A DNA stretch of 64,000 bases from Minisyncoccota bacterium (GTDB lineage Bacteria > Patescibacteriota > Minisyncoccia > Phycocordibacterales > UBA5272). Location of the stretch: NCBI GenBank assembly GCA_018063165.1, contig JAGOQU010000001.1, positions 35,809 to 99,808 on the forward strand, in the 5' to 3' direction. A program made the translations under genes and the position numbers. How positions within the stretch are numbered: position 1 is the first letter of the stretch; the number at the start of each line of letters is the position of its first letter. Shown piece after piece: positions 1 through 64,000 of the stretch. The notes under the pieces are model-generated. The model did not search any database. It had not been told where the DNA came from and was given only the letters and a program-made list of their open reading frames with translations.

Positions 1-184
1 TTTGAATCCTGTGGCAACTAGTAGTATTCTTATTGCTCGTGGATGGGAAGATGTATATTTCAAAAAATCATCAGAACTAGTATCTCTGATGATATCTGAC
101 GTTATTAGTAACCGTCAAGATGTTACCAGCGCTGCAAGTATTTTTGTGTCAAGAATGCAAGATATCTACACACCAATAAAATAA
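1..184 (+). CDS. hypothetical protein, C-terminal fragment running in from upstream of the window
   Basis: Open frame from the window edge to a stop at 184; no recognisable motifs. Confidence 0.3.
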   Translation, partial: LNPVATSSILIARGWEDVYFKKSSELVSLMISDVISNRQDVTSAASIFVSRMQDIYTPIK

Positions 185-185
185 T

Positions 186-1334
186 ATGAAAAAAAACATT
201 TTTAGATCTCATTATTTTTTTTCAGCAGTGCTTGCTCTCTTCTTTATTGTTTTTTCTTTCAGTGGTAATGATGCACATGCCCAGATTTCTGGAGATGCTG
301 TTTGTGGAGGTGAAAAAGTTGTTTGGGATGCTAGTCACACAAAAATAATTAGTGGTGCTTGTACTTTACAAGACCTGGTAAAAATTAATAAAGGTATTTT
401 TACTCTTATTATTTCTATAGGTCTTCCTCTTCTTATTGTGTTTATTATTTATAGATTTGTTGTTGCGTGGTATTCTCTTGCTAATGGAAATGCTAACGCA
501 TATAGGGAGGCTCTCAAAAAAGTAACGCAAGCCATTCTTGGTTTTGTTATTATTGTTGCATTAGCTGGTGGTATATTTTTGGCGATGCTCAAATATCTAG
601 GGGTAAAAGATGGATCAGGTGACGGTTTTAATCCTCTTAAATTATTACAACAAATTTCTCTTGTTCCTATAGAACGTGCATATGCTGCGCCGTATCCAAA
701 GGATGCTTGTCCTAATGGCACAGAAGGACATAGATGTCTTCGTGCAGATAGTAGTATTGGTTTTTGTGTTGGTCCAGCTTCTTGTCAACCAATTAGCACA
801 AGTGCAATAGTTACTACTATTTGTGGGGGAAATTTTGGTACAGGTTCTAAATGTAAATCTTCAAGTGACAGTAGTGAAGCTGATGGATATTGTTATACGA
901 GTCGTTGTATAAAAAGCAAACCTGATCCGGTAAGTAACGATGTGATATTAGGTGATGAAGATGCAGGAGGATCAGGTACCCAGCTTGGTGACTCAGAAAC
1001 ACCTACACAAACAGGGGATACGCAATTACCTAACCCTCTTTTTGCAGATAATTTATATGAATTTATTATAGACATTCTTAATACTGTTATGATGTTTTTC
1101 TTGTATCCAGCTCTTATTGGGGTATGGGTGTATGCTGGCCTTTTGTATGTTACAGCACAAGGTGCTCCAGAAAAGTTAAGCAAAGCTCATAAACTACTTT
1201 TCTGGGCTTTTGTTTCTACTCTTATTGTATTTATGACACAGGCTTTTCTGTCAGCGGTTAAAGGAAGTGTAGAAAAAATATTACCAGGTACTGTATCTAT
1301 TCAGTATAAAGATGATAATGAAAAAAGAGCGTAA
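186..1334 (+). CDS. TrbC/VirB2-like pilin-family membrane protein with an internal duplication of the two-helix unit and a Cys-rich linker
   Basis: N-terminal signal peptide (MKKNIFRSHYFFSAVLALFFIVFSFSGNDAHAQ). A hydrophobic-helix/short-loop/hydrophobic-helix unit typical of TrbC/VirB2 pilins follows. After a Cys- and Gly-rich middle region, a second such unit sits near the C-terminus (LYPALIGVWVYAGLLYV...LLFWAFVSTLIVFM). Confidence 0.5.
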   Translation: MKKNIFRSHYFFSAVLALFFIVFSFSGNDAHAQISGDAVCGGEKVVWDASHTKIISGACTLQDLVKINKGIFTLIISIGLPLLIVFIIYRFVVAWYSLANGNANAYREALKKVTQAILGFVIIVALAGGIFLAMLKYLGVKDGSGDGFNPLKLLQQISLVPIERAYAAPYPKDACPNGTEGHRCLRADSSIGFCVGPASCQPISTSAIVTTICGGNFGTGSKCKSSSDSSEADGYCYTSRCIKSKPDPVSNDVILGDEDAGGSGTQLGDSETPTQTGDTQLPNPLFADNLYEFIIDILNTVMMFFLYPALIGVWVYAGLLYVTAQGAPEKLSKAHKLLFWAFVSTLIVFMTQAFLSAVKGSVEKILPGTVSIQYKDDNEKRA

Positions 1335-1408
1335 GTTTTTTATACACAAACTTTTTTGGTATTTATTCTCCTTATAGTGTACACTTTAAAATATAGTAAC
1401 AACACCTT

Positions 1409-2020
1409 ATGAAAAAAATATTCTCATTGTGCTCAGTTCTCGTAGTAAGTTTTTTATTAATACCTACCACACTTTTAGCGCAAGATTCTAGTACTGTTAC
1501 TTCTGGTTTTAATAGTTTAAAGACTATGGTTGAAAGTATTACAACAGGTCTTATCACAGCTCTTGCAACTCTCTTCATGTCGCTAGCAATGCTTGCGTTC
1601 TTTTATGGTATTGTAGAGTTTATTTGGGCACAACGTTCAGGTGTAGAAAAAGATGTAACAAAGGGAAAAGAATTTATGAAGTGGAGTGTGGTAGCACTTT
1701 TTGTAATGTTTTCTATATACGGAATCATAAAGCTAGGACAAAGTGTTATTTGTGGTAGTGGTGGCTGTTCTTCTACAATTGATATACCTAGCATCAAGTT
1801 CAAAACTGGGTCTACCACAGGTGGTGGAGGCAACAATAATTCTTCACCTACACCCGCACCTGTATATACAGGTGGTGGAGGTAATAATGTTACACCAAAC
1901 TCTAGTGTAGTTAATGATTGTATGGAAGTTAGTAATTCTGTTCAATGTAATGCATCTAAGAATATATCTGGCCTTACCTGTGTTTGGCATAATAATGAAT
2001 CTTATTGTGCTGATGAGTAG
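1409..2020 (+). CDS. TrbC/VirB2-like pilin-family secreted membrane protein with a Cys-rich C-terminal tail
   Basis: Signal peptide ending LLAQ. Two TM helices separated by a charged loop (GIVEFIWAQRSGVEKDVTKGKEFMKWSVVALFVMF). Gly-rich and Cys-rich C-terminus. Paralogous in architecture to the 186-1334 protein. Confidence 0.5.
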   Translation: MKKIFSLCSVLVVSFLLIPTTLLAQDSSTVTSGFNSLKTMVESITTGLITALATLFMSLAMLAFFYGIVEFIWAQRSGVEKDVTKGKEFMKWSVVALFVMFSIYGIIKLGQSVICGSGGCSSTIDIPSIKFKTGSTTGGGGNNNSSPTPAPVYTGGGGNNVTPNSSVVNDCMEVSNSVQCNASKNISGLTCVWHNNESYCADE

Positions 2021-2116
2021 AATTATTTATGTTTGTATAATTTCGTAATATTTTTTATTGTAGAATATATTTAGAAATTTTGTATAATAGTCTAAATTTA
2101 CTATACGTAAAATAGC

Positions 2117-2144
2117 TTGACAAAAGTTATAAATAGTGTATACT
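2117..2144 (+). promoter_or_regulatory. sigma70-like promoter (TTGACA, 16-nt spacer, TATACT) upstream of the 2223 ORF
   Basis: TTGACA at 2117-2122 and TATACT at 2139-2144 in an AT-rich intergenic region about 80 nt upstream of the ATG, which has an AAGGAG RBS. Confidence 0.35.
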
Positions 2145-2222
2145 GTATACAGGTTCAGATAGTATAGAAATTTTTCTGTATTGTTTGAAATAAGTACATT
2201 CACAATTTTTAAGGAGTCAGAA

Positions 2223-3071
2223 ATGACTAATTCAGCTGATATCAAAGAGACAATTGCTGCTCGTGAAGCTATTGCGAAAGCAAAAGCTTCTGCTTCATCT
2301 GCTGCAAGTATGCCAGGTTCTATGCCTAACAAAGGCACAGTTCATCCCCAACAACCCATTGTAACCCACGTTACAACAGGAAATGGTGGTAATAAACCCC
2401 CGCATTCACCCAACAAAGGTGGAGGTGGCGGATCATCTGGAAATGGTGGTTTTGGATCTTGGTGGCAAAAACAACCTCCTTTAATTAAAGGAGTTGGTAT
2501 TGTCGTTCTGTATGGAGTTTTATCCTTTAGCCTTAATATGTTCACTATTAGCAATGGTGAACGTTCGAATAATGCTGAAATTGGTATGGCTCTTAAAGCA
2601 GCTAAAGCAGAAGCAGAAATTGCTTCTTTGAAAGAGAGTGCTGCTGTTTCAAAAGCGAGAGCTGCTGAGTTGTTAAAAAATATAGAAAAAAAAGTTGTCA
2701 CTGATACACCGGTAGGTTTACCTACAGACACAATGCCAACTTTTGATTGTCTCACCATTGAGAAAATGGAAAACAACTTTAAAACCACTAACAGTATTTC
2801 ATTGCCTTCTGGCAAACAATATTTGTTTATCAATGGGTGTGCAAAAGTTACTTTTGAGGGGGTTGTGACGAGTCTTAAAGGGAATGGTTATTGGATCTCT
2901 TTTGATTCAATAGATGACCCTAGTGCAGAATATTGCGCTTACGGTGCAAGAGGAAGAAATGACTCTCCAGATGTTTGTTTGGGTTATATAAAAAAACATC
3001 AGTACCTTGGTAAGCCTATGAACATTATTGTTCAAGGTGGAAAAGATAATTTTTTAAAAATAGGAGTTTAA
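2223..3071 (+). CDS. hypothetical single-pass membrane protein with a Gly/Pro-rich N-terminal region
   Basis: AAGGAG RBS 6 nt upstream of ATG 2223 (the track's TTG at 2181 is less likely). One central TM segment (GVGIVVLYGVLSFSLNMF). Gly-run low-complexity region. No family recognised. Confidence 0.5.
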   Translation: MTNSADIKETIAAREAIAKAKASASSAASMPGSMPNKGTVHPQQPIVTHVTTGNGGNKPPHSPNKGGGGGSSGNGGFGSWWQKQPPLIKGVGIVVLYGVLSFSLNMFTISNGERSNNAEIGMALKAAKAEAEIASLKESAAVSKARAAELLKNIEKKVVTDTPVGLPTDTMPTFDCLTIEKMENNFKTTNSISLPSGKQYLFINGCAKVTFEGVVTSLKGNGYWISFDSIDDPSAEYCAYGARGRNDSPDVCLGYIKKHQYLGKPMNIIVQGGKDNFLKIGV

Positions 3072-3072
3072 C

Positions 3073-3474
3073 ATGTCAGAAGAAGTAAAAAAATCATCAG
3101 AGAATCATGGTAATGATCATAAAACAACAGATCATGGAAAGACAGCAATTTCTCAGAAGATCTGGAAAGGTGTTACTATCATGATAAGTATCATGATAGC
3201 TGGGATTGTGGCAGTTGTTGTTGGCGGAGAACTTTTTGCCGAAATAGTTAATTCTTTTGGTCGTTCAACTGAAAGGATTTCATCAGAATTGACTGTGGCT
3301 GGAAATGTGTTCGGTAATTTTGCTGGAAGTATCAGGTCTTGGACTATGTCGATAGCAAAAATAATGAACGCTATCTTGCCAGCAATTTTAGCTGCTCTTG
3401 TTATTATACTTCTTGGGAAGTATGCTTTTGACGAGTATAAAAAGGACAAAGATGGTGGTGGTGGGCACCATTAA
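3073..3474 (+). CDS. small hypothetical membrane protein
   Basis: Starts 1 nt after the upstream stop. Two hydrophobic segments. GGGGHH C-terminus. Confidence 0.45.
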   Translation: MSEEVKKSSENHGNDHKTTDHGKTAISQKIWKGVTIMISIMIAGIVAVVVGGELFAEIVNSFGRSTERISSELTVAGNVFGNFAGSIRSWTMSIAKIMNAILPAILAALVIILLGKYAFDEYKKDKDGGGGHH

Positions 3475-3516
3475 ACGGAGAAAACCGTCAAAATCACACA
3501 GTTCTACTGAACTGTA

Positions 3517-3595
3517 AAGAGAGGTCTTCCTCTCGCACATGCTTTTATCGCATGTTGCGATGAAGTCCTCTCTTTTTATTTTGTATAAAAAAAGA
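3517..3595 (+). terminator. long imperfect hairpin plus T-tract; candidate intrinsic terminator ending the 186-3474 gene cluster
   Basis: AGAGAGG...ACATGC / GCATGT...CCTCTCT inverted repeat followed by CTCTCTTTTTATTTT. Confidence 0.4.
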
Positions 3596-3817
3596 AAGAT
3601 TCACAAAGTGTTAAATATGTGCTACTATATGTATATTCATCCAATCGGGCACATCAGGATTTGGACACCTGAGCACATCATTCACGTATTATTGACGCTT
3701 GCAAAACTTGCATTTTGGAGAATAGATGTTGTGGCACGAGGCAAATGTATTATTAAACACGAAAATATTCATATACTATTTTAGTATAGTTGTTATATTT
3801 TTATAATCATATTTTAT

Positions 3818-4486
3818 ATGTCAATTACAATAGAAGCTCTTAAAAAAGCAGGTTTACAGTACGGATATTCTCGTACACGTCGTCACCCATCAGTAAAACC
3901 TTTTATCGAAGGTAATTATAATGGTGTTGATTTTATTAATCTTGCAACAACTAAGACACAATTAGAAGAAGCTGTTACTTTCCTAACAAGTATGCGTTCA
4001 GCAGGAAAGACAATACTTTTTGTTGGTGTAAAGCCAGAAATTCGCCAAATAGTAAAAGAAGTAGCTCTTTCTCTTAATGCTCCGTATATCGCTGAGCGTT
4101 TTATTGGTGGCACTCTTACCAATTTCCCACAAATCAAGAAACGTATAGAAAAGCTTCATGATCTTTTAAAGAAAAAAGAAACAGGCGAACTAGCTGTATA
4201 TACAAAAAAAGAACAACTTCTCATACAGCGCGATATAGATAGATTAGATAGAGATTTTGGTGGTGTATCATCACTTACCAACACTCCTTCTGCGATAGTT
4301 ATGATTGATTCACGTCATGAAGATATGTGTGTTAAAGAAGCTAAGCGTCTCCACATACCTGTAGTTGCACTTTGTAATACTGACTGTACACTAGAAGGTA
4401 TCGAGTACCCAATTGTTGGTAATGATGGTTCTGTTACCTCAGTACGTTTTGTGCTCGAAGCTATAAAAGCTGCTCTTCACGAGTAA
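3818..4486 (+). CDS. rpsB: 30S ribosomal protein S2
   Basis: Full-length similarity to bacterial S2 (GVDFINLATTK, ILFVGVKPE, NAPYIAERFIGGTLTNF, IPVVALCNTDC). Confidence 0.9.
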   Translation: MSITIEALKKAGLQYGYSRTRRHPSVKPFIEGNYNGVDFINLATTKTQLEEAVTFLTSMRSAGKTILFVGVKPEIRQIVKEVALSLNAPYIAERFIGGTLTNFPQIKKRIEKLHDLLKKKETGELAVYTKKEQLLIQRDIDRLDRDFGGVSSLTNTPSAIVMIDSRHEDMCVKEAKRLHIPVVALCNTDCTLEGIEYPIVGNDGSVTSVRFVLEAIKAALHE

Positions 4487-4576
4487 TTGCTTTTAATAAA
4501 ACGTATTTTGTTTTTGATGTATTCTTTTTGAATTTGTATTTTTTAATAACGTTTGTAACTAATAAATAACTATTTT

Positions 4577-5050
4577 ATGGACACAATAAAAGAACTTCGT
4601 GAGGAAACTGGATTATCACTTTCTCAAATTAAAAAAGCATTAGATGAAGTAGGGGGAGATAAAGAGAAAGCAAGAGCTCTTCTTGCAGAATATTCTGCTA
4701 CTCAAGCAGAAAAGAAATCAGACCGAGAATTGGCAGCGGGTGTTATCTCTGCATACGTTCACTCAACTGGAACTATAGGTGTACTTCTAGAGCTTGGATG
4801 TGAGACAGACTTTGTTGCAAAGAATGAAGAGTTCGTTGCGTTGGCTCATGATATAGCTATGCATGTGTGTGCTATGGCACCAACATCAATTAATAATGAA
4901 GATGGTCTCGGTGAAGAAACAGCACTTATGAAGCAGTCGTTTATCAAAAATCCAGAACTTACTATTGAGCAAAAGATTCAGTCTGCTGTACAGAAGTTCG
5001 GTGAAAATACAAAAGTAATTCGTTTTTCTCGTTATAGTATTTCAGAATAA
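4577..5050 (+). CDS. tsf: elongation factor Ts, short 157-aa form
   Basis: N-terminal UBA-like EF-Ts motif (IKELREETGLSLSQIKKAL) and the core GVLLELGCETDFVAKNEEF. Conserved rpsB-tsf order. Confidence 0.85.
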   Translation: MDTIKELREETGLSLSQIKKALDEVGGDKEKARALLAEYSATQAEKKSDRELAAGVISAYVHSTGTIGVLLELGCETDFVAKNEEFVALAHDIAMHVCAMAPTSINNEDGLGEETALMKQSFIKNPELTIEQKIQSAVQKFGENTKVIRFSRYSISE

Positions 5051-5055
5051 ATCTC

Positions 5056-5457
5056 ATGATGATACTTCTATTAGTTGTTGGAGGAATAAGCACAAGCTTG
5101 TTAGCTTTTTCTATTCTTCTTTTACAAAAATATAGAATACAAAAAGGTGTTGTTGTTATAGATGAGGAGTATGATGGGCCTGCGCAAGTTTCTACTACTC
5201 TTCGTGTTGTTATTAGATATTTACTTAAAAGAAGTGTCTATTTTAGAAAGTTGTTTACTCAGCACATGCTTCATGCTATGGTGAGGATTATGCATTATAT
5301 TGATGTATTCTCTTCGTATTTATACGCTAAATCAAGAAATTGGTTTGTAGAAAATGCTGTTCATAACAGAGGTACAGTACCTCATTTTTGGCATCATTTA
5401 AAAGTGTATAAAAAAGAAATGGATCAAGAGAAAAAAACAGAAGAAGAATTGAAATAA
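5056..5457 (+). CDS. hypothetical membrane protein
   Basis: N-terminal TM helix; no family recognised. Confidence 0.35.
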   Translation: MMILLLVVGGISTSLLAFSILLLQKYRIQKGVVVIDEEYDGPAQVSTTLRVVIRYLLKRSVYFRKLFTQHMLHAMVRIMHYIDVFSSYLYAKSRNWFVENAVHNRGTVPHFWHHLKVYKKEMDQEKKTEEELK

Positions 5458-5532
5458 AAGTGCGTATACATGTTCTGTGGAAGAAACATAATAATGTCTA
5501 ATGAAAAATGATATACTTTATTTGTATATATA

Positions 5533-6504
5533 ATGATTTTTTATCACTTTCTTTCAAAAAAATATAGTAGTATTTTTTATAGTGCTTGCGCGAGTCTTTT
5601 TTTGAGCTTCTCTATAGTATCAGCCGAAACAGTGTCTGGTAATGGATATACTGTAGATCAAACTATAAGTCCTATATCAGGAATCGTATCTGGTAACGGG
5701 TATACTGTTCAGACTTCTGGTCAAATTGTAGGTGGTATAGCATCTGGTAATGGATATACTTTACAAAGCGTGTTTGGTACGTCAACTGAACCAACAGTAT
5801 TACCTCCTATTGTTCCATCTGGTGGAACCACAAGTAGTGGATCTGGATATTATGTATTACCAGTTACGAGCACTTCTAGTGTTGCAACAACAAGTCCTAT
5901 TGTAGGCAAAGATACTGTTCTTACTACAAATGGTAGTACGTGTGCAACAAGAATAGCTCTTTCTTCTCCTATTGATATTGGTTTAAAGAATAATCCAGAA
6001 GATGTAAAAAAACTTGAAACCTTTTTGAATACATATGAAAAAGAAAAACTTGTCGTAGATGGTATATATGGAAAAGATGATTATCTGGCTGTAAAAAGAT
6101 GGCAGGCAAAATACAAGAATACTATTCTTGTTCCAATGAAATTAAAAAAACCAACAGGTACGATATATACATCTAGTATGCGCCAAATAGAAAGACAAAC
6201 TACAGCATCTTGTGGTCAACAAATTATTGTACACGCTTGTCCATTTTTCAAAAAAACTCTTTCATACGGAGATACTGGAGAAGAAGTTAAAAAAATACAA
6301 CAGTTTTTGAATATTGTACGAGGTGAAAAATTGCCTACAAATGGTAAATATGGCCCAGCGACACTTGCTGCCGTAAAAAGATTCCAGCGTATGTATAGAA
6401 AAGATATTGTAAGCATCGTAAAACTTTCTTTTATTTCTGGAAACTGGAACACACAAACACGTATGAAGGCTAATGCTGTTATTGGTTGTGATGTTATTAA
6501 GTAA
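5533..6504 (+). CDS. secreted repeat protein with two C-terminal peptidoglycan-binding (PG_binding_1-like) domains
   Basis: Signal-like N-terminus. Three SGNGYT(V/L) repeats. Ser/Thr-rich linker. Two copies of the PG-binding helical motif (DVKKLETFLN...DGIYGKDDYLAVKRWQ and GEEVKKIQQFLN...NGKYGPATLAAVKRFQ). Confidence 0.6.
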   Translation: MIFYHFLSKKYSSIFYSACASLFLSFSIVSAETVSGNGYTVDQTISPISGIVSGNGYTVQTSGQIVGGIASGNGYTLQSVFGTSTEPTVLPPIVPSGGTTSSGSGYYVLPVTSTSSVATTSPIVGKDTVLTTNGSTCATRIALSSPIDIGLKNNPEDVKKLETFLNTYEKEKLVVDGIYGKDDYLAVKRWQAKYKNTILVPMKLKKPTGTIYTSSMRQIERQTTASCGQQIIVHACPFFKKTLSYGDTGEEVKKIQQFLNIVRGEKLPTNGKYGPATLAAVKRFQRMYRKDIVSIVKLSFISGNWNTQTRMKANAVIGCDVIK

Positions 6505-6541
6505 AATAATACACCGTTTATAAAAGTGATATACTATTTAT

Positions 6542-6985
6542 ATGGAACAAAAACAAATAGAACATAATTCAATCTCTCAAGAAGAAAAAAATATTCTTTC
6601 AAGAAAATTAAAACAAAAAAGACTTGTAAGAATTATTATGTCTCTTTTTTCTGTTTCCATTTTTTTCTTTTTAACTACGGTATATTCTCAATATCAGGTA
6701 TATAGATTAACTAGATTAGAAGAAGTAAAAGAATCTTCTTTAACACAAGTACCTTCTACACCAAATGAGATTATTAAAGCAGTTTCAAAACTTATTATAT
6801 TACCAGATACAGTTCCACAAATAACATCTATAAAAGATATTGATTCACTGCGTGAAAAAGAAGTTTTTTTTAGAAATGCATTAAATGGGGATGCTGTAAT
6901 TATCTATGAAACAATGATTATTATATATAGACCTACAACTAATATGATTATTGCCGTGGGTGACATTGGAACTGTTTCGGAATAA
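6542..6985 (+). CDS. hypothetical membrane-anchored protein
   Basis: Single TM helix after a charged N-terminus; no family recognised. Confidence 0.4.
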   Translation: MEQKQIEHNSISQEEKNILSRKLKQKRLVRIIMSLFSVSIFFFLTTVYSQYQVYRLTRLEEVKESSLTQVPSTPNEIIKAVSKLIILPDTVPQITSIKDIDSLREKEVFFRNALNGDAVIIYETMIIIYRPTTNMIIAVGDIGTVSE

Positions 6986-7096
6986 GTCCTTTTTATATAA
7001 GAAAGGTGTTGTACACACGTGTTTATACATGACAAAATATTCACTTTATGATAGTATATAGTACAGTCTTTTAATAAAAAGATTTGTTCTAAAAGT

Positions 7097-7172
7097 GCCG
7101 CTTTAGCTCAGTTGGTAGAGCAACGGTTTTGTAAACCGTAGGTCCACAGTTCGAATCTGTGAAGCGGCTCCA
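7097..7172 (+). tRNA. tRNA-Thr (anticodon TGT), CCA encoded
   Basis: Hand-folded cloverleaf. Acceptor GCCGCTT/AAGCGGC, D-arm GCTC/GAGC, anticodon stem ACGGT/ACCGT with loop TTTGTAA, T-arm CACAG-TTCGAAT-CTGTG, 3' TCCA. Confidence 0.85.
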
Positions 7173-7215
7173 TAAATAATGGCGAGACCCTTATTTACAT
7201 CTTCTTCGTTCTTAT

Positions 7216-7908
7216 ATGATTGATACAAAAAAATATATATTAACTTTTTTAATCACATTTTCAATTTTTGTGACAGCTTTTTTTGCGTCAACTTTTTTTT
7301 CTGATAAGAGGGTTGAGAATGTTAAATCAATACAAGATACTATTGCTATTGATATTTTGTCGAGCGAAACACAGTTCGATCTTTTAAAAGAAGTTCCATG
7401 TTCAAATGTTAATGACAGCAGTCTTTCTTCAGAACTTTCGACGCTTGGAGATAAACTTTCTCATACAGAAAATGAAAGAGGGAAAGATGATGATGATGTG
7501 ATCTATCTTAAAAAATATTATTCACTTCTTCAAATTAAAGATTACATACTTTCAAAAAAACTTGTAGAAAAATGTGGAGCAGGGAAGAAGCCTGTTTTTA
7601 TCATTTATTTTTATTCAAATCAAGGAGATTGCTCTGAGTGTACACGAGAAGGGTATGTGCTTACACGCTTAAGAGAGATATACCCCGATCTTCGTATTTA
7701 TTCTTTTGATTATAATTTACCACTTTCAGCAATAGATTCTATGAAGAAGATTTATCGTATTAAAGAAAATCTTCCTGCTCTTGTTATAGAAGATGAAACA
7801 TATACAGGGTTTAAAACTCTTGAAGAATTAAGTTCTCTTTTACCTGCTACACTTAAAATGTCGACAAGTACTATTACAACCTCGACAACTACTAAGACTA
7901 AGAAATAA
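7216..7908 (+). CDS. membrane-anchored protein with a thioredoxin-like CxxC motif (CSEC)
   Basis: N-terminal TM helix. Segment KPVFIIYFYSNQGDCSECTREGY resembles a thioredoxin-fold active site. Family assignment uncertain. Confidence 0.4.
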   Translation: MIDTKKYILTFLITFSIFVTAFFASTFFSDKRVENVKSIQDTIAIDILSSETQFDLLKEVPCSNVNDSSLSSELSTLGDKLSHTENERGKDDDDVIYLKKYYSLLQIKDYILSKKLVEKCGAGKKPVFIIYFYSNQGDCSECTREGYVLTRLREIYPDLRIYSFDYNLPLSAIDSMKKIYRIKENLPALVIEDETYTGFKTLEELSSLLPATLKMSTSTITTSTTTKTKK

Positions 7909-7914
7909 TTTTTT

Positions 7915-9177
7915 ATGATTGACCAAATATTGCAAGGTCTCATGTATCCTTTTCTCTTCTTGTCGATGTATTTTCAGGTACTTCTTTTAATATCTTTTTT
8001 TGAGAATGCAAAAAAAATAGAAGAGGAAGAAGACTTTGAAGTAGAAACATATCCTTCCGTTACAATCGCTGTTCCGTGTTGGAATGAAGAAAAAACATTA
8101 GAGGGAACCCTTTTGTCACTTCTTGATCTTGAATATCCAAAAGATAAGCTGTCTATAGTTGTTGTTGATGATGGTAGTAAAGATAAAACACTTCAAATAG
8201 GTCAAGAATATGCAAGATTGTATCCAAAACAAATACATATAATTTCAAAACAAAATGGAGGTAAGCACACAGCAGTTAATGTAGCTTTGGAATATTCGAA
8301 GTCAGATTTTTTTGGATGTCTTGATGCTGATTCTTTTGTTCATAAAAATGCTTTAAAAACTATTATTGCTTATTTTATTCATCATAAAAATGCTATGGCT
8401 GTCACACCTTGTATTCATATTATGTCGCCAAAGACTATTATTCAACGTGTGCAAGCAGTTGAATATTTGATGGGTGTATTTTTACGTAAAGCATTTGGTC
8501 AGCTTGATGCAATACAAGTAACACCAGGTCCTTTTTCTATTTTTAGAAAAGAGGTTTTTGATATTATTGGTAATTACAAAAAAGCTCATAATACTGAAGA
8601 TTATGAAATTACGCTTCGTATGCATAAACATCATCTCAAGATTATGAATTCTCATAAGGCGCTTGTGTATACAGTAGGTCCTTCTACCTTTAAAGGTTAT
8701 TTCTTTCAAAGATTACGTTGGTCTAGAGGATTTCTTGAAAACTCTCTTGATTATAAGGAACTCTTTTTTAAGAAAAAATATGGAAATTTTGGAATGTTTA
8801 CATTACCAATGGCATTTCTTTTTGTGTTTTATGGAATATACGTAGCATTTTTTGTTACGTATACATTTATTAAGCATTACACACAAGTAATAAGTCAGTG
8901 GATGCTTGTAGGTATACATCCTGGTTTACCCACTTTTGATATTTTTTATTTTAATACCACAATTGTTTCTTTTGTTGGAATGGTAATGTTCACTATGTTC
9001 TTGTTTACTATTTATATTGGTAAAACACTTTCTGATGATAAACAAGAACTATATCGTAATTTCCCATTTTTCTTTTTTATTTATCCGCTTTTTGGGCTTA
9101 TACTTTTTCCAAAGGCTGTTTTTGATACTTTTACTCATAGAAAAAATGAGTGGGTTCTTCAAGATACAAAAAAATAA
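7915..9177 (+). CDS. family 2 glycosyltransferase, membrane-embedded processive type (QxxRW motif)
   Basis: GT2 motifs VTIAVPCWNEE and VVVDDGSKDKT. QRLRWSRG motif. Multiple C-terminal TM helices. Confidence 0.75.
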   Translation: MIDQILQGLMYPFLFLSMYFQVLLLISFFENAKKIEEEEDFEVETYPSVTIAVPCWNEEKTLEGTLLSLLDLEYPKDKLSIVVVDDGSKDKTLQIGQEYARLYPKQIHIISKQNGGKHTAVNVALEYSKSDFFGCLDADSFVHKNALKTIIAYFIHHKNAMAVTPCIHIMSPKTIIQRVQAVEYLMGVFLRKAFGQLDAIQVTPGPFSIFRKEVFDIIGNYKKAHNTEDYEITLRMHKHHLKIMNSHKALVYTVGPSTFKGYFFQRLRWSRGFLENSLDYKELFFKKKYGNFGMFTLPMAFLFVFYGIYVAFFVTYTFIKHYTQVISQWMLVGIHPGLPTFDIFYFNTTIVSFVGMVMFTMFLFTIYIGKTLSDDKQELYRNFPFFFFIYPLFGLILFPKAVFDTFTHRKNEWVLQDTKK

Positions 9178-9217
9178 GTTGATAGGTTTATTATTTTAGG
9201 GTATAGTTAATTTTATT

Positions 9218-9979
9218 ATGCAAGGACACATACACCCAATTAATTTAGCAATTTTACAAATTACAGATATTTTTTCAAAGATGGGTTTTAATACAGTGGA
9301 TGGTCCAGAACTTGAAAATGAGTGGTATAATTTTGACGCACTGAATGTTCCTAAAGATCATCCTTCGCGTGATATGCAAGATACATTTTGGATTAAAGAT
9401 AAGAAAGGTGTTGATAAATTTGGTGAGTCTATGGGGTATGTGCTTCGTACACAAACGAGTAATATGCAAATTCGTACAATGGAAAAACATGTTGCAGAAA
9501 ATTTACCTTATCCTATTGCTATATGCTGTCCTGGAAAAGTATTTCGTAATGAAGCAACAGACGCAACACATGAAGCTCAATTTTTTCAAGTAGAGATGCT
9601 GTATGTTGCTAAGGATGCATCACTTGCTATGATGATTGGTGTTATTGAAAAGTTTTGTTCTGATTTTTTTGGTGGCGAGCTTGTTGTTCGTCTTCGTTCA
9701 AGTTATTTTCCTTTTGTGGAACCAGGTAATGAGATAGATATGCAATGTTTTAAATGTAAAGGAAATGGTTGTAATATTTGTAAACAAACAGGATGGATAG
9801 AACTTGGTGGTGCGGGTATGGTTCATCCAAAAGTTCTTGAAGCTGGAGGTATTAATCCTCGAGAATATAAAGGCTTTGCATTTGGTTGGGGAATAGACAG
9901 GATGGTGATGCTTAAATATAGTGTTGATGATGTCAGACTTCTTTATAACGGTGACCTACGTGTAGTAAATCAATTTTAA
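9218..9979 (+). CDS. pheS: phenylalanine--tRNA ligase alpha subunit (core only, with a CxxC-x4-CxxC insert)
   Basis: Class II aaRS motifs: [49 protein letters not shown]. Confidence 0.85.
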
Positions 9980-10013
9980 GGAGAAAGTAGAATAACGAAT
10001 AAAGAAATAAGTT

Positions 10014-10370
10014 ATGGCAGAAAGTTATAAACATTTAGAAGTTTGGAAGGATGCAGTTATATTGGCGGAGAGTATTTATTTGATTACTAAAAAGTATCCA
10101 AAAGAGGAAACTTTTAACTGTGTTACTCAGTTACGTAGAGCTGTAGTTTCGGTCTCGTCAAATATTGCTGAAGGATCAAGTAGAAAATCAAAAAAAGATT
10201 TTTCTCGTTTTATAGAAATAGCAAGAGGCTCGTTATATGAAATAGAAAGTCTTATTGAAATTAGTTTAAAATTAGAATATATTACTGTAGAGACATATAC
10301 TCATTTAACAGAAGATATAAACAAATTAGGTGGCAAATTAGGAGCGTTTTATAATTATCTACAAAAATAA
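10014..10370 (+). CDS. four-helix-bundle protein (23S rRNA intervening-sequence protein / Avd-like family)
   Basis: Characteristic sequence KHLEVWKDAVILAESIYLITKKYPKEE...QLRRAVVSVSSNIAEGSSRKSKKDFSRFIEIARGSLYEIESLIEIS. Lies between pheS and pheT. Confidence 0.8.
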   Translation: MAESYKHLEVWKDAVILAESIYLITKKYPKEETFNCVTQLRRAVVSVSSNIAEGSSRKSKKDFSRFIEIARGSLYEIESLIEISLKLEYITVETYTHLTEDINKLGGKLGAFYNYLQK

Positions 10371-10404
10371 CTTTATTCATTACTCTACTTACTACATACA
10401 CTTT

Positions 10405-12786
10405 ATGAAATTTTCAAAAAATTGGTTACAAGATTATATAGATGAGACACTTCCTTCTAATGAAGTAATTGCAGATACACTTAACAAAAAAGCGTTTGAA
10501 GTTGAAGAAGTTATTACCCTTGATGACGATACTGTTTTTGATATTAAAATACTTCCTAACCGTGCACATGACGCTCTTGGTCATCATGGTATGGCGTATG
10601 AACTTTGTTCATGTTTTGGTTTTACATTTAAGCCTGATATTCGTGATAAAGAAAATGATACTTTTTTAAATAAACATATCCCTACTGTTGTTATTAATAT
10701 TGAAAATGAAAAAGCGTGTACGAGATTTATGTCTGTGCAGATAGATGGAGTAACCGTTGGCGAAAGTCCTGTGTGGTTACGAAAAAGACTAGAAGCAATA
10801 GGTCAGCGTAGTATTAATAATATTGTTGATATTACTAACTATGTACAGTTTGCACTTAATAAGCCGATGCACGCATATGATGCAAGACGTATACAAGGTG
10901 GTTTAATTGCGCGCTTCGCGCGTGCTTCCGAGTCTCTTATGACACTAGACGATAAGTCGATCGTGCTCGATGAACAAACTCTTGTAATAGCAGATGATGA
11001 AAAGGTGCTTGGTCTTGCAGGAATAAAAGGGGGGAAGTTTAGTGGAATACAAGCAGATACTACGAGTGTTATACTTGAGAGTGCTAATTTTGATCCAGTA
11101 CTTATACGAAAGACTGCACAAAAATATAATCTTAAAACAGATGCATCGAAGCGTTTTGAAAATGGTATAGCTAATAATCTTATTGTTGAAGGTCTTCATA
11201 TGACTGCCAATCTTATACAAGAAGTTTGTAAAGAGGCAAAAAGAGGTCTTGTTACGGATGTATATCCAAAAAAAGACACCCCATACTTTGTTGGTATTTC
11301 TAAGAATGAATTAAATGCAATTCTTGGAACATCATACACAGATGAGGATATACAAAAAACACTTGTGCAACTTTCACTGCCATTTGAAATTATTATTCCA
11401 GAAACATACATTAAGGAAACGTATCCAACACTTGTAGGAGCTGGCTATAAAAACCCATCATCAATGCGAGAAGATGCGCCTAGGGTGTTTAGCTGTTCTT
11501 CGTTAATAAGTTATCTATATAAAGGTATCTGGATGCCAAGTGTCTCTATTGATAAATATGTTTTTTCAAAAAAAATCTCAAAAGAAGAATTACAATTTGG
11601 TGATCTTGTTTTTGCTAATTCAGGTGAAGGAAAAATACGTTATGAATCAGTAGAATTTTTGAGAGGTACAAAAGTGCCAGAAGGTGTTGATCATGTGGCT
11701 ATGTATATAGGTGACAATACAATATTGCACGCAACTAAAATAAAAGAAATGACACTGGTGGAGTCGTTTGAAGAGTTTGCGGCAGGTCGTACTATTGTTG
11801 GATATGGAAGGATAGTAGAAGATTTAAAAGAAGAGAGATATGTTGTTCGTGTACCGTCGGTACGTCTTGATATTCGTATAAAAGAAGATGTAGCAGAAGA
11901 GATAGGTAGAATACTTGGATATGAAAAATTAGTTCCTGTGTTACCACGTCTTAATCATGTAGGTCTTCTTCATAAGAGAATGTATTATGAAAATAAGATA
12001 CGGGAGATATTAGTTGAAAATGAGTTTTCAGAAGTTATTACGTACACATTTGGCAATGAAGGTGATGTTGCAATTGTGAAAGGGTTAGCTGATGATAAAG
12101 AAAAATTACGTAATTCACTTAGTAAAGGATTGCTTTCGTCACTGGCACTTAATCTCTATAATGCACCTCTTTTAGGACAAAAGACTATACAGCTTTTTGA
12201 GTTTGGTAATGTATTTACTATTGATCAGTATTCAGGAGATAAACGTACCAGTGTAGAAAAAAGATATTTTGGTCTTGCTATAGACGATGGAGCAAAGAAA
12301 AGTAGTTTTACAGAAAATGTTGAAATGATGCTTTCTGCAGTTAAGCGAGCTCTTGGTGTAAAAGAAATAGAGTACACTACTATTTCAGCTAAGCCGTATG
12401 TTATTGAACTTGATTTTGATACACTGATAGCACAATTACCTGAACCATCTGTATATGAAAAAGCTTCTTTCGTGTCTCTATCTCCTGTTAGTTACAAATC
12501 AGTATCGTCTTATCCGTTTATTACCCGTGATATTGCTGTGTGGGTACCTGATACTGTCACATGGGAAAGTATCTATACTATTTGCAATAAAGTGGGTAAT
12601 CCTCTTGCTCGTCGTATCGATCTTTTTGATACGTTTTCTAAGGAGATAGAAGGAGTAAAGAAAACTTCGTACGCGTTTCGTTTGGTATTCCAAAGTTATG
12701 AAAAGACACTTACTGATGAAGAAGTAAATGAGTATATGGAACCATATTATACATCTCTTAAAAAAGAAGGCTACGAAATACGATAA
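10405..12786 (+). CDS. pheT: phenylalanine--tRNA ligase beta subunit with an NlpC/P60-like insert in the B5 domain
   Basis: B3/B4 domain (HAYDARRIQGGLIARFA, GLAGIKGG). B5 domain (FVGISKNELNAILG...VRVPSVRLDI). Core (EEIGRILGYEKL). C-terminal FDX-ACB (FITRDIAVWVP...AFRLVFQS). Confidence 0.85.
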   Translation: MKFSKNWLQDYIDETLPSNEVIADTLNKKAFEVEEVITLDDDTVFDIKILPNRAHDALGHHGMAYELCSCFGFTFKPDIRDKENDTFLNKHIPTVVINIENEKACTRFMSVQIDGVTVGESPVWLRKRLEAIGQRSINNIVDITNYVQFALNKPMHAYDARRIQGGLIARFARASESLMTLDDKSIVLDEQTLVIADDEKVLGLAGIKGGKFSGIQADTTSVILESANFDPVLIRKTAQKYNLKTDASKRFENGIANNLIVEGLHMTANLIQEVCKEAKRGLVTDVYPKKDTPYFVGISKNELNAILGTSYTDEDIQKTLVQLSLPFEIIIPETYIKETYPTLVGAGYKNPSSMREDAPRVFSCSSLISYLYKGIWMPSVSIDKYVFSKKISKEELQFGDLVFANSGEGKIRYESVEFLRGTKVPEGVDHVAMYIGDNTILHATKIKEMTLVESFEEFAAGRTIVGYGRIVEDLKEERYVVRVPSVRLDIRIKEDVAEEIGRILGYEKLVPVLPRLNHVGLLHKRMYYENKIREILVENEFSEVITYTFGNEGDVAIVKGLADDKEKLRNSLSKGLLSSLALNLYNAPLLGQKTIQLFEFGNVFTIDQYSGDKRTSVEKRYFGLAIDDGAKKSSFTENVEMMLSAVKRALGVKEIEYTTISAKPYVIELDFDTLIAQLPEPSVYEKASFVSLSPVSYKSVSSYPFITRDIAVWVPDTVTWESIYTICNKVGNPLARRIDLFDTFSKEIEGVKKTSYAFRLVFQSYEKTLTDEEVNEYMEPYYTSLKKEGYEIR

Positions 12787-12826
12787 AACAAAATGCAAAC
12801 TGTAAACAGTTTGCATTTTGTTTTAT
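12785..12826 (+). terminator. perfect palindromic hairpin plus T-tract after pheT
   Basis: CAAAATGCAAACTG-TAAA-CAGTTTGCATTTTG followed by TTTTAT. Confidence 0.5.
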
Positions 12827-12850
12827 CTAGTTATGTACTACACTATATAT

Positions 12851-13390
12851 ATGAAATTATCCGTACCGTATTATTCTCAATTTCTAGACGCACCTGATAC
12901 ATTTTGGATGATACGTGCTTGTGGAGCTACTGCACTTAAGATGGTTGCAGAGTTTCATGGTAAAGAGCTTCCTTCTATTGTAGAACTATGTAATGAAGCA
13001 AAAGAAAAAGGTGGTTATGATATGCAAAACGGCTGGATACATGATTATATTGTTGCTAAGGCAAAATCACTTGATTTGTCAGCTCACAGAACAGAAAGAG
13101 ATGTTCCTATACTGGACGAAATTATATCATCGCTTGATGCTGGTAACCCTGTTATTGTTTCTGTTGAAAAGAGAGTTCTTGAACAAAAACGTTTTCATAT
13201 TATTGTAATTGTAGGATATGAAAAAGATGAGGAATTTGAATCTTCAGACCCTTATCACTTAACTCCGTCAAATTGTTTTTACTATCATGAACCAGAATCT
13301 ACAGATAGATATCGTGGAGCGTATAAAGTGTGTGATATGGAGACGTTTAAGGAATACTGGAGAGGAAAAGCGATATTTATCACAAAGTAA
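12851..13390 (+). CDS. peptidase C39-like (C39_2/BtrH-like papain-fold cysteine peptidase) domain protein
   Basis: VPYYSQ...WMIRACGATAL (Gln plus Cys motif) and later HIIVIVGYE (His motif). Start placed at the Met after the pheT terminator; the track start at 12818 overlaps the hairpin. Confidence 0.55.
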   Translation: MKLSVPYYSQFLDAPDTFWMIRACGATALKMVAEFHGKELPSIVELCNEAKEKGGYDMQNGWIHDYIVAKAKSLDLSAHRTERDVPILDEIISSLDAGNPVIVSVEKRVLEQKRFHIIVIVGYEKDEEFESSDPYHLTPSNCFYYHEPESTDRYRGAYKVCDMETFKEYWRGKAIFITK

Positions 13391-13411
13391 CTCGTGTGTT
13401 AGAATGTGTAG

Positions 13412-14686
13412 ATGAAACTGTCTGAATACACACATGTGCATTGTATTGGTATTGGGGGTATTGGTATTTCTGCCATAGCAAGGTACTGTAAAAGTAAGGG
13501 TGCTGTTGTTACTGGTTCAGATGGAGGCACTTCTCGCATTACAGATGATTTACAAAAAGAGGGGATGACAGTGTATAAGGGGCATGATGTGAATAATCTT
13601 TCAGAAACTATTGATCTTGTTATCTATACTATTGCAGTTACAGATACTAATGTAGAATTAAAAAATGCTCGAGCAAAAGGTATTACATGTATGACATATC
13701 CAGAGGCGCTTGGTATGCTCACGAAAGAATACACAACAATAGCAGTGTGTGGTACTCATGGTAAGACGACAACAACAGCAATGGTTGCGAGTATGCTAAC
13801 ATCTGCAGGAAAAAAGCCAACAGTGATAGTTGGTAGCCTTCTTGCTGGAAACGGAACAAATTTTGTAGAAGGTGATAGTGATTATTTAGTGGTAGAAGCG
13901 TGTGAATATAAACGTTCATTTCTTAACCTTCATCCAATACATATACTTGTAACCAATATTGATGAAGACCATCTTGATTATTATAAAGATATATATGATA
14001 TTGAAAGTGCGTTTCAAGAATTTACAGATAAGCTTCCTAAAGAAGGAACTCTTATTACTCACAGTGATGTAAATCTGTCTACGTTGGCAAGGAAAATAAA
14101 TGCAGATACGTTTGATAAAGAAACAATAGAATTATCTGTTCTTGGTGATCATAACAAACAAAATGCACAGCTCGCGCTCGCGCTCGCTGACGCTTTAGGG
14201 TTAGACCATACCAAGGCGAGGGAAGGACTCCGCGCATTCACTGGTACATGGCGTAGACTTGAATATAAAGGAACTCAAAAAGGGGCTATTGTATATGATG
14301 ACTATGGACACCATCCAACAGAGATACAAGCGACTCTACAAGCACTTCGTGAAAAATATATTTCTGGAAAGTTTAAATTAATTGTTGTGTTTCAACCGCA
14401 TCTTTTTTCTCGTACTAAGCTATTACTCAAAGAATTTTCGGAAGCTTTTTCTCTAGCTGATACAATTTGTATTCTTCCAATTTATAAAGCGCGTGAGGTT
14501 GATGATGGTACTATATCATCGCATGACTTGGTGGAGATAACCGACAATGCTATATATATGGAGACCTTTGAAGAGGTGAAGAAGTATCTTGATAAGAATG
14601 CTCACAGTGGCTCAGTAGTTCTTACTATCGGCGCAGGGGATGTATATCTTCTGTCGGATATATTTATAACTGAGGAACAGAAATAA
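13412..14686 (+). CDS. murC: UDP-N-acetylmuramate--L-alanine ligase
   Basis: HCIGIGGIGISAIA, GSDGG, AVCGTHGKTTTTAMVA. Mur ligase middle and C-terminal domains. Confidence 0.85.
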   Translation: MKLSEYTHVHCIGIGGIGISAIARYCKSKGAVVTGSDGGTSRITDDLQKEGMTVYKGHDVNNLSETIDLVIYTIAVTDTNVELKNARAKGITCMTYPEALGMLTKEYTTIAVCGTHGKTTTTAMVASMLTSAGKKPTVIVGSLLAGNGTNFVEGDSDYLVVEACEYKRSFLNLHPIHILVTNIDEDHLDYYKDIYDIESAFQEFTDKLPKEGTLITHSDVNLSTLARKINADTFDKETIELSVLGDHNKQNAQLALALADALGLDHTKAREGLRAFTGTWRRLEYKGTQKGAIVYDDYGHHPTEIQATLQALREKYISGKFKLIVVFQPHLFSRTKLLLKEFSEAFSLADTICILPIYKAREVDDGTISSHDLVEITDNAIYMETFEEVKKYLDKNAHSGSVVLTIGAGDVYLLSDIFITEEQK

Positions 14687-14702
14687 TTATTATACTTAAA
14701 CT

Positions 14703-15167
14703 ATGCAAAACTTTCGAGAAAAATACGCGTATAAAGTGAGTCTATATTTATTACTAATTACAATAGCTGTCCCCGTTCTGAACGCGATTCCATATTTTAT
14801 TTCAGGTGTAGATATTTTTGTATTTCCTGTAAATATTATTTATTTTATTTGTGCACTTATTTTTTCTAGTTCAGTTCTTTTACGTATTTACTCAAAAGAG
14901 GTTTCGAAACGTTGGGTGGACGTATACATGTTTCTCGCTGGAGCAATTACTTTTTTACTAAGTAAATATCCTGCGGCGTTATTTATTTTTTGCGGATCTT
15001 CATTTCAAGATTGGGGTTTATATAGTTATGATTGTCCAGGGCCAGATATATTTTATCTACTTTTGATACACAAAAAATCACCTTTCTTATTTTTTATACT
15101 GACCAGTATGGCAAGTATTGTAATTTTAATTAAATTAAGAAAAAGAGAAAATATAATTACTCAATAA
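14703..15167 (+). CDS. hypothetical polytopic membrane protein
   Basis: Four hydrophobic helices; lies between murC and murD. Confidence 0.4.
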   Translation: MQNFREKYAYKVSLYLLLITIAVPVLNAIPYFISGVDIFVFPVNIIYFICALIFSSSVLLRIYSKEVSKRWVDVYMFLAGAITFLLSKYPAALFIFCGSSFQDWGLYSYDCPGPDIFYLLLIHKKSPFLFFILTSMASIVILIKLRKRENIITQ

Positions 15168-15169
15168 TC

Positions 15170-16501
15170 ATGATCAAAGAAATTTATTTACCATATTTTG
15201 AAAATAAGAAAGTTACTGTTATGGGGCTTGGGCTTCTTGGTCGTGGCATAGGAGATACTGCGTTCTTGGCACAGAATGCAAGTGAGGTCACAGTGACGGA
15301 TAAGAAGACAAGCGAGCAACTCGTTTCTTCTCTCGATCTTCTTAAAGAATATACAAACATTACGTATGTATTAGGTGAACATAAATTTGAAGACTTCGAG
15401 AGTAAAGACTTCGTCCTTAAGGCAGCAGGGGTACCAATGGAGAGTGAGTATATAAAGCATGCGGAGACTTCAAAAGTTCCTGTATATATGTCAGCAGCAC
15501 TTGTATGTGACATTGTCATGAAGGAATTACCTAATACGGTAATTATCGGTGTTACAGGGACGAGAGGAAAAAGTACAACAACAGAAATGATTGCTCACAT
15601 TCTAAGAGAGAATGGTTCACATGTGCATCTTGGGGGGAATATTCGTGGTGTAGCGAATCTACCACTCTTGGATGTGATAGAGGACGGAGACTTCCTTGTG
15701 CTTGAGCTCGACTCATGGCAACTTCAAGGGTTCGGTGACATGAAGATAAGTCCGCACATCGCTGTATTCACAAGTTTCATGGATGATCATATGAATTATT
15801 ATAAAAATGATAAAGAACTTTATTTTAATGATAAGGCGAAGATATATCGTAATCAACATGATGGCGATATATTAATCGCGAGTGCTCAGGCAAGCAGTGA
15901 AATTATTATGCGAGGGGAGAGGGTCGCACTTTCTGTGCCGGAACAGCAACATTTCGACATGAAGTTAATCGGTGAGCATAATCAAGTATCTGCTGGTCTT
16001 GCATACGATGCATGCATTCAGTGTGGACTAGATGACGAGAGTATTAGGGCGTCCATCGCAAGCTTCAGTGCGGCACATGGTCGTCTCGAGGATATGGGGT
16101 TATTTAAAAACAATGTAAGAGTTTTTAATGATAACAATGGCACAACAGAAGACGCTACAGTAACTGCTCTTAATGCTATCGTAGAGACATATAAGAAAAA
16201 GCCGATTTTGATTGTTGGTGGCGCTGATAAATTTTTACCGATAGATACACTTGAAAAAACAATTGAAGAAAAGACAAAAGCAGTTGTCTACCTTTCAGGA
16301 ACAGGTACAGACAGAATAACTCTTCCAAAAGAAAATGAATTCGAGAAGTTAGAAGACTGTATAGAAAAAGCTTTTGAGCTAGCAGAAGAAGGAGATATAA
16401 TTCTCTTTTCCCCAGCATTCGCATCATTTTCAAAGTATTTTAATAATGAATACGAGAGGAATGATTTATTTGTGAAAGAGGTTGTGAAATATTCTTTTTA
16501 A
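15170..16501 (+). CDS. murD: UDP-N-acetylmuramoylalanine--D-glutamate ligase
   Basis: VTVMGLGLLGRGIG, IGVTGTRGKSTTTEMIAHIL, LELDSWQLQG. Mur ligase architecture. Confidence 0.8.
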   Translation: MIKEIYLPYFENKKVTVMGLGLLGRGIGDTAFLAQNASEVTVTDKKTSEQLVSSLDLLKEYTNITYVLGEHKFEDFESKDFVLKAAGVPMESEYIKHAETSKVPVYMSAALVCDIVMKELPNTVIIGVTGTRGKSTTTEMIAHILRENGSHVHLGGNIRGVANLPLLDVIEDGDFLVLELDSWQLQGFGDMKISPHIAVFTSFMDDHMNYYKNDKELYFNDKAKIYRNQHDGDILIASAQASSEIIMRGERVALSVPEQQHFDMKLIGEHNQVSAGLAYDACIQCGLDDESIRASIASFSAAHGRLEDMGLFKNNVRVFNDNNGTTEDATVTALNAIVETYKKKPILIVGGADKFLPIDTLEKTIEEKTKAVVYLSGTGTDRITLPKENEFEKLEDCIEKAFELAEEGDIILFSPAFASFSKYFNNEYERNDLFVKEVVKYSF

Positions 16502-16516
16502 TATATACTTAGAGTT

Positions 16517-16891
16517 ATGGAGAATAATAAACAAAATAAAATAGAAAGCATTAGTCAAGGTGAATTAGCAGATTTTATCGTTGTTTACGATAAGTGGAAA
16601 AATTATTCAAATGTTCTTAATGAAGCTGACCATGATCTTCCACCAGATATCCGTTTAGTTCGTGGTTCAAGTGACCCTCAGTATGTAGATGCAAATCGTC
16701 AGATTCTTCCTGCTGCTGCTGAGATTAATAAATTTATTTCCGAATTGGGTAAAGAAAGGCTCGTTGCCGCATTAAAAGGTGCTGGGCGTATGGATGCAGT
16801 AGATACAATTAATTTGTTTACTCAAACATTTGATGTCCAACCTAAAAAAGTAACAAGCAGATTTGAAAAGTTTAAAAAGCTTTTTGATTAA
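16517..16891 (+). CDS. hypothetical protein
   Basis: ORF with no recognised motifs. Confidence 0.35.
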   Translation: MENNKQNKIESISQGELADFIVVYDKWKNYSNVLNEADHDLPPDIRLVRGSSDPQYVDANRQILPAAAEINKFISELGKERLVAALKGAGRMDAVDTINLFTQTFDVQPKKVTSRFEKFKKLFD

Positions 16892-16983
16892 TTAAATTAA
16901 CTTATTTATAAAATATAGCCAAAAATCTCTTTTAAAATAAGGCTAAAAATGCCACTTTTCCACTTTCTTTTGCAACCTAAAAA

Positions 16984-16992
16984 TGCTATAAT
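16984..16992 (+). promoter_or_regulatory. extended -10 element (TGcTATAAT) upstream of gyrB
   Basis: TGCTATAAT about 35 nt upstream of the gyrB ATG in AT-rich intergenic DNA. Confidence 0.3.
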
Positions 16993-16996
16993 TTAG

Positions 16997-19129
<2,133 letters not shown>

Positions 19130-19189
19130 TCTGTTTTGTGATATAATAAAGTATAGATAACAGTAATTATTTTTTGTTAAAAGGAGTTA

Positions 19190-19471
19190 GTGATGGATGA
19201 TTCTTTACCTGTTTCTTCTAATAAAAGAGTTTTAATTTCTATTTCTGGAGATTTTGACGGAAGTGTTATAAGAGAGATCAAGGTTTTACGAAATGTTGGT
19301 TTATTAACAGGAAATATTTCTATTGTAAGTGTTGACAGTGTCATTCATTCACCGGAACAGACACAGAAATATTTTGATGGTTCTGATAAAGGTTATATTT
19401 CACCTGGAGAAAAAGTATTCATCGTTGATGATTTTCATGTTGTTACTTGTCCAGATCTTTCTTCTTATTAA
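19190..19471 (+). CDS. hypothetical small protein
   Basis: AAGGAG RBS upstream; no family recognised. Confidence 0.35.
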   Translation: MMDDSLPVSSNKRVLISISGDFDGSVIREIKVLRNVGLLTGNISIVSVDSVIHSPEQTQKYFDGSDKGYISPGEKVFIVDDFHVVTCPDLSSY

Positions 19472-19554
19472 ATAAAAATTATTATTTGTTTTTGATAATA
19501 CTACATCGTATCATTGTATGTAATACGATGTATATATTTATATAAGGAGTTTCT

Positions 19555-20064
19555 ATGGATTCTATTCTTGTTCCTTATGCATTTGTTTCAGGGGTTTATG
19601 AAGTTGACCGTCTCATGAAAATGTATATTAAGTATCTTTTTTCTACAAAAACAGAAAAAAATATTTTAATACAACAATATGATTCACATATTGTTGCTAG
19701 AGCGTTTGAAACTTTATTTAACGAAACTTTTTATTGTGTTTCTGGATACTATGTTTCTGCTAAAATGGAAGAAATAAGTTTTAACGATCTACATGAAAAA
19801 GATTTTTCACATAGATCTCAGGTACATTCATGGTTAGTGTTTAAAGGGAATCCACACTTTGTTGTAGATGTTATTCCTGTAGATGGTGTTTTTGGTTTAA
19901 CTCCAGTTATACCTTTTTTTCTGAATAATAATTCCTACGGATATATTTCTTCTGAAAGTAAAGATTTACCGCATTGGGATACACATCAAAAACAAAAAAT
20001 GGAAAAAGATGTAAAAGACTTTGTTAATATACTTAACAATCTAAGAACAGAAGCACTCTTTTAG
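19555..20064 (+). CDS. hypothetical protein, tandem paralog A
   Basis: AAGGAG RBS. Shares HxWL...VVDVIPVDGVFG block with the next gene. Confidence 0.45.
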   Translation: MDSILVPYAFVSGVYEVDRLMKMYIKYLFSTKTEKNILIQQYDSHIVARAFETLFNETFYCVSGYYVSAKMEEISFNDLHEKDFSHRSQVHSWLVFKGNPHFVVDVIPVDGVFGLTPVIPFFLNNNSYGYISSESKDLPHWDTHQKQKMEKDVKDFVNILNNLRTEALF

Positions 20065-20076
20065 GGTGCTTTTTTC
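20051..20076 (+). terminator. candidate hairpin plus T-tract overlapping the stop of paralog A
   Basis: AAGCACTC-TTTTA-GGGTGCTT followed by TTTTC. Confidence 0.3.
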
Positions 20077-20144
20077 ATGTCTTTTTATTTTGGTAAAAAA
20101 AGAGTAGTATAGAGTGAGTTCTTTCTGTTATTAAGGAGAATATA

Positions 20145-20639
20145 TTGGAAACAAATACACCTCTTAGGTTACTTGTTTTTTCTCAGAAAAGACTTGAAGT
20201 TTCTATGTTGTATGATTTATATTGCCAGTATATACGTTATAAAATAGCAATAGAAGAGACCTACGCTATTCCTGACAGCTTTTTACTTACAACAGCATTT
20301 TCTCTTGTTTTTCCAGAGTTAAAACTTAGTTCTGGATATGTATCATTTATTGTTGATATTAATTTTGAGAATAAGATAATTGCCTTAAAAAGATTGCCGC
20401 ATCATTGGTTAACATGGGAAGATGAAAATCATATTATTGATGTATTACCTGTTGATGGAATGTTTGGTGTAAGTGTACCTCAGGCTGTATTGCAAAATTA
20501 CGGTAATAAAAGATTTTTTCTTACAAAAAATTTATTTCCAAAAGAGTGGAGCGCTAAACAAAAAGTTGATTTTGAAAATAAAGCAGAAGAACTTTCTGTG
20601 ATTTTGCAAGATATTATGTCAAAATCTATGCAATACTAA
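20145..20639 (+). CDS. hypothetical protein, tandem paralog B (TTG start per ORF track)
   Basis: AAGGAGA RBS 6 nt upstream of TTG. Shares HHWL...IIDVLPVDGMFG block with paralog A. Confidence 0.45.
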   Translation: METNTPLRLLVFSQKRLEVSMLYDLYCQYIRYKIAIEETYAIPDSFLLTTAFSLVFPELKLSSGYVSFIVDINFENKIIALKRLPHHWLTWEDENHIIDVLPVDGMFGVSVPQAVLQNYGNKRFFLTKNLFPKEWSAKQKVDFENKAEELSVILQDIMSKSMQY

Positions 20640-20668
20640 AAAGCGCCTCGTTAGAGGCGCTTTTTTCT
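20639..20668. terminator. bidirectional intrinsic terminator between convergent genes
   Basis: A-run, GCGCCTC-GTTA-GAGGCGC, T-run. Flanked by convergent stop codons (20639 and 20671). Confidence 0.55.
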
Positions 20669-20670
20669 TT

Positions 20671-22434
20671 TTATTGTTTCTTTTTAATTTCAGAAGAAAG
20701 TTTTTCTGTAAGTTCATCTACAGACATCTCACCAATTTTACCAAGTGTTATGTGTTCTAGTGTTACAGTATTGTTTGTAACTTCAGCATCGCCAATAACT
20801 GCCCAATAGGGTGTTTTCATGTCTTTAGTATTACGAACTTTTTTGCCAAGTCCATCTTTACTATCATCCAGCTCACTTCGTACATTTAGAGATGTAAGTT
20901 TTTCGTGTACTATTTTTGCGTAATCGTTGTGGGATTCTCTGATAGGTATAACAGAAATTTGTACTGGCGAAAGCCAGAGAGGGAAGTTGCCAGCAACATG
21001 CTCTATAAGTGTAGACATAAAACGTTCAATTGAACCCATAATTGCACAATGTATCATAACGGGTTGTTCACGTTTACCTTCTTCATTTACAAATTCAAGT
21101 CCAAAATTTGTTGGTTGAACAAAATCTAATTGAACGGTTGCCACTTGCCATGTTCTTCCTATAGAATCTTTTGCCATAAAATCTACTTTTGGTCCATAAA
21201 AAGCAGCTTCACCAACACCATCTATCCAAGTGTCAGCACTCTTTTTTTCTAGAAGTGATTTGATTGCATTTTCTGCTTTATTCCAACCTTCTTCACTACC
21301 CATGTATTTTTCAGGGTTTTCTGGGTCACGTCTTGAAAATCGTGGTACGAGAGTAAAACCAAATGTACTATAGAAGTCCTCGATAATTTTCCAGACACTG
21401 GTAATTTCTTCTTCTAATTGTGATTCACGGCAAAATACATGAGCATCATCTTGTGTAATAGAAAGTACACGAGCAAGACCAGAAAGTTCACCTGATTGTT
21501 CATCTCTATACACCATAGTTGTCTCACAAAAACGAAGAGGTAATTCTCTATATGAACGAAGCTCACTCGCATAAATCTGAGCATGATGAGGACAGTTCAT
21601 AGGTTTCATACAAAATGTATGACCATCACGTGTATTGATTTTGAAAAGATCTTCAGCGTATTTTGCCCAATGCCCACTTTTTATATAGAGGTCATTTTTT
21701 GTTATATGTGGAATTGTTACTTTTTGATAACCTTGTTTTTTACGAAGTGACCACACAAAGTCATTCAATTCTTCTCTAATTATAGTACCTCTTGGTGTCC
21801 AAAGAGGAAGACCGGAACCAACAAGATCTGAAAAGGTGAATAGCTTTAGTTGTTTACCTAAAAGACGATGATCACGTTTTTTAGCTTCTTCTTGTTGCAG
21901 TATATAAGCGTCAAGTTCTTCTTTTGTGTTAAAAGCTAAACCATAAATACGTGTAAGCATAGGTTTTGTTTCGTCTCCTCTCCAGTATGCTCCTGCTAGG
22001 TGTGACAACATAAAAGAGTCAGTTGCTATATTGTTAGTATTATCAACATGAGGGCCTTCACATAGATCAAAAAAATCTTCACCTGTGTAATAGAGTGTAA
22101 CGTCTTCTCCTTTTTCTTTAATGCCAGATATTAGTTCGAGTTTGAAGGGGTTAACAGAAAAAAGTCCTTCAGCGATATCTGCTGTAATTGTTTCTTTTTT
22201 AAAAGCGAGATTACGTTTAAGTATCTCAACCATAGTTTTCTGTAGTTTTGGAAGATCTTCTGATGTTAGTTTAGTTCCGTCGACAAAATCTATATCATAA
22301 TAAAAACCTGTTTCTGTAACTGGGCCTATAGTAGGAAGTGCGTGAGGAAAATCATGTTTAATAGCCATTAATAAAATATGTGCCAAAGAATGTCTTTTAT
22401 TAAAAATAGGTGTTTGTGTACTGGTGTGTGACAT
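20671..22434 (-). CDS. thrS: threonine--tRNA ligase (lacks N-terminal TGS domain)
   Basis: tRNA_SAD (HSLAHIL) and class II core (HRLLGKQLKLFTF, LPLWTPRG, RDEQSGELSGLARV). Anticodon-binding domain present. Confidence 0.9.
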   Translation of the reverse strand: MSHTSTQTPIFNKRHSLAHILLMAIKHDFPHALPTIGPVTETGFYYDIDFVDGTKLTSEDLPKLQKTMVEILKRNLAFKKETITADIAEGLFSVNPFKLELISGIKEKGEDVTLYYTGEDFFDLCEGPHVDNTNNIATDSFMLSHLAGAYWRGDETKPMLTRIYGLAFNTKEELDAYILQQEEAKKRDHRLLGKQLKLFTFSDLVGSGLPLWTPRGTIIREELNDFVWSLRKKQGYQKVTIPHITKNDLYIKSGHWAKYAEDLFKINTRDGHTFCMKPMNCPHHAQIYASELRSYRELPLRFCETTMVYRDEQSGELSGLARVLSITQDDAHVFCRESQLEEEITSVWKIIEDFYSTFGFTLVPRFSRRDPENPEKYMGSEEGWNKAENAIKSLLEKKSADTWIDGVGEAAFYGPKVDFMAKDSIGRTWQVATVQLDFVQPTNFGLEFVNEEGKREQPVMIHCAIMGSIERFMSTLIEHVAGNFPLWLSPVQISVIPIRESHNDYAKIVHEKLTSLNVRSELDDSKDGLGKKVRNTKDMKTPYWAVIGDAEVTNNTVTLEHITLGKIGEMSVDELTEKLSSEIKKKQ

Positions 22435-22510
22435 ATATAAATATAGTATCAGAAAATACTCTTTTTGTGGAGTAATATAAAATTGTTATATTTTGGTGTT
22501 TGTTATTTGC

Positions 22511-22538
22511 TTGACATGTGCTACAGATTTTGTACTAT
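22511..22538 (+). promoter_or_regulatory. candidate sigma70 promoter for the LemA gene, in the divergent thrS/lemA intergenic region
   Basis: TTGACA, 16 nt, TACTAT (preceded by TG). Confidence 0.3.
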
Positions 22539-22614
22539 GGAATAACTGGCTAGATATTCCCGTATATACCATGAAATAAAAATCTAGCAAGTAATTTACT
22601 TTAACTTTTATCTT

Positions 22615-23172
22615 ATGATACCACTTTATATTTTTATTGGAATTATCGTTCTCGGTGTGATTCTTGTTGTTGGAATGTACAATGGACTTGTTACAGCTCG
22701 TATGCAAGTAAAAGAAGCATGGGCAGATATTGATGTGCAACTCAAACGTCGCTTTGATCTTATCCCTAATCTGATTAACACTATCAAAGGTGCAACTAAT
22801 TTTGAAAGTTCTACTCTTGAAAAAGTTATTGAAGCTCGTGCTAAAGCTATGCAAGCAGGTACTCCAAAAGAGCACGGTGAGGCAGAAAACGCCCTTTCAG
22901 GAACTCTTAAAAGTATTTTTGCACTTAGTGAGAGTTACCCAGATCTTAAATCAAATCAGAACTTTCTATCTCTTCAAAGTGAGCTTGCAGATACAGAAAA
23001 TAAAATACAAGCTTCTAGACGTTTCTACAATAGTAATGTTATGAACTACAATACAAAAATTCAGACAGTTCCTACAAATATTATTGCTAACATGTTTTCT
23101 TTTACTGAATCAGAATTTTTTGAACTCGCAGAAGGCGACTCTGCTAAGGAAGTTGTAGAAGTAAAATTCTAG
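22615..23172 (+). CDS. LemA family membrane protein
   Basis: N-terminal TM helix plus LemA core (LVTARMQVKEAWADIDVQLKRRFDLIPNLINTIKG). Confidence 0.8.
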   Translation: MIPLYIFIGIIVLGVILVVGMYNGLVTARMQVKEAWADIDVQLKRRFDLIPNLINTIKGATNFESSTLEKVIEARAKAMQAGTPKEHGEAENALSGTLKSIFALSESYPDLKSNQNFLSLQSELADTENKIQASRRFYNSNVMNYNTKIQTVPTNIIANMFSFTESEFFELAEGDSAKEVVEVKF

Positions 23173-23229
23173 TTTATTCTATTCTGAAGTAGAAATAAGT
23201 ATTTCTACTAGTATAGTATCTATTAAAAT

Positions 23230-24135
23230 ATGACAACTCTTTATACAAATCAGTCAACCAATGTAAAAAAAACATGGTTTCTTATGACTAGTTTTCTTGT
23301 TCTTATTATAGCAATCGGTTTCGGTCTTTCTTTTACGTATGGTAATCCATATTTTTTGTATATAGCTATTGGTATTAGTTTGATTACCAATATAGGTGCT
23401 TATTGGTTTTCTGATAAGCTTGTACTTCAAATGGCTGGTGCAAAAAAAATAGAATCAAAAGACGACTATCCTGAACTTTGGAATACCATGGAAAATCTTT
23501 GTATAACTGCAGGGCTTCCAATGCCAAAGTTGTATGTAATTGATGATCCTGCTCCAAACGCTTTTGCGACAGGTAGAGATAAAAATCATTCTGTGGTCGC
23601 TGTAACATCAGGTCTTTTACCTTTATTAACAAAATCAGAATTAGAAGGTGTGCTTGCACATGAGCTTTCTCATATTGGTAATAAAGACATGCTTATACAA
23701 ACGGTTGTTGTTGTGTTCGCAGGAATGATTTCTATTATTGCAAATATTGCACTACATATTTCTTCTGTGGGTGGTAATGAAAAAAAGAATCCTTTTCTTG
23801 TTATCCTTGGTTTTGTAGGAATCTTACTTGCTCCTATTGTTGCAACAATTATTAAACTTGCCATTTCGCGTGAGCGTGAATTTTTGGCTGACGCTACAGG
23901 CGCTCTTATTACTAGATATCCAGAAGGTCTTGCTTCAGCTCTTGAAAAGATTAGTAATTTTCATCAGCCTATGCGTATACAAAATAACACTATTGCGCAT
24001 TTGTTTATTTCTGATCCTACTGGAATTAATGATGAGACAGAAGTTAGAGAGCATGAAAAAGTTTCTTTTGTTCAAAAGTTATTCATGACACATCCTCCTG
24101 TAAAAGAGAGAGTTGCGCGATTACTGGTAAAATAG
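23230..24135 (+). CDS. htpX: zinc metalloprotease HtpX homolog (M48 family)
   Basis: Four TM segments. HELSH zinc-binding motif (LAHELSHIGNKD). C-terminal FMTHPPVKERV. Confidence 0.85.
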   Translation: MTTLYTNQSTNVKKTWFLMTSFLVLIIAIGFGLSFTYGNPYFLYIAIGISLITNIGAYWFSDKLVLQMAGAKKIESKDDYPELWNTMENLCITAGLPMPKLYVIDDPAPNAFATGRDKNHSVVAVTSGLLPLLTKSELEGVLAHELSHIGNKDMLIQTVVVVFAGMISIIANIALHISSVGGNEKKNPFLVILGFVGILLAPIVATIIKLAISREREFLADATGALITRYPEGLASALEKISNFHQPMRIQNNTIAHLFISDPTGINDETEVREHEKVSFVQKLFMTHPPVKERVARLLVK

Positions 24136-24184
24136 TTTTCTGTTTTGTAGAAGTAATACTATTTATTTGATATACTTTTTGTAT

Positions 24185-24748
24185 ATGAAAAAAATAATTA
24201 TCGGAGGAGTTATTGGTTTTGTTCTTATTATTGGTATGTGGCTCACTTCATCATATAACACCATGGTGAAGGCAAATCTCGCAGTTGATACACAGTGGGC
24301 TCAGGTAGAGACACAGTATCAGAGACGTTTTGACCTCATTCCTTCACTTGTTGGTGCGGTTAAAGGTATTATGAAGCAAGAGACAACTGTGTTTACGGCA
24401 ATTGCAGAAGCAAGACAGGGGTACGCTGGTGCAAGAACTGTTAATGAGAAAGCTGTTGCAGCAGGGCAGATGGAAAGTGCTCTTGCTAGACTTCTTGTGA
24501 TTACAGAAAATTACCCACAACTTAGATCTATAGAAGCAGTAACTAATCTACAGACGCAACTTGAAGGCACAGAGAATCGTGTTTCAGTGGAAAGAACTCG
24601 CTTTAATGATATTGTTGGTAGTTTTAATGTACAGGTAAGTACTTTTCCAGGTAATCTAATGGCAAAGATTTTTGGTTTTGAAAAACGACCTTTCTTTAAA
24701 TCTGCAGAATCTGCAGAAAAAGCTCCAGTAGTTGATTTAATTCAATAA
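24185..24748 (+). CDS. LemA family membrane protein, second copy
   Basis: Same architecture (QWAQVETQYQRRFDLIPSLVGAVKG). Start placed at MKKIIIGG. Confidence 0.8.
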   Translation: MKKIIIGGVIGFVLIIGMWLTSSYNTMVKANLAVDTQWAQVETQYQRRFDLIPSLVGAVKGIMKQETTVFTAIAEARQGYAGARTVNEKAVAAGQMESALARLLVITENYPQLRSIEAVTNLQTQLEGTENRVSVERTRFNDIVGSFNVQVSTFPGNLMAKIFGFEKRPFFKSAESAEKAPVVDLIQ

Positions 24749-24754
24749 TTATTT

Positions 24755-25645
24755 ATGAAAAAAAGAGCATTAATCAGTGCTCTCTTTTTTGTTATTCCTT
24801 TTCTTGTATATGCTTTTGATATACCTACTAGTCCAGTGGGGTATGTGAATGATTATGCACATGTTTTACAAGAAGATGTTAAACAAAAATTAGAACAAGA
24901 TTTAAGTAATTTTACCGCAAGTACAAGTAATGAAATAGCTGTAGTTATTATTCCTGAGCTTGGTTCAGATACAATAGAACATTATGCTAATACATTATTT
25001 AGCACTTGGAAAATTGGAAATGAAAAAAACGATAATGGTGTTCTTCTCCTTATTTCTATTAATGATAGAAAAGTAAGAATAGAAGTTGGTTATGGGTTAG
25101 AGGGTGCTATACCAGATATTCTTGCGAAGAATATTATAACTACAAAAATAACACCATCGTTTAAACAGGGGGATTATGCTACTGGTGTAACTCTTGCTGT
25201 TGAGGCAATAAAAGAAGCAAGTAGAGGTGAGTATACTCACATAGAAAAAAAGCCAAACTTCTTTTCTTCTGTATCTGGAAATACCATTGAAATACTTTTA
25301 GTTTTTTTATTTTTTGCTCTTCAATATTTATCATCTATTTTAGCAAGAAGTAAATCTTGGTGGGCTGGTGGTATAGTAGGGGGTGTGTTAGGCGGTGTTA
25401 TTACGTTTTTTAATATTTTTGGCACGACTTTAGCGATCAGTGGTGTTATTACAGGAATTCTTGTTATTCTCGGTCTTCTTTTTGATTATGTTGTTTCAAA
25501 CACGTATCAAAATAGAATACAAAGTGGAGGAAGTAGTTTGCCGTGGTGGATAGGTGGAGGAAATGGTTCGTCAGGTGGCAGTGATTCATTTGGAGGTTTT
25601 GGTGGAGGTGATTCAGGTGGTGGTGGTGCGAGTGGTGATTGGTAA
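24755..25645 (+). CDS. TPM domain (YgcG/MOLO-1-like) membrane protein with a Gly-rich C-terminus
   Basis: Signal peptide. TPM core (YVNDYAHVLQ...EIAVVIIPELGSDTIEHYANTLFSTWKIGNEKNDNGVLLLISINDRKVRIEVGYGLEG). TM helices, then GGG repeats. Confidence 0.75.
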   Translation: MKKRALISALFFVIPFLVYAFDIPTSPVGYVNDYAHVLQEDVKQKLEQDLSNFTASTSNEIAVVIIPELGSDTIEHYANTLFSTWKIGNEKNDNGVLLLISINDRKVRIEVGYGLEGAIPDILAKNIITTKITPSFKQGDYATGVTLAVEAIKEASRGEYTHIEKKPNFFSSVSGNTIEILLVFLFFALQYLSSILARSKSWWAGGIVGGVLGGVITFFNIFGTTLAISGVITGILVILGLLFDYVVSNTYQNRIQSGGSSLPWWIGGGNGSSGGSDSFGGFGGGDSGGGGASGDW

Positions 25646-25686
25646 TCAACATACAAAATATAGATAGTCGTTGTATACTTAATTAT

Positions 25687-26043
25687 ATGATAGTATTTGA
25701 TATTATTCTTAGTGCTTTTATTATGTGTGTTGTTGTTTTTTGTTATATAGTTACTATTTCTTTTGTGGTATGGATGATAGTAGATTCTGCAAAACAAGAT
25801 AGATTTTGGTGGCTTGTTGGTATTATAGGTGTACCAATAATAGGTGCCACAATATATTATCTTACAGAAAAGAAACATCAATATAGACAGATTGAGCCAC
25901 ATCATATTCACGAAAGTGAAACTGAACAACAGCATGAAAACGCTCCGAAGAAAAAGAGAGCAAAGAAGGTAAAAGAAAATGTAACTGTTCCAAGTGTTAC
26001 AAGTATTGAAAGTCTTGAAGTGATAAAAGAAGAAGTTAAATAA
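25687..26043 (+). CDS. PLDc_N (phospholipase-D-like N-terminal) domain small membrane protein
   Basis: WMIVDSAKQDRFWWLVGIIGVPIIGATIYYL, typical of the PLD nuclease N-terminal domain family. Start chosen downstream of the TPM stop. Confidence 0.5.
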   Translation: MIVFDIILSAFIMCVVVFCYIVTISFVVWMIVDSAKQDRFWWLVGIIGVPIIGATIYYLTEKKHQYRQIEPHHIHESETEQQHENAPKKKRAKKVKENVTVPSVTSIESLEVIKEEVK

Positions 26044-26049
26044 AATATA

Positions 26050-26077
26050 AAAATCACCCGATGTGGGTGATTTTTAT
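26050..26077. terminator. bidirectional intrinsic terminator
   Basis: ATCACCC-GATGT-GGGTGAT followed by TTTTT. Lies between convergent genes. Confidence 0.5.
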
Positions 26078-26079
26078 TT

Positions 26080-26388
26080 CTAATGTAATACTCTTTCAGT
26101 TTCTTCTATTTTTTCTTTTATTGCGTGTAATATTTCTAATTTATGTTCTTTTGTTGTGCTTTTTGCATATTTTTCAATGAATTCAGAATCTGCAATTATT
26201 TCTCTGAATGTTTTTGAGTGATTGCTTGTAGCATAAAGATACATGGCTTCTTCTCTGGCTTCATCTGTATCTTCAGGTTGGTAAAAAATCTTGGAAAGTT
26301 CAATTTGCATTTCTGTTTCAGTATCCATTTTTTCTTGATTAGACATTGCCTTTTCATTTGACGGTTGCACCATTTCTAAATTTGACAT
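26080..26388 (-). CDS. hypothetical small acidic protein
   Basis: ORF only. Confidence 0.35.
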   Translation of the reverse strand: MSNLEMVQPSNEKAMSNQEKMDTETEMQIELSKIFYQPEDTDEAREEAMYLYATSNHSKTFREIIADSEFIEKYAKSTTKEHKLEILHAIKEKIEETERVLH

Positions 26389-26478
26389 ATATATTTAATT
26401 TATATATAAAAGTATCTCACATTTAAGATTTCCTGTCATGTGTTATAATTGTATTTGTTTTATAAAAGTATATTTATT

Positions 26479-26565
26479 GGAGGCGTCGCATAGCGGTCTA
26501 GTGCACTACCTTGGAAAGGTAGCGACGGGGTAACTTGTCCGAGAGTTCGAATCTCTCCGCCTCCG
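26479..26565 (+). tRNA. tRNA-Ser (anticodon GGA) with long variable arm
   Basis: Acceptor GGAGGCG/CGCCTCC. Anticodon stem CTACC/GGTAG with loop TTGGAAA. Long extra arm. T-arm GAGAG-TTCGAAT-CTCTC. Discriminator G. Confidence 0.85.
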
Positions 26566-26572
26566 CTAGACA

Positions 26573-26665
26573 ATGAAATCGATGGGGAATAAAAATCCGA
26601 CACTGAAAACCTTGAAAAAAGTAGTAAAAGTTCTTGGTGTTAGCATTGATACTTTAATAACTTGA
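26573..26665 (+). pseudogene. 5'-truncated remnant of an XRE-family helix-turn-helix regulator gene (C-terminal 30 codons only)
   Basis: Translation MKSMGNKNPTLKTLKKVVKVLGVSIDTLIT matches the conserved C-terminal half of Cro/C1-type HTH domains (G.RNPSLETLLKIAKALGVSLDEL). It begins 8 nt after the tRNA-Ser 3' end. Confidence 0.5.
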
Positions 26666-26734
26666 ATGTTGTTAAAAGTGTCGATGGTAAAATAATAAGT
26701 AAGGTTATAAATAATAATTAACTAATTAAAAAAT

Positions 26735-27517
26735 ATGAATCAAGAAAATGTTAACAAATTAGTGGATTGGATAAAAGTTAACCAAAATTATTCTACGGAA
26801 CAAGTAAAGCAGTTAGCTTTACAAGGTGGATCAAGTGAAGAAGATTTTAATTCCGCTATGAGTATTGTATCGGCAAATACTATGTCTATCAATAGCCAAC
26901 CTCAAAGAAATTTATTTAGCGACCCATCATTATGGTTATTGCTGTTTTCTAACCTTGTAACTATTTTTTTTGCGACGAAAGAAGGTTGGAATTTATCAAC
27001 AATAATGTGGATTTATTGGTTTCAAAGTATCATAATTGGACTTTTTAATTTTATTAGAATACTTCAGTTAAGAGAGTTTTCTACCGAAGGACTTAAGATA
27101 AATGATCAACCTGCACAACCAACACAAAGCACAAAAAAGTACATTGCTTTTTTCTTCTTATTTCACTACAGTTTTTTTCACTTTGGTTATTCTATATTTC
27201 TTTTAATTGGTTTTTTTAACAAATCTCATGGACAAAGTTTAAGTTCCATAGATTTTAAATTCATCTTTATAGCTACTTTAATCTTTTTTATCAACCATCT
27301 TTTTTCTTATTTTTATAATAGACCGAGAGATACCAAAAAACAGAATATTGGATCATTAATGTTTTATCCTTACGCAAGAATAATTCCAATGCACCTCACT
27401 ATAATTTTTGGTTCATATTTCGTTAGTGCCTTGCCATTTTTTCTTGTACTTAAAACTTTTTCAGATGCTGTGATGCATATTGTTGTGCACAAAGTTTTAA
27501 GAAAAGGTGAGGAGTAA
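26735..27517 (+). CDS. hypothetical polytopic membrane protein
   Basis: Multiple TM helices; no family recognised. Confidence 0.45.
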   Translation: MNQENVNKLVDWIKVNQNYSTEQVKQLALQGGSSEEDFNSAMSIVSANTMSINSQPQRNLFSDPSLWLLLFSNLVTIFFATKEGWNLSTIMWIYWFQSIIIGLFNFIRILQLREFSTEGLKINDQPAQPTQSTKKYIAFFFLFHYSFFHFGYSIFLLIGFFNKSHGQSLSSIDFKFIFIATLIFFINHLFSYFYNRPRDTKKQNIGSLMFYPYARIIPMHLTIIFGSYFVSALPFFLVLKTFSDAVMHIVVHKVLRKGEE

Positions 27518-27557
27518 AGAGGAAGGCGGCAAATTTTCCGAAAAAGCGAATTCAGAA

Positions 27558-27598
27558 TCCCGCCCGCATTCCTCCCCAGACCCCTCCTGCGGGCGGGA
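27558..27598. repeat. GC-rich perfect 11-bp-stem hairpin inside a locally GC-rich, apparently non-coding segment (27520-27650)
   Basis: TCCCGCCCGCA-19 nt loop-TGCGGGCGGGA. No T-tract. Composition contrasts sharply with the AT-rich surroundings. Confidence 0.4.
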
Positions 27599-27777
27599 AA
27601 TCAGCCGAGTCCGTTTTAATCATTTGGATTTTGCTTGAAATAGTTTCGAACTTTGTCCAACAAACACCGCTATAGAAAAAGTAACATGTAGATATATTAT
27701 GATGTGAAAATATCTAAAATAAGAACAGGTATTTGTGGTGGTATTAAAAGTATGTATACGTTATACTAGTAATTAAA

Positions 27778-28410
27778 ATGATTACACTATTTCCTTTTGG
27801 AGAAAAACATAAAGATTATTCAGTTCGTGTTTTGAATGAAAGAGAGGTAAGGTCTTCGGCTGGGGTTTTGTTTGTTCTTGCTTTTATCAGTTTCATGTAC
27901 GCTTTTCTTATTGGAGATTTCTTTCTTACTAAGATTTTTGTTACTTTTTTCTTATTAGATTTTACAATTCGTCTCTTTATTAATTATAGATTTTCTCCTT
28001 CTATAGTAATAGGTAGATTTATTGTACAAAATCAAACTCCAGAATATGTTGGTGCACCACAAAAAAGATTTGCTTGGTTAATTGGATTTTTTTTGAGTTT
28101 CATTATGTTTTTTTTGCTAGTTGTTTTAAATATTATCGGTCCAATTAATGCTTTAATTTGTTTTATTTGTTTACCTTTTTTGTTATTTGAATCAGCTTTT
28201 GGTATATGTATAGGTTGTGTCGTATACAAAAAAATATATAAAAACAATACAATAGAATTATGTGCTGGTAACGTATGTGTTACAAAAGAAAAAGAAGATA
28301 TACAAAAAATAAATAGACTTCAGATTATCCCGGTAATACTAATTCCTTTAAGTATTTTTATACTTATGCATTTTAATATAATAAAAAAAAGAAATAGTTA
28401 CGAGTCATAG
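27778..28410 (+). CDS. hypothetical polytopic membrane protein
   Basis: Four or five hydrophobic helices; no family recognised. Confidence 0.45.
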   Translation: MITLFPFGEKHKDYSVRVLNEREVRSSAGVLFVLAFISFMYAFLIGDFFLTKIFVTFFLLDFTIRLFINYRFSPSIVIGRFIVQNQTPEYVGAPQKRFAWLIGFFLSFIMFFLLVVLNIIGPINALICFICLPFLLFESAFGICIGCVVYKKIYKNNTIELCAGNVCVTKEKEDIQKINRLQIIPVILIPLSIFILMHFNIIKKRNSYES

Positions 28411-28533
28411 TAAAGAAGGGTGTATGGTTCCGTCTTGGGTAGAAACTTCTTGGCATATTGAAATGTGGAAAAAACACCATTGTAAGTAGGTGTTTTGTTT
28501 GTTTTAGTATTCTGCTGGTTATAAATAGGTGTA

Positions 28534-28983
28534 TTACTTTTCTTTGTAATATTCTAGAGATTTTGTTATTTGTAATTTTAGTTGATCATCTCCCAATTCG
28601 TCAGCAAAACCCATAGCTTTTGCGAAAGCTTTTTCCATGGTTTCTATTTCTTTAAGAGATCCTAAAATATTTGCATAAGAAAAATAATAATCATATAAAT
28701 CTTTTGGTTCAAATTGAGAAAGAAAAGCATCCATTCGCTCATCTTCTAACACTTCTTTTGCTTCAGTGTATTTCTCTAAGTCCATTAGTGCCCAGGATTT
28801 TCTTAAATTGACAATTCCAGCAAATCTTCCGCTTATGATATAAGGTTTTCCGTCAGGTTGTTGTGTTTTTAAAATAGCGTCAAATGCTTCTACTGCTTCA
28901 GTGTATTTAGCATTTCTTGATAATTCAGCTGCATTATTAAAAAGTTCGATTAATTCTGGACTTACAAAAGAATCTGGGTTCAT
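28534..28983 (-). CDS. hypothetical protein, TPR-like helical repeats
   Basis: Alpha-helical repeat-like sequence (KYTEAVEAFDAIL, KYTEAKEVLED). Confidence 0.35.
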   Translation of the reverse strand: MNPDSFVSPELIELFNNAAELSRNAKYTEAVEAFDAILKTQQPDGKPYIISGRFAGIVNLRKSWALMDLEKYTEAKEVLEDERMDAFLSQFEPKDLYDYYFSYANILGSLKEIETMEKAFAKAMGFADELGDDQLKLQITKSLEYYKEK

Positions 28984-29145
28984 GTGTATAATTATGTTTA
29001 TTTTTTAAGGGAAACTATGTTTAGTGTATCATTGATCGTTTTAAAAAATGAAATAGATTGTCACAATTATTCTTCTGTTTTGTTATAGTAAGTAAGAGAG
29101 AAAATCTCTAGAAATAGATTAATTAATATAATAATTTAAAATTTT

Positions 29146-30003
29146 ATGAAAAAAGTAACATTATCAACAATCGCACTAAGTATTTTGATATCGTCAGGAT
29201 GTGTTTTTGCAGAAGAGGTGACAATACAACCCGTTTCGTTAGCTGTTCCTTTAACAGCTTCTGTGGTTCCTTCAAATATGAATGGGGATGTGGTGGTGCC
29301 TGTAGTACCTGAGATAAGTTCTGTGTATTCTGTTACAGAAAAAGCAGAAGTGATCAAAGTAACAAGTTTAGAAAAAATGAAGGCAAGAGGTTCACAACTT
29401 ATAAAAGAAAGAGTGAGTGCTCTTAATGGAAACGCTGTACAAATAGCAAAGAGTAAAGGTCTTACACCAGAGCAAAAGACAATGTTTGCCACAAAAATAA
29501 ATACTAAAGTTTCAGAATTAAATGCATTAGGTGTAAAAATTTCTACATCACCTGACGCATCTAGTACAAAAGTTCTTGTAGGTTCTATTTTTAGTGATTT
29601 TAGAATTTACGCTATTGTCATACCACAGATTCGTCTAGAGAAACGTATATATGAGTTACAGAATCATTCCACAAAATTAAATGAAACTTTTGTAAAAGTA
29701 CAAACAAATATTGATACATATAAAGCTAAAGGAAAGGACGTAACTGTATGGCAAAAAGGTTTAGATGATGCTAAAGTACTAGTAGCATCTGAAACACAAA
29801 AGTTACCTCTACTTTTAGCTCAAATAACTGCACTTAAGCCTTCTGATTACGGAACAACTAGTAAAGCAACTATTGAATCAGTTAATAAAAGTGTGAAAGC
29901 TGTTGCTGTTGATTTTCAATCAATACATAAGAAAGTTAAAAGACCAGAATTTATGCGTGCTCTTAAAAAGAGTATGACAAGTACAACAACAGTGATTAAT
30001 TAA
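29146..30003 (+). CDS. hypothetical secreted lipoprotein
   Basis: Signal peptide with lipobox-like ISSGC. No family recognised. Confidence 0.45.
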   Translation: MKKVTLSTIALSILISSGCVFAEEVTIQPVSLAVPLTASVVPSNMNGDVVVPVVPEISSVYSVTEKAEVIKVTSLEKMKARGSQLIKERVSALNGNAVQIAKSKGLTPEQKTMFATKINTKVSELNALGVKISTSPDASSTKVLVGSIFSDFRIYAIVIPQIRLEKRIYELQNHSTKLNETFVKVQTNIDTYKAKGKDVTVWQKGLDDAKVLVASETQKLPLLLAQITALKPSDYGTTSKATIESVNKSVKAVAVDFQSIHKKVKRPEFMRALKKSMTSTTTVIN

Positions 30004-30039
30004 TCTATAGTGTATATATAAAATAATTAACCAATTAAA

Positions 30040-30066
30040 AAAACGTCGAATGACGTTTTTTTTATT
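30040..30066 (+). terminator. intrinsic terminator
   Basis: AACGTC-GAAT-GACGTT followed by TTTTTTTTAT. Confidence 0.5.
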
Positions 30067-30104
30067 TTGTGTATTTAGATGTTGTAGTATGATAGTATGT
30101 ACGT

Positions 30105-30575
30105 ATGAAAATTGTAGTTTTGGATAATTTACGGTCTGTGTATAATGTTGGATCTATTTTTCGTACTGCTAATGCCGCAGGTATAGAGAAGATATATCTT
30201 TGTGGTACCACACCAACTCCGCTTGATAAAAAAGGTCTACGCAGGAAAGATTTTGCAAAGGTTGCACTCGGTGCAGAAGATACTGTCGTTTGGGAGTATA
30301 TAGAAAATACCTGTGAATGTGTGCAAAAATTAAAAAATAAAAATACAGTAATCATTGCCTTTGAACAAAATAAAGAATCTGTTGATTATAAAAAAGTAAT
30401 AATTGAAAAAGATAATGATAGTGTTTTTGTTATAGGTAATGAAGTCGAGGGGGTCACAGAAGATGTTCTTAATGTATGTGATGTTATAGCAGAAATTCCT
30501 ATGCTTGGTACAAAAGAATCACTTAATGTAACAATAGCATTTGGTATCGGTGTGTATAGAATATTAGGTATTTAA
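30105..30575 (+). CDS. SpoU/TrmH-family RNA 2'-O-methyltransferase
   Basis: LDNLRSVYNVGSIFRTANAAG, VIGNEVEGV, SLNVTIAFGIGVY (SPOUT knot motifs). Confidence 0.75.
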   Translation: MKIVVLDNLRSVYNVGSIFRTANAAGIEKIYLCGTTPTPLDKKGLRRKDFAKVALGAEDTVVWEYIENTCECVQKLKNKNTVIIAFEQNKESVDYKKVIIEKDNDSVFVIGNEVEGVTEDVLNVCDVIAEIPMLGTKESLNVTIAFGIGVYRILGI

Positions 30576-30583
30576 TTCACAAC

Positions 30584-31306
30584 ATGATCACATTAGAAAA
30601 ATGTAAAAAGGAATTAAGAAAGTATTCATCAAAAGAACGTGCAAAAACTAATGCTTGGTTTTTTAAAACAGGTAAAGGTGAATATGGAGAAGGTGATTTG
30701 TTTTTAGGAATTACTGTACCTAATGTAAGACGTGTTGTGAATATGTTTTTAAAAGAAATAACAATAGAAGAAGTTATAGAATTGTTACATTCTCCTTACC
30801 ATGAGGAACGCTTATCTGCATGTATATTTTTTACAGAACTATCTAAACAAGCAAGAAAAAATAATGATGTAAAAGTAGAAAAAAATATATACACATTGTA
30901 TATAGATAATGCTAAGAAAATAAATAACTGGGATCTTGTTGATGTTTCTGCTCCGTCTGTTGTTGGTGAATATCTTTTTAATAAAGAAAGAAAAATACTT
31001 TATACGTTAGCGTCTTCAAAAAATATATGGGAAAGAAGAATAGCTATTGTTTCAACATTTGCTTGTATTAAAAAAGGTGATTATAAAGACACTATAGTAA
31101 TTGCAGAAATGTTACTTACTAGTAAAGAAGACTTGTTACATAAAGCTACAGGATGGATGCTTCGTGAAGTTGGGAAAAGAGGGGGAATGAATGTACTTAA
31201 TGTTTTTTTAGATATATATGCTTCTACAATGCCTCGTACGATGTTACGGTATTCTCTTGAGCATCATGATGAAATAAGTAGAAAAAAGTATATGAATATG
31301 AAATAG
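30584..31306 (+). CDS. DNA alkylation repair protein (AlkD/AlkC-like HEAT-repeat glycosylase family)
   Basis: ERAKTNAWFFKTGKGEYGEGDLFLGITVPNVRRV, NNWDLVDVSAPSVVGEY, ATGWMLREVGKR. Confidence 0.65.
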   Translation: MITLEKCKKELRKYSSKERAKTNAWFFKTGKGEYGEGDLFLGITVPNVRRVVNMFLKEITIEEVIELLHSPYHEERLSACIFFTELSKQARKNNDVKVEKNIYTLYIDNAKKINNWDLVDVSAPSVVGEYLFNKERKILYTLASSKNIWERRIAIVSTFACIKKGDYKDTIVIAEMLLTSKEDLLHKATGWMLREVGKRGGMNVLNVFLDIYASTMPRTMLRYSLEHHDEISRKKYMNMK

Positions 31307-31332
31307 TGTAGATATGTTAAAATAGAATAATT

Positions 31333-33336
31333 ATGATTACAAAAACATTACCACTTACAGAAAAAGATTTTAATTGGGTTAGAATGACACCTGCTCTCAT
31401 GAAGAAACAAGCAGATGCATATATTGTTAATAAGAAAAAAGTCTACGGAGATATTAAAAAAATTCTTCCAGAACATAGAACATTTTTAAATACACTATAT
31501 GCACTTGAAAGATGCGATGATTCTTTTGAAAGCTTCTTTAGTAAAATGGGATTACTTTCTGAAGTATCTCCAAAAAAAGAAGTGCGTGAAGCTGCACATG
31601 CTATAGCTACCGACATGTCACAAAAGCTGGTAGATATTGAATATGATAGAGATCTTTTTATTTCACTTGTTGAGTATTATGAAGGAAATTTTCCTGATGA
31701 AAAAAAGACATTACGGAAAGAAGATGTTAAATTACTAGAAGAAACTATTCGTGAGTATCGTCGTATGGGTTTTGATTTACCTTCTGAAAAACAAAAACAA
31801 CTTAAACTTCTTATGAAGAAAGTTGGTAAGTTATCTATCTCTTTTAGGCAGAATATTAATGATTATCAAGATTATATTCTTTGTACAGAAGAAGAGCTCT
31901 CTGGTTTATCATCGCGTTTTATTTCTACACTACCAAAGCATACCGACGGTAGATATATAGTATCACTTCAGTATCCACATATTTTTCCATTTATGGCAGA
32001 AGCAGAAAATAGAAAAAAACGTGAAGAACTTGCTCTTAAAAATTTAAAAAAAGGTGGTATAAAGAATTTGAAAATTATAGAAGAAATAGTAAAGCTTCGT
32101 CATGAAATTGCAAAGATACTTGGATATAAACATCATGCTGATTTTAGAGTAGAAACTCGCATGGTAAAAACAGCGGAGATTGCAGAAGATTTTCAAAATT
32201 CACTTCTTACAACACTCGCACCACTAGCAAAAAAAGATAGCGATGCAATTCGTGCACATGCGAAAACATTAGGTATTAAAAAACTTGAACATTATGACGT
32301 TGGGTATGTGTCTACTCATTTAAAAAAGAAATTATATGATCTTGATCCAGAAACTGTGAGAGCATTTTTCCCTCTAGAACATGTAAAACGTGAGCTCTTT
32401 AATCTTTGTGAAAATCTTTTTGGTATTGTGATAGCAGAATATCCTATGAAACTATGGTACAAAGATGTAAAAATGTATCAGATTAATGATCAAGATGGAT
32501 CTCTTATAGGATATTTCTCTATGGATTTATTTCCACGAGAAGGTAAGTTTGGTCATGCTGCGATGTTTGATGTGGTGGTGTCACATGAAGAGGGGTATAA
32601 AACAGAAGAATATATTGCTCCGTATTCATCCATGGTGTGCAATTTCCCAACACCTACAAAGAAAATTCCATCATTACTTTCACTTGGTGAAGTTGAAACA
32701 CTCTTCCACGAATTCGGTCATCTTCTTCATATGACACTTACTCGTGCACGTCTTGAATCGCAAGCGGGTGCTAATGTAGCGTGGGATTTTGTAGAAACAC
32801 CTTCTCAAATTATGGAAAATTGGGTGTGGAATAAAGAAGTGATGAGTAATCTTTCAAAGCATTATGAAACTGGTAAACAAATGGATGAAGCAATGATAGA
32901 TAGAATCATACAAGGTAAAACATTTCAGAATGCATATTTTTACACTCGTCAATTAATACAAGGAAAACTCGATCTTGATCTTCATACGGGTAAAGTAAAA
33001 GATGCTCGCGAAGCATATAGAAAGATGAATAAAAAATATTTTAATCTTGATCTTCCAGAGAAGGAAACTCTTTTCCCTGCAGGGTTTGGACATCTTGTTG
33101 GATATGATGCTGGATATTATTCATATCTTTGGGCACTCGTGTATGCGTGTGATGCTTTTGAATCATTCAAGACAAAGGGTAATAAAAATGTTATGACAAA
33201 TACTGAGGTTGGAATGAAGTGGCGTCATGAGATTCTTGAAAAAGGATCATCAGAAGATGAAATGAAATTAGTTAAAAATTTCTTAGGACGAGCACCGAAT
33301 CAGAAAGCATTCTTGAAAGAGGTAATCGGTAAATAA
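31333..33336 (+). CDS. M3-family zinc oligoendopeptidase
   Basis: HEFGHLLH zinc motif with downstream E, plus M3-typical regions (LPLAKKD, GFGHLVGYDAGYYSYLWA). Confidence 0.8.
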   Translation: MITKTLPLTEKDFNWVRMTPALMKKQADAYIVNKKKVYGDIKKILPEHRTFLNTLYALERCDDSFESFFSKMGLLSEVSPKKEVREAAHAIATDMSQKLVDIEYDRDLFISLVEYYEGNFPDEKKTLRKEDVKLLEETIREYRRMGFDLPSEKQKQLKLLMKKVGKLSISFRQNINDYQDYILCTEEELSGLSSRFISTLPKHTDGRYIVSLQYPHIFPFMAEAENRKKREELALKNLKKGGIKNLKIIEEIVKLRHEIAKILGYKHHADFRVETRMVKTAEIAEDFQNSLLTTLAPLAKKDSDAIRAHAKTLGIKKLEHYDVGYVSTHLKKKLYDLDPETVRAFFPLEHVKRELFNLCENLFGIVIAEYPMKLWYKDVKMYQINDQDGSLIGYFSMDLFPREGKFGHAAMFDVVVSHEEGYKTEEYIAPYSSMVCNFPTPTKKIPSLLSLGEVETLFHEFGHLLHMTLTRARLESQAGANVAWDFVETPSQIMENWVWNKEVMSNLSKHYETGKQMDEAMIDRIIQGKTFQNAYFYTRQLIQGKLDLDLHTGKVKDAREAYRKMNKKYFNLDLPEKETLFPAGFGHLVGYDAGYYSYLWALVYACDAFESFKTKGNKNVMTNTEVGMKWRHEILEKGSSEDEMKLVKNFLGRAPNQKAFLKEVIGK

Positions 33337-33380
33337 GTAATCATTTCTCGTTTATTCATAGAAAAGCATATAATCATTTT

Positions 33381-33938
33381 GTGATTATATGCTTTTCTTA
33401 TATACTTATCATTATCATGGAGCCAGAAAAAATAAGCACGTCAACAAGTGAAATAAATAAGCCTATTCAAGAAACCGAACCTGTATATCACACAATTTCT
33501 GGCGGAACAGAAACGTTAGCAGAAAAACAGCGCAGCAAGAGTATTGTTACCAGTGAACAGTTACATGTTCCTGTTGCAGTTACTGATACTGTTTTAGATA
33601 AGGAGGTTGTTACTGTAAATACTAACTTGAGATCGGAAAATATAATTATCAGATACGTATATGCAATTTTTGTTTCTTTTATTTTATTTTTTATTTTGTT
33701 AAGTTTTTTAAAAAATAATACTTATTTAAATCAAAATTTTTTTACATATATTCTCTGGTTATACTACTCACTTGCGTTTTTTCTGTTTGTTTTTTCTGTA
33801 AAATCTATTTTACAGAAAAAAAGTTATTACATGCTCGGTCAGTTTTTTTTATTTCTTATTTCACCAGTTCTTATTGGTTTTGGTTTGTGTATGACTTTTA
33901 TGTATGGAATTTCAATTTTTTCTGCATTTAAGAATTAA
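33381..33938 (+). CDS. hypothetical membrane protein
   Basis: C-terminal half contains three TM helices. Confidence 0.4.
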   Translation: MIICFSYILIIIMEPEKISTSTSEINKPIQETEPVYHTISGGTETLAEKQRSKSIVTSEQLHVPVAVTDTVLDKEVVTVNTNLRSENIIIRYVYAIFVSFILFFILLSFLKNNTYLNQNFFTYILWLYYSLAFFLFVFSVKSILQKKSYYMLGQFFLFLISPVLIGFGLCMTFMYGISIFSAFKN

Positions 33939-33946
33939 GTTATCGT

Positions 33947-34654
33947 ATGTATATTCATCTAGTAACTGATTATCTGTCCATTTTTATCGGGATGCAGTTT
34001 TATTTTTTATTGAATAAAAAATCAGGCATTAATCCTGAAAAAAAGATTTGGTATATAGTAGGTGCATTACTTGGAGCACTTATTGGTTCGAGATTGCTTG
34101 CTGCACTTGAAGATCCATATATGTTTTTGCATGCAGATACCTGGCTTTATTATTATGTTAATAAAACAATTATAGGTGGCATAGCTGGTGGTATTCTTGG
34201 TATAGAAATTGCAAAGAAGTTTCTTGGAATAAAAAGTAATACAGGAGATCAGGTAGTTATACCTCTTATGGTTGCAATTATTATTGGTCGTATCGGATGT
34301 CAGCTTACAGGAGTGTCAGATGGTACTATAGGTGTTGTTTGTGATTATCTATGGTGTTTTAAGCAAGGTGACGAATTTAATAGGCATCCAATACCATTAT
34401 ATGAAATAATTGAAATTTTGATACTTTTACCTATATTTTATAGATGGATACAGCAAAAGAAATTTCAAGAAGGTTTTGTTTTTAGACTTTTTATTATTAT
34501 ATATTTTGGTATGCGTTTTTTGTTTGAATATATAAAAGATACGAATTCAATTTTTGTATCATTTTCTGCAATTCAAATAGTTTGTCTTTTATTTGTGTTT
34601 TATTATATCTTTGATAGTATTAAACACGGATTGTACAAAACGAATATATCTTGA
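33947..34654 (+). CDS. lgt: prolipoprotein diacylglyceryl transferase
   Basis: Block-wise match to Lgt: GALLGALIGSRL; GGIAGGILG; DQVVIPLMVAIIIGRIGCQLTG (Lgt signature region G-R-x-G-x-F-x-N-G); HPIPLYEIIE (HP..LYE); FRLFIIIYFGMRFLFEYIKD. Confidence 0.7.
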   Translation: MYIHLVTDYLSIFIGMQFYFLLNKKSGINPEKKIWYIVGALLGALIGSRLLAALEDPYMFLHADTWLYYYVNKTIIGGIAGGILGIEIAKKFLGIKSNTGDQVVIPLMVAIIIGRIGCQLTGVSDGTIGVVCDYLWCFKQGDEFNRHPIPLYEIIEILILLPIFYRWIQQKKFQEGFVFRLFIIIYFGMRFLFEYIKDTNSIFVSFSAIQIVCLLFVFYYIFDSIKHGLYKTNIS

Positions 34655-34665
34655 AAGGGTATACT

Positions 34666-36042
34666 ATGAAATCAAATTATGAAAAAGAAGTTGTTATAAG
34701 CACAGATTCTTGTTGTGATAATTCGTATACACTTGATCATTTTTGCGGTAACGGAAAAAGGTTGAGCGATACAAAATCTCGTTGTAATGTGTGTGGTGTT
34801 GAATGTCGTGCTGAAATATTTCGTTCTAACGATACTCCTCCACGTATATATATGGTAAAACATTGCGCGGAGCATGGTAGAACTAGTTCTCGTATATCAA
34901 GTGATGCACAGTTTTATTATTCAATGAAAGATGGAGAGGTGTGTGCTTGTGGTACTCAAGGGTGCTCTCCTGTCTTGCTTGGTGATAATGCAAAAACTGC
35001 TTCACAATTGCATACATGTACTCTTGTTGTGGAAATTGTATATGATTGTAATCTTTCATGTCCAACATGTTATGCTAATAGTCCAAAAATGTATAATGCA
35101 AAATCATTATCTTTTTTAAGTTTTGAAGATTTTAAAAAATCAATTCTTGATTTGTATGCAAAACAGGGACGCTTAGATATTATCCAGCTTTCAGGTGGAG
35201 AGCCGACACTTCACCCTCAATTATTTGAAATGATAGAATGGTTATCTAAACAGGAATGGATTGCAGATATATTACTTAATACTAATGGTATCAAGCTTGC
35301 TGATCAACTGTTTATGCATAAAATATTAGAAGTTGTACCTCTTGGTCGTTTCGGAGTATATTTACAATTCGATGGTAATACTCCTTTTGGTCAGGTTACA
35401 CTTCGTGGCAATGATATGAGGTCAGTGCGTGAACGTGCAATAAAAAATTGTTCATCATACAATATTCCTGTATCACTTGTGATGACTGTAACGCATGATA
35501 ATAAATTTGATTGTAGTACTGCTATTACAAAAGCACTTTCTGATGATTATATACGTTGGATAGTTTTTCAACCAGAATTTATTTCTGGCAGGAATGGTAA
35601 AGATAAAATTTTTGAAACACCCATAAATGTTGCAGACGTTATTCATAGTGTTGCCACTGGTAGTATTATGGATATTCATTCTTGGATGCCATTACCTTGT
35701 AGTGATCCTAATTGTGGTACCGTAGGTTTTCTTGTAAGGAAAGATGGTGTATGGATACCAGTTTCAAAATTTGTAGATATGAATCAATTTTCTCCATTTA
35801 TTTTAAATAGAATGAATTTTGATATTGATGATTCTCTTGCGTCATGTGGTTGTGATAATGTAAGTCTTGAAGAAGAACTTGCAAGATATAACATTGAAAA
35901 AAAAGATATAAAAATGGTTTTCATTAAACCTTTTATGGATATAAGGACATGGGACACAAAACGTATCGAGTCGTGCTGTACGCATGTACTGACACCAGAA
36001 GGTAAACTTGATAGTTTTTGTAGGTATTATGGAACAAGGTAA
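34666..36042 (+). CDS. radical SAM enzyme with a Cys-rich N-terminal zinc-ribbon-like region and a C-terminal Cys cluster
   Basis: CNLSCPTCY (CxxxCxxC), IIQLSGGEPTLHP, LLNTNG. N-terminus CCDNS...CGNG...CNVCGVEC...C..HG. C-terminus CSDPNC...SCGC...SCCTH...SFC. Start at ATG 34666; the track start is a TTG overlapping the lgt stop. Confidence 0.75.
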   Translation: MKSNYEKEVVISTDSCCDNSYTLDHFCGNGKRLSDTKSRCNVCGVECRAEIFRSNDTPPRIYMVKHCAEHGRTSSRISSDAQFYYSMKDGEVCACGTQGCSPVLLGDNAKTASQLHTCTLVVEIVYDCNLSCPTCYANSPKMYNAKSLSFLSFEDFKKSILDLYAKQGRLDIIQLSGGEPTLHPQLFEMIEWLSKQEWIADILLNTNGIKLADQLFMHKILEVVPLGRFGVYLQFDGNTPFGQVTLRGNDMRSVRERAIKNCSSYNIPVSLVMTVTHDNKFDCSTAITKALSDDYIRWIVFQPEFISGRNGKDKIFETPINVADVIHSVATGSIMDIHSWMPLPCSDPNCGTVGFLVRKDGVWIPVSKFVDMNQFSPFILNRMNFDIDDSLASCGCDNVSLEEELARYNIEKKDIKMVFIKPFMDIRTWDTKRIESCCTHVLTPEGKLDSFCRYYGTR

Positions 36043-36059
36043 TCTTTTTTTAATTACTA

Positions 36060-36088
36060 AAAACCCGCGACTATGTCGCGGGTTTTAT
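36060..36088. terminator. bidirectional intrinsic terminator
   Basis: ACCCGCGAC-TAT-GTCGCGGGT flanked by A/T runs. Lies between convergent genes. Confidence 0.5.
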
Positions 36089-36101
36089 AAATATATTAAA
36101 A

Positions 36102-36410
36102 TTAATTTATTATAAATAAGGTTAATAATAGTCCTGTTAAGAAAATAGATAGTATTAACAAAAAAAATCCAATGATAACGGTAAAAATTTTTACACGTAA
36201 AGGGTAAAAATCTTCTAATTCTGGTTTTTTTCTGAATACTGCAATCATACTGCTTAAGGAATATAAAGCAGACACTAAAAATGTTGCTATCGGTATAATC
36301 ATTAATGGTTTTGCTAATCCCATAAACATACAACTTCCAAAACCAACAAGTTGTAATATGATAGCGCGGATAATGTGTTCTTGTTTCATTTTAGTAAAAA
36401 TATTTTGCAT
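36102..36410 (-). CDS. hypothetical small membrane protein (three TM helices)
   Basis: Hydrophobicity pattern only. Confidence 0.4.
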   Translation of the reverse strand: MQNIFTKMKQEHIIRAIILQLVGFGSCMFMGLAKPLMIIPIATFLVSALYSLSSMIAVFRKKPELEDFYPLRVKIFTVIIGFFLLILSIFLTGLLLTLFIIN

Positions 36411-36550
36411 ATAGTAAAGTATATCAAAAATATATTTTTTGTGTTTATGATAACGACATAAAATAAATAGTTTGTAATTTTATTTTTTTTAATAACGCTT
36501 TCTTATTGATTAAAATTTTTTTCTGTGATAGTTTTATACATGGACTCTAG

Positions 36551-36736
36551 ATGAAAGGGGAAATCATGGAAATGATTATGAATCTTTTAATACTTTCATC
36601 TGTTATAAATATTTTTTTATTTATTTCAGTATTTGTATCTTCAGGTGAAACTAGAAAAACTGTCTTAAAATATTTTAGTATAAATTTTTTATTTGGAGTT
36701 TTTCTGGTCTACCTTGTTGTAAAAAATAATCATTAA
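36551..36736 (+). CDS. possible small hydrophobic peptide (61 aa)
   Basis: ORF with two hydrophobic segments; weak support. Confidence 0.2.
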   Translation: MKGEIMEMIMNLLILSSVINIFLFISVFVSSGETRKTVLKYFSINFLFGVFLVYLVVKNNH

Positions 36737-36768
36737 TAGTTTGCGTTCTTTGTATAGTAAAAGGAAAA

Positions 36769-37266
36769 ATGATGTTTTTTAAACCTAAAATAGTAATACA
36801 TAAAAAAAGGCAAAAATCGATAACACTTACACCTATTCTTTGTGAACCTGGTACGATATTTGATATTTTGAAACAAAAAGATATTGAAATAGATTTTTCT
36901 GCCAGAAGTGCGCTTGACTCTATAAGTTGCAATCAAATACCTTGTGAGAAGAATGTTTCTGTTTCTTTTATTTCTCCGTTAGGTCTTGGTTTTGAAGATG
37001 GTGCTATTCTGAGCGATATATATAGACATGGTAAAAAAAATGGTCTACAAATAATTAACCACCAATTTTTTCTTAGTTTATGTCTGTGCCATACTATGTG
37101 GCACGAAAAAGAACAAGTAACATTTGCTATGATGCCTATCTTCGGAAAAGATGGAACACCTTTAGTTTTTAGTATGAAAACATTTAGCCAGAAGAAAATA
37201 ATTATAGGAGAAATGGGGTATAATTATATTTTATGGAAAAAAGATATTCTTTTTGTTTTTCTTTAA
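36769..37266 (+). CDS. hypothetical protein
   Basis: ORF preceded by GGAAAAATG; no family recognised. Confidence 0.4.
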   Translation: MMFFKPKIVIHKKRQKSITLTPILCEPGTIFDILKQKDIEIDFSARSALDSISCNQIPCEKNVSVSFISPLGLGFEDGAILSDIYRHGKKNGLQIINHQFFLSLCLCHTMWHEKEQVTFAMMPIFGKDGTPLVFSMKTFSQKKIIIGEMGYNYILWKKDILFVFL

Positions 37267-37278
37267 TTTTTAAAAGAT

Positions 37279-37310
37279 AAAACCACACAAATGTCGTGTG
37301 GTTTTTTTGT
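37279..37310. terminator. bidirectional intrinsic terminator
   Basis: AACCACAC-AAATGTC-GTGTGGTT followed by TTTTT. Lies between convergent genes. Confidence 0.45.
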
Positions 37311-37319
37311 GTGGTATTT

Positions 37320-38090
37320 TTAGATCAATATTAGTATAAGAATAATTCCTACTATAATTCTATACCAGCCAAAAACAGCAAAAGAGTTTGATCGTATATA
37401 TTTTAGAAAATACGTGATAACAAGAAGTGCAACCATAAAAGAAACAACTGTTCCAAAAAGGATTGGAGTTATATCATTTACTACAAGCTCTGAATGTTTT
37501 TTATAGATAGTGTATAGAGTCGCTATTACCATTGTAGGGACAGCAAGAAGAAATGTAAATTCAGTAAGTAATTTTCTTTCTAATTTCATGGTAAGTCCTC
37601 CTATGATCATAGCGCCTGAACGCGACACTCCAGGTATAATAGCAATAGCCTGATATATACCAAGAAGAAAAGCTTCTTTGTAACTTATTTTTTTTTCTTT
37701 TTTAATGTCATCTGATACTATTTTTTGTGTATACCATTTTTCTACAACAAGAATACATACACCCCCTAATGTCATAGTTAATGCGACTAAAAGAGGACTT
37801 GTAAGAAATAGTTTTATATAAGGAAAAATAAAAAGACCAAGTACACCTGTTGGTATAAAAGCAATAATAAGTTTTTGTATCATTGCAGTTTCAAATAGTT
37901 TTTTGGCATATAGTACAACTACTGCAGAAATAGCTCCAACTTGAGAAACAACTTCAAATGTTTCTAGGGTTACACCTTCTTTTATATGTAAAAAGTGAGA
38001 CACTACTATCATATGTCCAGTAGACGATATTGGTAAAAATTCTGTAAAACCTTCTACAATAGCTAGTATAAATGAGTGTAATATAGTCAT
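37320..38090 (-). CDS. uppP: undecaprenyl-diphosphatase
   Basis: ILAIVEGFTEFLPISSTGHMIV plus the second conserved region (PGVSRSGAMIIGG). Start set at MTILHSF; the track ORF extends further 5'. Confidence 0.8.
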   Translation of the reverse strand: MTILHSFILAIVEGFTEFLPISSTGHMIVVSHFLHIKEGVTLETFEVVSQVGAISAVVVLYAKKLFETAMIQKLIIAFIPTGVLGLFIFPYIKLFLTSPLLVALTMTLGGVCILVVEKWYTQKIVSDDIKKEKKISYKEAFLLGIYQAIAIIPGVSRSGAMIIGGLTMKLERKLLTEFTFLLAVPTMVIATLYTIYKKHSELVVNDITPILFGTVVSFMVALLVITYFLKYIRSNSFAVFGWYRIIVGIILILILI

Positions 38091-38185
38091 ACATATGAGT
38101 GTATCACGACATAGTAAAGTGTATATACATATATAAAAAAGTAGTCCCTTTGTTTTAGATAAAAAGTATTCTACACTAGAGATAT

Positions 38186-39097
38186 ATGTCACGAGTACTT
38201 AGACCTATAAAAGTTTTTCAAGATTCTCCTAAAGAAGAATTAATTTCTACTGATATTATAGAAAACATATCTACTTTTAATACTGTTGATGAAGTAAACA
38301 GTGAAAAAAGTTTTATCCAAGAAGTTTCTACTGTTGTTCCTTCTGAAAAGGATACACCTACTATAGAAAATAGCACACTTTCTCAAGAAGAAGTTGTTTC
38401 AGATAAGAGTGGATCAAACGATGTGATAGGTATCTGCACGCTCTCTGAGGAAGTAAGTTTATTAGAAGAACAAAAAAATGCAGAAATTAAAGATGGAGTT
38501 ATATCAGATGCACTGCAAAAACTTTTAGATAGAAAAATAGAAAAAGCAGAAGCTGAAGCGAAAGCGTCTTTAGAAGAGGTTGATGTACTTGATAATACAA
38601 ACATGGCACAAAATGGCATAGCTCAACAAACTGTTGTAACTAGTAGTAATGAAAGTGCTTCCATCTCTTTAGAAGATTTACCTAAACAAGACAGTGTTCA
38701 GCCAGTAAAAATACCGATTATTTCTTCAGTTGCACCAGGACAAGAAATACATGTCCCAGCTCAACCATTAACACAAGTTATTTCTGAAGTTGAACCTGTT
38801 TCAGTTCAAAAAGAAGATAGTAATACTTCTTTAGATGTACCTGTAGATTTTTATCCTGCTGTTTCCGATGAGTTAAAAAGTGCGCCAGTGATTGCTTTAA
38901 ATCATCAAGCGGAAGTTGTTCCTACAGAAGTCTTGTCACAAGTGGTTCCTGTGGTAACAGAGTCTACACAGATGACCCCAGCAGAACCACTCACTTCTAA
39001 TGTTCCTCAAACTCAGGTTGCTGAAGGTATAAAAGAAGTTCATTGGTTTGATAAACTTTTTGGAAATCCACCAATAAGTCCTCCAAAAGGTATGTAG
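38186..39097 (+). CDS. hypothetical acidic low-complexity protein (Ser/Glu/Val/Pro-rich)
   Basis: ORF only; compositionally biased. Confidence 0.35.
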   Translation: MSRVLRPIKVFQDSPKEELISTDIIENISTFNTVDEVNSEKSFIQEVSTVVPSEKDTPTIENSTLSQEEVVSDKSGSNDVIGICTLSEEVSLLEEQKNAEIKDGVISDALQKLLDRKIEKAEAEAKASLEEVDVLDNTNMAQNGIAQQTVVTSSNESASISLEDLPKQDSVQPVKIPIISSVAPGQEIHVPAQPLTQVISEVEPVSVQKEDSNTSLDVPVDFYPAVSDELKSAPVIALNHQAEVVPTEVLSQVVPVVTESTQMTPAEPLTSNVPQTQVAEGIKEVHWFDKLFGNPPISPPKGM

Positions 39098-39123
39098 TTT
39101 TTTGAGATGCTTACAATCAATTT

Positions 39124-41364
39124 ATGCGATTATCTTATATCATAATTCAAGGCTTTAAGTCTTTTGCAAAAAAAACAACAATTGATGTAACACATCAAGT
39201 AACTGGTGTTGTTGGTCCAAATGGAAGCGGTAAATCAAATATAGCTGAAGCTATACGTTTTGTTCTTGGTGAGCAATCAATGAAAACTATGCGTGGAAAG
39301 TCTGGTTCTGATGTTATCTTTAAAGGTTCAGAACAGCTTGGTGCAATGTCTCGTGCATCTGTTACGATGGTAATTGATAATAAAAATAAAGAGGAACACA
39401 GTAGTGCTGTTTCTGAAGTGAGCCAAGATCTTGCTCCATATCTTGTGTATGATGAATTAACGTTATCGCGTGTAATATTTGCAGATGGTACAAGTGATTA
39501 TCTTCTTAATGATGCTAAGATACGTCTTAAAGATGTGCAAGAACTGCTTTCTTTTGCGGGTATTGGTAGTAGTGCTCATACTATTATTAATCAAGGTGAA
39601 GCTGATCGTATATTGCTCGCTTCTCCAAAAGATAGAAAAGAATCTCTTGAAGATGCACTAGGGCTTCGTGTGTATCATATGCGTCTTAATGAAAGTAAAC
39701 GTAAACTTGAGCGTGTAAAAAATCATGTACGAGAAGTAGAGCTTCTTCGTACTGAAATAAAGCCACACCTTTCTCATCTTGAGAGACAAGTCAAAAAAAT
39801 AGAGTCACAAGAGGAAGAGAGAAAAAATTTAGAGAGACTTCTTATTGTCTATCTTACTCGAGAAGAATATGAATTACATCTTTTAGATGAACGTATACAA
39901 GAACAGGGAACTTCTTCTGCACTTATTTTAATTACTGATTCTATTAGAAAAGAACTTGAAGTATTAAAACAAAAAAAACACACAACAGAATCTCCTTCTT
40001 CCTTAGAAAAACATACATTTCAAGCAGAAATGCATTCTTTGTCGTTACGAAAAGATCAGTTAACAAAAACATTAGGAAGACTAGAAGCAGAAAAAGCGTA
40101 TTTAGAAAAAGAATTAGGAAGAGAAGATGAAAAGAAATCAGTGACGATATCGTACGATGATTTTAATAATGCACATAGTACGATATCTTCTAGTTTTAAA
40201 GAGGTGTCACATGCTATTTCTGTAGATGATTTGTTACAAACAAAAATAGAGGTAGATACACTTTCAAAAAATGTAGAAACTTTTTTTACTACACATAGTA
40301 CAAAAAAAATTTCTGATAAAGATCGTATCAAAAATGATATTTCTACAGTATCTACATCTATACAAGAGCACGAAGAAAAAGAAAAAATACTTGCAAATGA
40401 GATGGTGTTTTTACAAGGTAAAATAAATCAAATCGATACCACTACCCAAGCACGTATAACGTCTCGTCATGAAGAAGAGAAAAAGAGAATGCTTCTTGAA
40501 AGTAAGTTAAGAGAGTTAGATAGTACAATAGCCCTTCGTAGACAAGAAGAAGGTGAATTAGCACTTAGAAAACAACATTTTGATGCTCTTGTTCAAGAAG
40601 GAGTTATGATTGTTGGAAAAGTTATTTTAGAATATAAAAGTTATGTTCCTGAAGAAAGATATAAAGATACTCCAAAACATGATTTAATGCGAGCCATTGA
40701 ACGTTCAAAGCTTCGCATAGAAGAAGCAAGTGTTCCGAATAGGCATGATATTATAGCTGAATATAAAACAACAAAAGAGCGTGATGAGTATCTTATGAAA
40801 GAGCTTTCTGATATACGTGAAAGTGAAAGTAAATTACTTACTCTTATTAAAGAATTAGAAGTTTCTCTTAAAGATAGATTTTCTTCTGGTGTTGAGCAAG
40901 TGTCAAAAATATTTAGTGAATTTTTTGGTGAGGTGTTTATTGGTGGCAAAGGAAAACTTACTCTTATTCATAATACAAAAATTGATGAAGAGGGGAATCA
41001 GGTAATAGAACAAGGTATTGATATTGATGTATCGTTACCAAATAAAAAAGTGAAAGAAATAAGTATGTTTTCTGGAGGAGAAAGAACACTTGTATCTATT
41101 GCTCTTCTTTTTGCTATGTCTGCTATTACACCGCCTCCATTTATGGTTCTTGATGAAACAGATGCACCACTAGATGAGTCAAATGCTCGTAAATATGGTG
41201 AGATGTTAAAGCGTCTTTCAGAAAAAAGTAAACTTCTCGTAATTACGCATAATAGAGAAACGATGAATCATTGCGACATGCTATATGGTGTAACTCTTGG
41301 TGTAGATGGTGGTAGTAAACTTCTTTCAATTAATTTTAAACAGGCGGAAGGGTTGGTTGCATAA
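39124..41364 (+). CDS. smc: SMC-family ATPase, unusually short, with no recognisable hinge domain
   Basis: SMC N-terminus (IIQGFKSFAKKTTIDVTHQVTGVVGPNGSGKSNIAEAIRFVLGEQS). Coiled-coil middle. C-terminal signature and Walker B (FSGGERTLVSIALLFAM...PFMVLDETDAPLD). Confidence 0.7.
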   Translation: MRLSYIIIQGFKSFAKKTTIDVTHQVTGVVGPNGSGKSNIAEAIRFVLGEQSMKTMRGKSGSDVIFKGSEQLGAMSRASVTMVIDNKNKEEHSSAVSEVSQDLAPYLVYDELTLSRVIFADGTSDYLLNDAKIRLKDVQELLSFAGIGSSAHTIINQGEADRILLASPKDRKESLEDALGLRVYHMRLNESKRKLERVKNHVREVELLRTEIKPHLSHLERQVKKIESQEEERKNLERLLIVYLTREEYELHLLDERIQEQGTSSALILITDSIRKELEVLKQKKHTTESPSSLEKHTFQAEMHSLSLRKDQLTKTLGRLEAEKAYLEKELGREDEKKSVTISYDDFNNAHSTISSSFKEVSHAISVDDLLQTKIEVDTLSKNVETFFTTHSTKKISDKDRIKNDISTVSTSIQEHEEKEKILANEMVFLQGKINQIDTTTQARITSRHEEEKKRMLLESKLRELDSTIALRRQEEGELALRKQHFDALVQEGVMIVGKVILEYKSYVPEERYKDTPKHDLMRAIERSKLRIEEASVPNRHDIIAEYKTTKERDEYLMKELSDIRESESKLLTLIKELEVSLKDRFSSGVEQVSKIFSEFFGEVFIGGKGKLTLIHNTKIDEEGNQVIEQGIDIDVSLPNKKVKEISMFSGGERTLVSIALLFAMSAITPPPFMVLDETDAPLDESNARKYGEMLKRLSEKSKLLVITHNRETMNHCDMLYGVTLGVDGGSKLLSINFKQAEGLVA

Positions 41365-41408
41365 AAAGAAAACTGGCTAACAAGATTTTTGTTAGCCAGT
41401 TGAGTCGT

Positions 41409-41840
41409 TCACTGTGGGGTTTCTACTTCTTCAAGACATTGTTGGACATCTCTTAGATTTGCCTTTATTTGATTAATAAGAATATGTGCAATTTTTTTAA
41501 AAGCATCATCAGTTGTCTTCTCTATATGTGGAACAAGACATGGAATTTTAAAAAGGTAACCAAGTTCTTTGAACTTTGTAGTTGTATATTTTGTTTCGAA
41601 TGTTTGTGCTATACGAATATCAATAACAACTTGGTCATGTTCCTCTTCTTGCAGGTTTAGTTTTATTTTTGCAAATTTAAATAAAACTTGTAAATGAGGT
41701 GGAAGTGATGACCAGCTTTTAATGAGTCCATTTTGAATCTCAAGTATTACCTCGACTAGTTTCTTTGAAGCTTCTTCTGTTATAGCTATTTCTTTTGGTA
41801 TAGAAAAATCCGTTGCTAAAATCATATAAAACTCCTTCAT
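41409..41840 (-). CDS. hypothetical protein
   Basis: ORF only. Confidence 0.35.
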   Translation of the reverse strand: MKEFYMILATDFSIPKEIAITEEASKKLVEVILEIQNGLIKSWSSLPPHLQVLFKFAKIKLNLQEEEHDQVVIDIRIAQTFETKYTTTKFKELGYLFKIPCLVPHIEKTTDDAFKKIAHILINQIKANLRDVQQCLEEVETPQ

Positions 41841-41968
41841 GGTTATGTTTTAAACAATTACAGTAACTTTATATAGTATATAAAGTGTATCTTTTCGTAT
41901 ACTACCACATAATAATAAAAAGTCATCTTTTTTATTGATGGTATCTTTTGTGCTATAGTAAAGAGTAT

Positions 41969-43912
41969 ATGCAAAAACTTTTTATTGGTTCTATTAGTCT
42001 TACATCTAAAAAAGATGGATATGTTCGTGTTAGTGAGTTAGAAAATGAAGGCGCTATTTTTGTTGATCATTCGCATCTCCATACAGCTCTTTCAGGAGAT
42101 ACGGTGGAAGTTGAACTTCTTGGAAAAAAGAAAAATATAAAAGGAGAAGATGAGCTTTATGGAAGTGTTTCTAAAGTAATAGAACGTGGAAGAAAAGGGT
42201 ATGCAGGTATTCTTGAAGAAGAAAATGGTATGGTATTTCTTGTTCCTGATGACAAACGTATGTATACCGATGTTATTATTCCAAATAATGCACGTTTAGA
42301 TTCTGAAATAGGACAAAAGGTTATTGTTACTATAACAAATTGGACTGATGCACAAAAGTCACCAATAGGTGCTGTAACTGCTATTTTGGGTAAACCTGGA
42401 GATAATAATGCAGAAATGCTTGCATATGCACTTGAACGTGGATTTAGTGATGTGCATACAAAAGAAGTAAATGAAGAAGCGGATGCTATTAAGATAAGGG
42501 GTATTTTAGATGAGGATAAACAGGGGCGTAGAGATTTTAGGAATGTTCCTACTTTTACTATTGATCCAATTGATGCAAAAGATTTTGATGATGCTATTTC
42601 ATTTAAAAAATTAGACAATGGTCATTATGAAGTCGGTGTTCATATCGCTGATGTGTCATATTATGTGCGTCCTGGTATGGCTCTTGATGAAGAGGCTATT
42701 GCAAGAGAAACATCTGTATATCTTGTGGATCGCTGTATTCCAATGCTTCCAGAGGTGCTTTCTAATGATCTCTGTTCTCTTGTACAAGGAGAAGATAGAT
42801 TGGTTATGTCGTGTGTTCTTGAGCTTGACGATGATGGTGTTGTGTACAACGAGTGGTACGGTAGATCGCTAATTAACTCCCATAGACGATATAGCTATGA
42901 AGATGCTCAAAGTACTCTCGATACCAAGCAGGGTGATTTTTATGAAGAACTTTCAATACTTAATACTATTGCTAAGAAGCTTTTAAAAGCAAGATTTGAT
43001 AATGGTGCACTTTCACTTGAAACCGAAGAAGTTAAATTTAAGTTAGATGAAAAAGGTGTACCTATAGATGTATATATTAAATCTCGTGGTGATACTCATA
43101 AGATGATAGAAGAGTATATGCTTTTAGCTAATAAATATGTAAGTAAATTTATTACAAAGAAGCAAGAAGAAAAGAATGGTGAAGGTAAAGGAATATGTGT
43201 ATACCGTATTCATGATAAACCAGATCCAGATAGAATGCATGATCTTGATTTGTACATAAAAGGTCTTGGATACACTGTTCGTTTCATGGATGGACTTATT
43301 CCTTCAAAAGATTTGAACGACCTACTTATTAAAATGGGAGACAGGCCAGAAAAAGCTTTGCTTCAAGTGCATATTACTCGAGCAATGGCAAAAGCTATAT
43401 ATAGTACAAAAAATGTTGGACATTATGGACTGGCTTTTGATTATTATTCTCATTTTACCTCACCGATTCGTCGTTATCCTGACGTACTTACTCATCGTCT
43501 TTTGATGCGTGTTATTGAAGGAGATTATCCACTTGAATCAGAGCGTGGTCTATATGAAAAGTTGTGTATGCAGGCATCTCGACGTGAAAAAGAAGCAAGC
43601 GATGCAGAAAGAGGAAGTATAAAATATAAACAAGTTGAGTATATGTCCTATCGTATTGGTCAAGAGTTTGATGGTATGGTAAGTGGTGTTTCTGAATGGG
43701 GTATTTTTGTTGAAGAAAAGAAAAGTAAATGTGAAGGTATGATACGACTTCGTGATCTTGGTGGTGATGATTTTTATAATTATGATCAAAAAGGGGGAAG
43801 GGTGTTTGGAGAAAAAACAGGTGTTGAATATAAAATAGGAACACCTGTTAAGATAAAAGTTAAAAATGCAAACCTTGAACTTAGAATGATTGATTATATT
43901 CTTGTTTTTTAA
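41969..43912 (+). CDS. rnr: ribonuclease R / RNase II-family 3'-5' exoribonuclease
   Basis: RNB domain (FTIDPIDAKDFDDAISF, HIADVSYYV, TSPIRRYPD) and C-terminal S1 domain. Start at internal MQKLF. Confidence 0.8.
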   Translation: MQKLFIGSISLTSKKDGYVRVSELENEGAIFVDHSHLHTALSGDTVEVELLGKKKNIKGEDELYGSVSKVIERGRKGYAGILEEENGMVFLVPDDKRMYTDVIIPNNARLDSEIGQKVIVTITNWTDAQKSPIGAVTAILGKPGDNNAEMLAYALERGFSDVHTKEVNEEADAIKIRGILDEDKQGRRDFRNVPTFTIDPIDAKDFDDAISFKKLDNGHYEVGVHIADVSYYVRPGMALDEEAIARETSVYLVDRCIPMLPEVLSNDLCSLVQGEDRLVMSCVLELDDDGVVYNEWYGRSLINSHRRYSYEDAQSTLDTKQGDFYEELSILNTIAKKLLKARFDNGALSLETEEVKFKLDEKGVPIDVYIKSRGDTHKMIEEYMLLANKYVSKFITKKQEEKNGEGKGICVYRIHDKPDPDRMHDLDLYIKGLGYTVRFMDGLIPSKDLNDLLIKMGDRPEKALLQVHITRAMAKAIYSTKNVGHYGLAFDYYSHFTSPIRRYPDVLTHRLLMRVIEGDYPLESERGLYEKLCMQASRREKEASDAERGSIKYKQVEYMSYRIGQEFDGMVSGVSEWGIFVEEKKSKCEGMIRLRDLGGDDFYNYDQKGGRVFGEKTGVEYKIGTPVKIKVKNANLELRMIDYILVF

Positions 43913-43970
43913 AAAGATAGCAAGAGTCATTTATATTGCTAACTTAGATCTAACACAGTATTATATAGAT

Positions 43971-44345
43971 ATGAAAAAGATAATGATTATTGAAGATGAT
44001 AAAGAGCTCCAGGAGATGTACAAGATTAATTTTGAATTAGCTGGATATAAAGTATTTCAAGAGATGGATGGTCTTGAAGGAATATCTACAATAGTAGACA
44101 AAAAACCAGATGTTATTCTTCTTGATATTAACATGCCAAATATGGATGGATTTGAATTTTTAAAAGTAATGAAAAATAATACAAGTATTAATATACCTGT
44201 TATTGTTTGTTCAGATATGTCTGATAAAAAAACATATGATAAATCAATAGAAGCAGGAGCTATTAGTTTTTTGTTGAAAGTAGATTATTCTGGTAAAGAA
44301 CTTGTTGAAAAAGTAGACCGTATTATTAAAGGTATCGATTTATAA
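43971..44345 (+). CDS. single-domain (receiver-only) response regulator, copy 1
   Basis: CheY-like REC (MKKIMIIEDDKELQ, phospho-acceptor D in ILLDINMPNMDG). No output domain. Start at the internal ATG of the track ORF. Confidence 0.8.
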   Translation: MKKIMIIEDDKELQEMYKINFELAGYKVFQEMDGLEGISTIVDKKPDVILLDINMPNMDGFEFLKVMKNNTSINIPVIVCSDMSDKKTYDKSIEAGAISFLLKVDYSGKELVEKVDRIIKGIDL

Positions 44346-44365
44346 AAAAGTTTATCTTTATTGAT

Positions 44366-44740
44366 ATGAAAAAAATAATGATTATCGAAGACGATAAAGA
44401 TCTTCAAGAAATATATAAAATTAATTTTGAGATGGTTGGGTATGAAGTAATGCAAGAATTTGATGGTTTAGATGGTATAGCAAGTGTAGTAGACAAAAAA
44501 CCAGATGCAATTCTGCTTGATATTAACATGCCAAATATGGATGGTTTTGCTTTCTTAAATGCTATAAATGATAATACAAGTATTAATATTCCAGTAATTG
44601 TATGTTCTAATCTCTCTGACCAAGAAACACAAAATAAAGCATTATCCTCAGGTGCTGCAGGTGTTTTGGTTAAAGTTGATTATTCCGGCAAGCAATTAGT
44701 TGAGAAAGTTGGTCATATTTTAAATGGTATTGCTGTATAA
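44366..44740 (+). CDS. single-domain (receiver-only) response regulator, copy 2
   Basis: About two-thirds identical to copy 1 over 124 aa. Confidence 0.8.
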   Translation: MKKIMIIEDDKDLQEIYKINFEMVGYEVMQEFDGLDGIASVVDKKPDAILLDINMPNMDGFAFLNAINDNTSINIPVIVCSNLSDQETQNKALSSGAAGVLVKVDYSGKQLVEKVGHILNGIAV

Positions 44741-44850
44741 TTTTTTGTTACTCACAGATATTTTTTGATATATAGAGGTATACTATACGTATCTGCATGA
44801 TACTTTGTACTATTATGTATTTTTAGAAAAGCTACTTATTATTTATTACT

Positions 44851-46419
44851 ATGGATATACTTGATTTTTTTTCTGGAATGCAATTTGATTTAATAGGTGT
44901 TTTGGTTGCTGTGACAGGTATTGGTGTTTTGGCAGGAATAGTTTTTTTTAGAAGTAAAAGTAGTATAACAAGTAGGTCTTTCTTTTTTTTCTCCTTTATT
45001 ACTATATTTTGGGGTCTTTCTAATTATTTTTTATATAAGTTTACAGATCAGAACTTAATTGTTCTTGCACTTCGTATTCATATATTTTTAACTATATGGC
45101 ATTCATATTCTTTCTTTCAGCTTGCTTATGTATTTCCTGATGAAAAAAAGGATTTACCTATTTGGCATAGATATGTTTTGTTGCCTGTTGCATTTTTTAC
45201 ATCAGCTCTTCTACTTATTCCTTTTGTTTTTACAAAAGTTAGTCACCTTGTTTCACTGTCAGAAATTACAGATCCAACCAAAAGTGATGGGATTATTTTA
45301 GGAGGAATACTCACATTCAGTTTCCTTATTTCTGGTCTCGATGTACTGTATCGCAAAATTGACCTTTCAAAAGGTGATCAAAGAAGACAGCTTATACTTA
45401 TGTTCACCGGAATGTCTCTTACTGCCGGATTGTTACTTTTGTTTAGTTTTGTACTTCCTATTGGTTTTCATAATTATGATTTCGTACCATTTGGAGCACT
45501 TTTTATTTTTCCTGTTATCGTGTTTACGGCATATGCAATTTATATTGTAGAATTGTTCCATGTAAAAAATATTTTTGCTGGAATTTTTACATTTTTTCTC
45601 TGTGTTTTTTCTTTAGTAGAATTGATTATTTCAGATAACATTGAACAACTTCTTCTTAGGATATTAGTGTTTATACTTACTCTTGTGCTTAGTATACAGC
45701 TAGTAAGAAATACTTTTGAAATAGAATTGGCTAATGAACAGAAGTCAGAACTTATGACATTTGCTACGCATGAGATAAGAACACCAATTACTGTCATGCG
45801 TGGGTACGCATCTATATTACTTGATGGTGATAAAGGGCCAATTACTCCACCTGTTGTTGACTTACTTCAGAAGATTATGATTTCAGGAAATGAAGTGATT
45901 TCTCTTCTTTCTCAATATTTAAATAAATCAAAAATTGAATTGGGTCAACTCCAATATGTTTTTTTGAAAGTTGATGTTGTTCAACTTGTGAATGAAGTTC
46001 TTGGTACATTTCAGGTTAACGCTCAGCAGAAAAATCTATATTTAACAGAAGTTCTTCCTACACGAGAAAAGATTTTTATTAATGCTGATCAGGGTAAATT
46101 AAAAGAAGTTATTATTAATTTGATTGATAATTCTATAAAATACACACAAAAAGGTTCTGTTAGTGTCTCAGTAGAAAAACATAATACAAAAGTTATTATA
46201 AAAGTATCAGATACTGGTGTTGGTATAGAAGAAGATACAATGAAAATTCTTTTTAGAGAATTTTCTCGAGCAGATATACAAAAAGTTAATATTTTGGGAA
46301 CAGGGCTTGGACTTTATTTAGCTAAAATATTTGTCACAGCTCATTCGGGTAGAATATGGGCTGAGTCAGAAGGAAAAGGTAATGGAGCTCAATTTTATAT
46401 TGAATTACCTGAAGCATAA
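44851..46419 (+). CDS. sensor histidine kinase with an N-terminal polytopic (about 7 TM) membrane sensor region
   Basis: HisKA (FATHEIRTPITVMRGYASIL) and HATPase_c (LIDNSIKYT, SDTGVGI, GTGLGLYLAKIF). Confidence 0.8.
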   Translation: MDILDFFSGMQFDLIGVLVAVTGIGVLAGIVFFRSKSSITSRSFFFFSFITIFWGLSNYFLYKFTDQNLIVLALRIHIFLTIWHSYSFFQLAYVFPDEKKDLPIWHRYVLLPVAFFTSALLLIPFVFTKVSHLVSLSEITDPTKSDGIILGGILTFSFLISGLDVLYRKIDLSKGDQRRQLILMFTGMSLTAGLLLLFSFVLPIGFHNYDFVPFGALFIFPVIVFTAYAIYIVELFHVKNIFAGIFTFFLCVFSLVELIISDNIEQLLLRILVFILTLVLSIQLVRNTFEIELANEQKSELMTFATHEIRTPITVMRGYASILLDGDKGPITPPVVDLLQKIMISGNEVISLLSQYLNKSKIELGQLQYVFLKVDVVQLVNEVLGTFQVNAQQKNLYLTEVLPTREKIFINADQGKLKEVIINLIDNSIKYTQKGSVSVSVEKHNTKVIIKVSDTGVGIEEDTMKILFREFSRADIQKVNILGTGLGLYLAKIFVTAHSGRIWAESEGKGNGAQFYIELPEA

Positions 46420-46437
46420 TTATTTTTATTTGTCTGT

Positions 46438-46815
46438 ATGAAAAAAATAATGATTATAGAAGATAATAAAGATATACAAAATATATATAAACATAGTTTT
46501 GAAAAAGCTGGGTATGAAGTTATTATTGAAGATAATGGATTAGAAGGGATCAATAATGTTGTTCAAAAAATGCCAGATGTTATTTTGCTTGACCTTATGA
46601 TGCCTAAAATGGATGGATTTGAATTTTTAAAATTAATGAAGCAAAATTCTACACTGAATATTCCTGTTATCGTGTGTTCAAACATATCTGATAACGAAAT
46701 ATATGCAAAAGTTATGGATTTTGGCGCTGCTGCTATAATTTTAAAAGTAGACTATTCTGGAAAACAACTTGTTGAAAAGGTTGAATATATTATGAAAGAT
46801 TTACATAAAATCTAG
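46438..46815 (+). CDS. single-domain (receiver-only) response regulator, copy 3
   Basis: Paralog of copies 1 and 2 (MKKIMIIEDNKDIQ, LLDLMMPKMDG). Confidence 0.8.
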   Translation: MKKIMIIEDNKDIQNIYKHSFEKAGYEVIIEDNGLEGINNVVQKMPDVILLDLMMPKMDGFEFLKLMKQNSTLNIPVIVCSNISDNEIYAKVMDFGAAAIILKVDYSGKQLVEKVEYIMKDLHKI

Positions 46816-46887
46816 TATTTTTTCTTTAGATATTCTAAAAGTGGGTAGTATTTTACTTTTTTATATGAATATGGTAGAATACGTAAC

Positions 46888-47184
46888 ATGTTAAAAATCA
46901 GATTACAGCGTACAGGACGCAAAAACGACCCACATTTCCGTCTTATTGTTACAGAAAGTACCCTTAAGCCAAAAACGTCACAGTTTACTGAAATTGTTGG
47001 AACCTATAATGTTAAAGCAGGAATTTTTGAAGCTAAAGCTGATCGTGTTAAACACTGGGTTTCTATGGGTGCACAAATTACACCAACAGTTAACAATCTT
47101 CTTATTTCAAAAGGTGTTATAGAGGGAAAGAAAATAAATGTTCTCCCGAAAAAAACTCCTCAAAAAAAGGAAGTAAAAAAATAA
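46888..47184 (+). CDS. rpsP: 30S ribosomal protein S16
   Basis: MLKIRLQRTGRKNDPHFRLIV...ADRVKHWVSMGAQ. Confidence 0.9.
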   Translation: MLKIRLQRTGRKNDPHFRLIVTESTLKPKTSQFTEIVGTYNVKAGIFEAKADRVKHWVSMGAQITPTVNNLLISKGVIEGKKINVLPKKTPQKKEVKK

Positions 47185-47195
47185 ACTAAATAAAA

Positions 47196-47226
47196 AATCG
47201 TATGCAGTGCATGCGGTTTTTTTATT
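47196..47226 (+). terminator. candidate hairpin plus T-tract after rpsP (possible attenuator)
   Basis: CGTATGCAGTGCATGCGG followed by TTTTTTT. Confidence 0.3.
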
Positions 47227-47280
47227 ACATAACTCTGTGAATAACTACTATGTATATTTCAATATACTTGTTACACTAGT

Positions 47281-47649
47281 ATGATAAAACAAAATAATAT
47301 GAAAGATCAAGAATTTGTTGAGTACGTTGTGAAAGCTTTAGTAGATAATCCAGAAAAAGTAAAAGTTGATAGAAGGGTAGATGAGATGGGAGTGCTAATT
47401 ACTCTAGATGTTGCTGGTGAGGATATGGGGAAAATTATTGGTCGTGATGGGGCTACAGCAAAAGCGCTTAGAACACTCCTTCGTGTTGTTGGAATGAAAA
47501 ATAATGCACGTGTTAATTTAAAAATTAATGAACCAGAAGGTAGAGTCTCTCGTGTGACTCAAGAAGAAGAGATAGGAGGTCAGTCATATGCACCACGGTA
47601 TGACACATCAGATGTAGATGCTGTAATGAATGATTTAAAAAGTCTTTAA
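47281..47649 (+). CDS. KH-domain RNA-binding protein (YlqC/UPF0109 family) with a C-terminal extension
   Basis: VKALVDNPEKVKV...GVLITLDVAGEDMGKIIGRDGATAKALRTLL. Conserved rpsP-KH-trmD order. Confidence 0.75.
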   Translation: MIKQNNMKDQEFVEYVVKALVDNPEKVKVDRRVDEMGVLITLDVAGEDMGKIIGRDGATAKALRTLLRVVGMKNNARVNLKINEPEGRVSRVTQEEEIGGQSYAPRYDTSDVDAVMNDLKSL

Positions 47650-47723
47650 ATTATTTTAAAAAAAGAACTTCATAAATGGAGTTCTTTTTGCTATATGGCT
47701 ATATTATTGTTATAATGTCAAGT

Positions 47724-48419
47724 ATGAAAAAAAATACTATTCGATTTCATATTGTAACTATCTTTCCTGACATGTTTCAGAGTTATTTTGCTGAATCTAT
47801 TATTTCTCGCGCTATAGAAAATACTATAATAGAAATTAATACGTATGCACTTCGTGAATATACCGAAGATAAACATAGACGTGTTGATGGAAAGCCGTAT
47901 GGAGGTGGACCTGGTATGGTTATGTGGGTTGATCCACTTATACGATGTGTTTCTGCAATACATAAAAAAATATCTAAAAGAAAAGAAGTTAAAAAACTTG
48001 TTGTTATGTTTAGTCCAGGAGGTGAGATGTTTACTAATGGTATAGCAAAAAAAGTAGTTACAGGACGTACCGCATATACTGATATTATTTTGATATGTGG
48101 TAGATATGAGGGAATTGATGCGCGTGTAAAGAAGATTTTGAAGGCACGAGAATGGAGTATTGGTCCATATGTCCTAACAGGGGGAGAATTGCCTGCTATG
48201 GTCTGTATAGACGCCATAACAAGACAAATCAAAGGTGTTCTTCATGATGAAAATTCATTGGAAGAAACACGTGTGGCTAGTCATGAAATGTATGCAAGAC
48301 CAGAAGTGTATGAATATGCAGGTAAAAAATACAGAGTACCAAAAGTTCTTCTTTCTGGAAATCATAAATTAATAGAAGAATATAGAACAAAAAAAGAAAA
48401 TAATATAGGAAAAAAATAG
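47724..48419 (+). CDS. trmD: tRNA (guanine37-N1)-methyltransferase
   Basis: MKKNTIRFHIVTIFPDMF, YGGGPGMVM, TGGELPAMV (SPOUT). Start at the internal ATG of the track ORF. Confidence 0.85.
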   Translation: MKKNTIRFHIVTIFPDMFQSYFAESIISRAIENTIIEINTYALREYTEDKHRRVDGKPYGGGPGMVMWVDPLIRCVSAIHKKISKRKEVKKLVVMFSPGGEMFTNGIAKKVVTGRTAYTDIILICGRYEGIDARVKKILKAREWSIGPYVLTGGELPAMVCIDAITRQIKGVLHDENSLEETRVASHEMYARPEVYEYAGKKYRVPKVLLSGNHKLIEEYRTKKENNIGKK

Positions 48420-48428
48420 ATATTTTTT

Positions 48429-48641
48429 ATGTATATAAAAATAAAAGTTGTGACAGATGCTAAACAAGAAAAAATAGAAAAAATTGAAGAAGATTCTTGG
48501 CGTATTTGGGTTACGTTTCCTGCAGAAAATAATGCAGCTAATAGAAGAATTTTGGAAATACTTCATAATTCTTTTGAAGATAAAGCTATTAGAATAGTCA
48601 GTGGACATCATTCACCTTCAAAGATTGTGAGTATCGTCTAA
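48429..48641 (+). CDS. DUF167 (YggU-like) family small protein
   Basis: IKIKVVTDAKQEKIEK...ANRRILEILHNSF...IRIVSGHHSPSKIV matches the DUF167 pattern (..GkAN..l...L......i..GhtS..K). Confidence 0.55.
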   Translation: MYIKIKVVTDAKQEKIEKIEEDSWRIWVTFPAENNAANRRILEILHNSFEDKAIRIVSGHHSPSKIVSIV

Positions 48642-48675
48642 TTTTGATAGAATGATCTGTATTGTTTTAACAAAA

Positions 48676-48751
48676 GCCGTTGTAGCTCAGTTGGTAGAGC
48701 ACGTCATTGGTAATGACGAGGTCAGCAGTTCAATCCTGCTCAACGGCTCCA
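48676..48751 (+). tRNA. tRNA-Thr (anticodon GGT), CCA encoded
   Basis: Acceptor GCCGTTG/CAACGGC. Anticodon stem CGTCA/TGACG with loop TTGGTAA. T-arm CAGCA-GTTCAAT-CCTGCTC. 3' TCCA. Confidence 0.85.
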
Positions 48752-48902
48752 AAAAAGTTGAGCTCAAAAATTACGAAGTGATTTTTGAGTAGACATGAAC
48801 TGCTTCATGTCTAACAGGATTGAATATGAGGTCACGAAACTAATTCTGACAAACGAAGTGAGGAAGTAGTTTCGTGACCAATCCTGCTCAACGGCTCCAA
48901 AA
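48731..48902 (+). repeat. 24-nt direct repeat of the tRNA-Thr(GGT) 3' end (48731-48754 and 48879-48902) bracketing a 124-bp insert with two hairpins
   Basis: CAATCCTGCTCAACGGCTCCAAAA occurs twice. The insert contains TAGACATGAA-CTGC-TTCATGTCTA, GGTCACGAAACTA...TAGTTTCGTGACC, CAGGATTGAA (inverse of the tRNA T-arm) and two AACGAAGTG motifs. Confidence 0.7.
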
Positions 48903-49014
48903 GTTTTTAAAAGAATATAATAGTGTTATCTTTTGTGCGTGGTTATCTAAGATTACTATTGGTATACTTCTTTGTATAAGGAAAAAATAATAAATTAGTT
49001 ACATACTTATATAT

Positions 49015-49281
49015 ATGATTACTACAATAAAATTGATTCAAGTATTTGTGCTATTTTTTGTTTCTTCTGTTTTTATTTTTTATGGTATCATCTGGCTTAG
49101 AAATAGTATTAGATCTAATAAAGACTATGATTTCAAAAACGATGTAAAGCGCACTTTCTTGAAACCTCACTGGAAATATTCTTCTTTTTTAAATGATAAC
49201 AATACAGGAAGAATTGCTCCTATTGTGATTATTATTGGAGGTTTTAGTATACTTATTATTGGATTAATGAAAAGTTTTTAA
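49015..49281 (+). CDS. hypothetical small membrane protein
   Basis: Two TM helices. Confidence 0.35.
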   Translation: MITTIKLIQVFVLFFVSSVFIFYGIIWLRNSIRSNKDYDFKNDVKRTFLKPHWKYSSFLNDNNTGRIAPIVIIIGGFSILIIGLMKSF

Positions 49282-49369
49282 AACATTACATAACAAAAAG
49301 ATAAGTTGCTTCCGTCTACATTTTGATGTATTCTACTCTGTGGAATGTTATTTACTTTAGGAGTATATC

Positions 49370-49990
49370 GTGGGTGTTTTTCTTTCAACATTATTTGATA
49401 AAAGATCAGAGTCTTTGAAATCTTTTGATGTTCTTCCAAAATTTCCAGAAGGGTGTAATTCTTTTGAAGAATTTCTTGATGTTTGTAAAAAACATGAGGG
49501 GAAACCTTTTGTTATGGTGGTTGATAAATCAAGTAAAGAAGGATTTGCTTCAGTCGAAAGATTTTATTTTTTTGGAACAGTCGCTGTTAAAGATGATGGC
49601 TATTTTGGTTTAAAATGTTTTACACCAAGAATGATTAGTACATATATACCTTTTTTCTTTCATGAAATACATGCTATAGATATAGGTATTGACGACTCTC
49701 TCCCATATGAGTGTAAGATCGCCTCTATGTCGTTTGATATAGAGTTTTTTGAAACAATGCTTGTCGAACATTTTTGTCCTTATTATCCAATTGTTCTAAA
49801 AAATCGTGAACATGATTTATACATGATGACACTTCTTGGATATGTACATGTGCTTACTGAGTCAATGAAGCATCATCCTTTTTTATTACTTAATAAAGAA
49901 ATGAATGCTATTGTATCTTTTTTAGAAAGAAAAGATAAAGAAAGCAAAGACAAAGACAAGGAAAAAAAAGATAAAAAAGTACCTGTGTGA
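49370..49990 (+). CDS. hypothetical protein (GTG start per track) with a Lys/Asp-rich tail
   Basis: ORF only. Confidence 0.4.
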   Translation: MGVFLSTLFDKRSESLKSFDVLPKFPEGCNSFEEFLDVCKKHEGKPFVMVVDKSSKEGFASVERFYFFGTVAVKDDGYFGLKCFTPRMISTYIPFFFHEIHAIDIGIDDSLPYECKIASMSFDIEFFETMLVEHFCPYYPIVLKNREHDLYMMTLLGYVHVLTESMKHHPFLLLNKEMNAIVSFLERKDKESKDKDKEKKDKKVPV

Positions 49991-50069
49991 TTTTAAAATC
50001 CAAGCTATACATGCTTGGATTTTTATATAACAGTATCGAATTGTTTATGATAGAATGGTTTAATACTTA

Positions 50070-50142
50070 GCCAGAGTAGCTCAGTTGGTAGAGCATCTCA
50101 CTCGTAACGAGAAGGTCGTGAGTTCGATCCTCGCCTCTGGCT
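50070..50142 (+). tRNA. tRNA-Thr (anticodon CGT)
   Basis: Acceptor GCCAGAG/CTCTGGC. D-arm GCTC/GAGC. Anticodon loop CTCGTAA. T-arm GTGAG-TTCGATC-CTCGC. Discriminator T. Confidence 0.8.
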
Positions 50143-50318
50143 CAGAATAAACGAAGTGTTTTTGAGACAGAGGAGAAATCAAACTGCCGATTAGCAAATC
50201 GCGTCGAGAGACGTAACTTTTTCGTCGAGGATCGAATACGGGTCGGAAAAGCTTCTCGAGCAGAGCGAGAGCTTTTGTGACAGATCCTCGCCTCTGGCTC
50301 AGAATAAACGAAGTGTTT
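50126..50318 (+). repeat. 36-nt direct repeat (tRNA-Thr(CGT) last 17 nt plus 19 nt downstream; 50126-50161 and 50283-50318) bracketing a 121-bp GC-richer insert
   Basis: GATCCTCGCCTCTGGCTCAGAATAAACGAAGTGTTT occurs twice. The insert begins with a degenerate inverted copy of the tRNA 3' half (TGAGACAGAGGAGAAATCAAACT against revcomp TGAGCCAGAGGCGAGGATCGAACT) and contains hairpins around palindromic AAGCTT and CTCGAG. Confidence 0.7.
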
Positions 50319-50467
50319 GATAGATACGAAAAAATAATTAGCTTTTCAGTAAAATACATTAGGAGATGTAGTTTTTTTAAGACCCAAATAAAAAGGGGTG
50401 GTAATATTTTATTGATTACTGAATACAAACAAAAACGTCACTCATTTTGAGTGACGTTAGTTGATGT

Positions 50468-50938
50468 TTATAAGAAAATTTTTTTTAAAGTGTAATCAAG
50501 TACTTTTGCGTGCGGTAGTAATATTGGGAATCTGCTACAAGGAACACCTTTCCATAAATAATCTTGTAAATCTTGTAGACTAAAAAGTTTATTTATTAGT
50601 GTTTCTTTACCATCACATATTCTTTCATACATCTGTTCGAAAGATTCTACCTCACAAACAAAAACATGCTGATGGTGTGTGTAGTTATGGTTATCACGTG
50701 AAGGTTTGTCTACTACAAGTACAGGGTGCATTTCTTTAGCTTTGATATTTGTCTCTTCTAACAGCTCTCTATGTGCTGCTTGTTCAGGTATTTCATTGCG
50801 TTCAACACCACCACCAGGTATTCTCCATTGTATATTTCTCCATCTGTCTGAGTGTGTGAGAGGTATAAAAATAGTACCGTCTTTTGCTACGCACAAAGCT
50901 ACTATAAGTACAGCTTTTTCTGTGGAATGATCATTCAT
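50468..50938 (-). CDS. NUDIX hydrolase
   Basis: Nudix box GGGVERNEIPEQAAHRELLEETNI. Confidence 0.75.
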   Translation of the reverse strand: MNDHSTEKAVLIVALCVAKDGTIFIPLTHSDRWRNIQWRIPGGGVERNEIPEQAAHRELLEETNIKAKEMHPVLVVDKPSRDNHNYTHHQHVFVCEVESFEQMYERICDGKETLINKLFSLQDLQDYLWKGVPCSRFPILLPHAKVLDYTLKKIFL

Positions 50939-51071
50939 ATAAGGAACTCCTGTAAAGGTATACTATATATAATTATATAGTATAATTTACTATTGTCAAT
51001 ATGTACACAGTGTAAATATGTTGTATTTATGTTAAGTATATATATCTGTCCTGGTCTGCTATACTTTTTAC

Positions 51072-52214
51072 ATGGAACCACTCGCTTCAACACTTAGACC
51101 TAAGATGTTACATGAATTTATTGGTCAAGAACATCTAACAGGAAAAGGAAAACCTTTATCTATGGCAATAGAAAAGAAACATTTATTTTCTTTTATTTTG
51201 TGGGGTCCTCCTGGAGTTGGTAAGACAACACTTGCACGTATATATGCAAAAGCTATGAATGCAGAATATCATGAATTATCAGCTGTTTCTGCTGGTAAAG
51301 ATGATATACGAAAAATAGTTGAAGATAAACATGGTTTTACTTCGACACTCTTTGGGCCTAAAATTTTATTTTTAGATGAGATACATCGTTTTAATAAAGC
51401 GCAACAAGATTTTTTATTACCATATGTAGAAAAAGGTGTTATCACATTAATTGGTGCAACTACAGAAAATCCAAGTTTTGAAGTTAATTCAGCGTTGTTA
51501 TCGAGAGCTAGAGTTTTTGTTCTTAATGAGCTATCTCATCAATCTATGAGAATGATCCTTGATCGTACTGGATATACAATAGAAGAGAATGCAATAGAGT
51601 GGTTACTTGAAATGGCTTCTGGTGATGCAAGGCAGATGCTTACCATGATTGAAAATACCAGACATCTTTATGGTGATATAACAGTAGATACACTAGTAAA
51701 TACACTTCAATCAAAAACATTACGTTATGATAAAAAAGGAGAAGATCATTACAATACAATAAGTGCATTTATTAAAAGTATGAGAGCTTCTAAGGAAAGT
51801 GCTGCAATGTATTATCTTTCACGTATGATAGAAGCTGGAGAAGATCCAAAATTTATTGCACGTAGGATGATTATTTTTGCCTCAGAAGATATTGGTATGC
51901 AAGACTCTTACGCTATTATTATTGCAAATGAAGTATTTAAAGCTGTTGACGTTATTGGGTTGCCAGAATGTGTTGCTCCACTTTCTCATGGTGTGGCATA
52001 TCTTTCAAGAGCAAAAAAAGATAGAAGTTCCTATGATGCTTATTATAAAGCTAAAGAAGATGTGATTAGATATGGCGCTATTCCTATACCTCTTATGCTT
52101 CGTAACGCAGAATCAAAATTAATGAAAGAAAATGGATATGGTGACGGATATGAATTATACGGTGAAAGTAGTTATATGCCTAAAGAACTTGATAAAAGAA
52201 ATTATTTCATATAA
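51072..52214 (+). CDS. rarA: replication-associated recombination protein A (MgsA/RarA AAA+ ATPase)
   Basis: LRPKMLHEFIGQEHL, ILWGPPGVGKTTLA, LFLDEIHRFNKAQQD, and the C-terminal MgsA helical domain. Confidence 0.85.
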   Translation: MEPLASTLRPKMLHEFIGQEHLTGKGKPLSMAIEKKHLFSFILWGPPGVGKTTLARIYAKAMNAEYHELSAVSAGKDDIRKIVEDKHGFTSTLFGPKILFLDEIHRFNKAQQDFLLPYVEKGVITLIGATTENPSFEVNSALLSRARVFVLNELSHQSMRMILDRTGYTIEENAIEWLLEMASGDARQMLTMIENTRHLYGDITVDTLVNTLQSKTLRYDKKGEDHYNTISAFIKSMRASKESAAMYYLSRMIEAGEDPKFIARRMIIFASEDIGMQDSYAIIIANEVFKAVDVIGLPECVAPLSHGVAYLSRAKKDRSSYDAYYKAKEDVIRYGAIPIPLMLRNAESKLMKENGYGDGYELYGESSYMPKELDKRNYFI

Positions 52215-52292
52215 TCACATAACTCTCGACAAAAAAGCTTATTTTGTGTAGTCTGTACAAAGATGGTATTCAAAGAATAAAGGAGGAGTGGT

Positions 52293-52595
52293 ATGCAAAA
52301 AAAAGAAGTGTTAGAGGTTGTGTATAGAAAGGTTTTATTTTGTGTTAAAGAACAGAAACGTACAGCAGAAGAAATTCAAAATGAATATATACGATGTTAT
52401 CCTCAAGGATTGTTGGCGAAAGTGTTATCTCCTCCTCCTGGAGTAGAGGAGATTAGATTAAAACTCATGTATCTTGTAAAAGAAGGTTTTGTTTTAAAAG
52501 AATTAACAAATTACATTAGAGAAGCATTAGATAAAGAAGTAGAAATTTTTTGGATTAGTGATAAAGGTAGATCATATCTTCTTTCAAAAAAATAA
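52293..52595 (+). CDS. hypothetical protein
   Basis: AAGGAGG RBS; no family recognised. Confidence 0.4.
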   Translation: MQKKEVLEVVYRKVLFCVKEQKRTAEEIQNEYIRCYPQGLLAKVLSPPPGVEEIRLKLMYLVKEGFVLKELTNYIREALDKEVEIFWISDKGRSYLLSKK

Positions 52596-52620
52596 AACAC
52601 CAGTTACATCTGGTGTTTTT
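52595..52620. terminator. bidirectional intrinsic terminator
   Basis: ACACCAG-TTACAT-CTGGTGT flanked by A-run and T-run. Lies between convergent genes. Confidence 0.5.
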
Positions 52621-52621
52621 T

Positions 52622-53038
52622 TTATTTGTGTTCTTTTTCAGCTTCTACAACACGTCTTCTTAAATTAGATGAAGAGTAGGGGTGAGACCGTGAATTAAAC
52701 AGTACAGTAAGTGGTAGATCATGTCCAGTATATAATTTTCCTTTCCAGTCAGAACCAATAATTCTCATATCTATATTATGTGGGTTTTCTGACAGTAGTG
52801 CATAGAGTTCTTTTTCTGTGGTATAGGTAATAATCTTATCGATGTATTTTATAGCTTCTAGTTGTATCATTCTTTCCTCAACAGATTGTACTGGTTTATT
52901 TTTTTCTGGTCTATCTATAGAAGGGTCTGTATGAAGGCCGACGATCAAAAAGTCACAATATTCTTTACATTCTTTAAACATAAGCATATGCCCAGCATGA
53001 CATAAATCAAAAGCGCCACAAGTAAAGCCAATTTTCAT
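52622..53038 (-). CDS. cytidylyltransferase-like nucleotidyltransferase (TagD / RfaE domain II family)
   Basis: GAFDLCHAGHMLMF (HxGH motif) and RIIGSDW in a 138-aa single-domain protein. Confidence 0.6.
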   Translation of the reverse strand: MKIGFTCGAFDLCHAGHMLMFKECKEYCDFLIVGLHTDPSIDRPEKNKPVQSVEERMIQLEAIKYIDKIITYTTEKELYALLSENPHNIDMRIIGSDWKGKLYTGHDLPLTVLFNSRSHPYSSSNLRRRVVEAEKEHK

Positions 53039-53090
53039 ATGTCTATCATAACATATAATATAAAAAATAATATTTGCTATACTGTGTCTT

Positions 53091-53966
53091 ATGAATGAAG
53101 ATATCGATAAGGAAATAGAAACGCTTGAAAGGGAGATGTACAGTTCTACTTTTTGGGATAATAAAGAAAAAGCTCAAGACATAATCAAGAAAATTAAAGA
53201 GTTAAAAGATAAAAAAGAAGGGGTGGGAGCATTAGATAAAGGACCGGCAATTATTACTATATTTGCCGGTGCTGGAGGTGACGATAGTGAAGATTTTGTA
53301 AGAATGCTTTTTGAAATGTATGAAGCTTTTTTTATACGAGTAGGATTTACGTTTTCTTTTTTACAAGATACAAAAAATGATCACGGCGGTTACCGTAATC
53401 TCACCATTGAAGTTTCTGGTAAGAATGTATATGGAACATTAAAAAATGAATCAGGTGTTCATAGACTTGTGCGCATTTCTCCATTTAATGCTCAATCAAA
53501 AAGACAAACATCATTTGCTATGGTTGAAGTGCTTCCGATAATCCCTTTACCTGAAAGACAAAATCTTTTACCTGAAGATATTAGAATAGAAACATCAAAA
53601 TCAAGTGGTCCTGGTGGACAGAATGTTAATAAGAGGGAGACTGCTGTGCGTATTATTCATATTCCGACAAATATAGCAGTATCTGTTTCAACAGAAAGAC
53701 AGCAAGAACAAAATAAACAAAAAGCTCTTGAAATTTTACAAGCAAAACTTTTTAGATTAGAAGAAGAAAAAAGAAAAGCTGATATAGAAGGAAGACAAAT
53801 AAGTAAAACCGTGGAAATAGAATGGGGGAATCAAATTAGGTCATATGTACTTCACCCGTATAAAATGGTTAAAGATCATAGGACGGAATATGAAACAAGT
53901 GATGTTGTGTCTGTACTTGAAAAAGGTGAATTAGAAGGTTTTATAGAAGCAGAAAAAAATATATAA
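53091..53966 (+). CDS. prfB: peptide chain release factor 2, N-terminally short, no programmed frameshift
   Basis: GGQ (SGPGGQNVNK) and SPF (RISPFNAQSKRQTS) motifs. Leader region FWDNKEKAQ aligns to the post-frameshift part of E. coli RF2. Confidence 0.8.
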   Translation: MNEDIDKEIETLEREMYSSTFWDNKEKAQDIIKKIKELKDKKEGVGALDKGPAIITIFAGAGGDDSEDFVRMLFEMYEAFFIRVGFTFSFLQDTKNDHGGYRNLTIEVSGKNVYGTLKNESGVHRLVRISPFNAQSKRQTSFAMVEVLPIIPLPERQNLLPEDIRIETSKSSGPGGQNVNKRETAVRIIHIPTNIAVSVSTERQQEQNKQKALEILQAKLFRLEEEKRKADIEGRQISKTVEIEWGNQIRSYVLHPYKMVKDHRTEYETSDVVSVLEKGELEGFIEAEKNI

Positions 53967-54050
53967 TCTACTTTTTTGAATTACATCCTTATTACTAAAG
54001 ACATTTTTAATTCACATTTGCATACTTTCTAGTCATGCTATACTAAACAC

Positions 54051-54731
54051 ATGCTTTACTTTGACCGAGTTTCAAAAGAATATCAAAATGGTAACAAAGT
54101 GCTTGATTCTATATCACTTACAATTAACAAGGGTGAGCTTGTTTCTATTGTTGGTCATTCTGGTGCAGGAAAAACAACATTAGTTAAATTACTCTTAGCT
54201 GAAGAACAGCCCTCAGAAGGTTCTGTTTCTTTTAATTCTGACGATATTAGTAATTTATCAGGAAGAGATATGACTAATTACCGAAGAAAAATCGGAGTTG
54301 TTTTTCAGGATTTTCGTCTTATTCCTAACAAAACAGCATATGAAAATGTTGCGTTTGCTATGGAGGCAGCTGGAAAACATGATGATGATATAAAAGAAGA
54401 TGTACCACACGTGCTCGATCTTGTTGATCTTAAAAACAAAATGCATCAATTCCCTCATCAACTCTCTGGTGGTGAACAACAACGTGTTGCTATAGCAAGA
54501 GCAATTATTAATCGTCCAGAAATTATTATTGCAGATGAACCAACAGGGAATCTTGATCCACTTAATACGTATGATATAGTACAGATTTTGAAAAAAATTA
54601 ATGATCTTGGTACAACCGTTATTCTTACTACACATAATAAAGGAATAGTTGATAATCTCGGTAGACGTGTTATCACCATGGAAGATGGTCGTATAACTCG
54701 TGATCAGAAATCTGGTAAGTTCACTTTATAA
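54051..54731 (+). CDS. ftsE: cell-division ABC transporter ATP-binding protein FtsE
   Basis: Walker A (GHSGAGKTT), ABC signature (LSGGEQQRV), Walker B ([11 protein letters not shown]). Confidence 0.85.
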
Positions 54732-54746
54732 ACATAGTATTAACGT

Positions 54747-55673
54747 ATGAGAAAAACACTTTGGAGAAGAATTATCATGGCAGGATTTAGAGGTTTTTAT
54801 CGTAACCGTACTGTATCTCTTTCTTCTATTTTTATTTTAACAATTACGTTATCAATTGTTGCTTCTTTTTATCTTTCTCGAGCTGTTTTTGATTATACAC
54901 TTACCCAAATACGAGAAAAGGTAGACGTGCGTGTATATTTTACTGTAGACGCAACTGACGATCAGATAACTACGATACAGGCAAAATTACGCGGTCTTAC
55001 TCAGGTGAAATCAGTCACATACACATCAAAAGAAGTTGCTCTTGAAGAATTTAAAAAGAAACATGAAGGAGATCAGCTTACTCTTCAGGCACTTGATGAA
55101 CTCGGTGCTAATCCTTTTGGTGCTTCTCTTGCTATTGTTGCAAAAGATACATCTCAATATGACGCGATAGCTAAACAGCTTTCTTCTGGTTCTGGTCTTT
55201 TGGGAGATTCTGTGGGGGCAGTTGATAAAATTAATTATTATCAATTGAAAGATAGTATAGATAAATTAAATAATATTATTGGCTGGACAAATACAGTTGG
55301 ATTTTGGATTTCAATATTATTTATACTCATGAGTTGTATGATTGTGTATAACACAATTAGACTTGCAATTTTTGTGTACCGTGATGAAATTGCTGTTATG
55401 AAACTAGTAGGTGCTTCAAATATGTTTATTCGTGGCCCATTTATTGTTGAAGCCGTTCTTTATTCTCTTGTTGCCACTTCTATAACACTTGCTTTATTTT
55501 TTCCAGCTACGATGTGGTTTACAAAAAAGACAGTATTCTTTTTTGAAGGCATGAATTTACATACCTATTACACTACTCATTTCTTCGAACTAACAGGATT
55601 ATTATTACTCTCTGCTGTAACTCTTGCTGTAGTATCTTCTCTTCTTGCTGTAAGAAAATATTTAAAGGTATAA
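54747..55673 (+). CDS. ftsX: cell-division permease FtsX
   Basis: FtsX architecture: TM1, periplasmic domain, three C-terminal TM helices. Immediately downstream of ftsE. Confidence 0.8.
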   Translation: MRKTLWRRIIMAGFRGFYRNRTVSLSSIFILTITLSIVASFYLSRAVFDYTLTQIREKVDVRVYFTVDATDDQITTIQAKLRGLTQVKSVTYTSKEVALEEFKKKHEGDQLTLQALDELGANPFGASLAIVAKDTSQYDAIAKQLSSGSGLLGDSVGAVDKINYYQLKDSIDKLNNIIGWTNTVGFWISILFILMSCMIVYNTIRLAIFVYRDEIAVMKLVGASNMFIRGPFIVEAVLYSLVATSITLALFFPATMWFTKKTVFFFEGMNLHTYYTTHFFELTGLLLLSAVTLAVVSSLLAVRKYLKV

Positions 55674-55682
55674 TATACAATA

Positions 55683-55705
55683 AAACCCACCGAAGTGGGT
55701 TTGTT
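55683..55705. terminator. hairpin terminator (weak T-tract)
   Basis: AAACCCAC-CGAA-GTGGGTTT followed by GTTTG. Confidence 0.4.
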
Positions 55706-55728
55706 TGAAAGGTGATGATGCTTGGATC

Positions 55729-56007
55729 TTAATCAATAATTTGGTAGACGCCTGTTCGTCTATTCGTTCTGTAATATGCCTTAAATCTCTTATTATTTCC
55801 TGTATAACCAGAGATATTCCAGCTTTCACCTGAACCATCTTCCATTTCCATGGACATAACTAGTCCATGGACTTCTATAGAGTGATTTCCATTTTTTGGT
55901 ACTACATGAAATATCAACCTTTTTTTACGGTTAACTGGTAAAGGAAACTCAGTGAACAGGTCGCTTTTTGATGGTCCGTTGATGATTGTATCTTCTGACA
56001 TTTTCAA
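55729..56007 (-). CDS. hypothetical small protein
   Basis: ORF only. Confidence 0.35.
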   Translation of the reverse strand: MKMSEDTIINGPSKSDLFTEFPLPVNRKKRLIFHVVPKNGNHSIEVHGLVMSMEMEDGSGESWNISGYTGNNKRFKAYYRTNRRTGVYQIID

Positions 56008-56204
56008 CTTTCAAGAATACTATTGGAAGAGGAATAGCATAACCTCCTTATTTCATTTCTGAAACGTCTAGACCATACAGACTAGATATTTATTATAACA
56101 TATATTTATATTTTTGTAAAGTCTTCTTTATTTTATCTTTTACTATTACACTAGAGTAATATTTACATGTTTGTAACTCGATCTCTATAATTTATAACAT
56201 AATT

Positions 56205-57863
56205 GTGACTCAAAAAACTGCACTTCAAATTTTAAAACTAGGGCATACTACATTTCTTACTGGTGCAGCAGGTGCAGGGAAAAGTTATGTACTTCGTGAA
56301 TATATCAAGTATCTTAAAAAACATGGTATTAATTATGCCGTTACAGCTTCTACAGGAATAGCTTCTACTCATATAAGTGGTACGACTATTCATGCGTGGA
56401 GTGGTATCGGTATTAAACATAAACTAGCAACGTACGAATTAGACGCTCTTGAAGAAAAACAAAATCTATATAAAAGATGGAATGATACATCTGTTCTTAT
56501 TATTGATGAAGTGTCTATGCTTCATGCATCTTTTGTTGATATGTTAGATAAGGTTGCAAAACATATGAGGCGAAATGATAAACCTTTTGGTGGAGTACAA
56601 GTTGTTTTTACAGGTGATTTTTTTCAACTTCCTCCTGTTACTAGGCCAACAGATGAGTACGAAACAAGTGAAGTATTTGCTTTTGCATCAGATGCTTGGA
56701 AAAAAGCAAAGCCAGTTGTATGTTATCTTACAGAACAATTTAGACAAGATGACAATAAATTAACTTCAATTTTGCAAGCTATACGAGACGGAGAGGTAGA
56801 AGAAGAACATTATGAAATGTTAAAGGAAGCAAGTGAAAATAAACATACAGGAGATCATATTAAATTATATACACATAATACAAATGTAGATGATATTAAT
56901 ATGGAAGAGTTTGGAAAAATAGATGGCAATGTGCGTACGTATCATATGATAACTAAAGGAAAAGCACAGATTGTATCTTCTTTAAAAAATAATTGTCTAG
57001 CTGATGAAATTCTTCAACTTAAAATAGGGGCAAAAGTTATTTGTATTAAAAATAGTCAAGACAGAAGTTATGTGAATGGTTCAATGGGGAAAGTGATTAA
57101 TTTTGATCATGAGGGTATGCCTGTTGTTGAGCTCATGCAAGGTAAAAAAATTACAGTTAAAGCTGATTCTTGGAAAATAGAAGAAGATGGAAAAGTTCGT
57201 GCAGAGTTACAACAGCTTCCTATTAAGCTTGCATGGGCTATTACGGTACACAAATCTCAAGGAATGACGCTTGATAAGGCTGAAGTAGATCTTTCTCGTT
57301 CTTTTGCATCAGGACAAGGATACGTCGCTCTTTCTCGTCTTAAGTCACTCGAAGGATTATATTTAAAAGGTTTTAATGCTCAAGCTCTTCAAATAGCAGA
57401 ACAGGTCCATGAAATGGATAGTGTTTTTCGTTCAAAAAGTGTTCAAGCAGAAGATGCTATTTTGAAATATGCAGAAAAGCAATTAGAAGATCTTGCTCAT
57501 GCTTTTATACGAGAACATGGTGGATCAGTTGTTGAACTTCCTGATGAAGAATTAAAAGAAGTTGAAGAGAAAGTTGCATCACATACAAAGACACAAGAAA
57601 TGCTTCTAGAAAAAATTACCATAGAAGAAATCGCAGAAAGAAGAAATTTATCAGTTGATACTATTATAGGTCATATAGAAAAATTACTTGAATTAAAAGA
57701 AAAGGTAGAGTTAGCTCACACATTGCCTCCAAAAAAAGATGTAACCGTTATAAAAAAAGCATTTAAAGAATTAAAGACTCAAAAATTAACACCAGTATTT
57801 GAACAACTTAAAGGAAAGTATACATATCCTCAAATACGAATTGTTCGAGCATCGTTACAATAA
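56205..57863 (+). CDS. Pif1/RecD-family 5'-3' DNA helicase with a C-terminal helix-turn-helix domain
   Basis: Walker A (LTGAAGAGKSYVL), Walker B (VLIIDEVSM), motifs TGDFFQLPPV and HKSQGMT. C-terminal ITIEEIAERRNLSVDTIIGHIEKLL. Confidence 0.75.
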   Translation: MTQKTALQILKLGHTTFLTGAAGAGKSYVLREYIKYLKKHGINYAVTASTGIASTHISGTTIHAWSGIGIKHKLATYELDALEEKQNLYKRWNDTSVLIIDEVSMLHASFVDMLDKVAKHMRRNDKPFGGVQVVFTGDFFQLPPVTRPTDEYETSEVFAFASDAWKKAKPVVCYLTEQFRQDDNKLTSILQAIRDGEVEEEHYEMLKEASENKHTGDHIKLYTHNTNVDDINMEEFGKIDGNVRTYHMITKGKAQIVSSLKNNCLADEILQLKIGAKVICIKNSQDRSYVNGSMGKVINFDHEGMPVVELMQGKKITVKADSWKIEEDGKVRAELQQLPIKLAWAITVHKSQGMTLDKAEVDLSRSFASGQGYVALSRLKSLEGLYLKGFNAQALQIAEQVHEMDSVFRSKSVQAEDAILKYAEKQLEDLAHAFIREHGGSVVELPDEELKEVEEKVASHTKTQEMLLEKITIEEIAERRNLSVDTIIGHIEKLLELKEKVELAHTLPPKKDVTVIKKAFKELKTQKLTPVFEQLKGKYTYPQIRIVRASLQ

Positions 57864-57871
57864 AAGTATTT

Positions 57872-58132
57872 TTATGTTTCTTTTTGTAGAGTATTCTTAA
57901 TAAGTGTTTCTTTTTCTTGTCTTGTAAGTCTTTTTATTTCTGCTTCACGACTACGTGCTTCTTTATATGTGTTATGTATTTCGTGATAAGTAAGAGACAC
58001 AGGTCTTCTTATTTTAGTGTAATGAGCACCACTTTTTAAAGTATTGTGTTCGTGTATTCTTTTTATTAGATTTGAAGTTGATCCTGTATAAAAAGTTCCA
58101 TCATTGCACGTTAGTATATAAACATAGTACAT
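57872..58132 (-). CDS. GIY-YIG nuclease-superfamily small protein (UPF0213-like)
   Basis: YYVYILTCNDGTFYTGSTSNLIKRIHEHN (GIY...YIG plus conserved R/E). Confidence 0.75.
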   Translation of the reverse strand: MYYVYILTCNDGTFYTGSTSNLIKRIHEHNTLKSGAHYTKIRRPVSLTYHEIHNTYKEARSREAEIKRLTRQEKETLIKNTLQKET

Positions 58133-58167
58133 ATTATTTTGATATATTCATATGATACACTAAAACA

Positions 58168-58773
58168 ATGGAAAATATTATAGTCGCATGTGTTTTTTTG
58201 GTTGTAGCCACATTCGTGGTTATATTTTTTAAACCATCAAAAATAACTAATTATCCTTCACTTGGAAAAACTATAGTAATGTTTGGAGATAGTCTCACTG
58301 TAGGTGTTGGTGCGTCAGAAGGTCATTCTATACGAGAGTTAATTAGTAAGAAAATAAAAGAAGAAATACTTGGTATGGGTGTGAGTGGACAGACTAGTGG
58401 TCAAGGCCTACAAAGAATAGATGCAGTTATTGCTCTTAAACCAAAAGTTACTTTAGTTCTTTTTGGTGGAAATGATTATTTAAAGAAAGTGGAAAAAGAA
58501 ATAACATTTAAAAATATAGATACAATAGTTCAAAAATTACAAAGAGCTGGTTCTGTTGTTATTTTAATAGGTATTCAAGGAGGTATACTTTCTGATCCTT
58601 TTCATGACGAATTTAAAAGAATAGCTAAAAAACGTGGTGCTGTGTATGTAACAAATGTTCTTGAGAATATTATTGGAAAAGAAGATCTTATGAGTGATCA
58701 GGTTCATCCTAATGATAAGGGGTGTGAAATTATAGCAAGTAGGATAGCTCCAATTCTAAAAAAAGTACTATAA
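58168..58773 (+). CDS. SGNH/GDSL-family hydrolase (TesA-like)
   Basis: Blocks GDSLTVG, LFGGNDY, DQVHPN. Confidence 0.7.
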   Translation: MENIIVACVFLVVATFVVIFFKPSKITNYPSLGKTIVMFGDSLTVGVGASEGHSIRELISKKIKEEILGMGVSGQTSGQGLQRIDAVIALKPKVTLVLFGGNDYLKKVEKEITFKNIDTIVQKLQRAGSVVILIGIQGGILSDPFHDEFKRIAKKRGAVYVTNVLENIIGKEDLMSDQVHPNDKGCEIIASRIAPILKKVL

Positions 58774-59136
58774 TTTTTTTGTTGAGATTTTATTTTCTTT
58801 AACTCTAAATTTTATAATTTTTGTTATAAGTGTATACGGTAAAGGGGCGTCTATTTTAAATTGAACGGATCCTTTTGCGAGTTTGTATGGAGACAGTTCT
58901 TTTTTGAATGCTTCTATAGCAGATGGGGTAGGGTAGAAACCTATATGTTTTTTGTACCCACCAAAATGAACTAGGTTGCCATGTAATACAAATGTTGGTA
59001 TGCCGTATTTTATTGTTTCTTGTGCGCCAGGTGCAGATTCCTGTACTGTCTTTCTGAGTTGTTGTAAGATATTTTGAACATCAATTGGGAATGTTGCTAT
59101 ATAGGAATCAATAGAAAGTGATGTATTTTGTTTCAT
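58768..59136 (-). CDS. DUF1801 (YdhG-like) domain protein
   Basis: VQNILQQLRKTVQESAPGAQETIKYGIPTF...KKHIGFY pattern. Confidence 0.5.
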   Translation of the reverse strand: MKQNTSLSIDSYIATFPIDVQNILQQLRKTVQESAPGAQETIKYGIPTFVLHGNLVHFGGYKKHIGFYPTPSAIEAFKKELSPYKLAKGSVQFKIDAPLPYTLITKIIKFRVKENKISTKKL

Positions 59137-59166
59137 ATTTAAAGTTTTGTTATCTGTGTGCTATTT

Positions 59167-60093
59167 TTAAACAATAAATCCTTTAAGTGTTTGAAGTGAT
59201 ATTTCAAATTCTTTTAATTTTTCTTGCATGACTGGGGGAAGTGTTAGTGATTCTAACATCTTCTTTTGTTCACTGATTGAATGTACTAGGTGTGCAAAAA
59301 GTCTTTTTTCTATAGATGTGATTTCTTGATTGTTGTAATAGAGGTCATTTGTGAGTTCTGCTAAATCTTTACTTTCTATATTTAAATAAAATACTGGTAT
59401 GTTTCGTGCGGGTGATCTGACAACCTTTTTTTCTTTTAAAGAAACACCGTATTTTGCGCGCGTGCCACCTAGTACTGCACTTTTTTTAATTTTCTCAATT
59501 TTTTTTGACGCACCTCTGTTCCTGTCTCCTTCATTCTCAAGAACTTCATCAAAAGCACATATGATAGCACCTGTTTCTTTGTCGAGAATGAGATTATCTA
59601 TTCCATTTTTATAGTCATCAAATATAGATGTTCTCACAACAAGAAAACGTTCTTTAAGAATTTTGTGCAATAGTCCTGTTATCGCCATTTCAGCTTGGTT
59701 ACTTTTACTAACTTCTTTATTTTCGCGATGTTTTGCTACTATTCCTTCTACGGTGTCTATTCCATGAGTGTTTTTATAGAATATTTGAGTGTTAGGAACA
59801 TCAGCTGCAGAGTTGAGTCTGTCTAGTGCATATACGGTTTCTTCGTCATTATGTATATCCTCTTTTTCATATATACCACCTAGCTCACGATCAAATGGTG
59901 TTGTGTTTATGTGTAATGAAGAGTCTATAAGATTTTGTATTCCATATTTTTTTTCTAGATCTTTATTTATATCTTCTGCATTACGAGACATAACACGTAA
60001 CAATTTTCCAAAAGGGGTCATTTGTTTTTCGTTTGTTGAACGAAATGTTTCTTTAGAAGATAAAGAAGATGATGCATGTTCTTGATTTTTCAT
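59167..60093 (-). CDS. hypothetical protein (308 aa)
   Basis: ORF only. Confidence 0.4.
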   Translation of the reverse strand: MKNQEHASSSLSSKETFRSTNEKQMTPFGKLLRVMSRNAEDINKDLEKKYGIQNLIDSSLHINTTPFDRELGGIYEKEDIHNDEETVYALDRLNSAADVPNTQIFYKNTHGIDTVEGIVAKHRENKEVSKSNQAEMAITGLLHKILKERFLVVRTSIFDDYKNGIDNLILDKETGAIICAFDEVLENEGDRNRGASKKIEKIKKSAVLGGTRAKYGVSLKEKKVVRSPARNIPVFYLNIESKDLAELTNDLYYNNQEITSIEKRLFAHLVHSISEQKKMLESLTLPPVMQEKLKEFEISLQTLKGFIV

Positions 60094-60142
60094 AATACTA
60101 ATAAGTATACATGAAAATGCACTCTATTTCTTTATTGTGTTG

Positions 60143-60213
60143 CTGGGGTACAAGGGCTCGAACCTCGATTAACAGTTCCAGAAACTGCTGTCCTACCATT
60201 AGACGATACCCCA
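60143..60213 (-). tRNA. tRNA-Gln (anticodon CTG)
   Basis: Reverse complement TGGGGTATCGTCTAATGGTAGGACAGCAGTTTCTGGAACTGTTAATCGAGGTTCGAGCCCTTGTACCCCAG. U1-A72 as in bacterial tRNA-Gln. Anticodon loop TTCTGGA. Confidence 0.8.
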
Positions 60214-60514
60214 ATATTTTATAAATTCTCTCTGTATTTATTGTCCTGAGTAAAGACATTGTCCTACCCCTCAAGAATGCACCAAGTATGAATCTGTTGA
60301 TTCAACTGCGATTTCAAAAGATTGATTACAATCTAAGAAATCGGGAGCATTAGACGATACCCCAATATTTTATAAATTCTCTTTGTATTTATTGTCCTGA
60401 GTAAAGACACTGTCCTACCCCTCAAGAATGCACAAAGTATGAATCTGTTGATTCAACTGCATTTTCTATAAATTAAGTACAATTTAAGAAACGGGAGCAT
60501 TAAGACAGTATCAC
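60197..60514. repeat. tandem direct repeat, about 151-bp unit in 2 copies plus a diverged partial third; each unit is the tRNA-Gln 5' 17 nt plus its upstream promoter-like region
   Basis: Copy 1 at 60197-60347 and copy 2 at 60348-60497 are near-identical, with a few substitutions and a more diverged tail. A partial third copy begins CATTAAGACAGTATCAC at 60498. Confidence 0.7.
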
Positions 60515-60710
60515 TAGTAATATGTATATTTTACTTTTTATAAAGTATCAGGAGATGATACCATAATTTTGTATTTTTTTCCAGAGTGTTTTTACTTAAT
60601 GTGATTGATAAAAAAGACAAAAGATATATAGTTGCAATGCTTTTAATGGAGTGTATATGTGGATTGCTTACGTATATTTAGACGTATCGTTGCTATACTA
60701 AAAGTATATT

Positions 60711-63227
60711 ATGGGCAAAATTCTACCTAAAAGAAAATACTTCAAATCAACCATATATCGCCCCAACTTTGATGTCGGTTCCCATATCGATAATGTTAAA
60801 TATTCTTTGGAGCATTTAATTTTTTCTAATGCAAAAGAAACAGAAAGTAATCTTCTTAAAAAAAGAATAAAAATAGTTGCTAGTATTACTGTGCTTCTTA
60901 TGGTGGTTAGTTCTTTCTTTTCTCCAAAAGGTAAAGCTGAAATAGCAACATTTTACCCGACAGCATGTCTAGGTGGATGGAATAATCCTCATCATGCAGA
61001 AGGTGAACCACAAGTTATTTCTAATAGTAATGAAAGTGATTTTGATGGTACAAATTCTGCATTATTACATGCAAGCACAAGTGCTGATATATATTGTGGT
61101 AATTTTGTTGGGTCTATAGAAAAAAATACAAAGCCAGTTAAGATGCTAGTTTCTTTTTCTTGGAGTAAAAATAGTGATACAGCATTAGTGAAAAATATTT
61201 CAGAAGAAGTTTCTTCTTCTACGGATATGGGGAACGTAGCCTCGACAACTGATATTTCACTTGAACTTTCTACAACCACACAAGAAATTAGCACTAGTAC
61301 AGATGCGATACTCACTGGTAGTAGTACAGCTTCAACTACACAAGAGATAGATATAGCAACAACTACAGATATAGAAAAAAAGATTGATGGTGTTTCTTTG
61401 GTTAATAAAGTAATAGACGCTGTTTCGGATGCTTTTAGTTCTTTATTTAGTAACAATAATGATTCAAAAGTTAATACTAGTACAACGACAGAAGTAGGCT
61501 CTAGCACAGATCAAGTAATTAGTAATACAGATAACATTGCTACTACTACAATTCAAATTGAAGATGTAAAAGCGTCTACAACAGAAATAAATATACAAAA
61601 TGAATCTTCTGTAGAAACAAACTCACAAAAAACAGATACTGTAGAAGAGCAGACAGTTTCTCAGGATACCGTACCTGTTCAAGAAATAACACCAACACCT
61701 ACTCCTGTAATACAAGAGGCTAGTGTAGAACCTTCACAAGAACAAGCTCCTGAACCAGCTCCTGTCTCTCTCTTTAATTCTTTAATAGAAAAAATTAGTA
61801 CAGCTTTTGTTAAAAAAGTGTTTGCTGAAGAAATAATTGATGTAGCAGAAAAGAATACACCGAAAGACCTTTCTTCTATAGAAACTATAAACACAAATGA
61901 AGCAAGTTCAACCAGTGAAGAAATGAAAGACATATCTCTTTTAATTCCAGAGATAGATAATAGTTCTTCTACGATACAAGAAAGTACTTCTACTGATGAT
62001 TCTGCATTCTCTACATCTACTGAAGAGATTGCTGAGTTATTTCAGAATGATTTTCTTGAAGTTTTGTATACGTTTGATGGTATTACTTGGTTTAGTCTAG
62101 GAAAAGTTAGTGAACAATCCATGAAATATAGAACATTTGAAATCCCCGTAACAGCTTCTACCTCATGGGAAGATATGAGTAAGTTACAATTAAAAGTTGC
62201 ATCTATTGAAAGAAAGGTTGCTAACCCAGCTGTGTATTTGGATGGTATAAAAGTAGAAGTATTATACGAGTCTACTGTGACACATGAGCATCCTGATTTT
62301 GTGCGTGACACCATTCTTCAAGATGAAGTTGTGGGGAATATACGTATTATTCGTATTATTAATAACGATACAAATTTAGAAGAAATATGGTATTTACATC
62401 AAGAAAGTGTAAGTACAACCACTGTAGAAACAGTAGCGACTTCTACAGATAGTAACGCAACAACAGATAACGCAACTTCTACAGAAGTTATACCAGAAAC
62501 CTCACAAATAATGGATAATGCTTCTTCTACAAATACACAAAATACAAACATAGATGGTATAGCAACAACGTCCGATAGAGTTATCAGGCCTAATAGTTTA
62601 AAAAACACTTGGGTAAAACTCGATGTTGAAGATGTTTCCTCAAAAGATATTACCGAAATTGTTAAAGATATAGAAATAGAAGAAGAAAAACAAGAATTTA
62701 TTATTCCTGATTTTACAAAAGATTTTATTAAAAAAATACAAGGAAGCTTTTTACATGCTGTTGTGGTTCAAATAGAGCAAGAGGGTAAAGATAGTTTATG
62801 GCTTTTTGATATAGAAAAAAATACGGAAGAGAAAATAGATAGTTCAGGTAAGGCAACATTTTCAAAAACATATCCGTTTGGTATGAAAGATGAAACCGTT
62901 TTCTGGTTATCAGAAGATAAAACTATTGTTTTTAGTTATAATGTGATAACAAAAGTAATTGATCAAAAAGAGATACCACCATATGATATTTCTTTGGGTG
63001 AAAGAGGTGTTGTGTTCTTCGATACTATTCCTTGGAAAGTTATCGTAGGATCTGATCAGTTTTCTTTCTTTTCAGAAGAAACAGGAGAAGTATTTTCTGA
63101 TGATAATTTAAATGTTGGGGAGGCTTTTCGTATTAAAGAAAAATTAGATACCATTTTAAAAAAGGAAGATTTAGAGAATCTTAATTTTGTAACAGATACA
63201 ATAACTGACACAGTAACAGAAGAATAA
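60711..63227 (+). CDS. large membrane-anchored Ser/Thr-rich surface protein (838 aa), hypothetical
   Basis: N-terminal TM helix (IVASITVLLMVVSSFF). About 350 aa of S/T/E-rich low complexity (SSTD, ATTT repeats). More ordered C-terminal region. Confidence 0.5.
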   Translation: MGKILPKRKYFKSTIYRPNFDVGSHIDNVKYSLEHLIFSNAKETESNLLKKRIKIVASITVLLMVVSSFFSPKGKAEIATFYPTACLGGWNNPHHAEGEPQVISNSNESDFDGTNSALLHASTSADIYCGNFVGSIEKNTKPVKMLVSFSWSKNSDTALVKNISEEVSSSTDMGNVASTTDISLELSTTTQEISTSTDAILTGSSTASTTQEIDIATTTDIEKKIDGVSLVNKVIDAVSDAFSSLFSNNNDSKVNTSTTTEVGSSTDQVISNTDNIATTTIQIEDVKASTTEINIQNESSVETNSQKTDTVEEQTVSQDTVPVQEITPTPTPVIQEASVEPSQEQAPEPAPVSLFNSLIEKISTAFVKKVFAEEIIDVAEKNTPKDLSSIETINTNEASSTSEEMKDISLLIPEIDNSSSTIQESTSTDDSAFSTSTEEIAELFQNDFLEVLYTFDGITWFSLGKVSEQSMKYRTFEIPVTASTSWEDMSKLQLKVASIERKVANPAVYLDGIKVEVLYESTVTHEHPDFVRDTILQDEVVGNIRIIRIINNDTNLEEIWYLHQESVSTTTVETVATSTDSNATTDNATSTEVIPETSQIMDNASSTNTQNTNIDGIATTSDRVIRPNSLKNTWVKLDVEDVSSKDITEIVKDIEIEEEKQEFIIPDFTKDFIKKIQGSFLHAVVVQIEQEGKDSLWLFDIEKNTEEKIDSSGKATFSKTYPFGMKDETVFWLSEDKTIVFSYNVITKVIDQKEIPPYDISLGERGVVFFDTIPWKVIVGSDQFSFFSEETGEVFSDDNLNVGEAFRIKEKLDTILKKEDLENLNFVTDTITDTVTEE

Positions 63228-63228
63228 T

Positions 63229-64000
63229 ATGAAACAAAACATTTCTTTTTTTAAAAAATACATAGAAAGAAAATATATGTTTTCTGCGGTTGTTGTTATT
63301 GCAGGAATTTTCTTATCTTTACTTGTATGGACTTATTTTTTTTATATACCAAAAATTGTAGTGCATACAAATAACAGTAATACATTACTTAATCCTGCAC
63401 TTTCTGTGTTAGATAAAAAAGATCTTATTGTTAATTTTCAAGAGCTTCGTGAATATCTTACAAATACATATGAAAAAAGAGATGATTATCTTGTTTCTAT
63501 TTATTTTGAGTATCTTCCAACTGGGGCAAATATATCAATTAATAAAGATGAAAAGATTTGGCCGGCGAGTCTTATTAAAATACCAGTTGCCATGTCTGCT
63601 ATGAAAAAAGTAGAAAATAAGATATGGAAAATCGACAATGAACTTGTTATTTTAGACGATGATAAAGATAGTGAGTATGGAGATATGTATAAAGAACATA
63701 CAGGAAGCACCCATACAATACAAAAATTTCTAGAAAAAACGCTTATTGATTCTGATAATACTGCACACTTTGTTTTATTACGTAACTTAGATGGATCAGA
63801 ACTTGAAGATGTATATACACATTTGGGTCTAGATGATGTTATTGACTCACTTAAAAAGTCTCCAAAAAAGGAAAATGAAATTGATAATCGTATAACAGCA
63901 AAAAAATATTCTATTTTTTTTAGGTCACTTTACAATGCAACATATTTAGATCAAGCTTATTCACAAATGTTTTTAGATATTCTTGAAAAAGCCCCAAGGG
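63229..64000 (+). CDS. class A beta-lactamase-like / penicillin-binding serine hydrolase, 3'-partial at the window edge
   Basis: N-terminal TM anchor, then the S-x-x-K motif (ASLIKIP) and the SDN motif (IDSDNTAHFVLL). No stop before the window end. Confidence 0.55.
   Translation, partial: MKQNISFFKKYIERKYMFSAVVVIAGIFLSLLVWTYFFYIPKIVVHTNNSNTLLNPALSVLDKKDLIVNFQELREYLTNTYEKRDDYLVSIYFEYLPTGANISINKDEKIWPASLIKIPVAMSAMKKVENKIWKIDNELVILDDDKDSEYGDMYKEHTGSTHTIQKFLEKTLIDSDNTAHFVLLRNLDGSELEDVYTHLGLDDVIDSLKKSPKKENEIDNRITAKKYSIFFRSLYNATYLDQAYSQMFLDILEKAPR

Follow-up and report, generated by a model that had tools for sequence, protein, structure and literature searches.

The DNA analysed here (64 kb in length, hereafter the window) carries one histidine kinase gene (HK) with two receiver genes 5' and one 3' of it, all on the plus strand. 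The genes and the two halves of the kinase are as follows.

43971 to 44345, plus strand: REC1, 124 aa, Pfam Response_reg (E 5e-22) as sole domain
44366 to 44740, plus strand: REC2, 124 aa, Pfam Response_reg (E 7e-21) as sole domain
44851 to 46419, plus strand: HK, histidine kinase of 522 aa, Pfam HisKA, HATPase_c and a weak HisKA_7TM
44851 to 45720, plus strand: kinase residues 1-290, membrane sensor region (AlphaFold2 model, hydropathy, HisKA_7TM)
45721 to 46419, plus strand: kinase residues 291-522, DHp and catalytic ATP-binding domain (HisKA E 4e-10, HATPase_c E 1e-23)
46438 to 46815, plus strand: REC3, 125 aa, Pfam Response_reg (E 3e-22) as sole domain

These positions and the gene order agree with an earlier sequence-only reading of the same DNA, and its description of a single kinase accompanied by three receiver-only proteins, 60-69% identical to each other, is borne out by the ORFs, the Pfam assignments and the pairwise protein identities (REC1/REC2 69%, REC1/REC3 61%, REC2/REC3 60%). 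REC3 starts 18 nt past the kinase stop codon. A six-frame profile search detected no further REC domain or histidine kinase in the window. The Rfam scan returned tRNAs only, with no RNA element at the locus, and a terminator scan of the locus returned none.

The three-receiver layout was seen again in the NCBI MAG GCA_017992935.1, in the independent Logan assembly SRR12762274 and in a different species whose kinase is 91% identical. Since the layout recurs in other assemblies and in another species, and since REC1 and REC2 are just 76% identical at the DNA level, assembly duplication was ruled out. Pseudogenes were rejected as well, given that purifying selection acts strongly on all four genes, with dN/dS of 0.03-0.05 (0.029, 0.045 and 0.053 for REC1, REC2 and REC3 when compared with their orthologues at the related locus L030). 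The locus, from a bacterium of the Paceibacteria (candidate phyla radiation), is a real two-component signalling module, though a fairly ordinary one.

All three receivers score 75-79 bits with Response_reg against a cut-off of 30.2, have no second Pfam domain above cut-off and measure 124-125 aa. Residues E8-D9, D52, S81 and K103 are invariant across REC1, REC2, REC3 and 51 family members, hence not only the acidic pocket and phospho-acceptor aspartate noted before but the full residue set is present (D52 codons at 44124-44126 in REC1, 44519-44521 in REC2 and 46591-46593 in REC3). That the receivers lack an output domain also holds for their close homologues, since 120 of 120 among the matches listed are receiver-only proteins of 120-153 aa. 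The domains themselves resemble those of the OmpR/PhoB family (PhoB model 67 bits against a cut-off of 296; 1nxo E 9e-18). Assignment as transcription regulators of that family was nevertheless rejected, as there is no C-terminal winged-helix Trans_reg_C and the proteins stop directly after alpha5. Following beta5 they show K-V, in the motif KVDYSGK, where RR468 and most receivers show K-P. The four specificity positions of RR468, taken from the PDB entry titles of 4jav and 4jas and mapped by sequence alignments, read E/D-L/I-M/I-N/S in REC1-REC3 and are nearly alike.

The kinase is of class I, with HisKA at 40.1 bits (cut-off 26.9) and HATPase_c at 84.3 bits. Its phospho-acceptor H307 (codon 45769-45771) lies within an HEIRTP box, and H307, E308, N423, N427, D454-G456-G458, F468 and G483-G485-G487, corresponding to the H-, N, G1, F and G2 boxes, show no variation among 46 homologues. 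The nearest solved chain is Thermotoga maritima HK853 (E 4e-28). The N-terminus was described earlier as a large polytopic sensor and has indeed nine predicted transmembrane helices (AlphaFold2, mean pLDDT 76, with hydropathy in agreement), bounded in the model at residues 12-34, 39-63, 67-94, 104-120, 146-172, 176-206, 209-231, 238-260 and 264-324. The ninth runs unbroken into the DHp helix. All loops in the sensor are at most 21 residues long, and there is no extracytoplasmic, HAMP or PAS domain. The suggestion that this region could be a 7TMR-DISM was rejected, as the loops are short and none of 46 members has a 7TMR-DISM_7TM or DISM Pfam match; it is classified instead as of the HisKA_7TM type. 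The window kinase itself matches HisKA_7TM (PF16927) over residues 18-237 with 24.9 bits (E 2e-5), below the cut-off of 28.6, and has two helices more than the seven of that family. As 44 of the 46 members match at E up to 1e-3 (best E 1.3e-14), membership, as judged by profile, holds at the level of the family. A PDB fold search with the full kinase model retrieved kinase cores only (HK853, RetS, WalK) and no match for the membrane domain.

The history of the locus follows from its relatives. About 25 related Paceibacteria species carry the usual cassette, in the order HK'-REC(up)-HK-REC(down), which reads as two kinase-then-receiver pairs with short kinase-receiver gaps. The receivers form two old orthologous types, recovered as clades with bootstrap 98 and 78 in a neighbour-joining tree; REC1 and REC2 belong to the up type, REC3 to the down type. 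Wherever the sequence of a related locus continues beyond the kinase, a down-type receiver is found 7-78 nt past HK, and HK with its down receiver is the sole part common to all these loci. The gap between up-type receiver and HK ranges from 40 to 293 nt. HK' is missing from the window and from L030, L033, L011, L017 and L021, all of which retain the up-type receiver; it was lost at least twice independently with that receiver staying beside HK. In L004, L006 and L007 the up-type receiver is gone along with HK'. The relatives thus make up a series of natural variants, in which two kinases accompany two receivers, or a single kinase accompanies two, three or, beside pilus genes, just one. By this comparison of loci, the one-kinase-three-receiver layout is a derived one, reached by loss of HK' and duplication of the up receiver in this lineage and in the one relative with the 91% identical kinase. 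REC1 and REC2 are, on the same grounds, duplicates of the receiver that normally follows HK', and REC3 alone is the constant partner gene of the present kinase. The sequence-only reading, which saw three near-identical receivers of a single cognate kinase, therefore misread the history. A duplication, which it had proposed to test by a REC phylogeny, was found for REC1 and REC2; REC3 proved to be of the other of the two old types.

REC2 is the more conservative copy, sharing 78-80% identity with the one up-type receiver that L003 and L005 each have, and REC1 the more diverged one, with 30 departures from the close up-type consensus. These departures, like the differences between both copies, lie mostly in alpha3, alpha4, beta5 and alpha5, the usual output face, the differences falling mainly there rather than in alpha1. 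The tree sets REC1 outside the close up-type group, but an older duplication was rejected because REC1 and REC2 have six derived residues in common (I19, I53, N54, I78, E113 and V115). The outlying position of REC1 is more likely a long-branch placement of the faster copy, though gene conversion could mimic the common residues. Up and down receivers consistently differ at position 20 of alpha1 (N versus S) and at position 10, and HK and HK' are unlike at three of the five HK853 DHp specificity positions (V-G-I/M-K-I versus V-G-T-H-T). A co-change between kinase position 322 (I versus M) and down-receiver position 13 (I versus L) was considered too weak, being a single phylogenetic event with L020 as exception. 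Alpha1, the kinase-docking helix, shows no consistent shift in the up type between loci with and without HK', so retention of the up receiver needed no rewiring.

Two candidate regulatory elements precede the genes.

43936 to 43964, plus strand: sigma-70-like promoter before REC1 (TTGCTA, 17 nt, TATTAT; 9/12 in the consensus scan)
44747 to 44784, plus strand: conserved element before the kinase gene, GTTACTCACA (44747-44756), 22 nt and a -10-like TATACT (44779-44784)

The -10 of the first ends 7 nt 5' of the REC1 ATG, so that the mRNA would be nearly leaderless. TTGCxx-N17-TATxAT also lies directly 5' of the up-type receiver in five more loci that lack HK' (L030, L033, L011, L017, L021), which is consistent with a promoter. 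The second, GTTAC[AT]CACA followed after 21-22 nt by TATA[CA]T, has 27 copies in the 531 kb formed by the window and the related loci, all of them on the plus strand and within the spacer before HK. The window contains one exact copy of the 10-mer, and copies with one mismatch occur at chance level. This element is probably a promoter or operator, and transcription of REC1-REC2 and of HK-REC3 appears to start from separate promoters. The strictly conserved 10-mer is a lead worth following in its own right.

Screening of the window covered all ORFs of 100 aa or more that plausibly code for protein, either by Pfam directly or by annotation of matching contigs. Neither the window nor about 30 related loci contained a che gene, an Hpt protein or a DNA-binding response regulator, which extends to those loci the earlier remark that che genes and DNA-binding regulators are not encoded nearby. 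Since the receivers have no output domain either, signalling by protein-protein contacts is a sensible reading of their sequences. That part of the earlier functional proposal stands; its phosphorelay part has no support, as no Hpt turned up in the window or those loci. A multi-step relay of the Spo0F type would run from kinase to receiver to an Hpt or Spo0B-like protein and on to a terminal DNA-binding regulator. In known relays the phosphoryl group passes first to receiver-only proteins, the sequence matches include Spo0F (E 2e-14), and the operator-like 10-mer before the kinase gene implies some DNA-binding factor acting on the operon. However, neither a Hpt or Spo0B-like protein nor an output-bearing terminal regulator was detected in the window and the related loci, and we consider such a relay very improbable.

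A further possibility is that the receivers are CheY paralogues of the ordinary sort, belonging to a chemotaxis or flagellar system whose genes lie elsewhere, and some source annotations name their homologues "CheY-like chemotaxis protein". The adjacent kinase, however, is a HisKA transmembrane type and not CheA, genes for CheA, CheW or MCP are absent from the window and related loci, and no NCBIfam CheY model reaches its cut-off on the receivers. Together with the assembly duplication and pseudogenes dealt with above, this explanation is largely refuted and hardly credible. In L004, L006 and L007 a receiver-PilB-PilC-prepilin operon adjoins the kinase gene in divergent orientation, an adjacency that corresponds to one rearrangement common to the three related species; no pilus link is visible within the window itself. 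The receiver-PilB-PilC operon in these close relatives is a second lead that deserves to be followed.

Gene content, domain make-up, active-site residues, orthology, the loss and duplication of genes, purifying selection and the conserved cis elements follow directly from the sequences, whereas who phosphorylates whom, upon which signal and towards which target, we infer. Our preferred reading, to which we give slightly better than an even chance, is a one-to-many module in which the kinase and REC3 form a constant pair, the kinase serves REC1 and REC2 as well, and output is by protein binding. The sensor would be the nine-helix membrane domain, predicted to be fused straight to the DHp helix of a class I HisKA enzyme, with a signal arising most likely within or at the membrane. 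The kinase would autophosphorylate on H307 and, as its HExxT motif suggests, also act as phosphatase. REC3 is probably co-transcribed with it from their own promoter, marked by the conserved 10-mer. After the loss of HK' the remaining kinase would have come to phosphorylate REC1 and REC2, creating the branch, and, once phosphorylated, the receivers would bind other proteins. In favour of this reading are the intact domains and catalytic residues and the strong constraint under which the up receiver was kept once HK' was lost. The near-alike RR468 specificity positions of the three receivers, the unshifted alpha1 of the up type and the constant presence of HK with a down receiver also speak for it.

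The differences between HK and HK' at the DHp positions and between the receiver types in alpha1 are, at sequence level, signs of two insulated pairs, hence the up type may be a poor substrate of the remaining kinase. Paralogues with HisKA_7TM are common as orphans elsewhere in Paceibacteria genomes, so a kinase beyond the window could serve REC1 and REC2. The joint loss of up receiver and HK' in L004, L006 and L007 likewise counts against the preferred reading, being what a dependence of the up type on HK' would predict. It is possible, if clearly less probable, that REC3 alone pairs with the window kinase, that REC1 and REC2 are orphans fed from elsewhere by a relocated HK' or such a paralogue, and that the layout is mere adjacency. 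The separate promoter-like elements of REC1-REC2 and HK-REC3 and the two kinase-then-receiver pairs of the usual cassette agree with this. Against it, the up receiver was kept beside HK under strong purifying selection through at least two independent losses of HK', the window has no second kinase, and kinases are scarce in candidate-phylum genomes, with about 0.29 per 100 genes (PMC10805038).

One or two of the receivers might instead have no target of their own and act as phosphate sinks, draining phosphate from the kinase and thereby setting threshold and duration of the signal of the output receiver. Both REC1 and REC2 carry an M to N replacement two residues past the acceptor aspartate (LLDVMMP to LLDINMP), a position that tunes phosphoryl-group stability in receivers. 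Several receiver-only proteins beside one putatively bifunctional (HExxT) kinase would suit such a role, and sinks of this kind have been documented (PMC4214558, PMC11181946). REC1 and REC2 are, however, more tightly conserved than the kinase (97% and 93.5% versus 91% identity to L030) and their differences cluster on the usual output face. Specific partners therefore fit better than passive sinks, and we hold the latter to be unlikely.

As for those partners under the one-to-many reading, the type IV pilus motor is our best guess, a tentative one that is more probably wrong than right. A bolder scenario, which as a whole we judge rather unlikely, is that signalling in this clade runs wholly via a lineage-specific receiver-only family (KVDYSGK, no K-P) driven by nine-helix kinases. 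The surviving kinase would have taken over an orphaned receiver, which then duplicated and split its output face, and the output would act on the type IV pilus motor that these episymbionts use to reach their hosts, perhaps also through some DNA-binding partner at GTTAC[AT]CACA. If true, this would be a natural and datable case of two-component rewiring and, with the DNA-binding partner, an autoregulatory loop closed without a classical DNA-binding response regulator.

No paper describing the locus or its family was found in the literature, and to our knowledge no signalling module of candidate-phylum bacteria has been characterised. Receiver-only proteins coupled to HisKA kinases and one-to-many branching are textbook variants, so the kind of system is familiar. 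The locus is rather of use as a compact and well-conserved test case, combining a kinase without extracellular sensor, receivers without output domain and a series of natural variants that can be used to ask how partner specificity shifts once a kinase is lost. Published work notes a low number of kinases in candidate-phylum genomes and, in sediment-attached genomes, an enrichment of CheY-like genes (PMC10805038, PMC9938205). With so few signalling genes, each module probably controls something central to host-dependent life.

The pairing of receiver-only regulators with a kinase is well known, for instance from HK853-RR468, DivK, PilG/PilH and archaeal systems. T. maritima HK853-RR468 (PDB 3dge and related) likewise joins a class I HisKA/HATPase kinase to a receiver-only regulator of ~120 aa, and is the best or near-best solved match (kinase E 4e-28, Foldseek E 2e-12, receiver E 3e-17), albeit at only about 28-35% identity. 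Both kinases carry the HExxT phosphatase motif. HK853 has a simple two-helix periplasmic sensor and one receiver, whereas the window kinase has its nine-helix membrane domain and two receiver types, one of them duplicated.

In ChpA-PilG/PilH, PixL-PixG/PixH and CheA-CheY1/CheY2 several receiver-only proteins, antagonistic or sink, depend on one kinase, and output is via contacts with other proteins, the type IV pilus motor often among them (PMC10519157, PMC11181946). Their kinases are of CheA type with Hpt, CheW domains and chemoreceptors, none of which is present at the window locus. Alphaproteobacterial DivK with DivJ/PleC, MrrA, and LovR with LovK combine, as here, HisKA kinases and stand-alone receivers, and through protein-protein interaction such single-domain regulators serve as hubs, switches or sinks (PMC5964349). 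The receiver sequence matches include DivK (E 5e-11), but the NCBIfam DivK-like and CpdR models stay far below their cut-offs (63 versus 160 and 51 versus 180 bits). The lineage and partners are unrelated, and the DivL/CckA-type targets of those systems have no known counterpart for the window receivers. In archaeal two-component systems stand-alone receivers dominate, some with HisKA_7TM kinases (Galperin et al. 2018, PMC5847659). Although the window organism is bacterial (Patescibacteria), its locus has in common with them a sensor assigned at family level to HisKA_7TM, receiver-only proteins as main output and no OmpR/NarL-type regulators nearby.

A sequence-only reading had described one kinase with three near-identical, output-less receivers. 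The four genes lie at 43971-46815, all on the forward strand and exactly at the positions it gave.

Genes of the locus
43971-44345, forward strand: REC1, receiver-only response regulator, 124 aa; Pfam receiver domain only, E 5e-22
44366-44740, forward strand: REC2, receiver-only response regulator, 124 aa; Pfam receiver domain only, E 7e-21
44851-46419, forward strand: HK, histidine kinase, 522 aa; Pfam HisKA, HATPase_c and a weak HisKA_7TM match
46438-46815, forward strand: REC3, receiver-only response regulator, 125 aa; Pfam receiver domain only, E 3e-22

Identities of 69% (REC1/REC2), 61% (REC1/REC3) and 60% (REC2/REC3) agree with the 60-70% proposed earlier, and the claims that the receivers lack an output domain and retain the acidic pocket and acceptor Asp held as well: Pfam gives the receiver domain alone for each, and all three have E8-D9, D52, S81 and K103, phosphorylation residues that are invariant across 51 receiver family members. 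HK has H307 and the N, G1, F and G2 boxes, invariant in 46 homologues. No further receiver or kinase was found by profile search in all six frames of the 64 kb window. An assembly artefact was ruled out, since REC1 and REC2 share only 76% nucleotide identity and the REC-REC-HK-REC order recurs in an NCBI MAG (GCA_017992935.1), in L041, an independent Logan assembly from another run, and in L030, a different species with a kinase 91% identical. A search of the window turned up neither a che gene nor a DNA-binding response regulator, as had been claimed for the neighbourhood; that the receivers are CheY proteins of a chemotaxis system, or the locus an artefact, is effectively excluded. Strong purifying selection acts on all four genes, dN/dS versus L030 (dS about 0.8-1.2) being 0.029 for REC1, 0.045 for REC2, 0.053 for REC3 and 0.052 for HK, on par with RNase R and S16.

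The proposed phylogeny of the receivers, run on 47-54 sequences as a test for recent duplication, places REC1 and REC2 in an up clade (bootstrap 98) and REC3 in a down clade (bootstrap 78). REC1 and REC2 show the up-type motifs EDDK, INFE and CSNLSD or CSDMSD, REC3 the down-type EDNK, HSFEK and CSNISD; the few fixed differences are at position 10 (D/N), position 20 in helix alpha1 (N/S) and position 83 (L/I). Residues 103-109, after beta5, read K-V-(D/N)-Y-S-G-K in all family members instead of the near-universal K-P, a beta5-alpha5 loop motif common to both types. The 120 REC3 homologues listed all consist of a receiver alone and belong to one and the same bacterial group; on this basis REC3 and its homologues are judged a lineage-specific, uncharacterised family of a known kind. 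Kinase and receivers alike are intact in the window, the three receiver-only proteins being of two types.

Because they have six derived residues in common relative to the nearest single-copy relatives (I19, I53, N54, I78, E113 and V115), REC1 and REC2 are read as sister copies that arose by duplication in an ancestor shared by L030 and the window organism. REC1 is the more diverged, with 30 departures from the close consensus (REC2 has 21), and since the duplication it has been the most tightly conserved of the four genes (97% identity to L030). The differences between the copies lie mostly in alpha3, alpha4, beta5 and alpha5, the usual output or dimerisation face of a receiver; the kinase-docking helix alpha1 has only four, all conservative. 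That these copies serve as a phosphate sink is unlikely, as such tight, copy-specific conservation of REC1 and REC2 suits real partners better.

The arrangement of one kinase and three receivers is real, but its reading changes with about 25 related loci (kinase identity 66-91%), which show four layouts. In the commonest, REC(up) follows HK', a second, paralogous kinase, and REC(down) follows HK.

Layouts in related loci
RNase R - ~1 kb gene - HK' - REC(up) - HK - REC(down) - rpsP, the commonest: L003, L005, L008-L010, L012-L016, L018-L020, L022-L024, L032
REC(up) - HK - REC(down), without HK' and the ~1 kb gene: L011, L017, L021, L033
REC(up) twice - HK - REC(down): window, L030
HK - REC(down) only, without HK' and REC(up): L004, L006, L007

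HK', absent from the window, is 530-565 aa long, a full-length paralogue with 31-39% identity to HK; the sole constant unit is HK with a down-type receiver. Gap lengths (HK' to REC(up) -1 to 151 nt, HK to REC(down) 7-78 nt, REC(up) to HK 40-293 nt) fit two pairs, each of a kinase followed by its receiver. In the lineage of the window and L030, HK' was lost and its receiver duplicated. Contigs L031 and L032 carry an identical HK; HK' is intact in L032 (1516-3138, 540 aa) and split into ORFs of 182 and 320 aa in L031 (5773-7394), through a sequencing error or because the gene is now decaying in a population.

The large polytopic N-terminal sensor ascribed to HK is present: an AlphaFold2 model (mean pLDDT 76) predicts nine membrane helices, the ninth running unbroken into the DHp helix that bears H307. 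Neither model nor sequence gave a HAMP, PAS or extracytoplasmic domain, all loops having at most 21 residues. As to the class of this domain, HisKA_7TM matches 44 of 46 kinase family members (best E 1.3e-14; weakly in HK itself), whereas the suggested 7TMR-DISM had no Pfam match in any of the 46. In the helix that links the H-box with the final membrane helix (HK residues ~290-300, window 45718-45750), HK is exactly seven residues shorter than HK' of L003-L024; the absent heptad reads LKSLDKL in HK'. HK has an HExxT phosphatase motif; the H-box of HK', HQLRSP, is without its E and T. Of solved kinases, T. maritima HK853 is the closest to HK, and REC3 has among its best matches RR468, the receiver-only partner of HK853. 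Specificity positions named in the titles of PDB entries 4jas and 4jav were mapped through alignments.

Residues at mapped specificity positions (HK853 268, 271, 275, 294, 297; RR468 13, 14, 17, 21)
HK: V-G-I/M-K-I
HK': V-G-T-H-T
REC1: E-L-M-N
REC2: D-L-I-N
REC3: D-I-I-S

HK and HK' differ at three of the five positions, which hints that the two pairs may be insulated from each other; the receivers are nearly alike at theirs, so cross-phosphorylation stays plausible.

We propose that HK would sense a membrane-associated cue and phosphorylate REC3, its constant partner. REC1 and REC2 would be phosphorylated by HK as well: when HK' was lost, at least twice independently, the up-type receiver stayed next to HK and under constraint, its docking helix unchanged. 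Alternatively, and less probably, REC1 and REC2 might be orphan receivers that take phosphate from a kinase encoded beyond the window: orphan HisKA_7TM kinases are common in the Paceibacteria class, and L004, L006 and L007 lost the up-type receiver together with HK'. A phosphorelay, also suggested from the sequence, is very improbable, no Hpt protein having been found in the window. Once phosphorylated, the receivers would bind other proteins, REC1 and REC2 probably having split targets or taken opposing roles.

Four more distant, orphan HisKA_7TM kinases (L037, L038, L039, L044; 42-45% identical, at ~6001 or 8001) stand in the conserved context DnaK-DnaJ ... ThiF-like, ~500-aa unannotated, nitroreductase-like, HK, class I tRNA synthetase. 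The nitroreductase-like gene runs 4 nt into the kinase gene in all but L044, which has a 29-nt gap there, and its pairing with the ThiF-like gene is reminiscent of azoline-peptide maturation genes.

Type IV pilus machinery is our best guess at the target, though a rather doubtful one. In the close relatives L004, L006 and L007, HK divergently adjoins an operon of a receiver-only protein, a PilB-like ATPase, a PilC-like platform protein and a prepilin-like protein, and both Pseudomonas and Synechocystis use receiver-only proteins to steer their pilus motors (PMC10519157, PMC11181946). One rearrangement accounts for the adjacency, which is therefore a lead only. The operon (L004 1811-5783, minus strand, upstream of HK; equivalent in L006 and L007) replaces HK' and the up-type receiver; its own receiver is distinct (~35% identical), the ATPase is a T2SSE protein with an MshEN domain and the platform protein T2SSF.

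Two putative transcription signals were recognized by sequence pattern.

Transcription signals
43936-43964, forward strand: sigma-70-like promoter before REC1, TTGCTA (43936-43941), 17 nt, TATTAT (43959-43964); ATG at 43971
44747-44784, forward strand: GTTAC[AT]CACA, 21-22 nt, TATA[CA]T, before the HK gene

The predicted REC1 promoter ends 7 nt ahead of the start codon, pointing to an mRNA with little or no leader; five further loci without HK' (L030, L033, L011, L017, L021) show the same promoter-like pattern directly ahead of their up-type receiver. Relatives have a TATACT box 7-9 nt ahead of the HK' start codon. The second element occupies the equivalent place in L003-L024 and L030-L033, about 20 species; the window and loci (531 kb) hold 27 exact copies, versus ~2 expected by chance on a rough composition estimate, all on the forward strand and at a single place before the kinase gene. 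The 10-mer has one exact copy in the window, and copies with one mismatch are about as frequent as chance predicts. No conserved -35 occurs at the usual 17 nt before this TATA[CA]T, and the 10-mer looks like a putative activator or operator site overlapping the missing -35. The strikingly conserved element is taken as evidence that HK-REC3 may be transcribed as a separate, specifically controlled unit.

The window is AT-rich (G+C 30-35%). The MAG GCA_017992935.1, with an identical kinase, is labelled Candidatus Pacebacteria, and relatives Paceibacterota, Parcubacteria or Patescibacteria. Housekeeping genes flank the locus: undecaprenyl-diphosphatase, an SMC-like ATPase and RNase R upstream; rpsP, a KH protein, trmD, a NUDIX protein, MgsA, RF-1 and FtsEX downstream. 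Elsewhere lie ribosomal protein S2, EF-Ts, PheST, Mur ligases, GyrB, ThrRS, LemA/TPM/M48 proteins and unknowns. PheT (phenylalanyl-tRNA synthetase beta, 793 aa, 10014-12786) has a precomputed NLPC_P60 peptidase Pfam match, a small 23S_rRNA_IVP/bAvd-like gene lies between pheS and pheT, a 382-aa protein (186-1334) weakly matches T4SS_pilin (28 bits), and 22615-25645 is a LemA - M48 peptidase - LemA - TPM-domain cluster. Since candidate-phylum genomes have ~0.29 kinases per 100 genes (PMC10805038), the module is probably one of very few in its genome.

The conserved 10-mer gives a useful handle, as does the evolutionary series of layouts; a two-component specialist would expect no strong surprise from the locus. 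Stand-alone receivers are one of the largest response regulator classes and dominant in archaea, which also have HisKA_7TM kinases (PMC5847659), and the one-to-many branching, hubs and sinks that arise from them are well documented (PMC5964349, PMC4214558).

Follow-up and report, generated by a model that had tools for sequence, protein, structure and literature searches.

Why should the 3' end of an intact tRNA gene be written a second time a short distance downstream, and what is the DNA that lies between the two copies? In the window, the whole 64-kb stretch of DNA that was analysed, tRNA-Thr(GGT) was identified at 48676-48751 by ARAGORN and Rfam (69.8 bits; CCA encoded; T54 = 48729, C56 = 48731, N73 = 48748). 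A repeat search found the 24-nt sequence CAATCCTGCTCAACGGCTCCAAAA exactly at 48731-48754 and at 48879-48902, 148 nt from start to start and with 124 nt between, which bears out what the initial annotation had described; no such repeat is expected by chance (100 shuffles). The first copy, X1, extends from C56 of the tRNA to the CCA plus AAA, and the second, X2, again begins at C56 and stands immediately 3' of GTGAC. These features and those below are on the + strand unless stated otherwise. A promoter-like site (TTGTGA-17-TAGAAT with TG, a consensus match only) precedes the tRNA at 48625-48653, and its TGATAGAAT motif also precedes the second threonine tRNA, tRNA-Thr(CGT).

The DNA between X1 and X2 begins with an antisense segment, rcX_a (GTTGAGC, 48757-48763), complementary to tRNA positions 63-69 and shortened relative to the 10 nt antisense to positions 65-74 that are the norm in the family described below. 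Then come hp1 (48763-48789), an A/T-rich hairpin with a C-GAA-G mini-hairpin (ACGAAGT) at its apex that corresponds to the trailer hairpin T1/hp1 of relatives, and hp2 (48790-48813), a 10-bp stem with a CTGC loop. A second antisense segment, rcX_b (CAGGATTGAA, 48815-48824), is exactly complementary to the T-loop and T-stem (positions 54-63, 48729-48738), as had been noticed earlier. It is followed by a purine-rich bulge, J (TATGA at this locus, 48825-48829), and by hp3 (48830-48879), which has the base GGUCACG/CGUGACC, a variable arm and a second ACGAAGT mini-hairpin at its apex. The insert together with the second repeat folds at -61.3 kcal/mol (z = -8.2; 0/200 shuffles equally good) into a four-way junction closed by GUUGAGC/GCUCAAC, with GGCUCCA next to it on the 3' side. 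The initial annotation described two strong hairpins, but there are in fact three. The motif that it reported twice is exact in both places as the 9-mer ACGAAGTGA (48773 and 48853), whereas AACGAAGTG is exact here only at 48852.

The same architecture is present at tRNA-Thr(CGT) (50070-50318), which had been overlooked. A promoter-like site (TG-TAGAAT, 50027-50056) lies upstream of this tRNA (50070-50143; ARAGORN and Rfam, 64.8 bits; CCA not encoded; T54 = 50123). X1 (50126-50161) is a 36-nt repeat that comprises the tRNA from G57 to its end and 18 nt of trailer with the AACGAAGTG mini-hairpin, X2 (50283-50318) repeats these 36 nt exactly, and AACGAAGTG occurs twice more at this locus (50150 and 50307). 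The segment rcX_a (GAGACAGAGGAG, 50164-50175) is an imperfect antisense of the acceptor 3' strand. The hp2 region (50176-50225) is expanded: AACTGC stands ahead of a pair of small hairpin inserts, CGATTAGCAAATCG (50188-50201) and CGTCGAGAGACG (50202-50213), both also present at loci L010, L002 and L183. The segment rcX_b (CGAGGATCGAA, 50226-50236) is exactly antisense to tRNA positions 54-64, and hp3 (50242-50281) ends in TGTGAC. Inspection for promoters and terminators found no terminator between tRNA and element at either window locus; the first terminator-like hairpin 3' of the second element is bidirectional (50434-50458, no strand assigned). The inserts of 124 nt and 121 nt hold no ORF, and the neighbouring genes are trmD, a DUF167-like gene, an 88-aa ORF, a 206-aa orphan and NUDIX.

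These two loci are not isolated. We defined a family by a motif-pattern scan and by a covariance model, R1, built solely from metagenome copies with the window excluded. The motif pattern was matched by 101 metagenome stretches. In the 64-kb window R1 matched at the two Thr loci only (48775-48897, 64.3 bits, E = 5e-14; 50197-50301, 52 bits, E = 7e-11, where a second scan gave 50159-50301 with 67 bits), and all 14 matches in 497 kb from relatives adjoin a tRNA. Pattern and covariance model together gave 135 family matches in 660 kb. A tRNA or tmRNA stands on the same strand within 420 nt upstream of 82 of 97 copies (85%), where chance would give 0.035, and the tmRNA neighbours were confirmed with Rfam. 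Conversely, an antisense copy of the tRNA's own T-arm was found downstream of 103 of 179 tRNAs, with all 20 amino-acid families represented. One 775-kb contig has at least six exact-pattern matches, and copies are confined to tRNA and tmRNA 3' flanks. Further copies and empty sites in relatives, both of which the initial annotation had proposed to look for, do exist: a second locus in the window and the 135 family matches, and orthologous tRNAs that carry no element. What it named as a refutation, a conserved terminator region with neither empty sites nor other copies, accordingly does not apply. Rfam 15 at permissive E-values, applied to the window loci and to canonical, type-2 and type-3 copies, returned only tRNA, tmRNA and spurious miRNA-like hairpins; IMG/VR gave 0 matches to a locus-specific 29-mer or to the family pattern, and a full-text literature search found no description of a tRNA-matched trailer module. 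That the window loci are two members of a widespread but unannotated family, whose structured modules lie in the tRNA and tmRNA 3' trailers of Paceibacteria-type CPR bacteria, is well supported.

Across the family, the order is tRNA with X1 (T54-C74 plus trailer), T1/hp1, rcX_a, hp2, rcX_b, purine bulge, hp3 and X2. The hairpins and the bulge are the constant parts, and three segments change with the adjacent tRNA: rcX_a, rcX_b (11 nt antisense to positions 54-64) and X2 (which repeats the tRNA in sense from C56). In nearly every copy rcX_b pairs 11/11 with tRNA positions 54-64, and in many copies X2 is identical to its own tRNA at 19/19 positions; a good match of rcX_a is absent in half of the copies. 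The stem of hp2 covaries (98% paired) below a conserved CUGC loop, hp3 has the base GGUCGCG/YGUGACC with GUGAC at its 3' end and invariant G.U at two positions, and the bulge has the consensus AAUA(C)GGG (after GAA: UA(C)GGG). In sets of 36 and 131 sequences there is little or no variation in the CUGC loop, in the GAAUA(C)GGGG bulge or at the G.U pairs, and the register is fixed, with rcX_a 43 nt ahead of the bulge. Paired cells amount to 88% compared with 67% in shuffles, none of 500 shuffles reached the observed score, and both sides have changed at 39 of 44 pairs. Pairing reaches 91-93% in helix B and 50-65% in helix A, where many of the pairs are compensated. In hp3, G.U was found 216 times and A.C 17 times; therefore the folding strand is the tRNA-sense strand. 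The substitution pattern points to an RNA, probably made on the tRNA-sense strand, as the molecule that folds.

What might such an RNA do? The best reading, to which we would give a little less than an even chance, is a co-transcribed trailer module that acts as a three-strand switch on the 3' half of the tRNA. The module would be transcribed together with the tRNA from the same strand, and we infer transcription through the module. Pairing of the antisense arm with the 3' half of its own tRNA would unfold that tRNA's acceptor and T arms; pairing with X2, a downstream decoy, would instead leave the tRNA free. The conserved three-way junction and bulge would form a putative site for a protein, a ligand or a catalytic step, and the outcome may be control over the folding, 3' maturation or disposal of the tRNA precursor. 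The pairings X1:rcX and rcX:X2 are mutually exclusive. For 40 of 44 loci the minimum-energy fold of the transcript from tRNA to X2 has the tRNA 3' half bound to the antisense arm, on average about 10 kcal/mol below the state with a folded tRNA, and folding of the window locus agrees with this. At 303 of 352 positions rcX_b makes Watson-Crick pairs with X1 as well as with X2. X2, which is incomplete in roughly half of the copies, can be truncated past approximately position 64 and still keep the part that pairs with rcX_b, and rcX_a remains perfect where X2 offers no partner, a pattern consistent with use of the X1 pairing. A predicted promoter-like site ahead of each tRNA in the window, and the lineage-specific hp1 and hp2 that Thr(GGT) copies from different species have in common, also agree with this reading; the latter fits long-term retention in streamlined genomes. 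The antisense arm has fewer mismatches to the tRNA (13/352) than to X2 (38/352; p = 4e-4), and where X1 and X2 differ it agrees with the tRNA in 36 cases and with X2 in 2. We give this tracking little weight because the differences are concentrated in a few copies with a replaced X2, which drive the trend.

Known regulatory RNAs resemble the module in part. As in attenuators and T-box leaders, a common segment pairs either with an upstream or with a downstream partner, a conserved core (junction and bulge) contains invariant unpaired nucleotides, and there is a link to tRNA. Unlike a T-box leader, the module is not an mRNA leader; it lies downstream of the tRNA gene and would pair in cis with the product of that gene, through 21 nt antisense to the T-loop and acceptor strand and not through anticodon and NCCA contacts, and no regulated ORF is evident. 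In E. coli, 3'ETS-leuZ is a tRNA 3' external transcribed spacer that acts as a small-RNA sponge. The module is likewise a tRNA trailer that seems more than a processing by-product, but it carries tRNA copies and a conserved multi-hairpin fold common to all tRNA loci. Constant hairpins combined with target-complementary segments are also found in guide-RNA scaffolds (IS110 bridge RNA, seekRNA, H/ACA pockets, RNase P external guide sequences). Since the two antisense arms flank a hairpin, guide and target would form a three-way junction, as in those scaffolds. The arms of the module, however, which are 10 and 11 nt long, meet on the target and leave none of its nucleotides unpaired; the module also contains the target in sense, and there is no adjacent enzyme gene, no motif of those families and no Rfam match.

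Several observations weigh against a switch, among them the half of the copies that have no good rcX_a and the selfish-repeat features described next. Canonical T1 resembles a bidirectional terminator with A-tract and U-tract, which could halt most transcripts before the module, and the module is patchily present among related species, at about 40% of the Thr and Gln tRNAs beside trmD. We used trmD as the synteny anchor because the 206-aa orphan ORF between the two tRNAs has only one close homologue.

Patchiness would be expected of the main rival, a possible but less likely explanation: a mobile element, not autonomous, into which target sequence is copied. The T1, hp2 and hp3 scaffold would spread among tRNA and tmRNA genes, the linkers and the flanking repeat would be filled in from the local tRNA 3' end at each insertion, and the RNA or single-strand structure would serve propagation and not the host. 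Candidate routes are synthesis that is guided by RNA or switches template, priming by fold-back at the palindromes of terminator and T-arm, or a staggered cut that duplicates a variable length. Orthologous tRNAs in relatives do differ in presence or absence of the module. A BLAST comparison of empty and filled alleles by their post-element flanks was confounded by neighbouring tRNAs and other elements. Tandem arrays (L010, L011, L132), chimeras (L002, L158) and copies with no live tRNA, such as the palindromic dimer L095 and copies beside decayed pseudo-tRNA ends, are typical of selfish repeats, and the left half has been replaced at strain level between L002 and the window. At a Lys and a Val locus, T1 and hp2 are nearly identical and the intervening 10 nt (rcX_a) differ, for which copying is an easier explanation than co-evolution. 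The direct repeats range from 7 to 41 nt, a spread that resembles variable target duplications, L104 has the tRNA end plus 14 nt of trailer twice in direct and once in inverted orientation, and type-3 copies such as L167 have an uninterrupted inverted copy.

Against this, about 1.2 Mb of loci contained no autonomous copy and no associated enzyme gene, and a Pfam scan of 30 ORFs of the window (about 12 large ORFs lie outside the scan) detected no integrase, transposase or reverse transcriptase. Copies within a genome are diverse, unlike the near-identity left by a recent burst, and orthologous copies are kept across species. Group II introns were not detected in Patescibacteria (PMC13011429), which also counts against a mobile element. 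The module shares with REP/BIME, RPE, Correia and MITE-like repeats its short, non-coding, hairpin-rich sequence, its intergenic position near terminators, its several copies per genome and its tandem or mosaic occurrence. It differs from them in being restricted to one strand of tRNA and tmRNA 3' flanks and in having stems that covary around invariant loops; a MITE or REP-type repeat, moreover, has constant terminal inverted repeats and a short fixed duplication, whereas the termini of the module are copies of the adjacent tRNA and vary between loci. Bridge RNA and seekRNA of IS110/IS1111 lie within an element that encodes a DEDD recombinase, while no ORF is associated with the inspected loci; such RNAs have two internal loops that guide to target and donor, a 2-nt core and no long target duplication, whereas here linear arms flank a hairpin and a direct repeat of 19-41 nt is present. 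We know of no transposition chemistry that gives alternating element-derived and target-derived segments. The miniature tRNA-targeting element suggested in the initial annotation finds support in the other copies, in empty orthologous tRNAs and in tandem and chimeric copies, but its interior is a conserved, structured, RNA-like module and not mere cargo.

Could the module instead be a gene of its own? An independent small RNA that mimics a tRNA minihelix and acts in trans seems improbable to us. In that case rcX_a and rcX_b would pair with X2 and rebuild the duplex of the cognate acceptor and T-stem, with hp2 and hp3 as extra arms, and RNase P, RNase Z and the CCA-adding enzyme would excise and finish the RNA. 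The closed four-way junction formed by the window insert and X2, the pairing of helices A and B given above, and complete X2 copies, which have the discriminator base and C(CA) at their end and a terminator of their own, T2, behind them, all favour it. However, the acceptor-like helix that complete copies form is impossible in the roughly half of all copies whose X2 is truncated, the mimic would have no T-loop, no Rfam tRNA-like family matches, and the antisense arm follows the tRNA and not X2, with the clustering of differences already mentioned.

Two DNA-level explanations are less probable still. The first, which we consider very unlikely, is that replication went wrong at palindromes and left the module behind as a tandem inversion duplication between T-arm and terminator hairpin, with neither function nor mobility. 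The order X1, inverted X and X2 is indeed a direct, inverted, direct layout, and each breakpoint coincides with a natural inverted repeat, one being the T-arm and the other the terminator. Conserved modules not derived from tRNA and common to all tRNA types and species are left unexplained, as are the invariant G.U, conserved loops, fixed register and covariation, and the conserved scaffold largely refutes this explanation. The second, just as unlikely, is a single-stranded DNA structure on the lagging-strand template that an enzyme of HUH type (IS200/IS605, IS91 or Rep) would recognise. In its favour, only one of the strands tolerates G.T; GC skew is positive across the window, so that the tRNA-sense strand, which is the (+) strand, is rich in G, and a G-rich strand would be the lagging-strand template. 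In addition, C-GNA-G mini-hairpins, which are very stable in DNA, recur at hairpin tips, and IS91-type elements target GTTC, the T-loop sequence. Nevertheless, no HUH transposase or Rep gene was seen, RNA would be the more usual source of invariant G.U pairs, a conserved bulge of purines and abundant covariation, and we know of no HUH enzyme family that duplicates or inverts its target.

The reading to which the direct repeat first gives rise, the remnant of an integrase element of tyrosine or serine type in the T-loop of tRNA-Thr (attL plus attR with the interior deleted, CIME-like), is the least credible. The exact 24-nt and 36-nt repeats flank an insert as in att scars, including those of integrase-less CIME type; the repeat starts in the T-loop, the classical sublocation, and extends through the tRNA 3' end, the tRNA is intact, and relatives have empty sites. 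Yet the same interior, under structural selection and with no coding remnants, follows tRNAs of all 20 amino-acid families and tmRNA, and its repeat matches each local tRNA, whereas att elements have one or few att cores per family; a single att site and integrase therefore cannot account for the family. The module also repeats that tRNA segment in inverted orientation, in two parts on either side of a hairpin, the GTGAC left of the junction does not mirror the T-stem as in core-type integrase sites, and no viral contig matches. Integrases, which the initial annotation had recommended looking for, were found neither among the 30 scanned ORFs nor in locus-adjacent ORFs, and a search of every related locus for a distant second repeat downstream of the tRNA, as a large island would leave, found none.

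Several known classes were rejected: a class C group II intron (module of 110-250 nt; Rfam matched no intron family at E <= 10), self-cleaving ribozymes (hammerhead, HDV-like, twister, pistol and hatchet; no Rfam 15 covariance-model match) and, by eye, hammerhead (linkers of just 1-2 nt), box C/D and H/ACA guides (neither boxes nor an unpaired target nucleotide), a bulge-helix-bulge intron at position 55/56 (pairing absent), an integron attC (GTTGAGC/GCTCAAC fits the consensus for one tRNA only) and a TnpB or IscB guide RNA (which would target its own locus).

Our study suggests, at rather less than an even chance, a new class of programmable RNA module with a three-hairpin scaffold whose linkers are written from the neighbouring tRNA or tmRNA. 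It would be either the first genome-wide tRNA-precursor RNA switch or ribozyme in CPR bacteria, or a mobile element of a new kind, for which the universal T-arm and acceptor 3' end would be the recognition site and which would copy its target, inverted and direct, at each insertion. With either outcome, RNA biologists would gain a small scaffold, about 90 nt long, whose arms are reprogrammed in nature. In practice, module repeats break assemblies at tRNA loci, and island-finding tools that rely on duplicated tRNA ends can misread modules as integration scars. If the family is what it seems, a large share of the tRNA genes and the tmRNA gene of a major uncultured bacterial lineage have a conserved RNA partner of their own, whose complement is the best-conserved part of the tRNA. 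As a mobile element, the module would represent a mechanism of mobility that rewrites part of the element from its target, and we know of no transposon, intron or integrase that does so. As a switch, it would constitute an unrecognised layer of control or quality surveillance for tRNA maturation in organisms that are poor in regulators.

The tRNA-Thr(GGT) gene at 48676–48751, identified by ARAGORN and Rfam, has an encoded CCA. As the initial annotation had noticed, an exact second copy of the final 21 nt and the following AAA (CAATCCTGCTCAACGGCTCCAAAA) lies at 48879–48902, 148 nt downstream; 100 shuffles gave no such match. The start point of the repeat is C56 in the T-loop. The 124-nt insert between the repeat copies contains three hairpins (48763–48789, 48790–48813 and 48830–48879) rather than the two described before. 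It also contains two stretches in inverse orientation: 10 nt at 48815–48824 that match the T-loop and T-stem exactly, as had been recognized correctly, and 7 nt at 48757–48763 that match the acceptor strand. The insert and second repeat form a predicted four-way junction of −61.3 kcal/mol (z = −8.2). The motif reported to occur twice corresponds to the tips of two hairpins, a C-GAA-G mini-hairpin (ACGAAGT), but the 9-mer that occurs exactly twice at this locus is ACGAAGTGA. The observation is confirmed, and it extends beyond the first locus.

tRNA-Thr(CGT) at 50070–50143 has the same build. Its 36-nt exact repeat (50126–50161 and 50283–50318) reaches 18 nt past the tRNA end and includes AACGAAGTG, 11 nt at 50226–50236 repeat its own T-arm exactly in inverse orientation, and a hairpin with a TGTGAC end immediately precedes the second repeat. 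The other three tRNAs of the window are without such a repeat build. Between the two tRNA-Thr genes (48903–50069) lie the first element, a membrane ORF of 88 aa and an orphan ORF of 206 aa; the two genes are only 3–20 nt apart in several relatives, and the separating DNA is probably a recent insertion. The orphan ORF, whose Lys/Asp/Glu-rich tail is encoded by an 18-nt repeat at 49925–49978, has a single homologue in 5.8 billion proteins. Elsewhere in the window, three paralogous single-domain response regulators of about 124–151 aa with very similar N-termini surround one HisKA/HATPase sensor kinase (43890–46815), and two neighbouring ORFs at 186–2020 have weak to moderate Pfam matches to type IV secretion pilin-like domains. 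A Pif1-like helicase is fused to an HTH_40 domain at 56205–57863; Pif1-like helicases unwind hairpins and other DNA structures.

A pattern scan of JGI/ENA metagenome contigs for the shared core GAATA..GGGGTCGCG..YGTGACCRA found 101 matching stretches, two of which, among those inspected, are chance matches in coding DNA. The module follows tRNAs of almost all identities at a distance of 60–95 nt and is invariably on the same strand as the tRNA; two copies are preceded by tmRNA genes (Rfam-confirmed). GTGAC is followed by a copy of the adjoining tRNA from C56 onward, identical at 19/19 in many modules, and both antisense segments also fit that tRNA. A same-strand tRNA or tmRNA was present within 420 nt upstream of 82 of the 97 cores with enough upstream sequence, compared with 0.035 by chance. 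The 11-nt antisense of the tRNA's own T-loop and four T-stem bases was found within 410 nt of 103 of the 179 tRNAs with enough downstream sequence (chance expectation about 0.003 per tRNA), and all 20 amino-acid families are represented. Of the cores without an upstream tRNA or tmRNA, those inspected adjoin decayed 3′ ends of tRNAs, belong to arrays or form part of a palindromic dimer. The dimer, on one contig (L095, 600–972), consists of two head-to-head modules around one hairpin with no tRNA between. Several tRNA-Gln-type modules adjoin decayed tRNA 3′ ends (listed with loci L136, L146 and L168), and in L146 an intact tRNA-Gln lies 6 kb upstream of the module.

A canonical copy begins with the tRNA, whose end is X1 (T54 to C74 plus an A-rich trailer), followed by the capping hairpin T1, which is long, near-perfect and A/T-flanked, or a mini version on GCGAAGC. 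Next is rcX_a, 10 nt antisense of positions 65–74 at a constant distance of 43 nt ahead of the bulge and perfect in about half of the copies, then one unpaired A, the hairpin hp2 (9–10-bp stem, loop CUGC), an unpaired GU, and rcX_b, 11 nt antisense of positions 54–64. The bulge UA(C)GGG leads into the hairpin hp3, which has the base GGUCGCG/YGUGACC and a variable arm of several alleles, many of these with a tandem-GA motif and a triloop tip. X2, the downstream sense copy, comes last, and complete copies have their own terminator-like hairpin T2 after it. T1 and most of rcX_a are lost from the tRNA-Thr(GGT) copy of the window. Its tRNA-Thr(CGT) copy has two small extra hairpins within hp2, and the same inserts are found in the related loci L010, L002 and L183.

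The structure was assessed in a hand-checked alignment of 36 metagenome cores that contains no window sequence. In this alignment hp2 is 97.5% paired, with both-side changes at all 9 pairs, hp3 is 98% paired and the rcX_b:X2 helix is 91% paired; the covariation was reached by 0 of 500 shuffles, and slid controls fell to about 38% paired. The derived covariance model scored 64.3 and 52 bits at the window loci with no other match in 64 kb. Sequence from relatives (497 kb) yielded 14 copies, and a total of 660 kb yielded 135. An alignment of 131 distinct copies has 88% of its cells paired, compared with 67% in shuffles, and both-side changes at 39 of 44 pairs, although this alignment, unlike the hand-checked one, was fitted to the model and leans towards structure. 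Two hp3 positions are G.U in 123/127 and 108/126 of its sequences. Because the non-canonical hp3 pairs on the tRNA-sense strand are 216 G.U and 17 A.C, it is the sense strand that folds, and the simplest interpretation is an RNA.

The window comes from a CPR bacterium of the Paceibacterota/Nomurabacteria type, and its sequence is identical to part of GCA_017992935.1. Among 35 related loci collected via trmD, many tRNA-Thr(GGT), tRNA-Thr(CGT) and tRNA-Gln(CTG) genes have a downstream copy of their own 3′ end and homologous intervening hairpins. The orthologous tRNAs of other relatives run directly into unrelated DNA, which gives the empty sites that the initial annotation had proposed to look for. 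Units occur in tandem (L010, L011, L132), as decayed copies (L014, L018, L040, L044) and as longer variants of type 2 (L015, L028, L029, L035–L037) and type 3 (L017, L019); type-3 copies have an uninterrupted inverted copy of 21 nt (L167). A strain variant of the tRNA-Thr(GGT) locus, L002 (1–200), has flanks 99–100% identical to the window and a different left half, with a 22-bp perfect capping hairpin, another hp2 allele, two extra small hairpins and an antisense arm that fits a different T-arm (TTCGATTCTC). This indicates recombination between elements of different tRNAs.

Several of these loci have further peculiarities. In L018 (11494–11750) an insertion of about 190 nt after TGGT splits the anticodon loop of tRNA-Thr(GGT), which was missed by ARAGORN and has a decayed trailer element behind it; the insertion resembles group I tRNA introns reported for Patescibacteria (PMC13011429). 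In the same locus (20339–20687), tRNA-Gln(CTG) precedes a tandem array of two or more units, each about 180 nt long and terminating in an acceptor 3′-strand copy (AACGCCCCAGC), with an interior unlike types 1–3; these may be a further element type. In L025 (8066–8240), a run of N directly after tRNA-Thr(CGT) masks the sequence, which resumes with TTATTTTTCTGAGCCAGAGACGA, the capping-hairpin right arm plus antisense of the acceptor strand; the element start is probably hidden under the run. Public assemblies break at L001/L005 (GCA_017992935.1), L004, L006, L007 and L009, the NCBI contig ends about 3 nt past tRNA-Thr(CGT), and tRNA-Thr(GGT) contains the end or start of several Logan contigs. 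Assemblies appear to be fragmented by repeats or strain variants at these tRNA-Thr loci.

No described system known to us combines a constant hairpin scaffold with linkers and a flank that duplicate the adjacent tRNA in inverted and direct orientation. None of the element types matches an Rfam family, and a full-text literature search found no description of such a module. The closest publication deals with group I introns in the anticodon loops of Patescibacteria tRNAs and did not detect group II introns in the phylum (PMC13011429).

The suggestion of a miniature tRNA-associated element was upheld in a much stronger and stranger form. The main rival to a regulatory reading is a non-autonomous element whose linker segments and flanking repeat are written anew from each target. 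Evidence for such an element comes from its patchy presence, the arrays and chimeras, copies next to dead tRNA ends, the variable length of the repeat and, above all, T1 and hp2 that are nearly identical at a Lys and a Val locus while the 10 nt between them differ. However, neither an autonomous copy nor a partner enzyme was seen, diverse copies occur within one genome, and orthologous copies are kept across species; we consider it less likely than a regulatory switch, although the two readings are not mutually exclusive. Readings of the module as a small RNA resembling a tRNA minihelix, a single-stranded-DNA structure for an HUH enzyme or a replication by-product are weaker. The attL/attR integration scar first envisaged was rejected, because a single integrase with a single att site cannot place one and the same interior next to all tRNAs while the repeats match each tRNA locally. 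Left of the right junction, the sequence GTGAC does not mirror the T-stem, and the module interior is under structural selection; both count against a scar. The proposed search for integrases found no recombinase domain in 30 scanned window ORFs or in genes flanking the loci, and viral contigs gave no matches.

We tentatively propose that the module acts in cis on the tRNA precursor as a three-strand switch. The antisense arm would pair with the tRNA's own 3′ half via the capping hairpin, or with X2 via the module. When 44 tRNA-to-X2 transcripts were folded, the antisense arm was paired to the 3′ half of the tRNA in the minimum-energy structure of 40, as in the window locus, and the tRNA-folded state was on average 10 kcal/mol higher, considering secondary structure only. 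Upstream of each of the two element-bearing window tRNAs is a promoter-like site, and no terminator lies between these tRNAs and their modules. Both tRNA-Thr genes are preceded at equal distance (48625–48653 and 50027–50056) by one extended −10-like motif, TGATAGAAT(G), which is a candidate tRNA promoter of this lineage. rcX_b has Watson–Crick pairing with both partners at 303/352 positions; X2 is sometimes shortened past about position 64 but retains the part that pairs with rcX_b, and in copies whose X2 has nothing for rcX_a to pair with, rcX_a is often perfect. Fold energies, promoter-like sites, dual pairing and this pattern of X2 and rcX_a fit a cis-acting switch, in which the conserved junction, bulge and G.U pairs may be the site where a factor acts on the tRNA precursor.

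Follow-up and report, generated by a model that had tools for sequence, protein, structure and literature searches.

The tRNA-Thr(CGT) gene studied here is followed by one member of a previously uncatalogued family of cloverleaf-folding units that lie behind tRNA-Thr genes. Members of this family (tRNA-Thr 3′ cloverleaf units) combine a hairpin (B), an inverted copy of the T-arm, an AATAYGG junction (J), a further hairpin (C) with a GGTCG/YGTGAC base and a copy of the tRNA from T-loop to 3′ end. The insert behind tRNA-Thr(CGT), hereafter locus 2, has all of these parts and is recognized by a covariance model from which it was left out. Our tentative reading is that each insert is one copy of a miniature, non-autonomous cassette that integrates by recombination into the segment of tRNA-Thr genes between the T-loop and the 3′ end. 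Throughout, the window denotes the whole 64,000-nt stretch of DNA that was analysed.

An earlier note described the gene as carrying a 36-nt direct repeat around a 121-bp insert, an arrangement confirmed by ARAGORN, by Rfam and by the exactness of the repeat (Table 1). Both copies read GATCCTCGCCTCTGGCTCAGAATAAACGAAGTGTTT and consist of the last 17–18 nt of the tRNA plus 18–19 nt of trailer, in keeping with the 17 and 19 nt given originally, and AACGAAGTG lies inside the proximal copy at 50150–50158 as stated. No such match arose in 100 shuffles, even at 3 mismatches, and a search of the window with 3 mismatches gave no additional copy of either this repeat or the 24-nt repeat of the sister locus. 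The insert (50162–50282) is indeed richer in G+C than its surroundings, at 47.9% against 32.7% for the window and 24–28% for flanking intergenic DNA, and only 0.9% of 121-nt windows are equally G+C-rich. The promoter-like motif TGATAGAAT found 5′ of the gene also precedes the GGT gene and recurs in the relatives.

Table 1. Coordinates of features at the two tRNA-Thr loci (positions in the window).
Locus	Feature	Position	Strand	Remarks
2	tRNA-Thr(CGT) gene	50070–50143	+	ARAGORN and Rfam calls; CCA not encoded
2	Promoter-like site 5′ of tRNA-Thr(CGT)	50027–50056	+	Extended −10 (TG-n-TAGAAT); consensus match only
2	36-nt direct repeat, proximal copy	50126–50161	+	T-loop position 57 to tRNA 3′ end, then 18–19 nt trailer with C-GAA-G apex
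2	P1 5′ strand	50163–50173	+	10/11 inverted copy of acceptor 3′ strand (TGAGACAGAGG); able to pair with either repeat copy
2	Hairpin B region	50174–50224	+	5′ strand AGAAATCAAA, loop CTGC; interrupted by ~30 extra nt
2	P3 5′ strand	50226–50233	+	Exact inverted T-loop/T-stem copy (CGAGGATC); pairs with 50283–50290
2	Junction J	50234–50241	+	Conserved, unpaired: GAATACGG; family consensus AATAYGG
2	Hairpin C	50242–50281	+	Conserved base GTCGG.../...GTGAC with G·T wobble; stem AAAAGCTTCTCG/CGAGAGCTTTT
2	36-nt direct repeat, distal copy	50283–50318	+	P3 3′ strand 50283–50290, P1 3′ strand 50291–50301, then half of trailer hairpin
1	tRNA-Thr(GGT) gene	48676–48751	+	ARAGORN and Rfam calls
1	Promoter-like site 5′ of tRNA-Thr(GGT)	48625–48653	+	Extended −10
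1	24-nt repeat, proximal copy	48731–48754	+	Exact; starts inside T-loop
1	Unit, whole	48757–48878	+	
1	P1 5′ strand	48757–48762	+	GTTGAG
1	Hairpin A	48763–48789	+	Apex ACGAAGTG
1	Hairpin B	48790–48813	+	Loop CTGC
1	P3 5′ strand	48815–48822	+	CAGGATTG
1	Junction J	48823–48829	+	
1	Hairpin C	48830–48879	+	Loop contains second ACGAAGTG
1	24-nt repeat, distal copy	48879–48902	+	Exact match to 48731–48754

Two statements about the interior of the insert stand in part. It was said to open with a degenerate inverted copy of the 3′ half of the tRNA; this holds for the P1 5′ strand but not for the following ~11 nt, which form the 5′ strand of hairpin B and are not a T-arm copy. The exact inverted copy of T-loop and T-stem, overlooked in that first reading, lies further on and extends over 11 nt (50226–50236). 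The AAGCTT and CTCGAG palindromes are both present, but as parts of one imperfect hairpin, hairpin C, and not as hairpins of their own. This hairpin is terminator-like, with a TTTTGTG tail. The extra nucleotides that interrupt hairpin B (50188–50217) comprise the mini-hairpins CGATT-AGCA-AATCG and CGTC-GAGA-GACG and are missing from the orthologous units of three related loci (L042, L045 and L050).

The second Thr locus, 1.4 kb upstream, has the similar insert size originally reported (124 versus 121 bp) within a 24-nt repeat, and the remaining three tRNA genes of the window (Thr-TGT, Ser and Gln) have no such 3′-end duplication. The structure recurs in independent assemblies: one Logan contig spans both loci (L004) and another spans locus 1 (L019), and contigs of the NCBI MAG GCA_017992935.1 end within the two locus-2 repeat copies. 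Exact repeats, zero chance expectation and the independent assemblies and species together rule out chance or an assembly artefact.

The two inserts are homologous. Their pairwise alignment, proposed as a check in the earlier note, scores 46 against 15.5±5.2 for shuffled controls, a similarity that goes well beyond the short motif. They have in common a left end, ACGAAGTG(A)TTTTTGAG, an exact 10–11-nt inverted copy of the local T-loop and T-stem (48815–48824 and 50226–50236), a junction, GAATAYGRGGTC, and a right end, TTTYGTGAC[C/A], directly before the distal repeat. A covariance model, R1, was built for the region from hairpin B to the core from 10 units, and gives 58.2 bits for locus 2, which was left out (E about 1e-14, to be read as a rough value like all R1 E-values), and 96 bits for locus 1. 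It also recovers the irregular units of L014 and L002 and the decayed unit of L045. With filters off, nothing in the 64-kb window other than the two loci exceeds 17.6 bits, and the best weak match is the reverse strand of unit 1. Across 159 kb comprising the window and related loci, a sample of about 9 genomes and not a genome-wide census, R1 finds units solely beside tRNA-Thr genes and co-oriented with the tRNA.

Relatives were found by scanning metagenomes and genomes, once each, for junction patterns, and from the syntenic loci (trmD–DUF167–tRNA-Thr) of TrmD homologues; a first scan of genome contigs with the locus-2 junction pattern gave no match. The search for further tRNA genes with 3′-end duplications yielded at least 13 additional units in about 9 related Patescibacteria assemblies of Parcubacteria/Paceibacteria type (loci L013/L016, L014, L015, L042, L045, L046 and L050), labelled Nomurabacteria, Paceibacterota, Pacebacteria, Parcubacteria and, in one case, 'Gracilibacteria'. 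Insert homology and the presence of units behind tRNA-Thr in at least eight other assemblies bear out the original suggestion of a shared mechanism or element family over chance. What the family most plausibly represents, though the identification is provisional, is a set of non-coding cassettes of about 100–170 nt specific to the tRNA-Thr genes of one Patescibacteria clade.

Units are assembled from up to seven parts. The first is a palindrome in which the acceptor 3′ strand and an A-run are linked to their inverted copy (the P1 5′ strand) by a small apex that in most cases reads C-GAA-G or GCGAAGC; in L016-CGT, L045-GGT and L050-GGT it is perfect over 30 bp. Hairpin A follows in 'GGT-layout' units only, then hairpin B, which has eight different stem sequences, all fully paired, and a loop that is nearly always CTGC. 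Next come the P3 5′ strand, an inverted copy of T-loop and T-stem, and the unpaired junction J. Hairpin C has a conserved base, GGTCGCG/YGTGACC, and a variable top often tipped by CGAAG. The last part is the distal repeat, the T-part of which pairs with P3 while its acceptor part can pair with P1.

GCGAAGC and C-GAA-G form an extraordinarily stable DNA mini-hairpin (PMC13037366; PMC3201870), and the recurrence of AACGAAGTG at both loci, pointed out earlier, is explained as the C-GAA-G apex of recurrent hairpins. We rejected it as a genome-wide signal: there are 10 copies against 1.2 expected, but the six outside units lie in open reading frames (ORFs) without common context, and the motif is therefore read as a hairpin apex only. 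A stable GAA mini-hairpin beside a tRNA gene is also the starting point of a very improbable account, according to which template switching during replication left the inserts as neutral by-products with neither function nor mobility, snap-back copying having duplicated the tRNA 3′ end first in inverted and then in direct orientation. The long perfect palindromes with their small-loop centres and the X–X′–X arrangement resemble such products. This account leaves unexplained the conserved non-tRNA modules found across species and across both tRNAs (hairpin B with CTGC, J, the hairpin-C base and YGTGACC) and their compensatory evolution.

The predicted closure is a cloverleaf with P3 stacked immediately on P1, and the inverted copies pair at least equally well with the distal repeat copy, giving the closed form. 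Unconstrained minimum free energy folding of five units produced the cloverleaf junction. The GGT-type units win1, L016a and L015 have fold Z-scores near −9, whereas locus 2 (win2) reaches only −2.4 and L014 −2.6, and the + strand fold is more stable than that of the − strand by 4–10 kcal/mol. RNAalifold recovered the same five helices independently from six units, with compensatory change in 21 of 51 pairs. In two alignments, 97.0% and 94.2% of cells are paired, against 34–46% with partners slid, and 21 and 19 pairs are changed on both sides, against 1–5 when slid; the observed pairing and covariation values were reached by none of 500 shuffles. A hand-curated helix table of 376 positions from 11 units contains 352 Watson–Crick pairs, 13 G·T wobbles on the + strand, no would-be − strand wobbles and 11 mismatches; the 13 wobbles represent perhaps four or five independent events. 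Since the + strand has a positive GC skew, it is the lagging-strand template. The fold, the GAA apices and this orientation suggest, by analogy, a folded single-stranded recombination substrate.

The same data can be viewed differently. In the main competing explanation, the tRNA promoter drives transcription of both tRNA-Thr and the unit, which would be a structured, tRNA-like non-coding RNA whose acceptor-like P1 and T-arm-like P3 make use of the duplicated tRNA 3′ end; it might then aid processing or stability, or act as a decoy that occupies a tRNA-binding enzyme. Its history would be mostly vertical, arrays and absences being due to local tandem duplication, to gene conversion involving the tRNA and to loss from time to time. 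We consider this rather unlikely, though it draws on strong covariation, on a G·U pair conserved in 9 of 10 units, on the conserved unpaired CUGC loop and AAUAYGG junction and on a wobble asymmetry that favours the transcribed strand. In addition, a promoter-like site lies 5′ of the tRNA and no convincing terminator separates tRNA and unit at locus 1. The tRNA/anti-tRNA duplex proposed in the earlier note for read-through RNA may form. An RNA role is harder to reconcile with the C-GAA-G triloop, which is a stability motif of DNA and not of RNA (PMC13037366), or with the exact identity of distal repeat and tRNA, which an RNA fold does not need.

All units lie 3′ of tRNA-Thr(GGT) or tRNA-Thr(CGT) on the same strand, even at the inverted CGT gene of L050. 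A position always directly downstream of the tRNA and on its strand would suit an RNA, but this co-orientation does not discriminate, being forced by carriage of the tRNA 3′ end. Some related species have unoccupied sites. L049 lacks a unit at both Thr genes, which are separated by just 20 nt, and its next ORF begins right behind the second gene; in L046 the CGT gene is 2 nt behind a GGT gene that has no unit. Such close relatives without units argue against an RNA function. L009, a near-identical strain, was a candidate empty site, but all of its 31-mers are also present in the occupied genome. We downgraded it as proof, the 36-nt repeat exceeding k (31), which makes an assembly artefact possible. 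As co-occurring species have identical tRNA sequences, Logan contigs are interrupted within these tRNAs. The Logan contig L002 has flanks 99.6% identical to those of locus 1 and a different left part of the unit, a strain-level alternative.

Occupied sites also vary in copy number and state. L013/L016 contains two identical tandem units with a 166-nt period and a decayed last repeat, and truncated distal units and repeats are present in L045, L046 and L050. Repeat length ranges from 7 to 51 nt across units. Where repeat copies differ, the changes are always in the distal copy (L004, L015, L016, L042-CGT, L045, L046 and L050). In L016 and L014 the functional gene ends in GGCTCA, without CCA, and the distal copy in GGCTCC, like unit-free GGT genes. 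This single-base difference weakly supports the idea that a unit-borne 3′ end completed the tRNA and displaced the former end. The gene content adjoining these tRNAs varies among close relatives.

Elements that integrate at tRNA genes classically leave direct repeats of part of the tRNA, and serial insertions at one tRNA are well documented to push remnants outward, leaving decaying partial tRNAs further out (Islander, PMC4383910; tycheposons, 10.1101/2020.12.28.424599). The inserts might then be scars of larger elements (prophage, plasmid or island), att-proximal arms left between attL and attR after deletion of the interior, and the variable gene content beside the tRNAs would agree with this. 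We nevertheless think it improbable. The units, at least 13 in about 9 genomes, share one compact gene-free architecture and a similar size, none encloses gene remnants, and independent random deletions would not keep a covarying multi-helix fold. The annotation in the vicinity of these loci includes neither an integrase nor a phage gene. Both this explanation and template switching fit the data less well than the cassette and RNA readings.

Searches for genes and parent elements were uniformly negative. No plausible ORF is present in the 121- and 124-bp inserts or in units generally, and no integrase or recombinase was seen among the Pfam-annotated neighbours of any locus or the 10 window ORFs (roughly 300 aa) scanned. 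The 206-aa ORF between the two tRNAs was rejected as cargo; it is conserved in L042 (57% identity) and is simply fast-evolving. Scans of IMG/VR with four P-arm/core junction patterns and one conserved-junction pattern returned nothing relevant, the 21 matches of the degenerate junction pattern all being chance ones inside high-G+C phage ORFs, and BLAST of the inserts against phage and plasmid collections gave no match. A phage or plasmid origin finds no support in these collections, and neither does the scar explanation. No free or excised attP-bearing form was found in IMG/VR or in the phage or plasmid collections, nor a full-length parent or cognate autonomous element in any locus or collection searched. 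Rfam 15 gave tRNA matches only, both in the window at 46–53 kb (E≤1) and in six related loci at the gathering threshold; the units match no known RNA family there, which counts against the RNA reading. A retroelement-like primer-binding site was rejected, as the inverted copy runs into genomic trailer and not CCA. As regards DGR-type A-mutagenesis, the window has an Avd-like gene at about 10 kb but no reverse transcriptase came to light, and the G/C-to-A differences are compatible with AT-biased decay.

The inverted-T-arm feature noted at both loci is real and covaries with the tRNA: in all units the inverted copies complement the local tRNA, and P1 varies accordingly. The P3 5′ strand and the T-part of the core are CAGGATTG and CAATCCTG for the common GGT tRNA, CGAGGATC and GATCCTCG for the CGT tRNA of the window, CAGAATCG and CGATTCTG for L046 CGT, and GGGAATCG and CGATTCCC for the GGT variant of L045 and L050. 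Modules are also shared between the two kinds of gene. The L046-CGT unit has the 'GGT-layout', with hairpin A, B and C types known from GGT genes and inverted copies re-matched to the CGT tRNA, and the hairpin-C variant CAGACTTCTATTTTTGTAATCAAA is common to L042-CGT and L045-GGT. TrmD of L045 is 90% identical to that of L042 and 75% to that of L050, while its GGT tRNA variant and unit type match L050; on these sequence comparisons the tRNA-GGT-plus-unit type is incongruent with TrmD similarity. Exchange of unit types between GGT and CGT genes, and this incongruence, speak against a vertically inherited RNA, as does the loss of P1 closure in L045-GGT, L050-GGT and L042-CGT, units that are otherwise conserved. 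The RNA reading is favoured, on the other hand, by the apparent orthology of the CGT units in the window, L042, L045 and L050. In L045-CGT, P1 pairs at 10 of 11 positions with the diverged distal copy against about 7 of 11 with the tRNA, covarying with the former and not the latter, and J and hairpin C are conserved even in old, decayed units. These features hint at selection on the fold beyond a recombination site, which counts against the cassette, and fit an RNA function equally well.

Under the cassette reading, tRNA-3′ repeats, presence and absence, decaying arrays, module exchange and the alternative unit of L002 are what would be expected, by analogy, of site-specific integrative DNA at a tRNA hotspot. 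The unit would carry its own T-loop-to-3′-end segment of the tRNA (the core) together with inverted copies of it. Campbell-type recombination of this core with its counterpart in a tRNA gene would let the unit-borne core complete the tRNA and displace the earlier 3′ end to the far side, where it becomes the distal repeat. Repeated events or unequal exchange would then generate tandem arrays in which the distal, older copies decay. The recombining form would probably be a folded single strand (the + strand, as lagging-strand template) in which the inverted copies pair with the core and produce a duplex that mimics the double-stranded tRNA-gene target, and a recombinase supplied in trans would act on this folded strand. 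Against this scheme, the searches revealed no excised or circular form, full-length parent element or recombinase. The simple spread of a fixed element cannot explain the local tRNA matching of the inverted copies, which requires co-evolution, templated correction or the capture of a new core, and a repeat range of 7–51 nt is unlike a fixed crossover or identity block.

A more specific proposal, which we regard as speculative and improbable as it stands, is that of a gene-less mobile cassette of ~150 nt that exists transiently as a folded single strand, either circular ssDNA or lagging-strand template, and whose mimicry is accepted by a host or phage tyrosine recombinase. The cloverleaf would rebuild a duplex replica of the tRNA-Thr T-arm/acceptor segment, single-strand exchange would integrate the unit and replication would resolve the product, a mechanism like that of CTX phage and attC sites retargeted to a tRNA gene in streamlined Patescibacteria genomes.

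How do the units compare with known systems? Like tRNA-targeting tyrosine-integrase islands and prophages, Islander-type islands and the tycheposons of Prochlorococcus, they show insertion from T-loop to 3′ end, a regenerated gene and a displaced partial copy as distal repeat; the tRNA is left intact (ARAGORN and Rfam) and the insert is bracketed by 36- or 24-nt tRNA-3′ repeats. Unlike them, the units span 100–170 nt, have no integrase, cargo or ORF and hold inverted target copies and a conserved, covarying cloverleaf. All those found so far belong to tRNA-Thr(GGT/CGT) genes of a single Patescibacteria clade. CIMEs arise by deletion from identifiable ICEs and are kilobases in size. As att-flanked, integrase-less derivatives of ICEs and IMEs (PMC5704250), they resemble the units in being non-autonomous, in having attL/attR-like repeats at a tRNA 3′ end, in presumably depending on a trans recombinase and in being able to form tandem arrays by accretion. 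The units differ in being a conserved structured module and not a remnant, with no parent element found in the loci and collections searched.

CTX-phage attP(+) is a folded single-stranded substrate used by XerCD. The units share with it and with attC sites (PMC4792948) a strand-biased covarying fold in which pairing is kept while sequence varies, inverted copies that may rebuild a duplex target mimic, and an organization as small gene-free cassettes in arrays beside a fixed site. In contrast to the integron, neither an integron integrase nor attI is present, several helices meet at a junction where attC has a single bulged hairpin, and the unit repeats 7–51 nt of tRNA, not a GTT triplet. The units were rejected as integron attC sites: RYYYAAC/GTTRRRY fits locus 1 only (GCTCAAC/GTTGAGC), a coincidence of acceptor sequence, and locus 2 (CCTCTGGCTCA/TGAGACAGAGG) does not fit the core sites. 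Nor are they MITEs, as they have no terminal inverted repeats, repeat 7–51 nt of tRNA sequence and, by R1 across 159 kb, occur only beside tRNA-Thr. PATEs derived from IS200/IS605 and REP/REPIN elements were also rejected, since each unit is flanked by long repeats of tRNA origin and no copies occur away from tRNA-Thr in the loci covered.

Several tRNA-like structures are processed by tRNA enzymes, including mascRNA downstream of MALAT1, viral 3′ TLS and bacterial YrlA. The units resemble tRNA-like structures (PMC8127992) in their cloverleaf-like junction, in the stacking of an acceptor-like helix on a T-arm-like helix and in ending with the tRNA's own 3′ sequence (with CCA at locus 1), whereas they differ in that the T-loop is replaced by a ~50-nt insertion, the 'acceptor' helix is register-shifted and P1 is often decayed.

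The units break short-read assemblies precisely at tRNA-Thr loci and can be mistaken for prophage scars; with the R1 model, the whole clade can readily be surveyed. The genomes of Patescibacteria (CPR) are tiny and are thought to hold few mobile elements. If the RNA reading is true, the units would constitute a new class of RNA linked to the biology of tRNA-Thr in this phylum. If the cassette reading is true, they would represent a new minimal form of site-specific mobile DNA that turns over at tRNA-Thr genes and is a source of local genome plasticity.

The + strand has positive GC skew across the whole window (+0.10 to +0.21) and carries nearly all of its genes, from which it follows that the window lies within one replichore and that + is its leading-strand sequence. 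Among these genes, a small one between pheS and pheT matches Pfam 23S_rRNA_IVP / bAvd. Members of this family form four-helix bundles and include accessory proteins of DGRs, but the neighbourhood of the gene showed no reverse transcriptase. Elsewhere, one HisKA/HATPase kinase is flanked by three paralogous single-domain response-regulator genes with 69-73% pairwise nucleotide identity, of which relatives have two or three.

A 206-aa ORF separates the two tRNA-Thr genes. It has no Pfam match, and a search of 5.8 billion proteins returned a single match, a 97% relative. The syntenic ORF of L042, a related Patescibacteria locus, is 57% identical, whereas TrmD of the same pair is 87% identical, and the ORF is missing between the tRNAs in the related loci L045, L046 and L049. 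Given this divergence and scattered distribution, it is a fast-evolving gene of patchy occurrence.

Coordinates of features in the window and in related loci
Feature	Sequence	Position	Strand
bAvd-type gene	window	~10014-10370	+
Kinase and response regulators	window	43890-46815	
206-aa ORF	window	49370-49990	+
ACGAAGTG outside the units (n=6)	window	14343, 20874, 21742, 35399, 45068, 47848	
Mini-hairpin module	window	50189-50202	
Mini-hairpin module	L002	~107-120	
Mini-hairpin module	L045	5756-5770	
MAG contig ends	JAGONQ010000007.1 and JAGONQ010000033.1	window 50146 and 50290	
Unit 1 variant	L002	1-126 (window 48704-48829)	
tRNA-Thr(GGT)	L045	5501-5574	
tRNA-Thr(GGT)	L050	4975-5048	
tRNA-Thr(GGT)	L042	5464-5539	
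16S-rRNA-like fragments	L014	784-1200	

The window contains 10 copies of the hairpin-apex motif ACGAAGTG, where 1.2 would be expected. Six of them are not in either unit; these all fall within ORFs and share no flanking sequence. At the second unit, the assembly of the public MAG GCA_017992935.1 breaks exactly within each of the two 36-nt repeat copies, and none of its contigs contains the 121-bp insert. Downstream of tRNA-Thr(CGT) in L014, a more distant relative, are 16S-rRNA-like fragments (for example ...agctagttggtaaggtaatggcttaccaaggc..., ...gcaggattagataccct...), a stretch that may be either a chimera or a genuine insert derived from rRNA.

Unit 1 differs in L002, a Logan contig (SRR11088391) from a strain whose flanks are 99.6% identical to the window, yet in which the left 75 nt of the unit are replaced by other sequence. 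The replacement contains a palindrome that is perfect over 22 bp. Its hairpin B is built on another stem, GAAGCCAC-CTGC-GTGGCTTC, and its inverted T-loop/T-stem copy, GAGAATCG, does not match the tRNA at that locus. A mini-hairpin module, CGATTAG[C/T/G]AAATCG, is found repeatedly in units that are otherwise unlike, and the window copy sits within ~30 additional nt missing from the orthologous CGT units; this suggests insertion or exchange below the level of the unit.

Similarity of tRNA-Thr(GGT) runs against that of TrmD. L045 and L042 have 90% identical TrmD but tRNAs that differ in both halves, whereas L045 and L050, with TrmD at 75%, have nearly identical tRNAs. This pattern suggests that the whole block, tRNA plus unit, was replaced.

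Follow-up and report, generated by a model that had tools for sequence, protein, structure and literature searches.

The 64,000 nucleotides of Minisyncoccota DNA analysed here, hereafter the window, contain a tRNA-Gln(CTG) gene that is preceded by a tandem array built in part from copies of its own 5' end. The genomes of the CPR/Patescibacteria are small and tightly packed, yet three of the five tRNA genes in the window carry partial copies of themselves in structured units; the GC content is approximately 32%, and the names given to homologues of a neighbouring protein put the organism in Candidatus Pacebacteria/Paceibacterota, a lineage of the CPR. What is this array, and how did it arise? 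Is it, as an original prediction made from the sequence had it, a duplicated promoter region that provides stacked promoters or partial tRNA decoys? Or is it the product of a local slip in replication, of the insertion of small cassettes, or of selection on the RNA transcribed from it? Here we investigate the array in the window and in related genomes, and conclude that it is most likely a relic at the level of the DNA and not a designed promoter stack.

The predicted 151-bp tandem repeat of about 2.1 copies is present. Tandem Repeats Finder (TRF) places it at 60197-60502 with a period of 151, 2.0 copies, 92% matches, no indels and a score of 526, and a repeat search within the window returns a gapless pair (60197-60340 and 60348-60491, 92%). 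The copies lie head to tail, with CATTA microhomology at the unit boundaries. Each unit opens, as had been described, with the first 17 nt of tRNA-Gln, since the exact 17-mer at 60197-60213 occurs again as psi-b (Table 1). The third copy, said to be truncated and diverged, is both: a decayed 17-mer, psi-a, is all that is left of it, and 60499-60720 aligned to the unit scores 14 against a shuffle mean of 13.5, so a third full unit is not detectable past the 17-mer.

Read in the sense of the tRNA, the order of the parts is psi-a, E-a, R-a, psi-b, E-b, R-b and the intact tRNA, where psi denotes a pseudo-start, that is, a copy of tRNA nucleotides (nt) 1-17, and E a structured element described below. 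R-b begins with the variable 3' hairpin of E (TGAATCAACAGATTCA...CTTGAGGG), continues with GTAGGACA at 60260-60267, which is identical to nt 18-25 of tRNA-Gln, and ends in an AT-rich stretch, TTTATAAAATAT, that abuts nt 1 of the tRNA. The intact tRNA-Gln(CTG), in which CCA is not completely encoded, is identical at 72 of 72 positions to the tRNA-Gln of L007. (L-numbers are labels for fetched metagenome contigs or loci, from relatives or from the same organism.)

Table 1. Parts of the tRNA-Gln array in the window, the promoter upstream of it, and the relatives' loci with the same layout.
Feature	Position	Strand	Evidence or remarks
tRNA-Gln(CTG), functional copy, array-proximal end	60142-60213	-	ARAGORN; Rfam RF00005, 57.7 bits
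R-b, 91 nt	60214-60304	-	Array partition, alignment to tRNA, fold
E-b, canonical 43-nt core CTCCCGATTTCTTAGATTGTAATCAATCTTTTGAAATCGCAGT	60305-60347	-	CM R1, 72.6 bits, E = 2e-17
psi-b, perfect copy of tRNA-Gln nt 1-17	60348-60364	-	17/17, exact repeat
R-a, 91 nt	60365-60455	-	3/91 positions differ from R-b
E-a, older diverged E	60456-60497	-	CM R1, 51.6 bits; 8 substitutions and 1 deletion relative to E-b
psi-a, decayed copy of nt 1-17, AGTGATACTGTCTTAATG	60498-60515	-	12/17 identical plus 1 indel, in array register
Only sigma-70-like promoter on the tRNA strand	60555-60583	-	TGGAAA, 17-nt spacer, TATCAT, TG before the second hexamer
Loci with pseudo-start and E: L007, L040, L043/L037, L045, L047, L050, L064, L067, L068, L072	upstream of tRNA-Gln		

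Could the array be an error of assembly, a repeat that has been collapsed or mis-joined? Of four short contigs from this organism, three stop here: they terminate in the tRNA or at the first repeat edge (window positions 60169, 60171 and 60211), which is the behaviour expected at a repeat. On the other side, a contig from an independent metagenome assembly (JAHZTR010272565.1 of GCA_020054605.1, L002) covers 59061-61623 at 99.96% identity with 0 gaps and so crosses the whole array, homologous arrays are present in other species, and the two units differ at 12 positions, which makes them distinguishable. An artefact is therefore scarcely credible. Beyond the two units seen, further identical units may have been collapsed in the short-read assembly.

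The differences between the two units are not evenly spread. Psi-a and E-a together differ from their counterparts at 15 of 60 positions, against 3 of 108 for R and psi-b (Fisher p = 1.7e-5); for E alone the count is 9 of 43, and for R alone 3 of 91 (p = 0.002). All of the change is on the distal side, as E-b is the family consensus and psi-b is identical to the tRNA. The proximal unit, with its perfect 17-mer and canonical E, is young, and the distal psi-a and E-a are old; psi-a is probably the original gene start. The fold energies are -12.7 kcal/mol (z = -5.3) for E-b and -5.2 kcal/mol (z = -2.1) for E-a. Some of the changes in E-a preserve pairing, as in its P2 helix, AAATTG/TAATTT. Several histories fit this pattern: a second invasion or refreshing by E beside the working gene, rescued via recombination with the older unit; conversion that homogenised the block of R and the 17-mer; or selection on the proximal leader. 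The substitutions between units are of mixed types (C/T, T/C, C/A, G/A, A/T and T/G). We rejected the repeat pair of a diversity-generating retroelement, as mismatches confined to adenines are absent.

Simple tandem duplication predicts head-to-tail copies of one contiguous segment, which are found, and even divergence without an older layer, which is not. A single slip of the replication machinery over the tRNA 5' end and its native upstream DNA, with no special element involved, would explain the orientation of the copies, the CATTA microhomology and a copy number of 2.0-2.1, which is typical of a single duplication. It would not explain the mosaic, distal-only divergence, where one duplication and uniform drift thereafter would leave changes throughout, nor the older layer represented by the decayed third 17-mer. 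It is also at odds with two findings set out below, namely that the unit includes a dispersed element and that the layout of fragment and E recurs in at least 10 other lineages. These two contradict slippage as a complete explanation, and we regard it as very improbable. A slip or an unequal crossover may have been the last step, from one unit to two.

The original prediction took the part of the unit beyond the 17-mer for the upstream region of the gene, with a TATAAA element just before +1. The TATAAA is there, at -10 to -5 relative to nt 1 of the tRNA. A sigma-70 start directed by it would fall within the tRNA, so it is too close to start a complete one. A consensus promoter scan found no promoter inside the 151-bp units, and the one on the tRNA strand lies upstream of the whole array, its end approximately 38 nt upstream of psi-a; this gives no support to stacked promoters. 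The TG before its TATCAT resembles the extended -10 style seen, on direct reading, upstream of other tRNAs in the window. A promoter just upstream of the pseudo-start is also present in L007, L050 and L064, and in L040 and L067 R itself contains an extended -10. Nor are the fragments likely to serve as partial tRNA decoys, because they have no anticodon arm, T arm or 3' acceptor strand. Psi-b and the first bases of E-b could form a weak terminator-like hairpin (60363-60344). On the far side of the array and divergent from it, 60711-63227 on the plus strand encodes a Ser/Thr-rich protein of 838 aa with no Pfam match, preceded by a promoter-like site at 60605-60632; no such protein is on record.

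If not promoter DNA, what fills the rest of the unit? Synteny with a neighbouring 308-aa protein led to few tRNA-Gln loci, since among its 78 homologues only 3 of approximately 34 relatives fetched have tRNA-Gln nearby, and the element was found by a motif scan instead. The lead came from L037 and L007, where a copy of tRNA nt 1-17 is followed by CTCCCGATTTCTTAGAT... upstream of tRNA-Gln; scanning metagenome contigs for that motif gave 35 contigs. The shared element, E, has a 43-nt core composed of CTCCC, the helix P1 (CGATTTC/GAAATCG), TT, the helix P2 (AGATTG/CAATCT) with a loop of TAAT or TACT, three junction bases and GCAGT. With its variable 3' hairpin the full element is approximately 53-80 nt. 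Over 23 distinct sequences, 96.7% of the cells in the two helices are paired, and both sides have changed in 7 of the 13 pairs; none of 500 shuffles did as well, and shifted registers collapse. E is thus a genuine structured family. A covariance model built from the alignment (CM R1) gives two hits and no more in the 64 kb of the window, each of them within the array, and 46 hits in 382 kb of fetched loci. The 43-mer of E-b, the family consensus, has identical copies in L041, L042, L046 and L051. With only two copies in 64 kb, E is not proliferating in this genome.

These results do not support the view that the remaining 134 bp are simply upstream or promoter DNA carried along by a local slip, for 43 nt of them are a dispersed element. 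In Rfam 15, tRNA alone was matched in 60000-60800 at E <= 10, and in the other contexts of E nothing was matched beyond tRNAs and one group I intron. Viral contigs contained no exact match to the E motif, and a phage origin was set aside on this result; keyword and sequence-string searches of the literature returned no description of E. E would appear to be a hairpin element of MITE/REP type without a match in Rfam 15 or in the literature searched.

In the window's pseudo-copy E lies between tRNA nt 17 and 18, in the D-loop, between the two conserved Gs, and the sequence that follows it aligns to the tRNA beginning exactly at nt 18. As nt 1-17 precede E and nt 18-25 come after it, E interrupts sequence derived from the tRNA. 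The same layout of pseudo-start and E is found upstream of tRNA-Gln (CTG or TTG) in at least 10 loci of related Paceibacteria (Table 1), where the intact tRNA-Gln lies 60-110 nt further along. In 8 of 11 loci the tRNA sequence is picked up again at nt 18 once E has ended, and L050 still has nt 18-30 and 38-50 past E (p = 0.002). In L045/L059, E comes after nt 22 of the pseudo-start and not after nt 17. The pseudo-starts agree with the acceptor of their own lineage (TGCGGGA in L047, TGCCCGA in L050). Such recurrence, together with the mosaic divergence of the units (by the Fisher test above), is not what a simple local duplication would leave.

Tandem arrays at tRNA-Gln are known from the window, L043 and L045. 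L043 has at least 1.7 identical units, its contig ending within one. L045 has three perfect 22-nt starts that separate two units with different E subtypes, their E and R approximately 35% different by eye. Duplication and drift are insufficient for the L045 pattern, which independent cassette insertions or selection on the fragment would fit. Other insertions were seen in these pseudo-starts. In L007 (~1810-1850) and L050 (~9690-9720) a small hairpin unrelated to E sits in the pseudo-start at the same place in both, after nt 10 (ATCG|...|TCTAATG). In L050 and L068 the pseudo-anticodon loop also carries insertions; the stems are kept and the loops expanded. L008 has a tRNA-Gln without E. At ~1425-1470 of that locus, approximately 85 nt upstream of the tRNA-Gln and right before a GC-rich terminator hairpin, is GTATCGTCT, a 9-nt match to tRNA nt 5-13 that may be the remnant of an older pseudo-start.

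E is not confined to tRNA-Gln. For about 10 of the 24 non-Gln copies the site is an apical loop, 5-8 nt in, and the hairpin that carries the loop is perfect, GC-rich, terminator-like and 9-20 bp long. E has also inserted into itself: a copy of a second subfamily lies exactly between AGATTG and TACT of a first-subfamily copy, with no target duplication visible at AGATTG|E|TACT. As this composite is found in four flanks (L053/L069, L057, L061 and L073), the composite itself has spread. Outside tRNA loci the orientation of E relative to the flanking genes is mixed, approximately 5 sense to 6 antisense, which argues for an element acting at the DNA level and against a function in mRNA. At its 5' junction CTCCC is preceded by G[T/A/C]AGG in roughly every second copy and by WWTG in others; the CTCCC and GCAGT that flank the palindrome are not complementary to one another, and the long stems around some copies could be either host hairpins or terminal inverted repeats. 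In L053 the tRNA 5' half that bears E is no copy of the adjacent tRNA-Ser, so E is able to sit in a dead tRNA gene that was not copied from its neighbour. No transposase or recombinase was found by Pfam beside the window array or any copy of E examined; the neighbours of the array include NUDIX, TrmD, MgsA, a Pif1-like helicase and GIY-YIG, among others.

Some further features of these contexts were recorded. At 57872-58132 on the minus strand of the window, 2 kb from the array, is an 86-aa ORF with only a GIY-YIG nuclease domain (Pfam E = 2.5e-16). In L049, 1429-3008 (= L060), three copies of E, two of them tandem, flank a RhuM-family gene that adjoins the HsdM methylase gene of a type I restriction-modification system. 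In L065 (~100-250) and L057 (~930-1110), the loop that holds E belongs to a different conserved sequence with several hairpins (GTCATTCCCGCG ... CGGGAATCCAG ... CTGGATCCC ... GGGATGAC) that has no Rfam match.

Which known elements does E resemble? REP and REPIN sequences are GTAG-tagged extragenic palindromes mobilised by RAYT transposases (PMC3733652, PMC3116915). E is like them in being a small, non-coding, imperfect palindrome that is intergenic, occurs in either orientation, has conserved bases outside the stem and is non-autonomous. It differs from them in lying in the apical loops of other hairpins, nesting within itself and being linked to tRNA fragments, in its low copy number here (2 in the 64-kb window), in the absence of a RAYT beside the copies examined, and in its conservation across species, since a REP family is specific to its lineage. 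A second comparison is with MITEs and with tiny dispersed repeats whose insertion sites are hairpins, such as the small dispersed repeats of cyanobacteria. Like these, E is very small, has no ORF, forms a dispersed family divided into subfamilies and shows nested insertions, and its many related non-coding copies are likewise found in varied contexts. Unlike MITEs it shows no terminal inverted repeats of the usual kind, no visible target-site duplication at the nested insertion and no known parent IS, and its host belongs to the CPR. In Thermoproteales archaea, non-canonical tRNA introns transpose among tRNA loop positions. Those introns, like E, are short structured insertions at D-, anticodon- and T-loop positions, whereas E is found in truncated pseudogenes beside an intact copy, in a bacterial host, with no evidence of splicing.

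The tRNA-Thr genes of the window provide a second view of the same phenomenon. It had been claimed that all three tRNA loci of this stretch carry partial copies of themselves, from the 3' end at the Thr genes and from the 5' end at Gln, and exact repeats of 17 nt (Gln), 24 nt and 36 nt (Thr) bear this out. At tRNA-Thr(GGT) (48676-48902) the 3' end, 48731-48754, is copied exactly at 48879-48902 after a 124-bp insert. At tRNA-Thr(CGT) (50070-50318), 50126-50161 is repeated at 50283-50318 (36/36 nt) after a 121-bp insert. This 36-nt copy comprises the region from the T-loop to the 3' end and 18 nt of downstream flank, and an inverted 11-mer of the T-arm lies at 50226-50236. Both Thr copies begin in the T-loop, the mirror image of the Gln case. 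The remaining two tRNA genes of the window, tRNA-Thr(TGT) at 7097 and tRNA-Ser at 26479, have no partial self-copies.

The Thr(GGT) insert and copy together are predicted to fold into a very stable cloverleaf with a four-way junction (-61.3 kcal/mol, z = -8.9). In L062 an identical tRNA is followed by 2.1 tandem copies of a 166-bp unit (11484-11839) to which this insert is homologous, with compensatory changes in the hairpins; the farthest distal fragment there has decayed. No similarity of the Thr(CGT) insert to the tRNA or its upstream region was detectable. In 48500-50600, Rfam at E <= 10 gave tRNA matches only. We also asked whether the Gln unit is related to the two Thr inserts, and rejected this, finding no similarity on either strand. 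In other genomes E abuts distal 3' fragments of tRNA-Glu (L056), tRNA-Arg (L054) and unnamed tRNAs (L044 and L063). The tRNA positions at which hairpin elements were seen are the D-loop for Gln and the T-loop for Thr, Arg and Glu. Carrying a partial self-copy beside a tRNA gene is thus a property of the clade, with a hairpin element always at the junction of the distal fragment. An association with replication polarity was dropped: the window's three copies are on the same side of their tRNA on the leading strand, whereas at other loci the GC skew of the tRNA-sense strand may be positive or negative.

Direct repeats of a tRNA end on either side of foreign DNA are the classic signature of integration, and integrase-mediated insertion leaves fragments of the tRNA gene as attL and attR (PMC9897764). 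In such insertions, as in the array, the repeat flanks the insert, the intact gene is on one side, the distal fragment decays and tandem accretion is possible; the 17-nt Gln and the 24-nt and 36-nt Thr repeats all have this arrangement. The units might accordingly be mini-cassettes without an integrase, each consisting of E, R and tRNA nt 1-17, similar to a cis-mobilizable element or to the cassettes of integrons, and inserted into the tRNA gene by a recombinase encoded elsewhere through site-specific or short-homology recombination, a proposal we judge unlikely. Each unit would bring a replacement gene end and leave the old end behind as a fragment, so that arrays would grow beside the working gene by repeated integration. 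Much agrees with cassettes: the clearly different units that the perfect starts of L045 separate, the exact 36-nt repeats around the unrelated insert at Thr(CGT), the diverged distal Thr fragment of L062 that retains an encoded CCA beside a working copy without one, the original-looking promoter upstream of the distal fragment, and the constant adjacency of a hairpin element to that fragment. Against them, the Pfam search of neighbours found no integrase gene in or beside the window inserts, which are 121-134 bp and have no ORF; inserts across the loci are only 121-166 bp. The portion copied is the 3' one at both Thr loci, as expected of an att site, but at Gln it is the 5' end, starting at nt 1, and tRNA-targeting integrases are not known to use that end. 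The tRNA sequence also continues collinearly past the junction element (nt 18-25 here, nt 18-50 in L050), which a cassette does not need. E occurs, moreover, in hairpin loops that have neither a tRNA fragment nor a target duplication, and the repeat lengths vary (17, 22, 24 and 36 nt).

Another possibility is that the pseudo-start and E form a functional RNA leader, selected in cis for the processing, stability or attenuation of the tRNA-Gln precursor, with the tandem copy a recent duplicate. The core of E is identical at 43 of 43 positions between genomes whose neighbour protein is only 55-75% identical, P1 and P2 covary, and the proximal psi-b and E-b are perfect, in contrast to the decayed copies that precede R-a. 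Given the promoter upstream of the pseudo-start, transcription of the leader is probable, and the G-T pairs in E-a and in the L062 Thr unit lie on the tRNA-sense strand, where the RNA would have G-U. A leader function sits poorly, however, with the two orientations of E outside tRNA loci, with the tRNA-Gln of L008 that has no E, and with the lack of an Rfam match. The pseudo-starts, too, have decayed in L040, L062, L072, L059 and the window's psi-a, and the substitutions in these relatives show that there is no strict conservation. By eye, the lineages do not share a pairing of the pseudo-start with E; a conserved helix of the pseudo-acceptor strand with the CTCCC of E, seen in the window, L045 and L047, was rejected on its absence in L050. 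We consider such a leader improbable, somewhat more so than the cassettes.

The explanation we prefer, although we would put it at about an even chance, is that the array is a tRNA-Gln pseudo-start in two generations, split by the MITE/REP-like E, amplified by recombination and tolerated through 5' processing. E would have disrupted a duplicated 5' part of tRNA-Gln at the D-loop, so that the interrupted copy became a pseudo-start and the intact downstream copy the working gene. Transcription would still begin at the original promoter upstream of psi-a, and a leader of approximately 330 nt would be cut off by RNase P. Since everything upstream of the intact tRNA would be 5' leader that RNase P removes, the insertion would be harmless. 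The repeated 17-mers and R could then have led, by unequal recombination or conversion, to two 151-bp units; alternatively, a second invasion may have been rescued by recombination between copies of E. Several findings run against this explanation. No transposase or recombinase was found beside the array or the copies of E examined, the window has no more than two copies of E, and duplication with drift does not account for the array of L045. The hairpins of E-a and of the Thr(GGT) unit keep their pairing through compensatory and G-T changes, which could also mean selection on an RNA.

The wider pattern may have a similar basis. E-type elements would land in the loops of hairpin-forming DNA, including the D- and T-loop positions of tRNA genes, and an invasion would survive only where the gene end that it cut off was also duplicated. 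If survival requires a duplicated end, a partial tRNA copy would always be found beside an intact gene. We tentatively propose, while thinking it rather doubtful, that the Paceibacteria carry a class of undescribed tiny hairpin elements that specifically invade tRNA loops, with insertion mechanistically coupled to regeneration of the severed end. Units would accrete with the newest proximal and the oldest, decayed ones distal, a polarity like that of CRISPR arrays, and processing would hide the damage. Many tRNA-Gln, Thr, Arg and Glu loci of relatives have structured units of 120-170 bp that end in a duplicate of part of the gene they adjoin. If such a class of elements that invade tRNA loops exists, it would represent a new mode of coexistence between mobile elements and host genes, and possibly a new mechanism of recombination. 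The narrower explanation, if true, would by itself give an uncultured phylum a new family of miniature mobile DNA. It would account for a class of partial tRNA genes that are troublesome in annotation and at which assemblies break, and would mean that essential single-copy RNA genes tolerate invasion because end-processing enzymes discard all that is outside the mature tRNA. CM R1 would then serve as a model of sequence and structure for a census and for finding the enzyme that moves E.

Three minor observations were made at tRNA loci. L044 contains a group I catalytic intron at 14-254 (Rfam, 62.1 bits); ARAGORN finds no tRNA there, yet a reverse-complemented tRNA 3' end and a 3' fragment bearing E are visible, and the tRNA of this locus may be interrupted by the intron. 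Several tRNAs are followed at once by their own 3' acceptor strand and trailer in inverted copy, which gives long perfect hairpins (L062 ~10650-10730, L070 ~7500-7590 and L056 2150-2190); the one after tRNA-Thr(CGT) in L062 is 28 bp, and such hairpins are unusual for terminators. Lastly, there are 10 copies of the octamer ACGAAGTG where 1.2 would be expected, at 48773, 48853, 50151, 50308 and six other sites. The two Thr inserts have four of them, which form the loops or the flanks of hairpins, and the octamer, which contains a C-GAA-G mini-hairpin core, also forms the loop of an E variant in L054.
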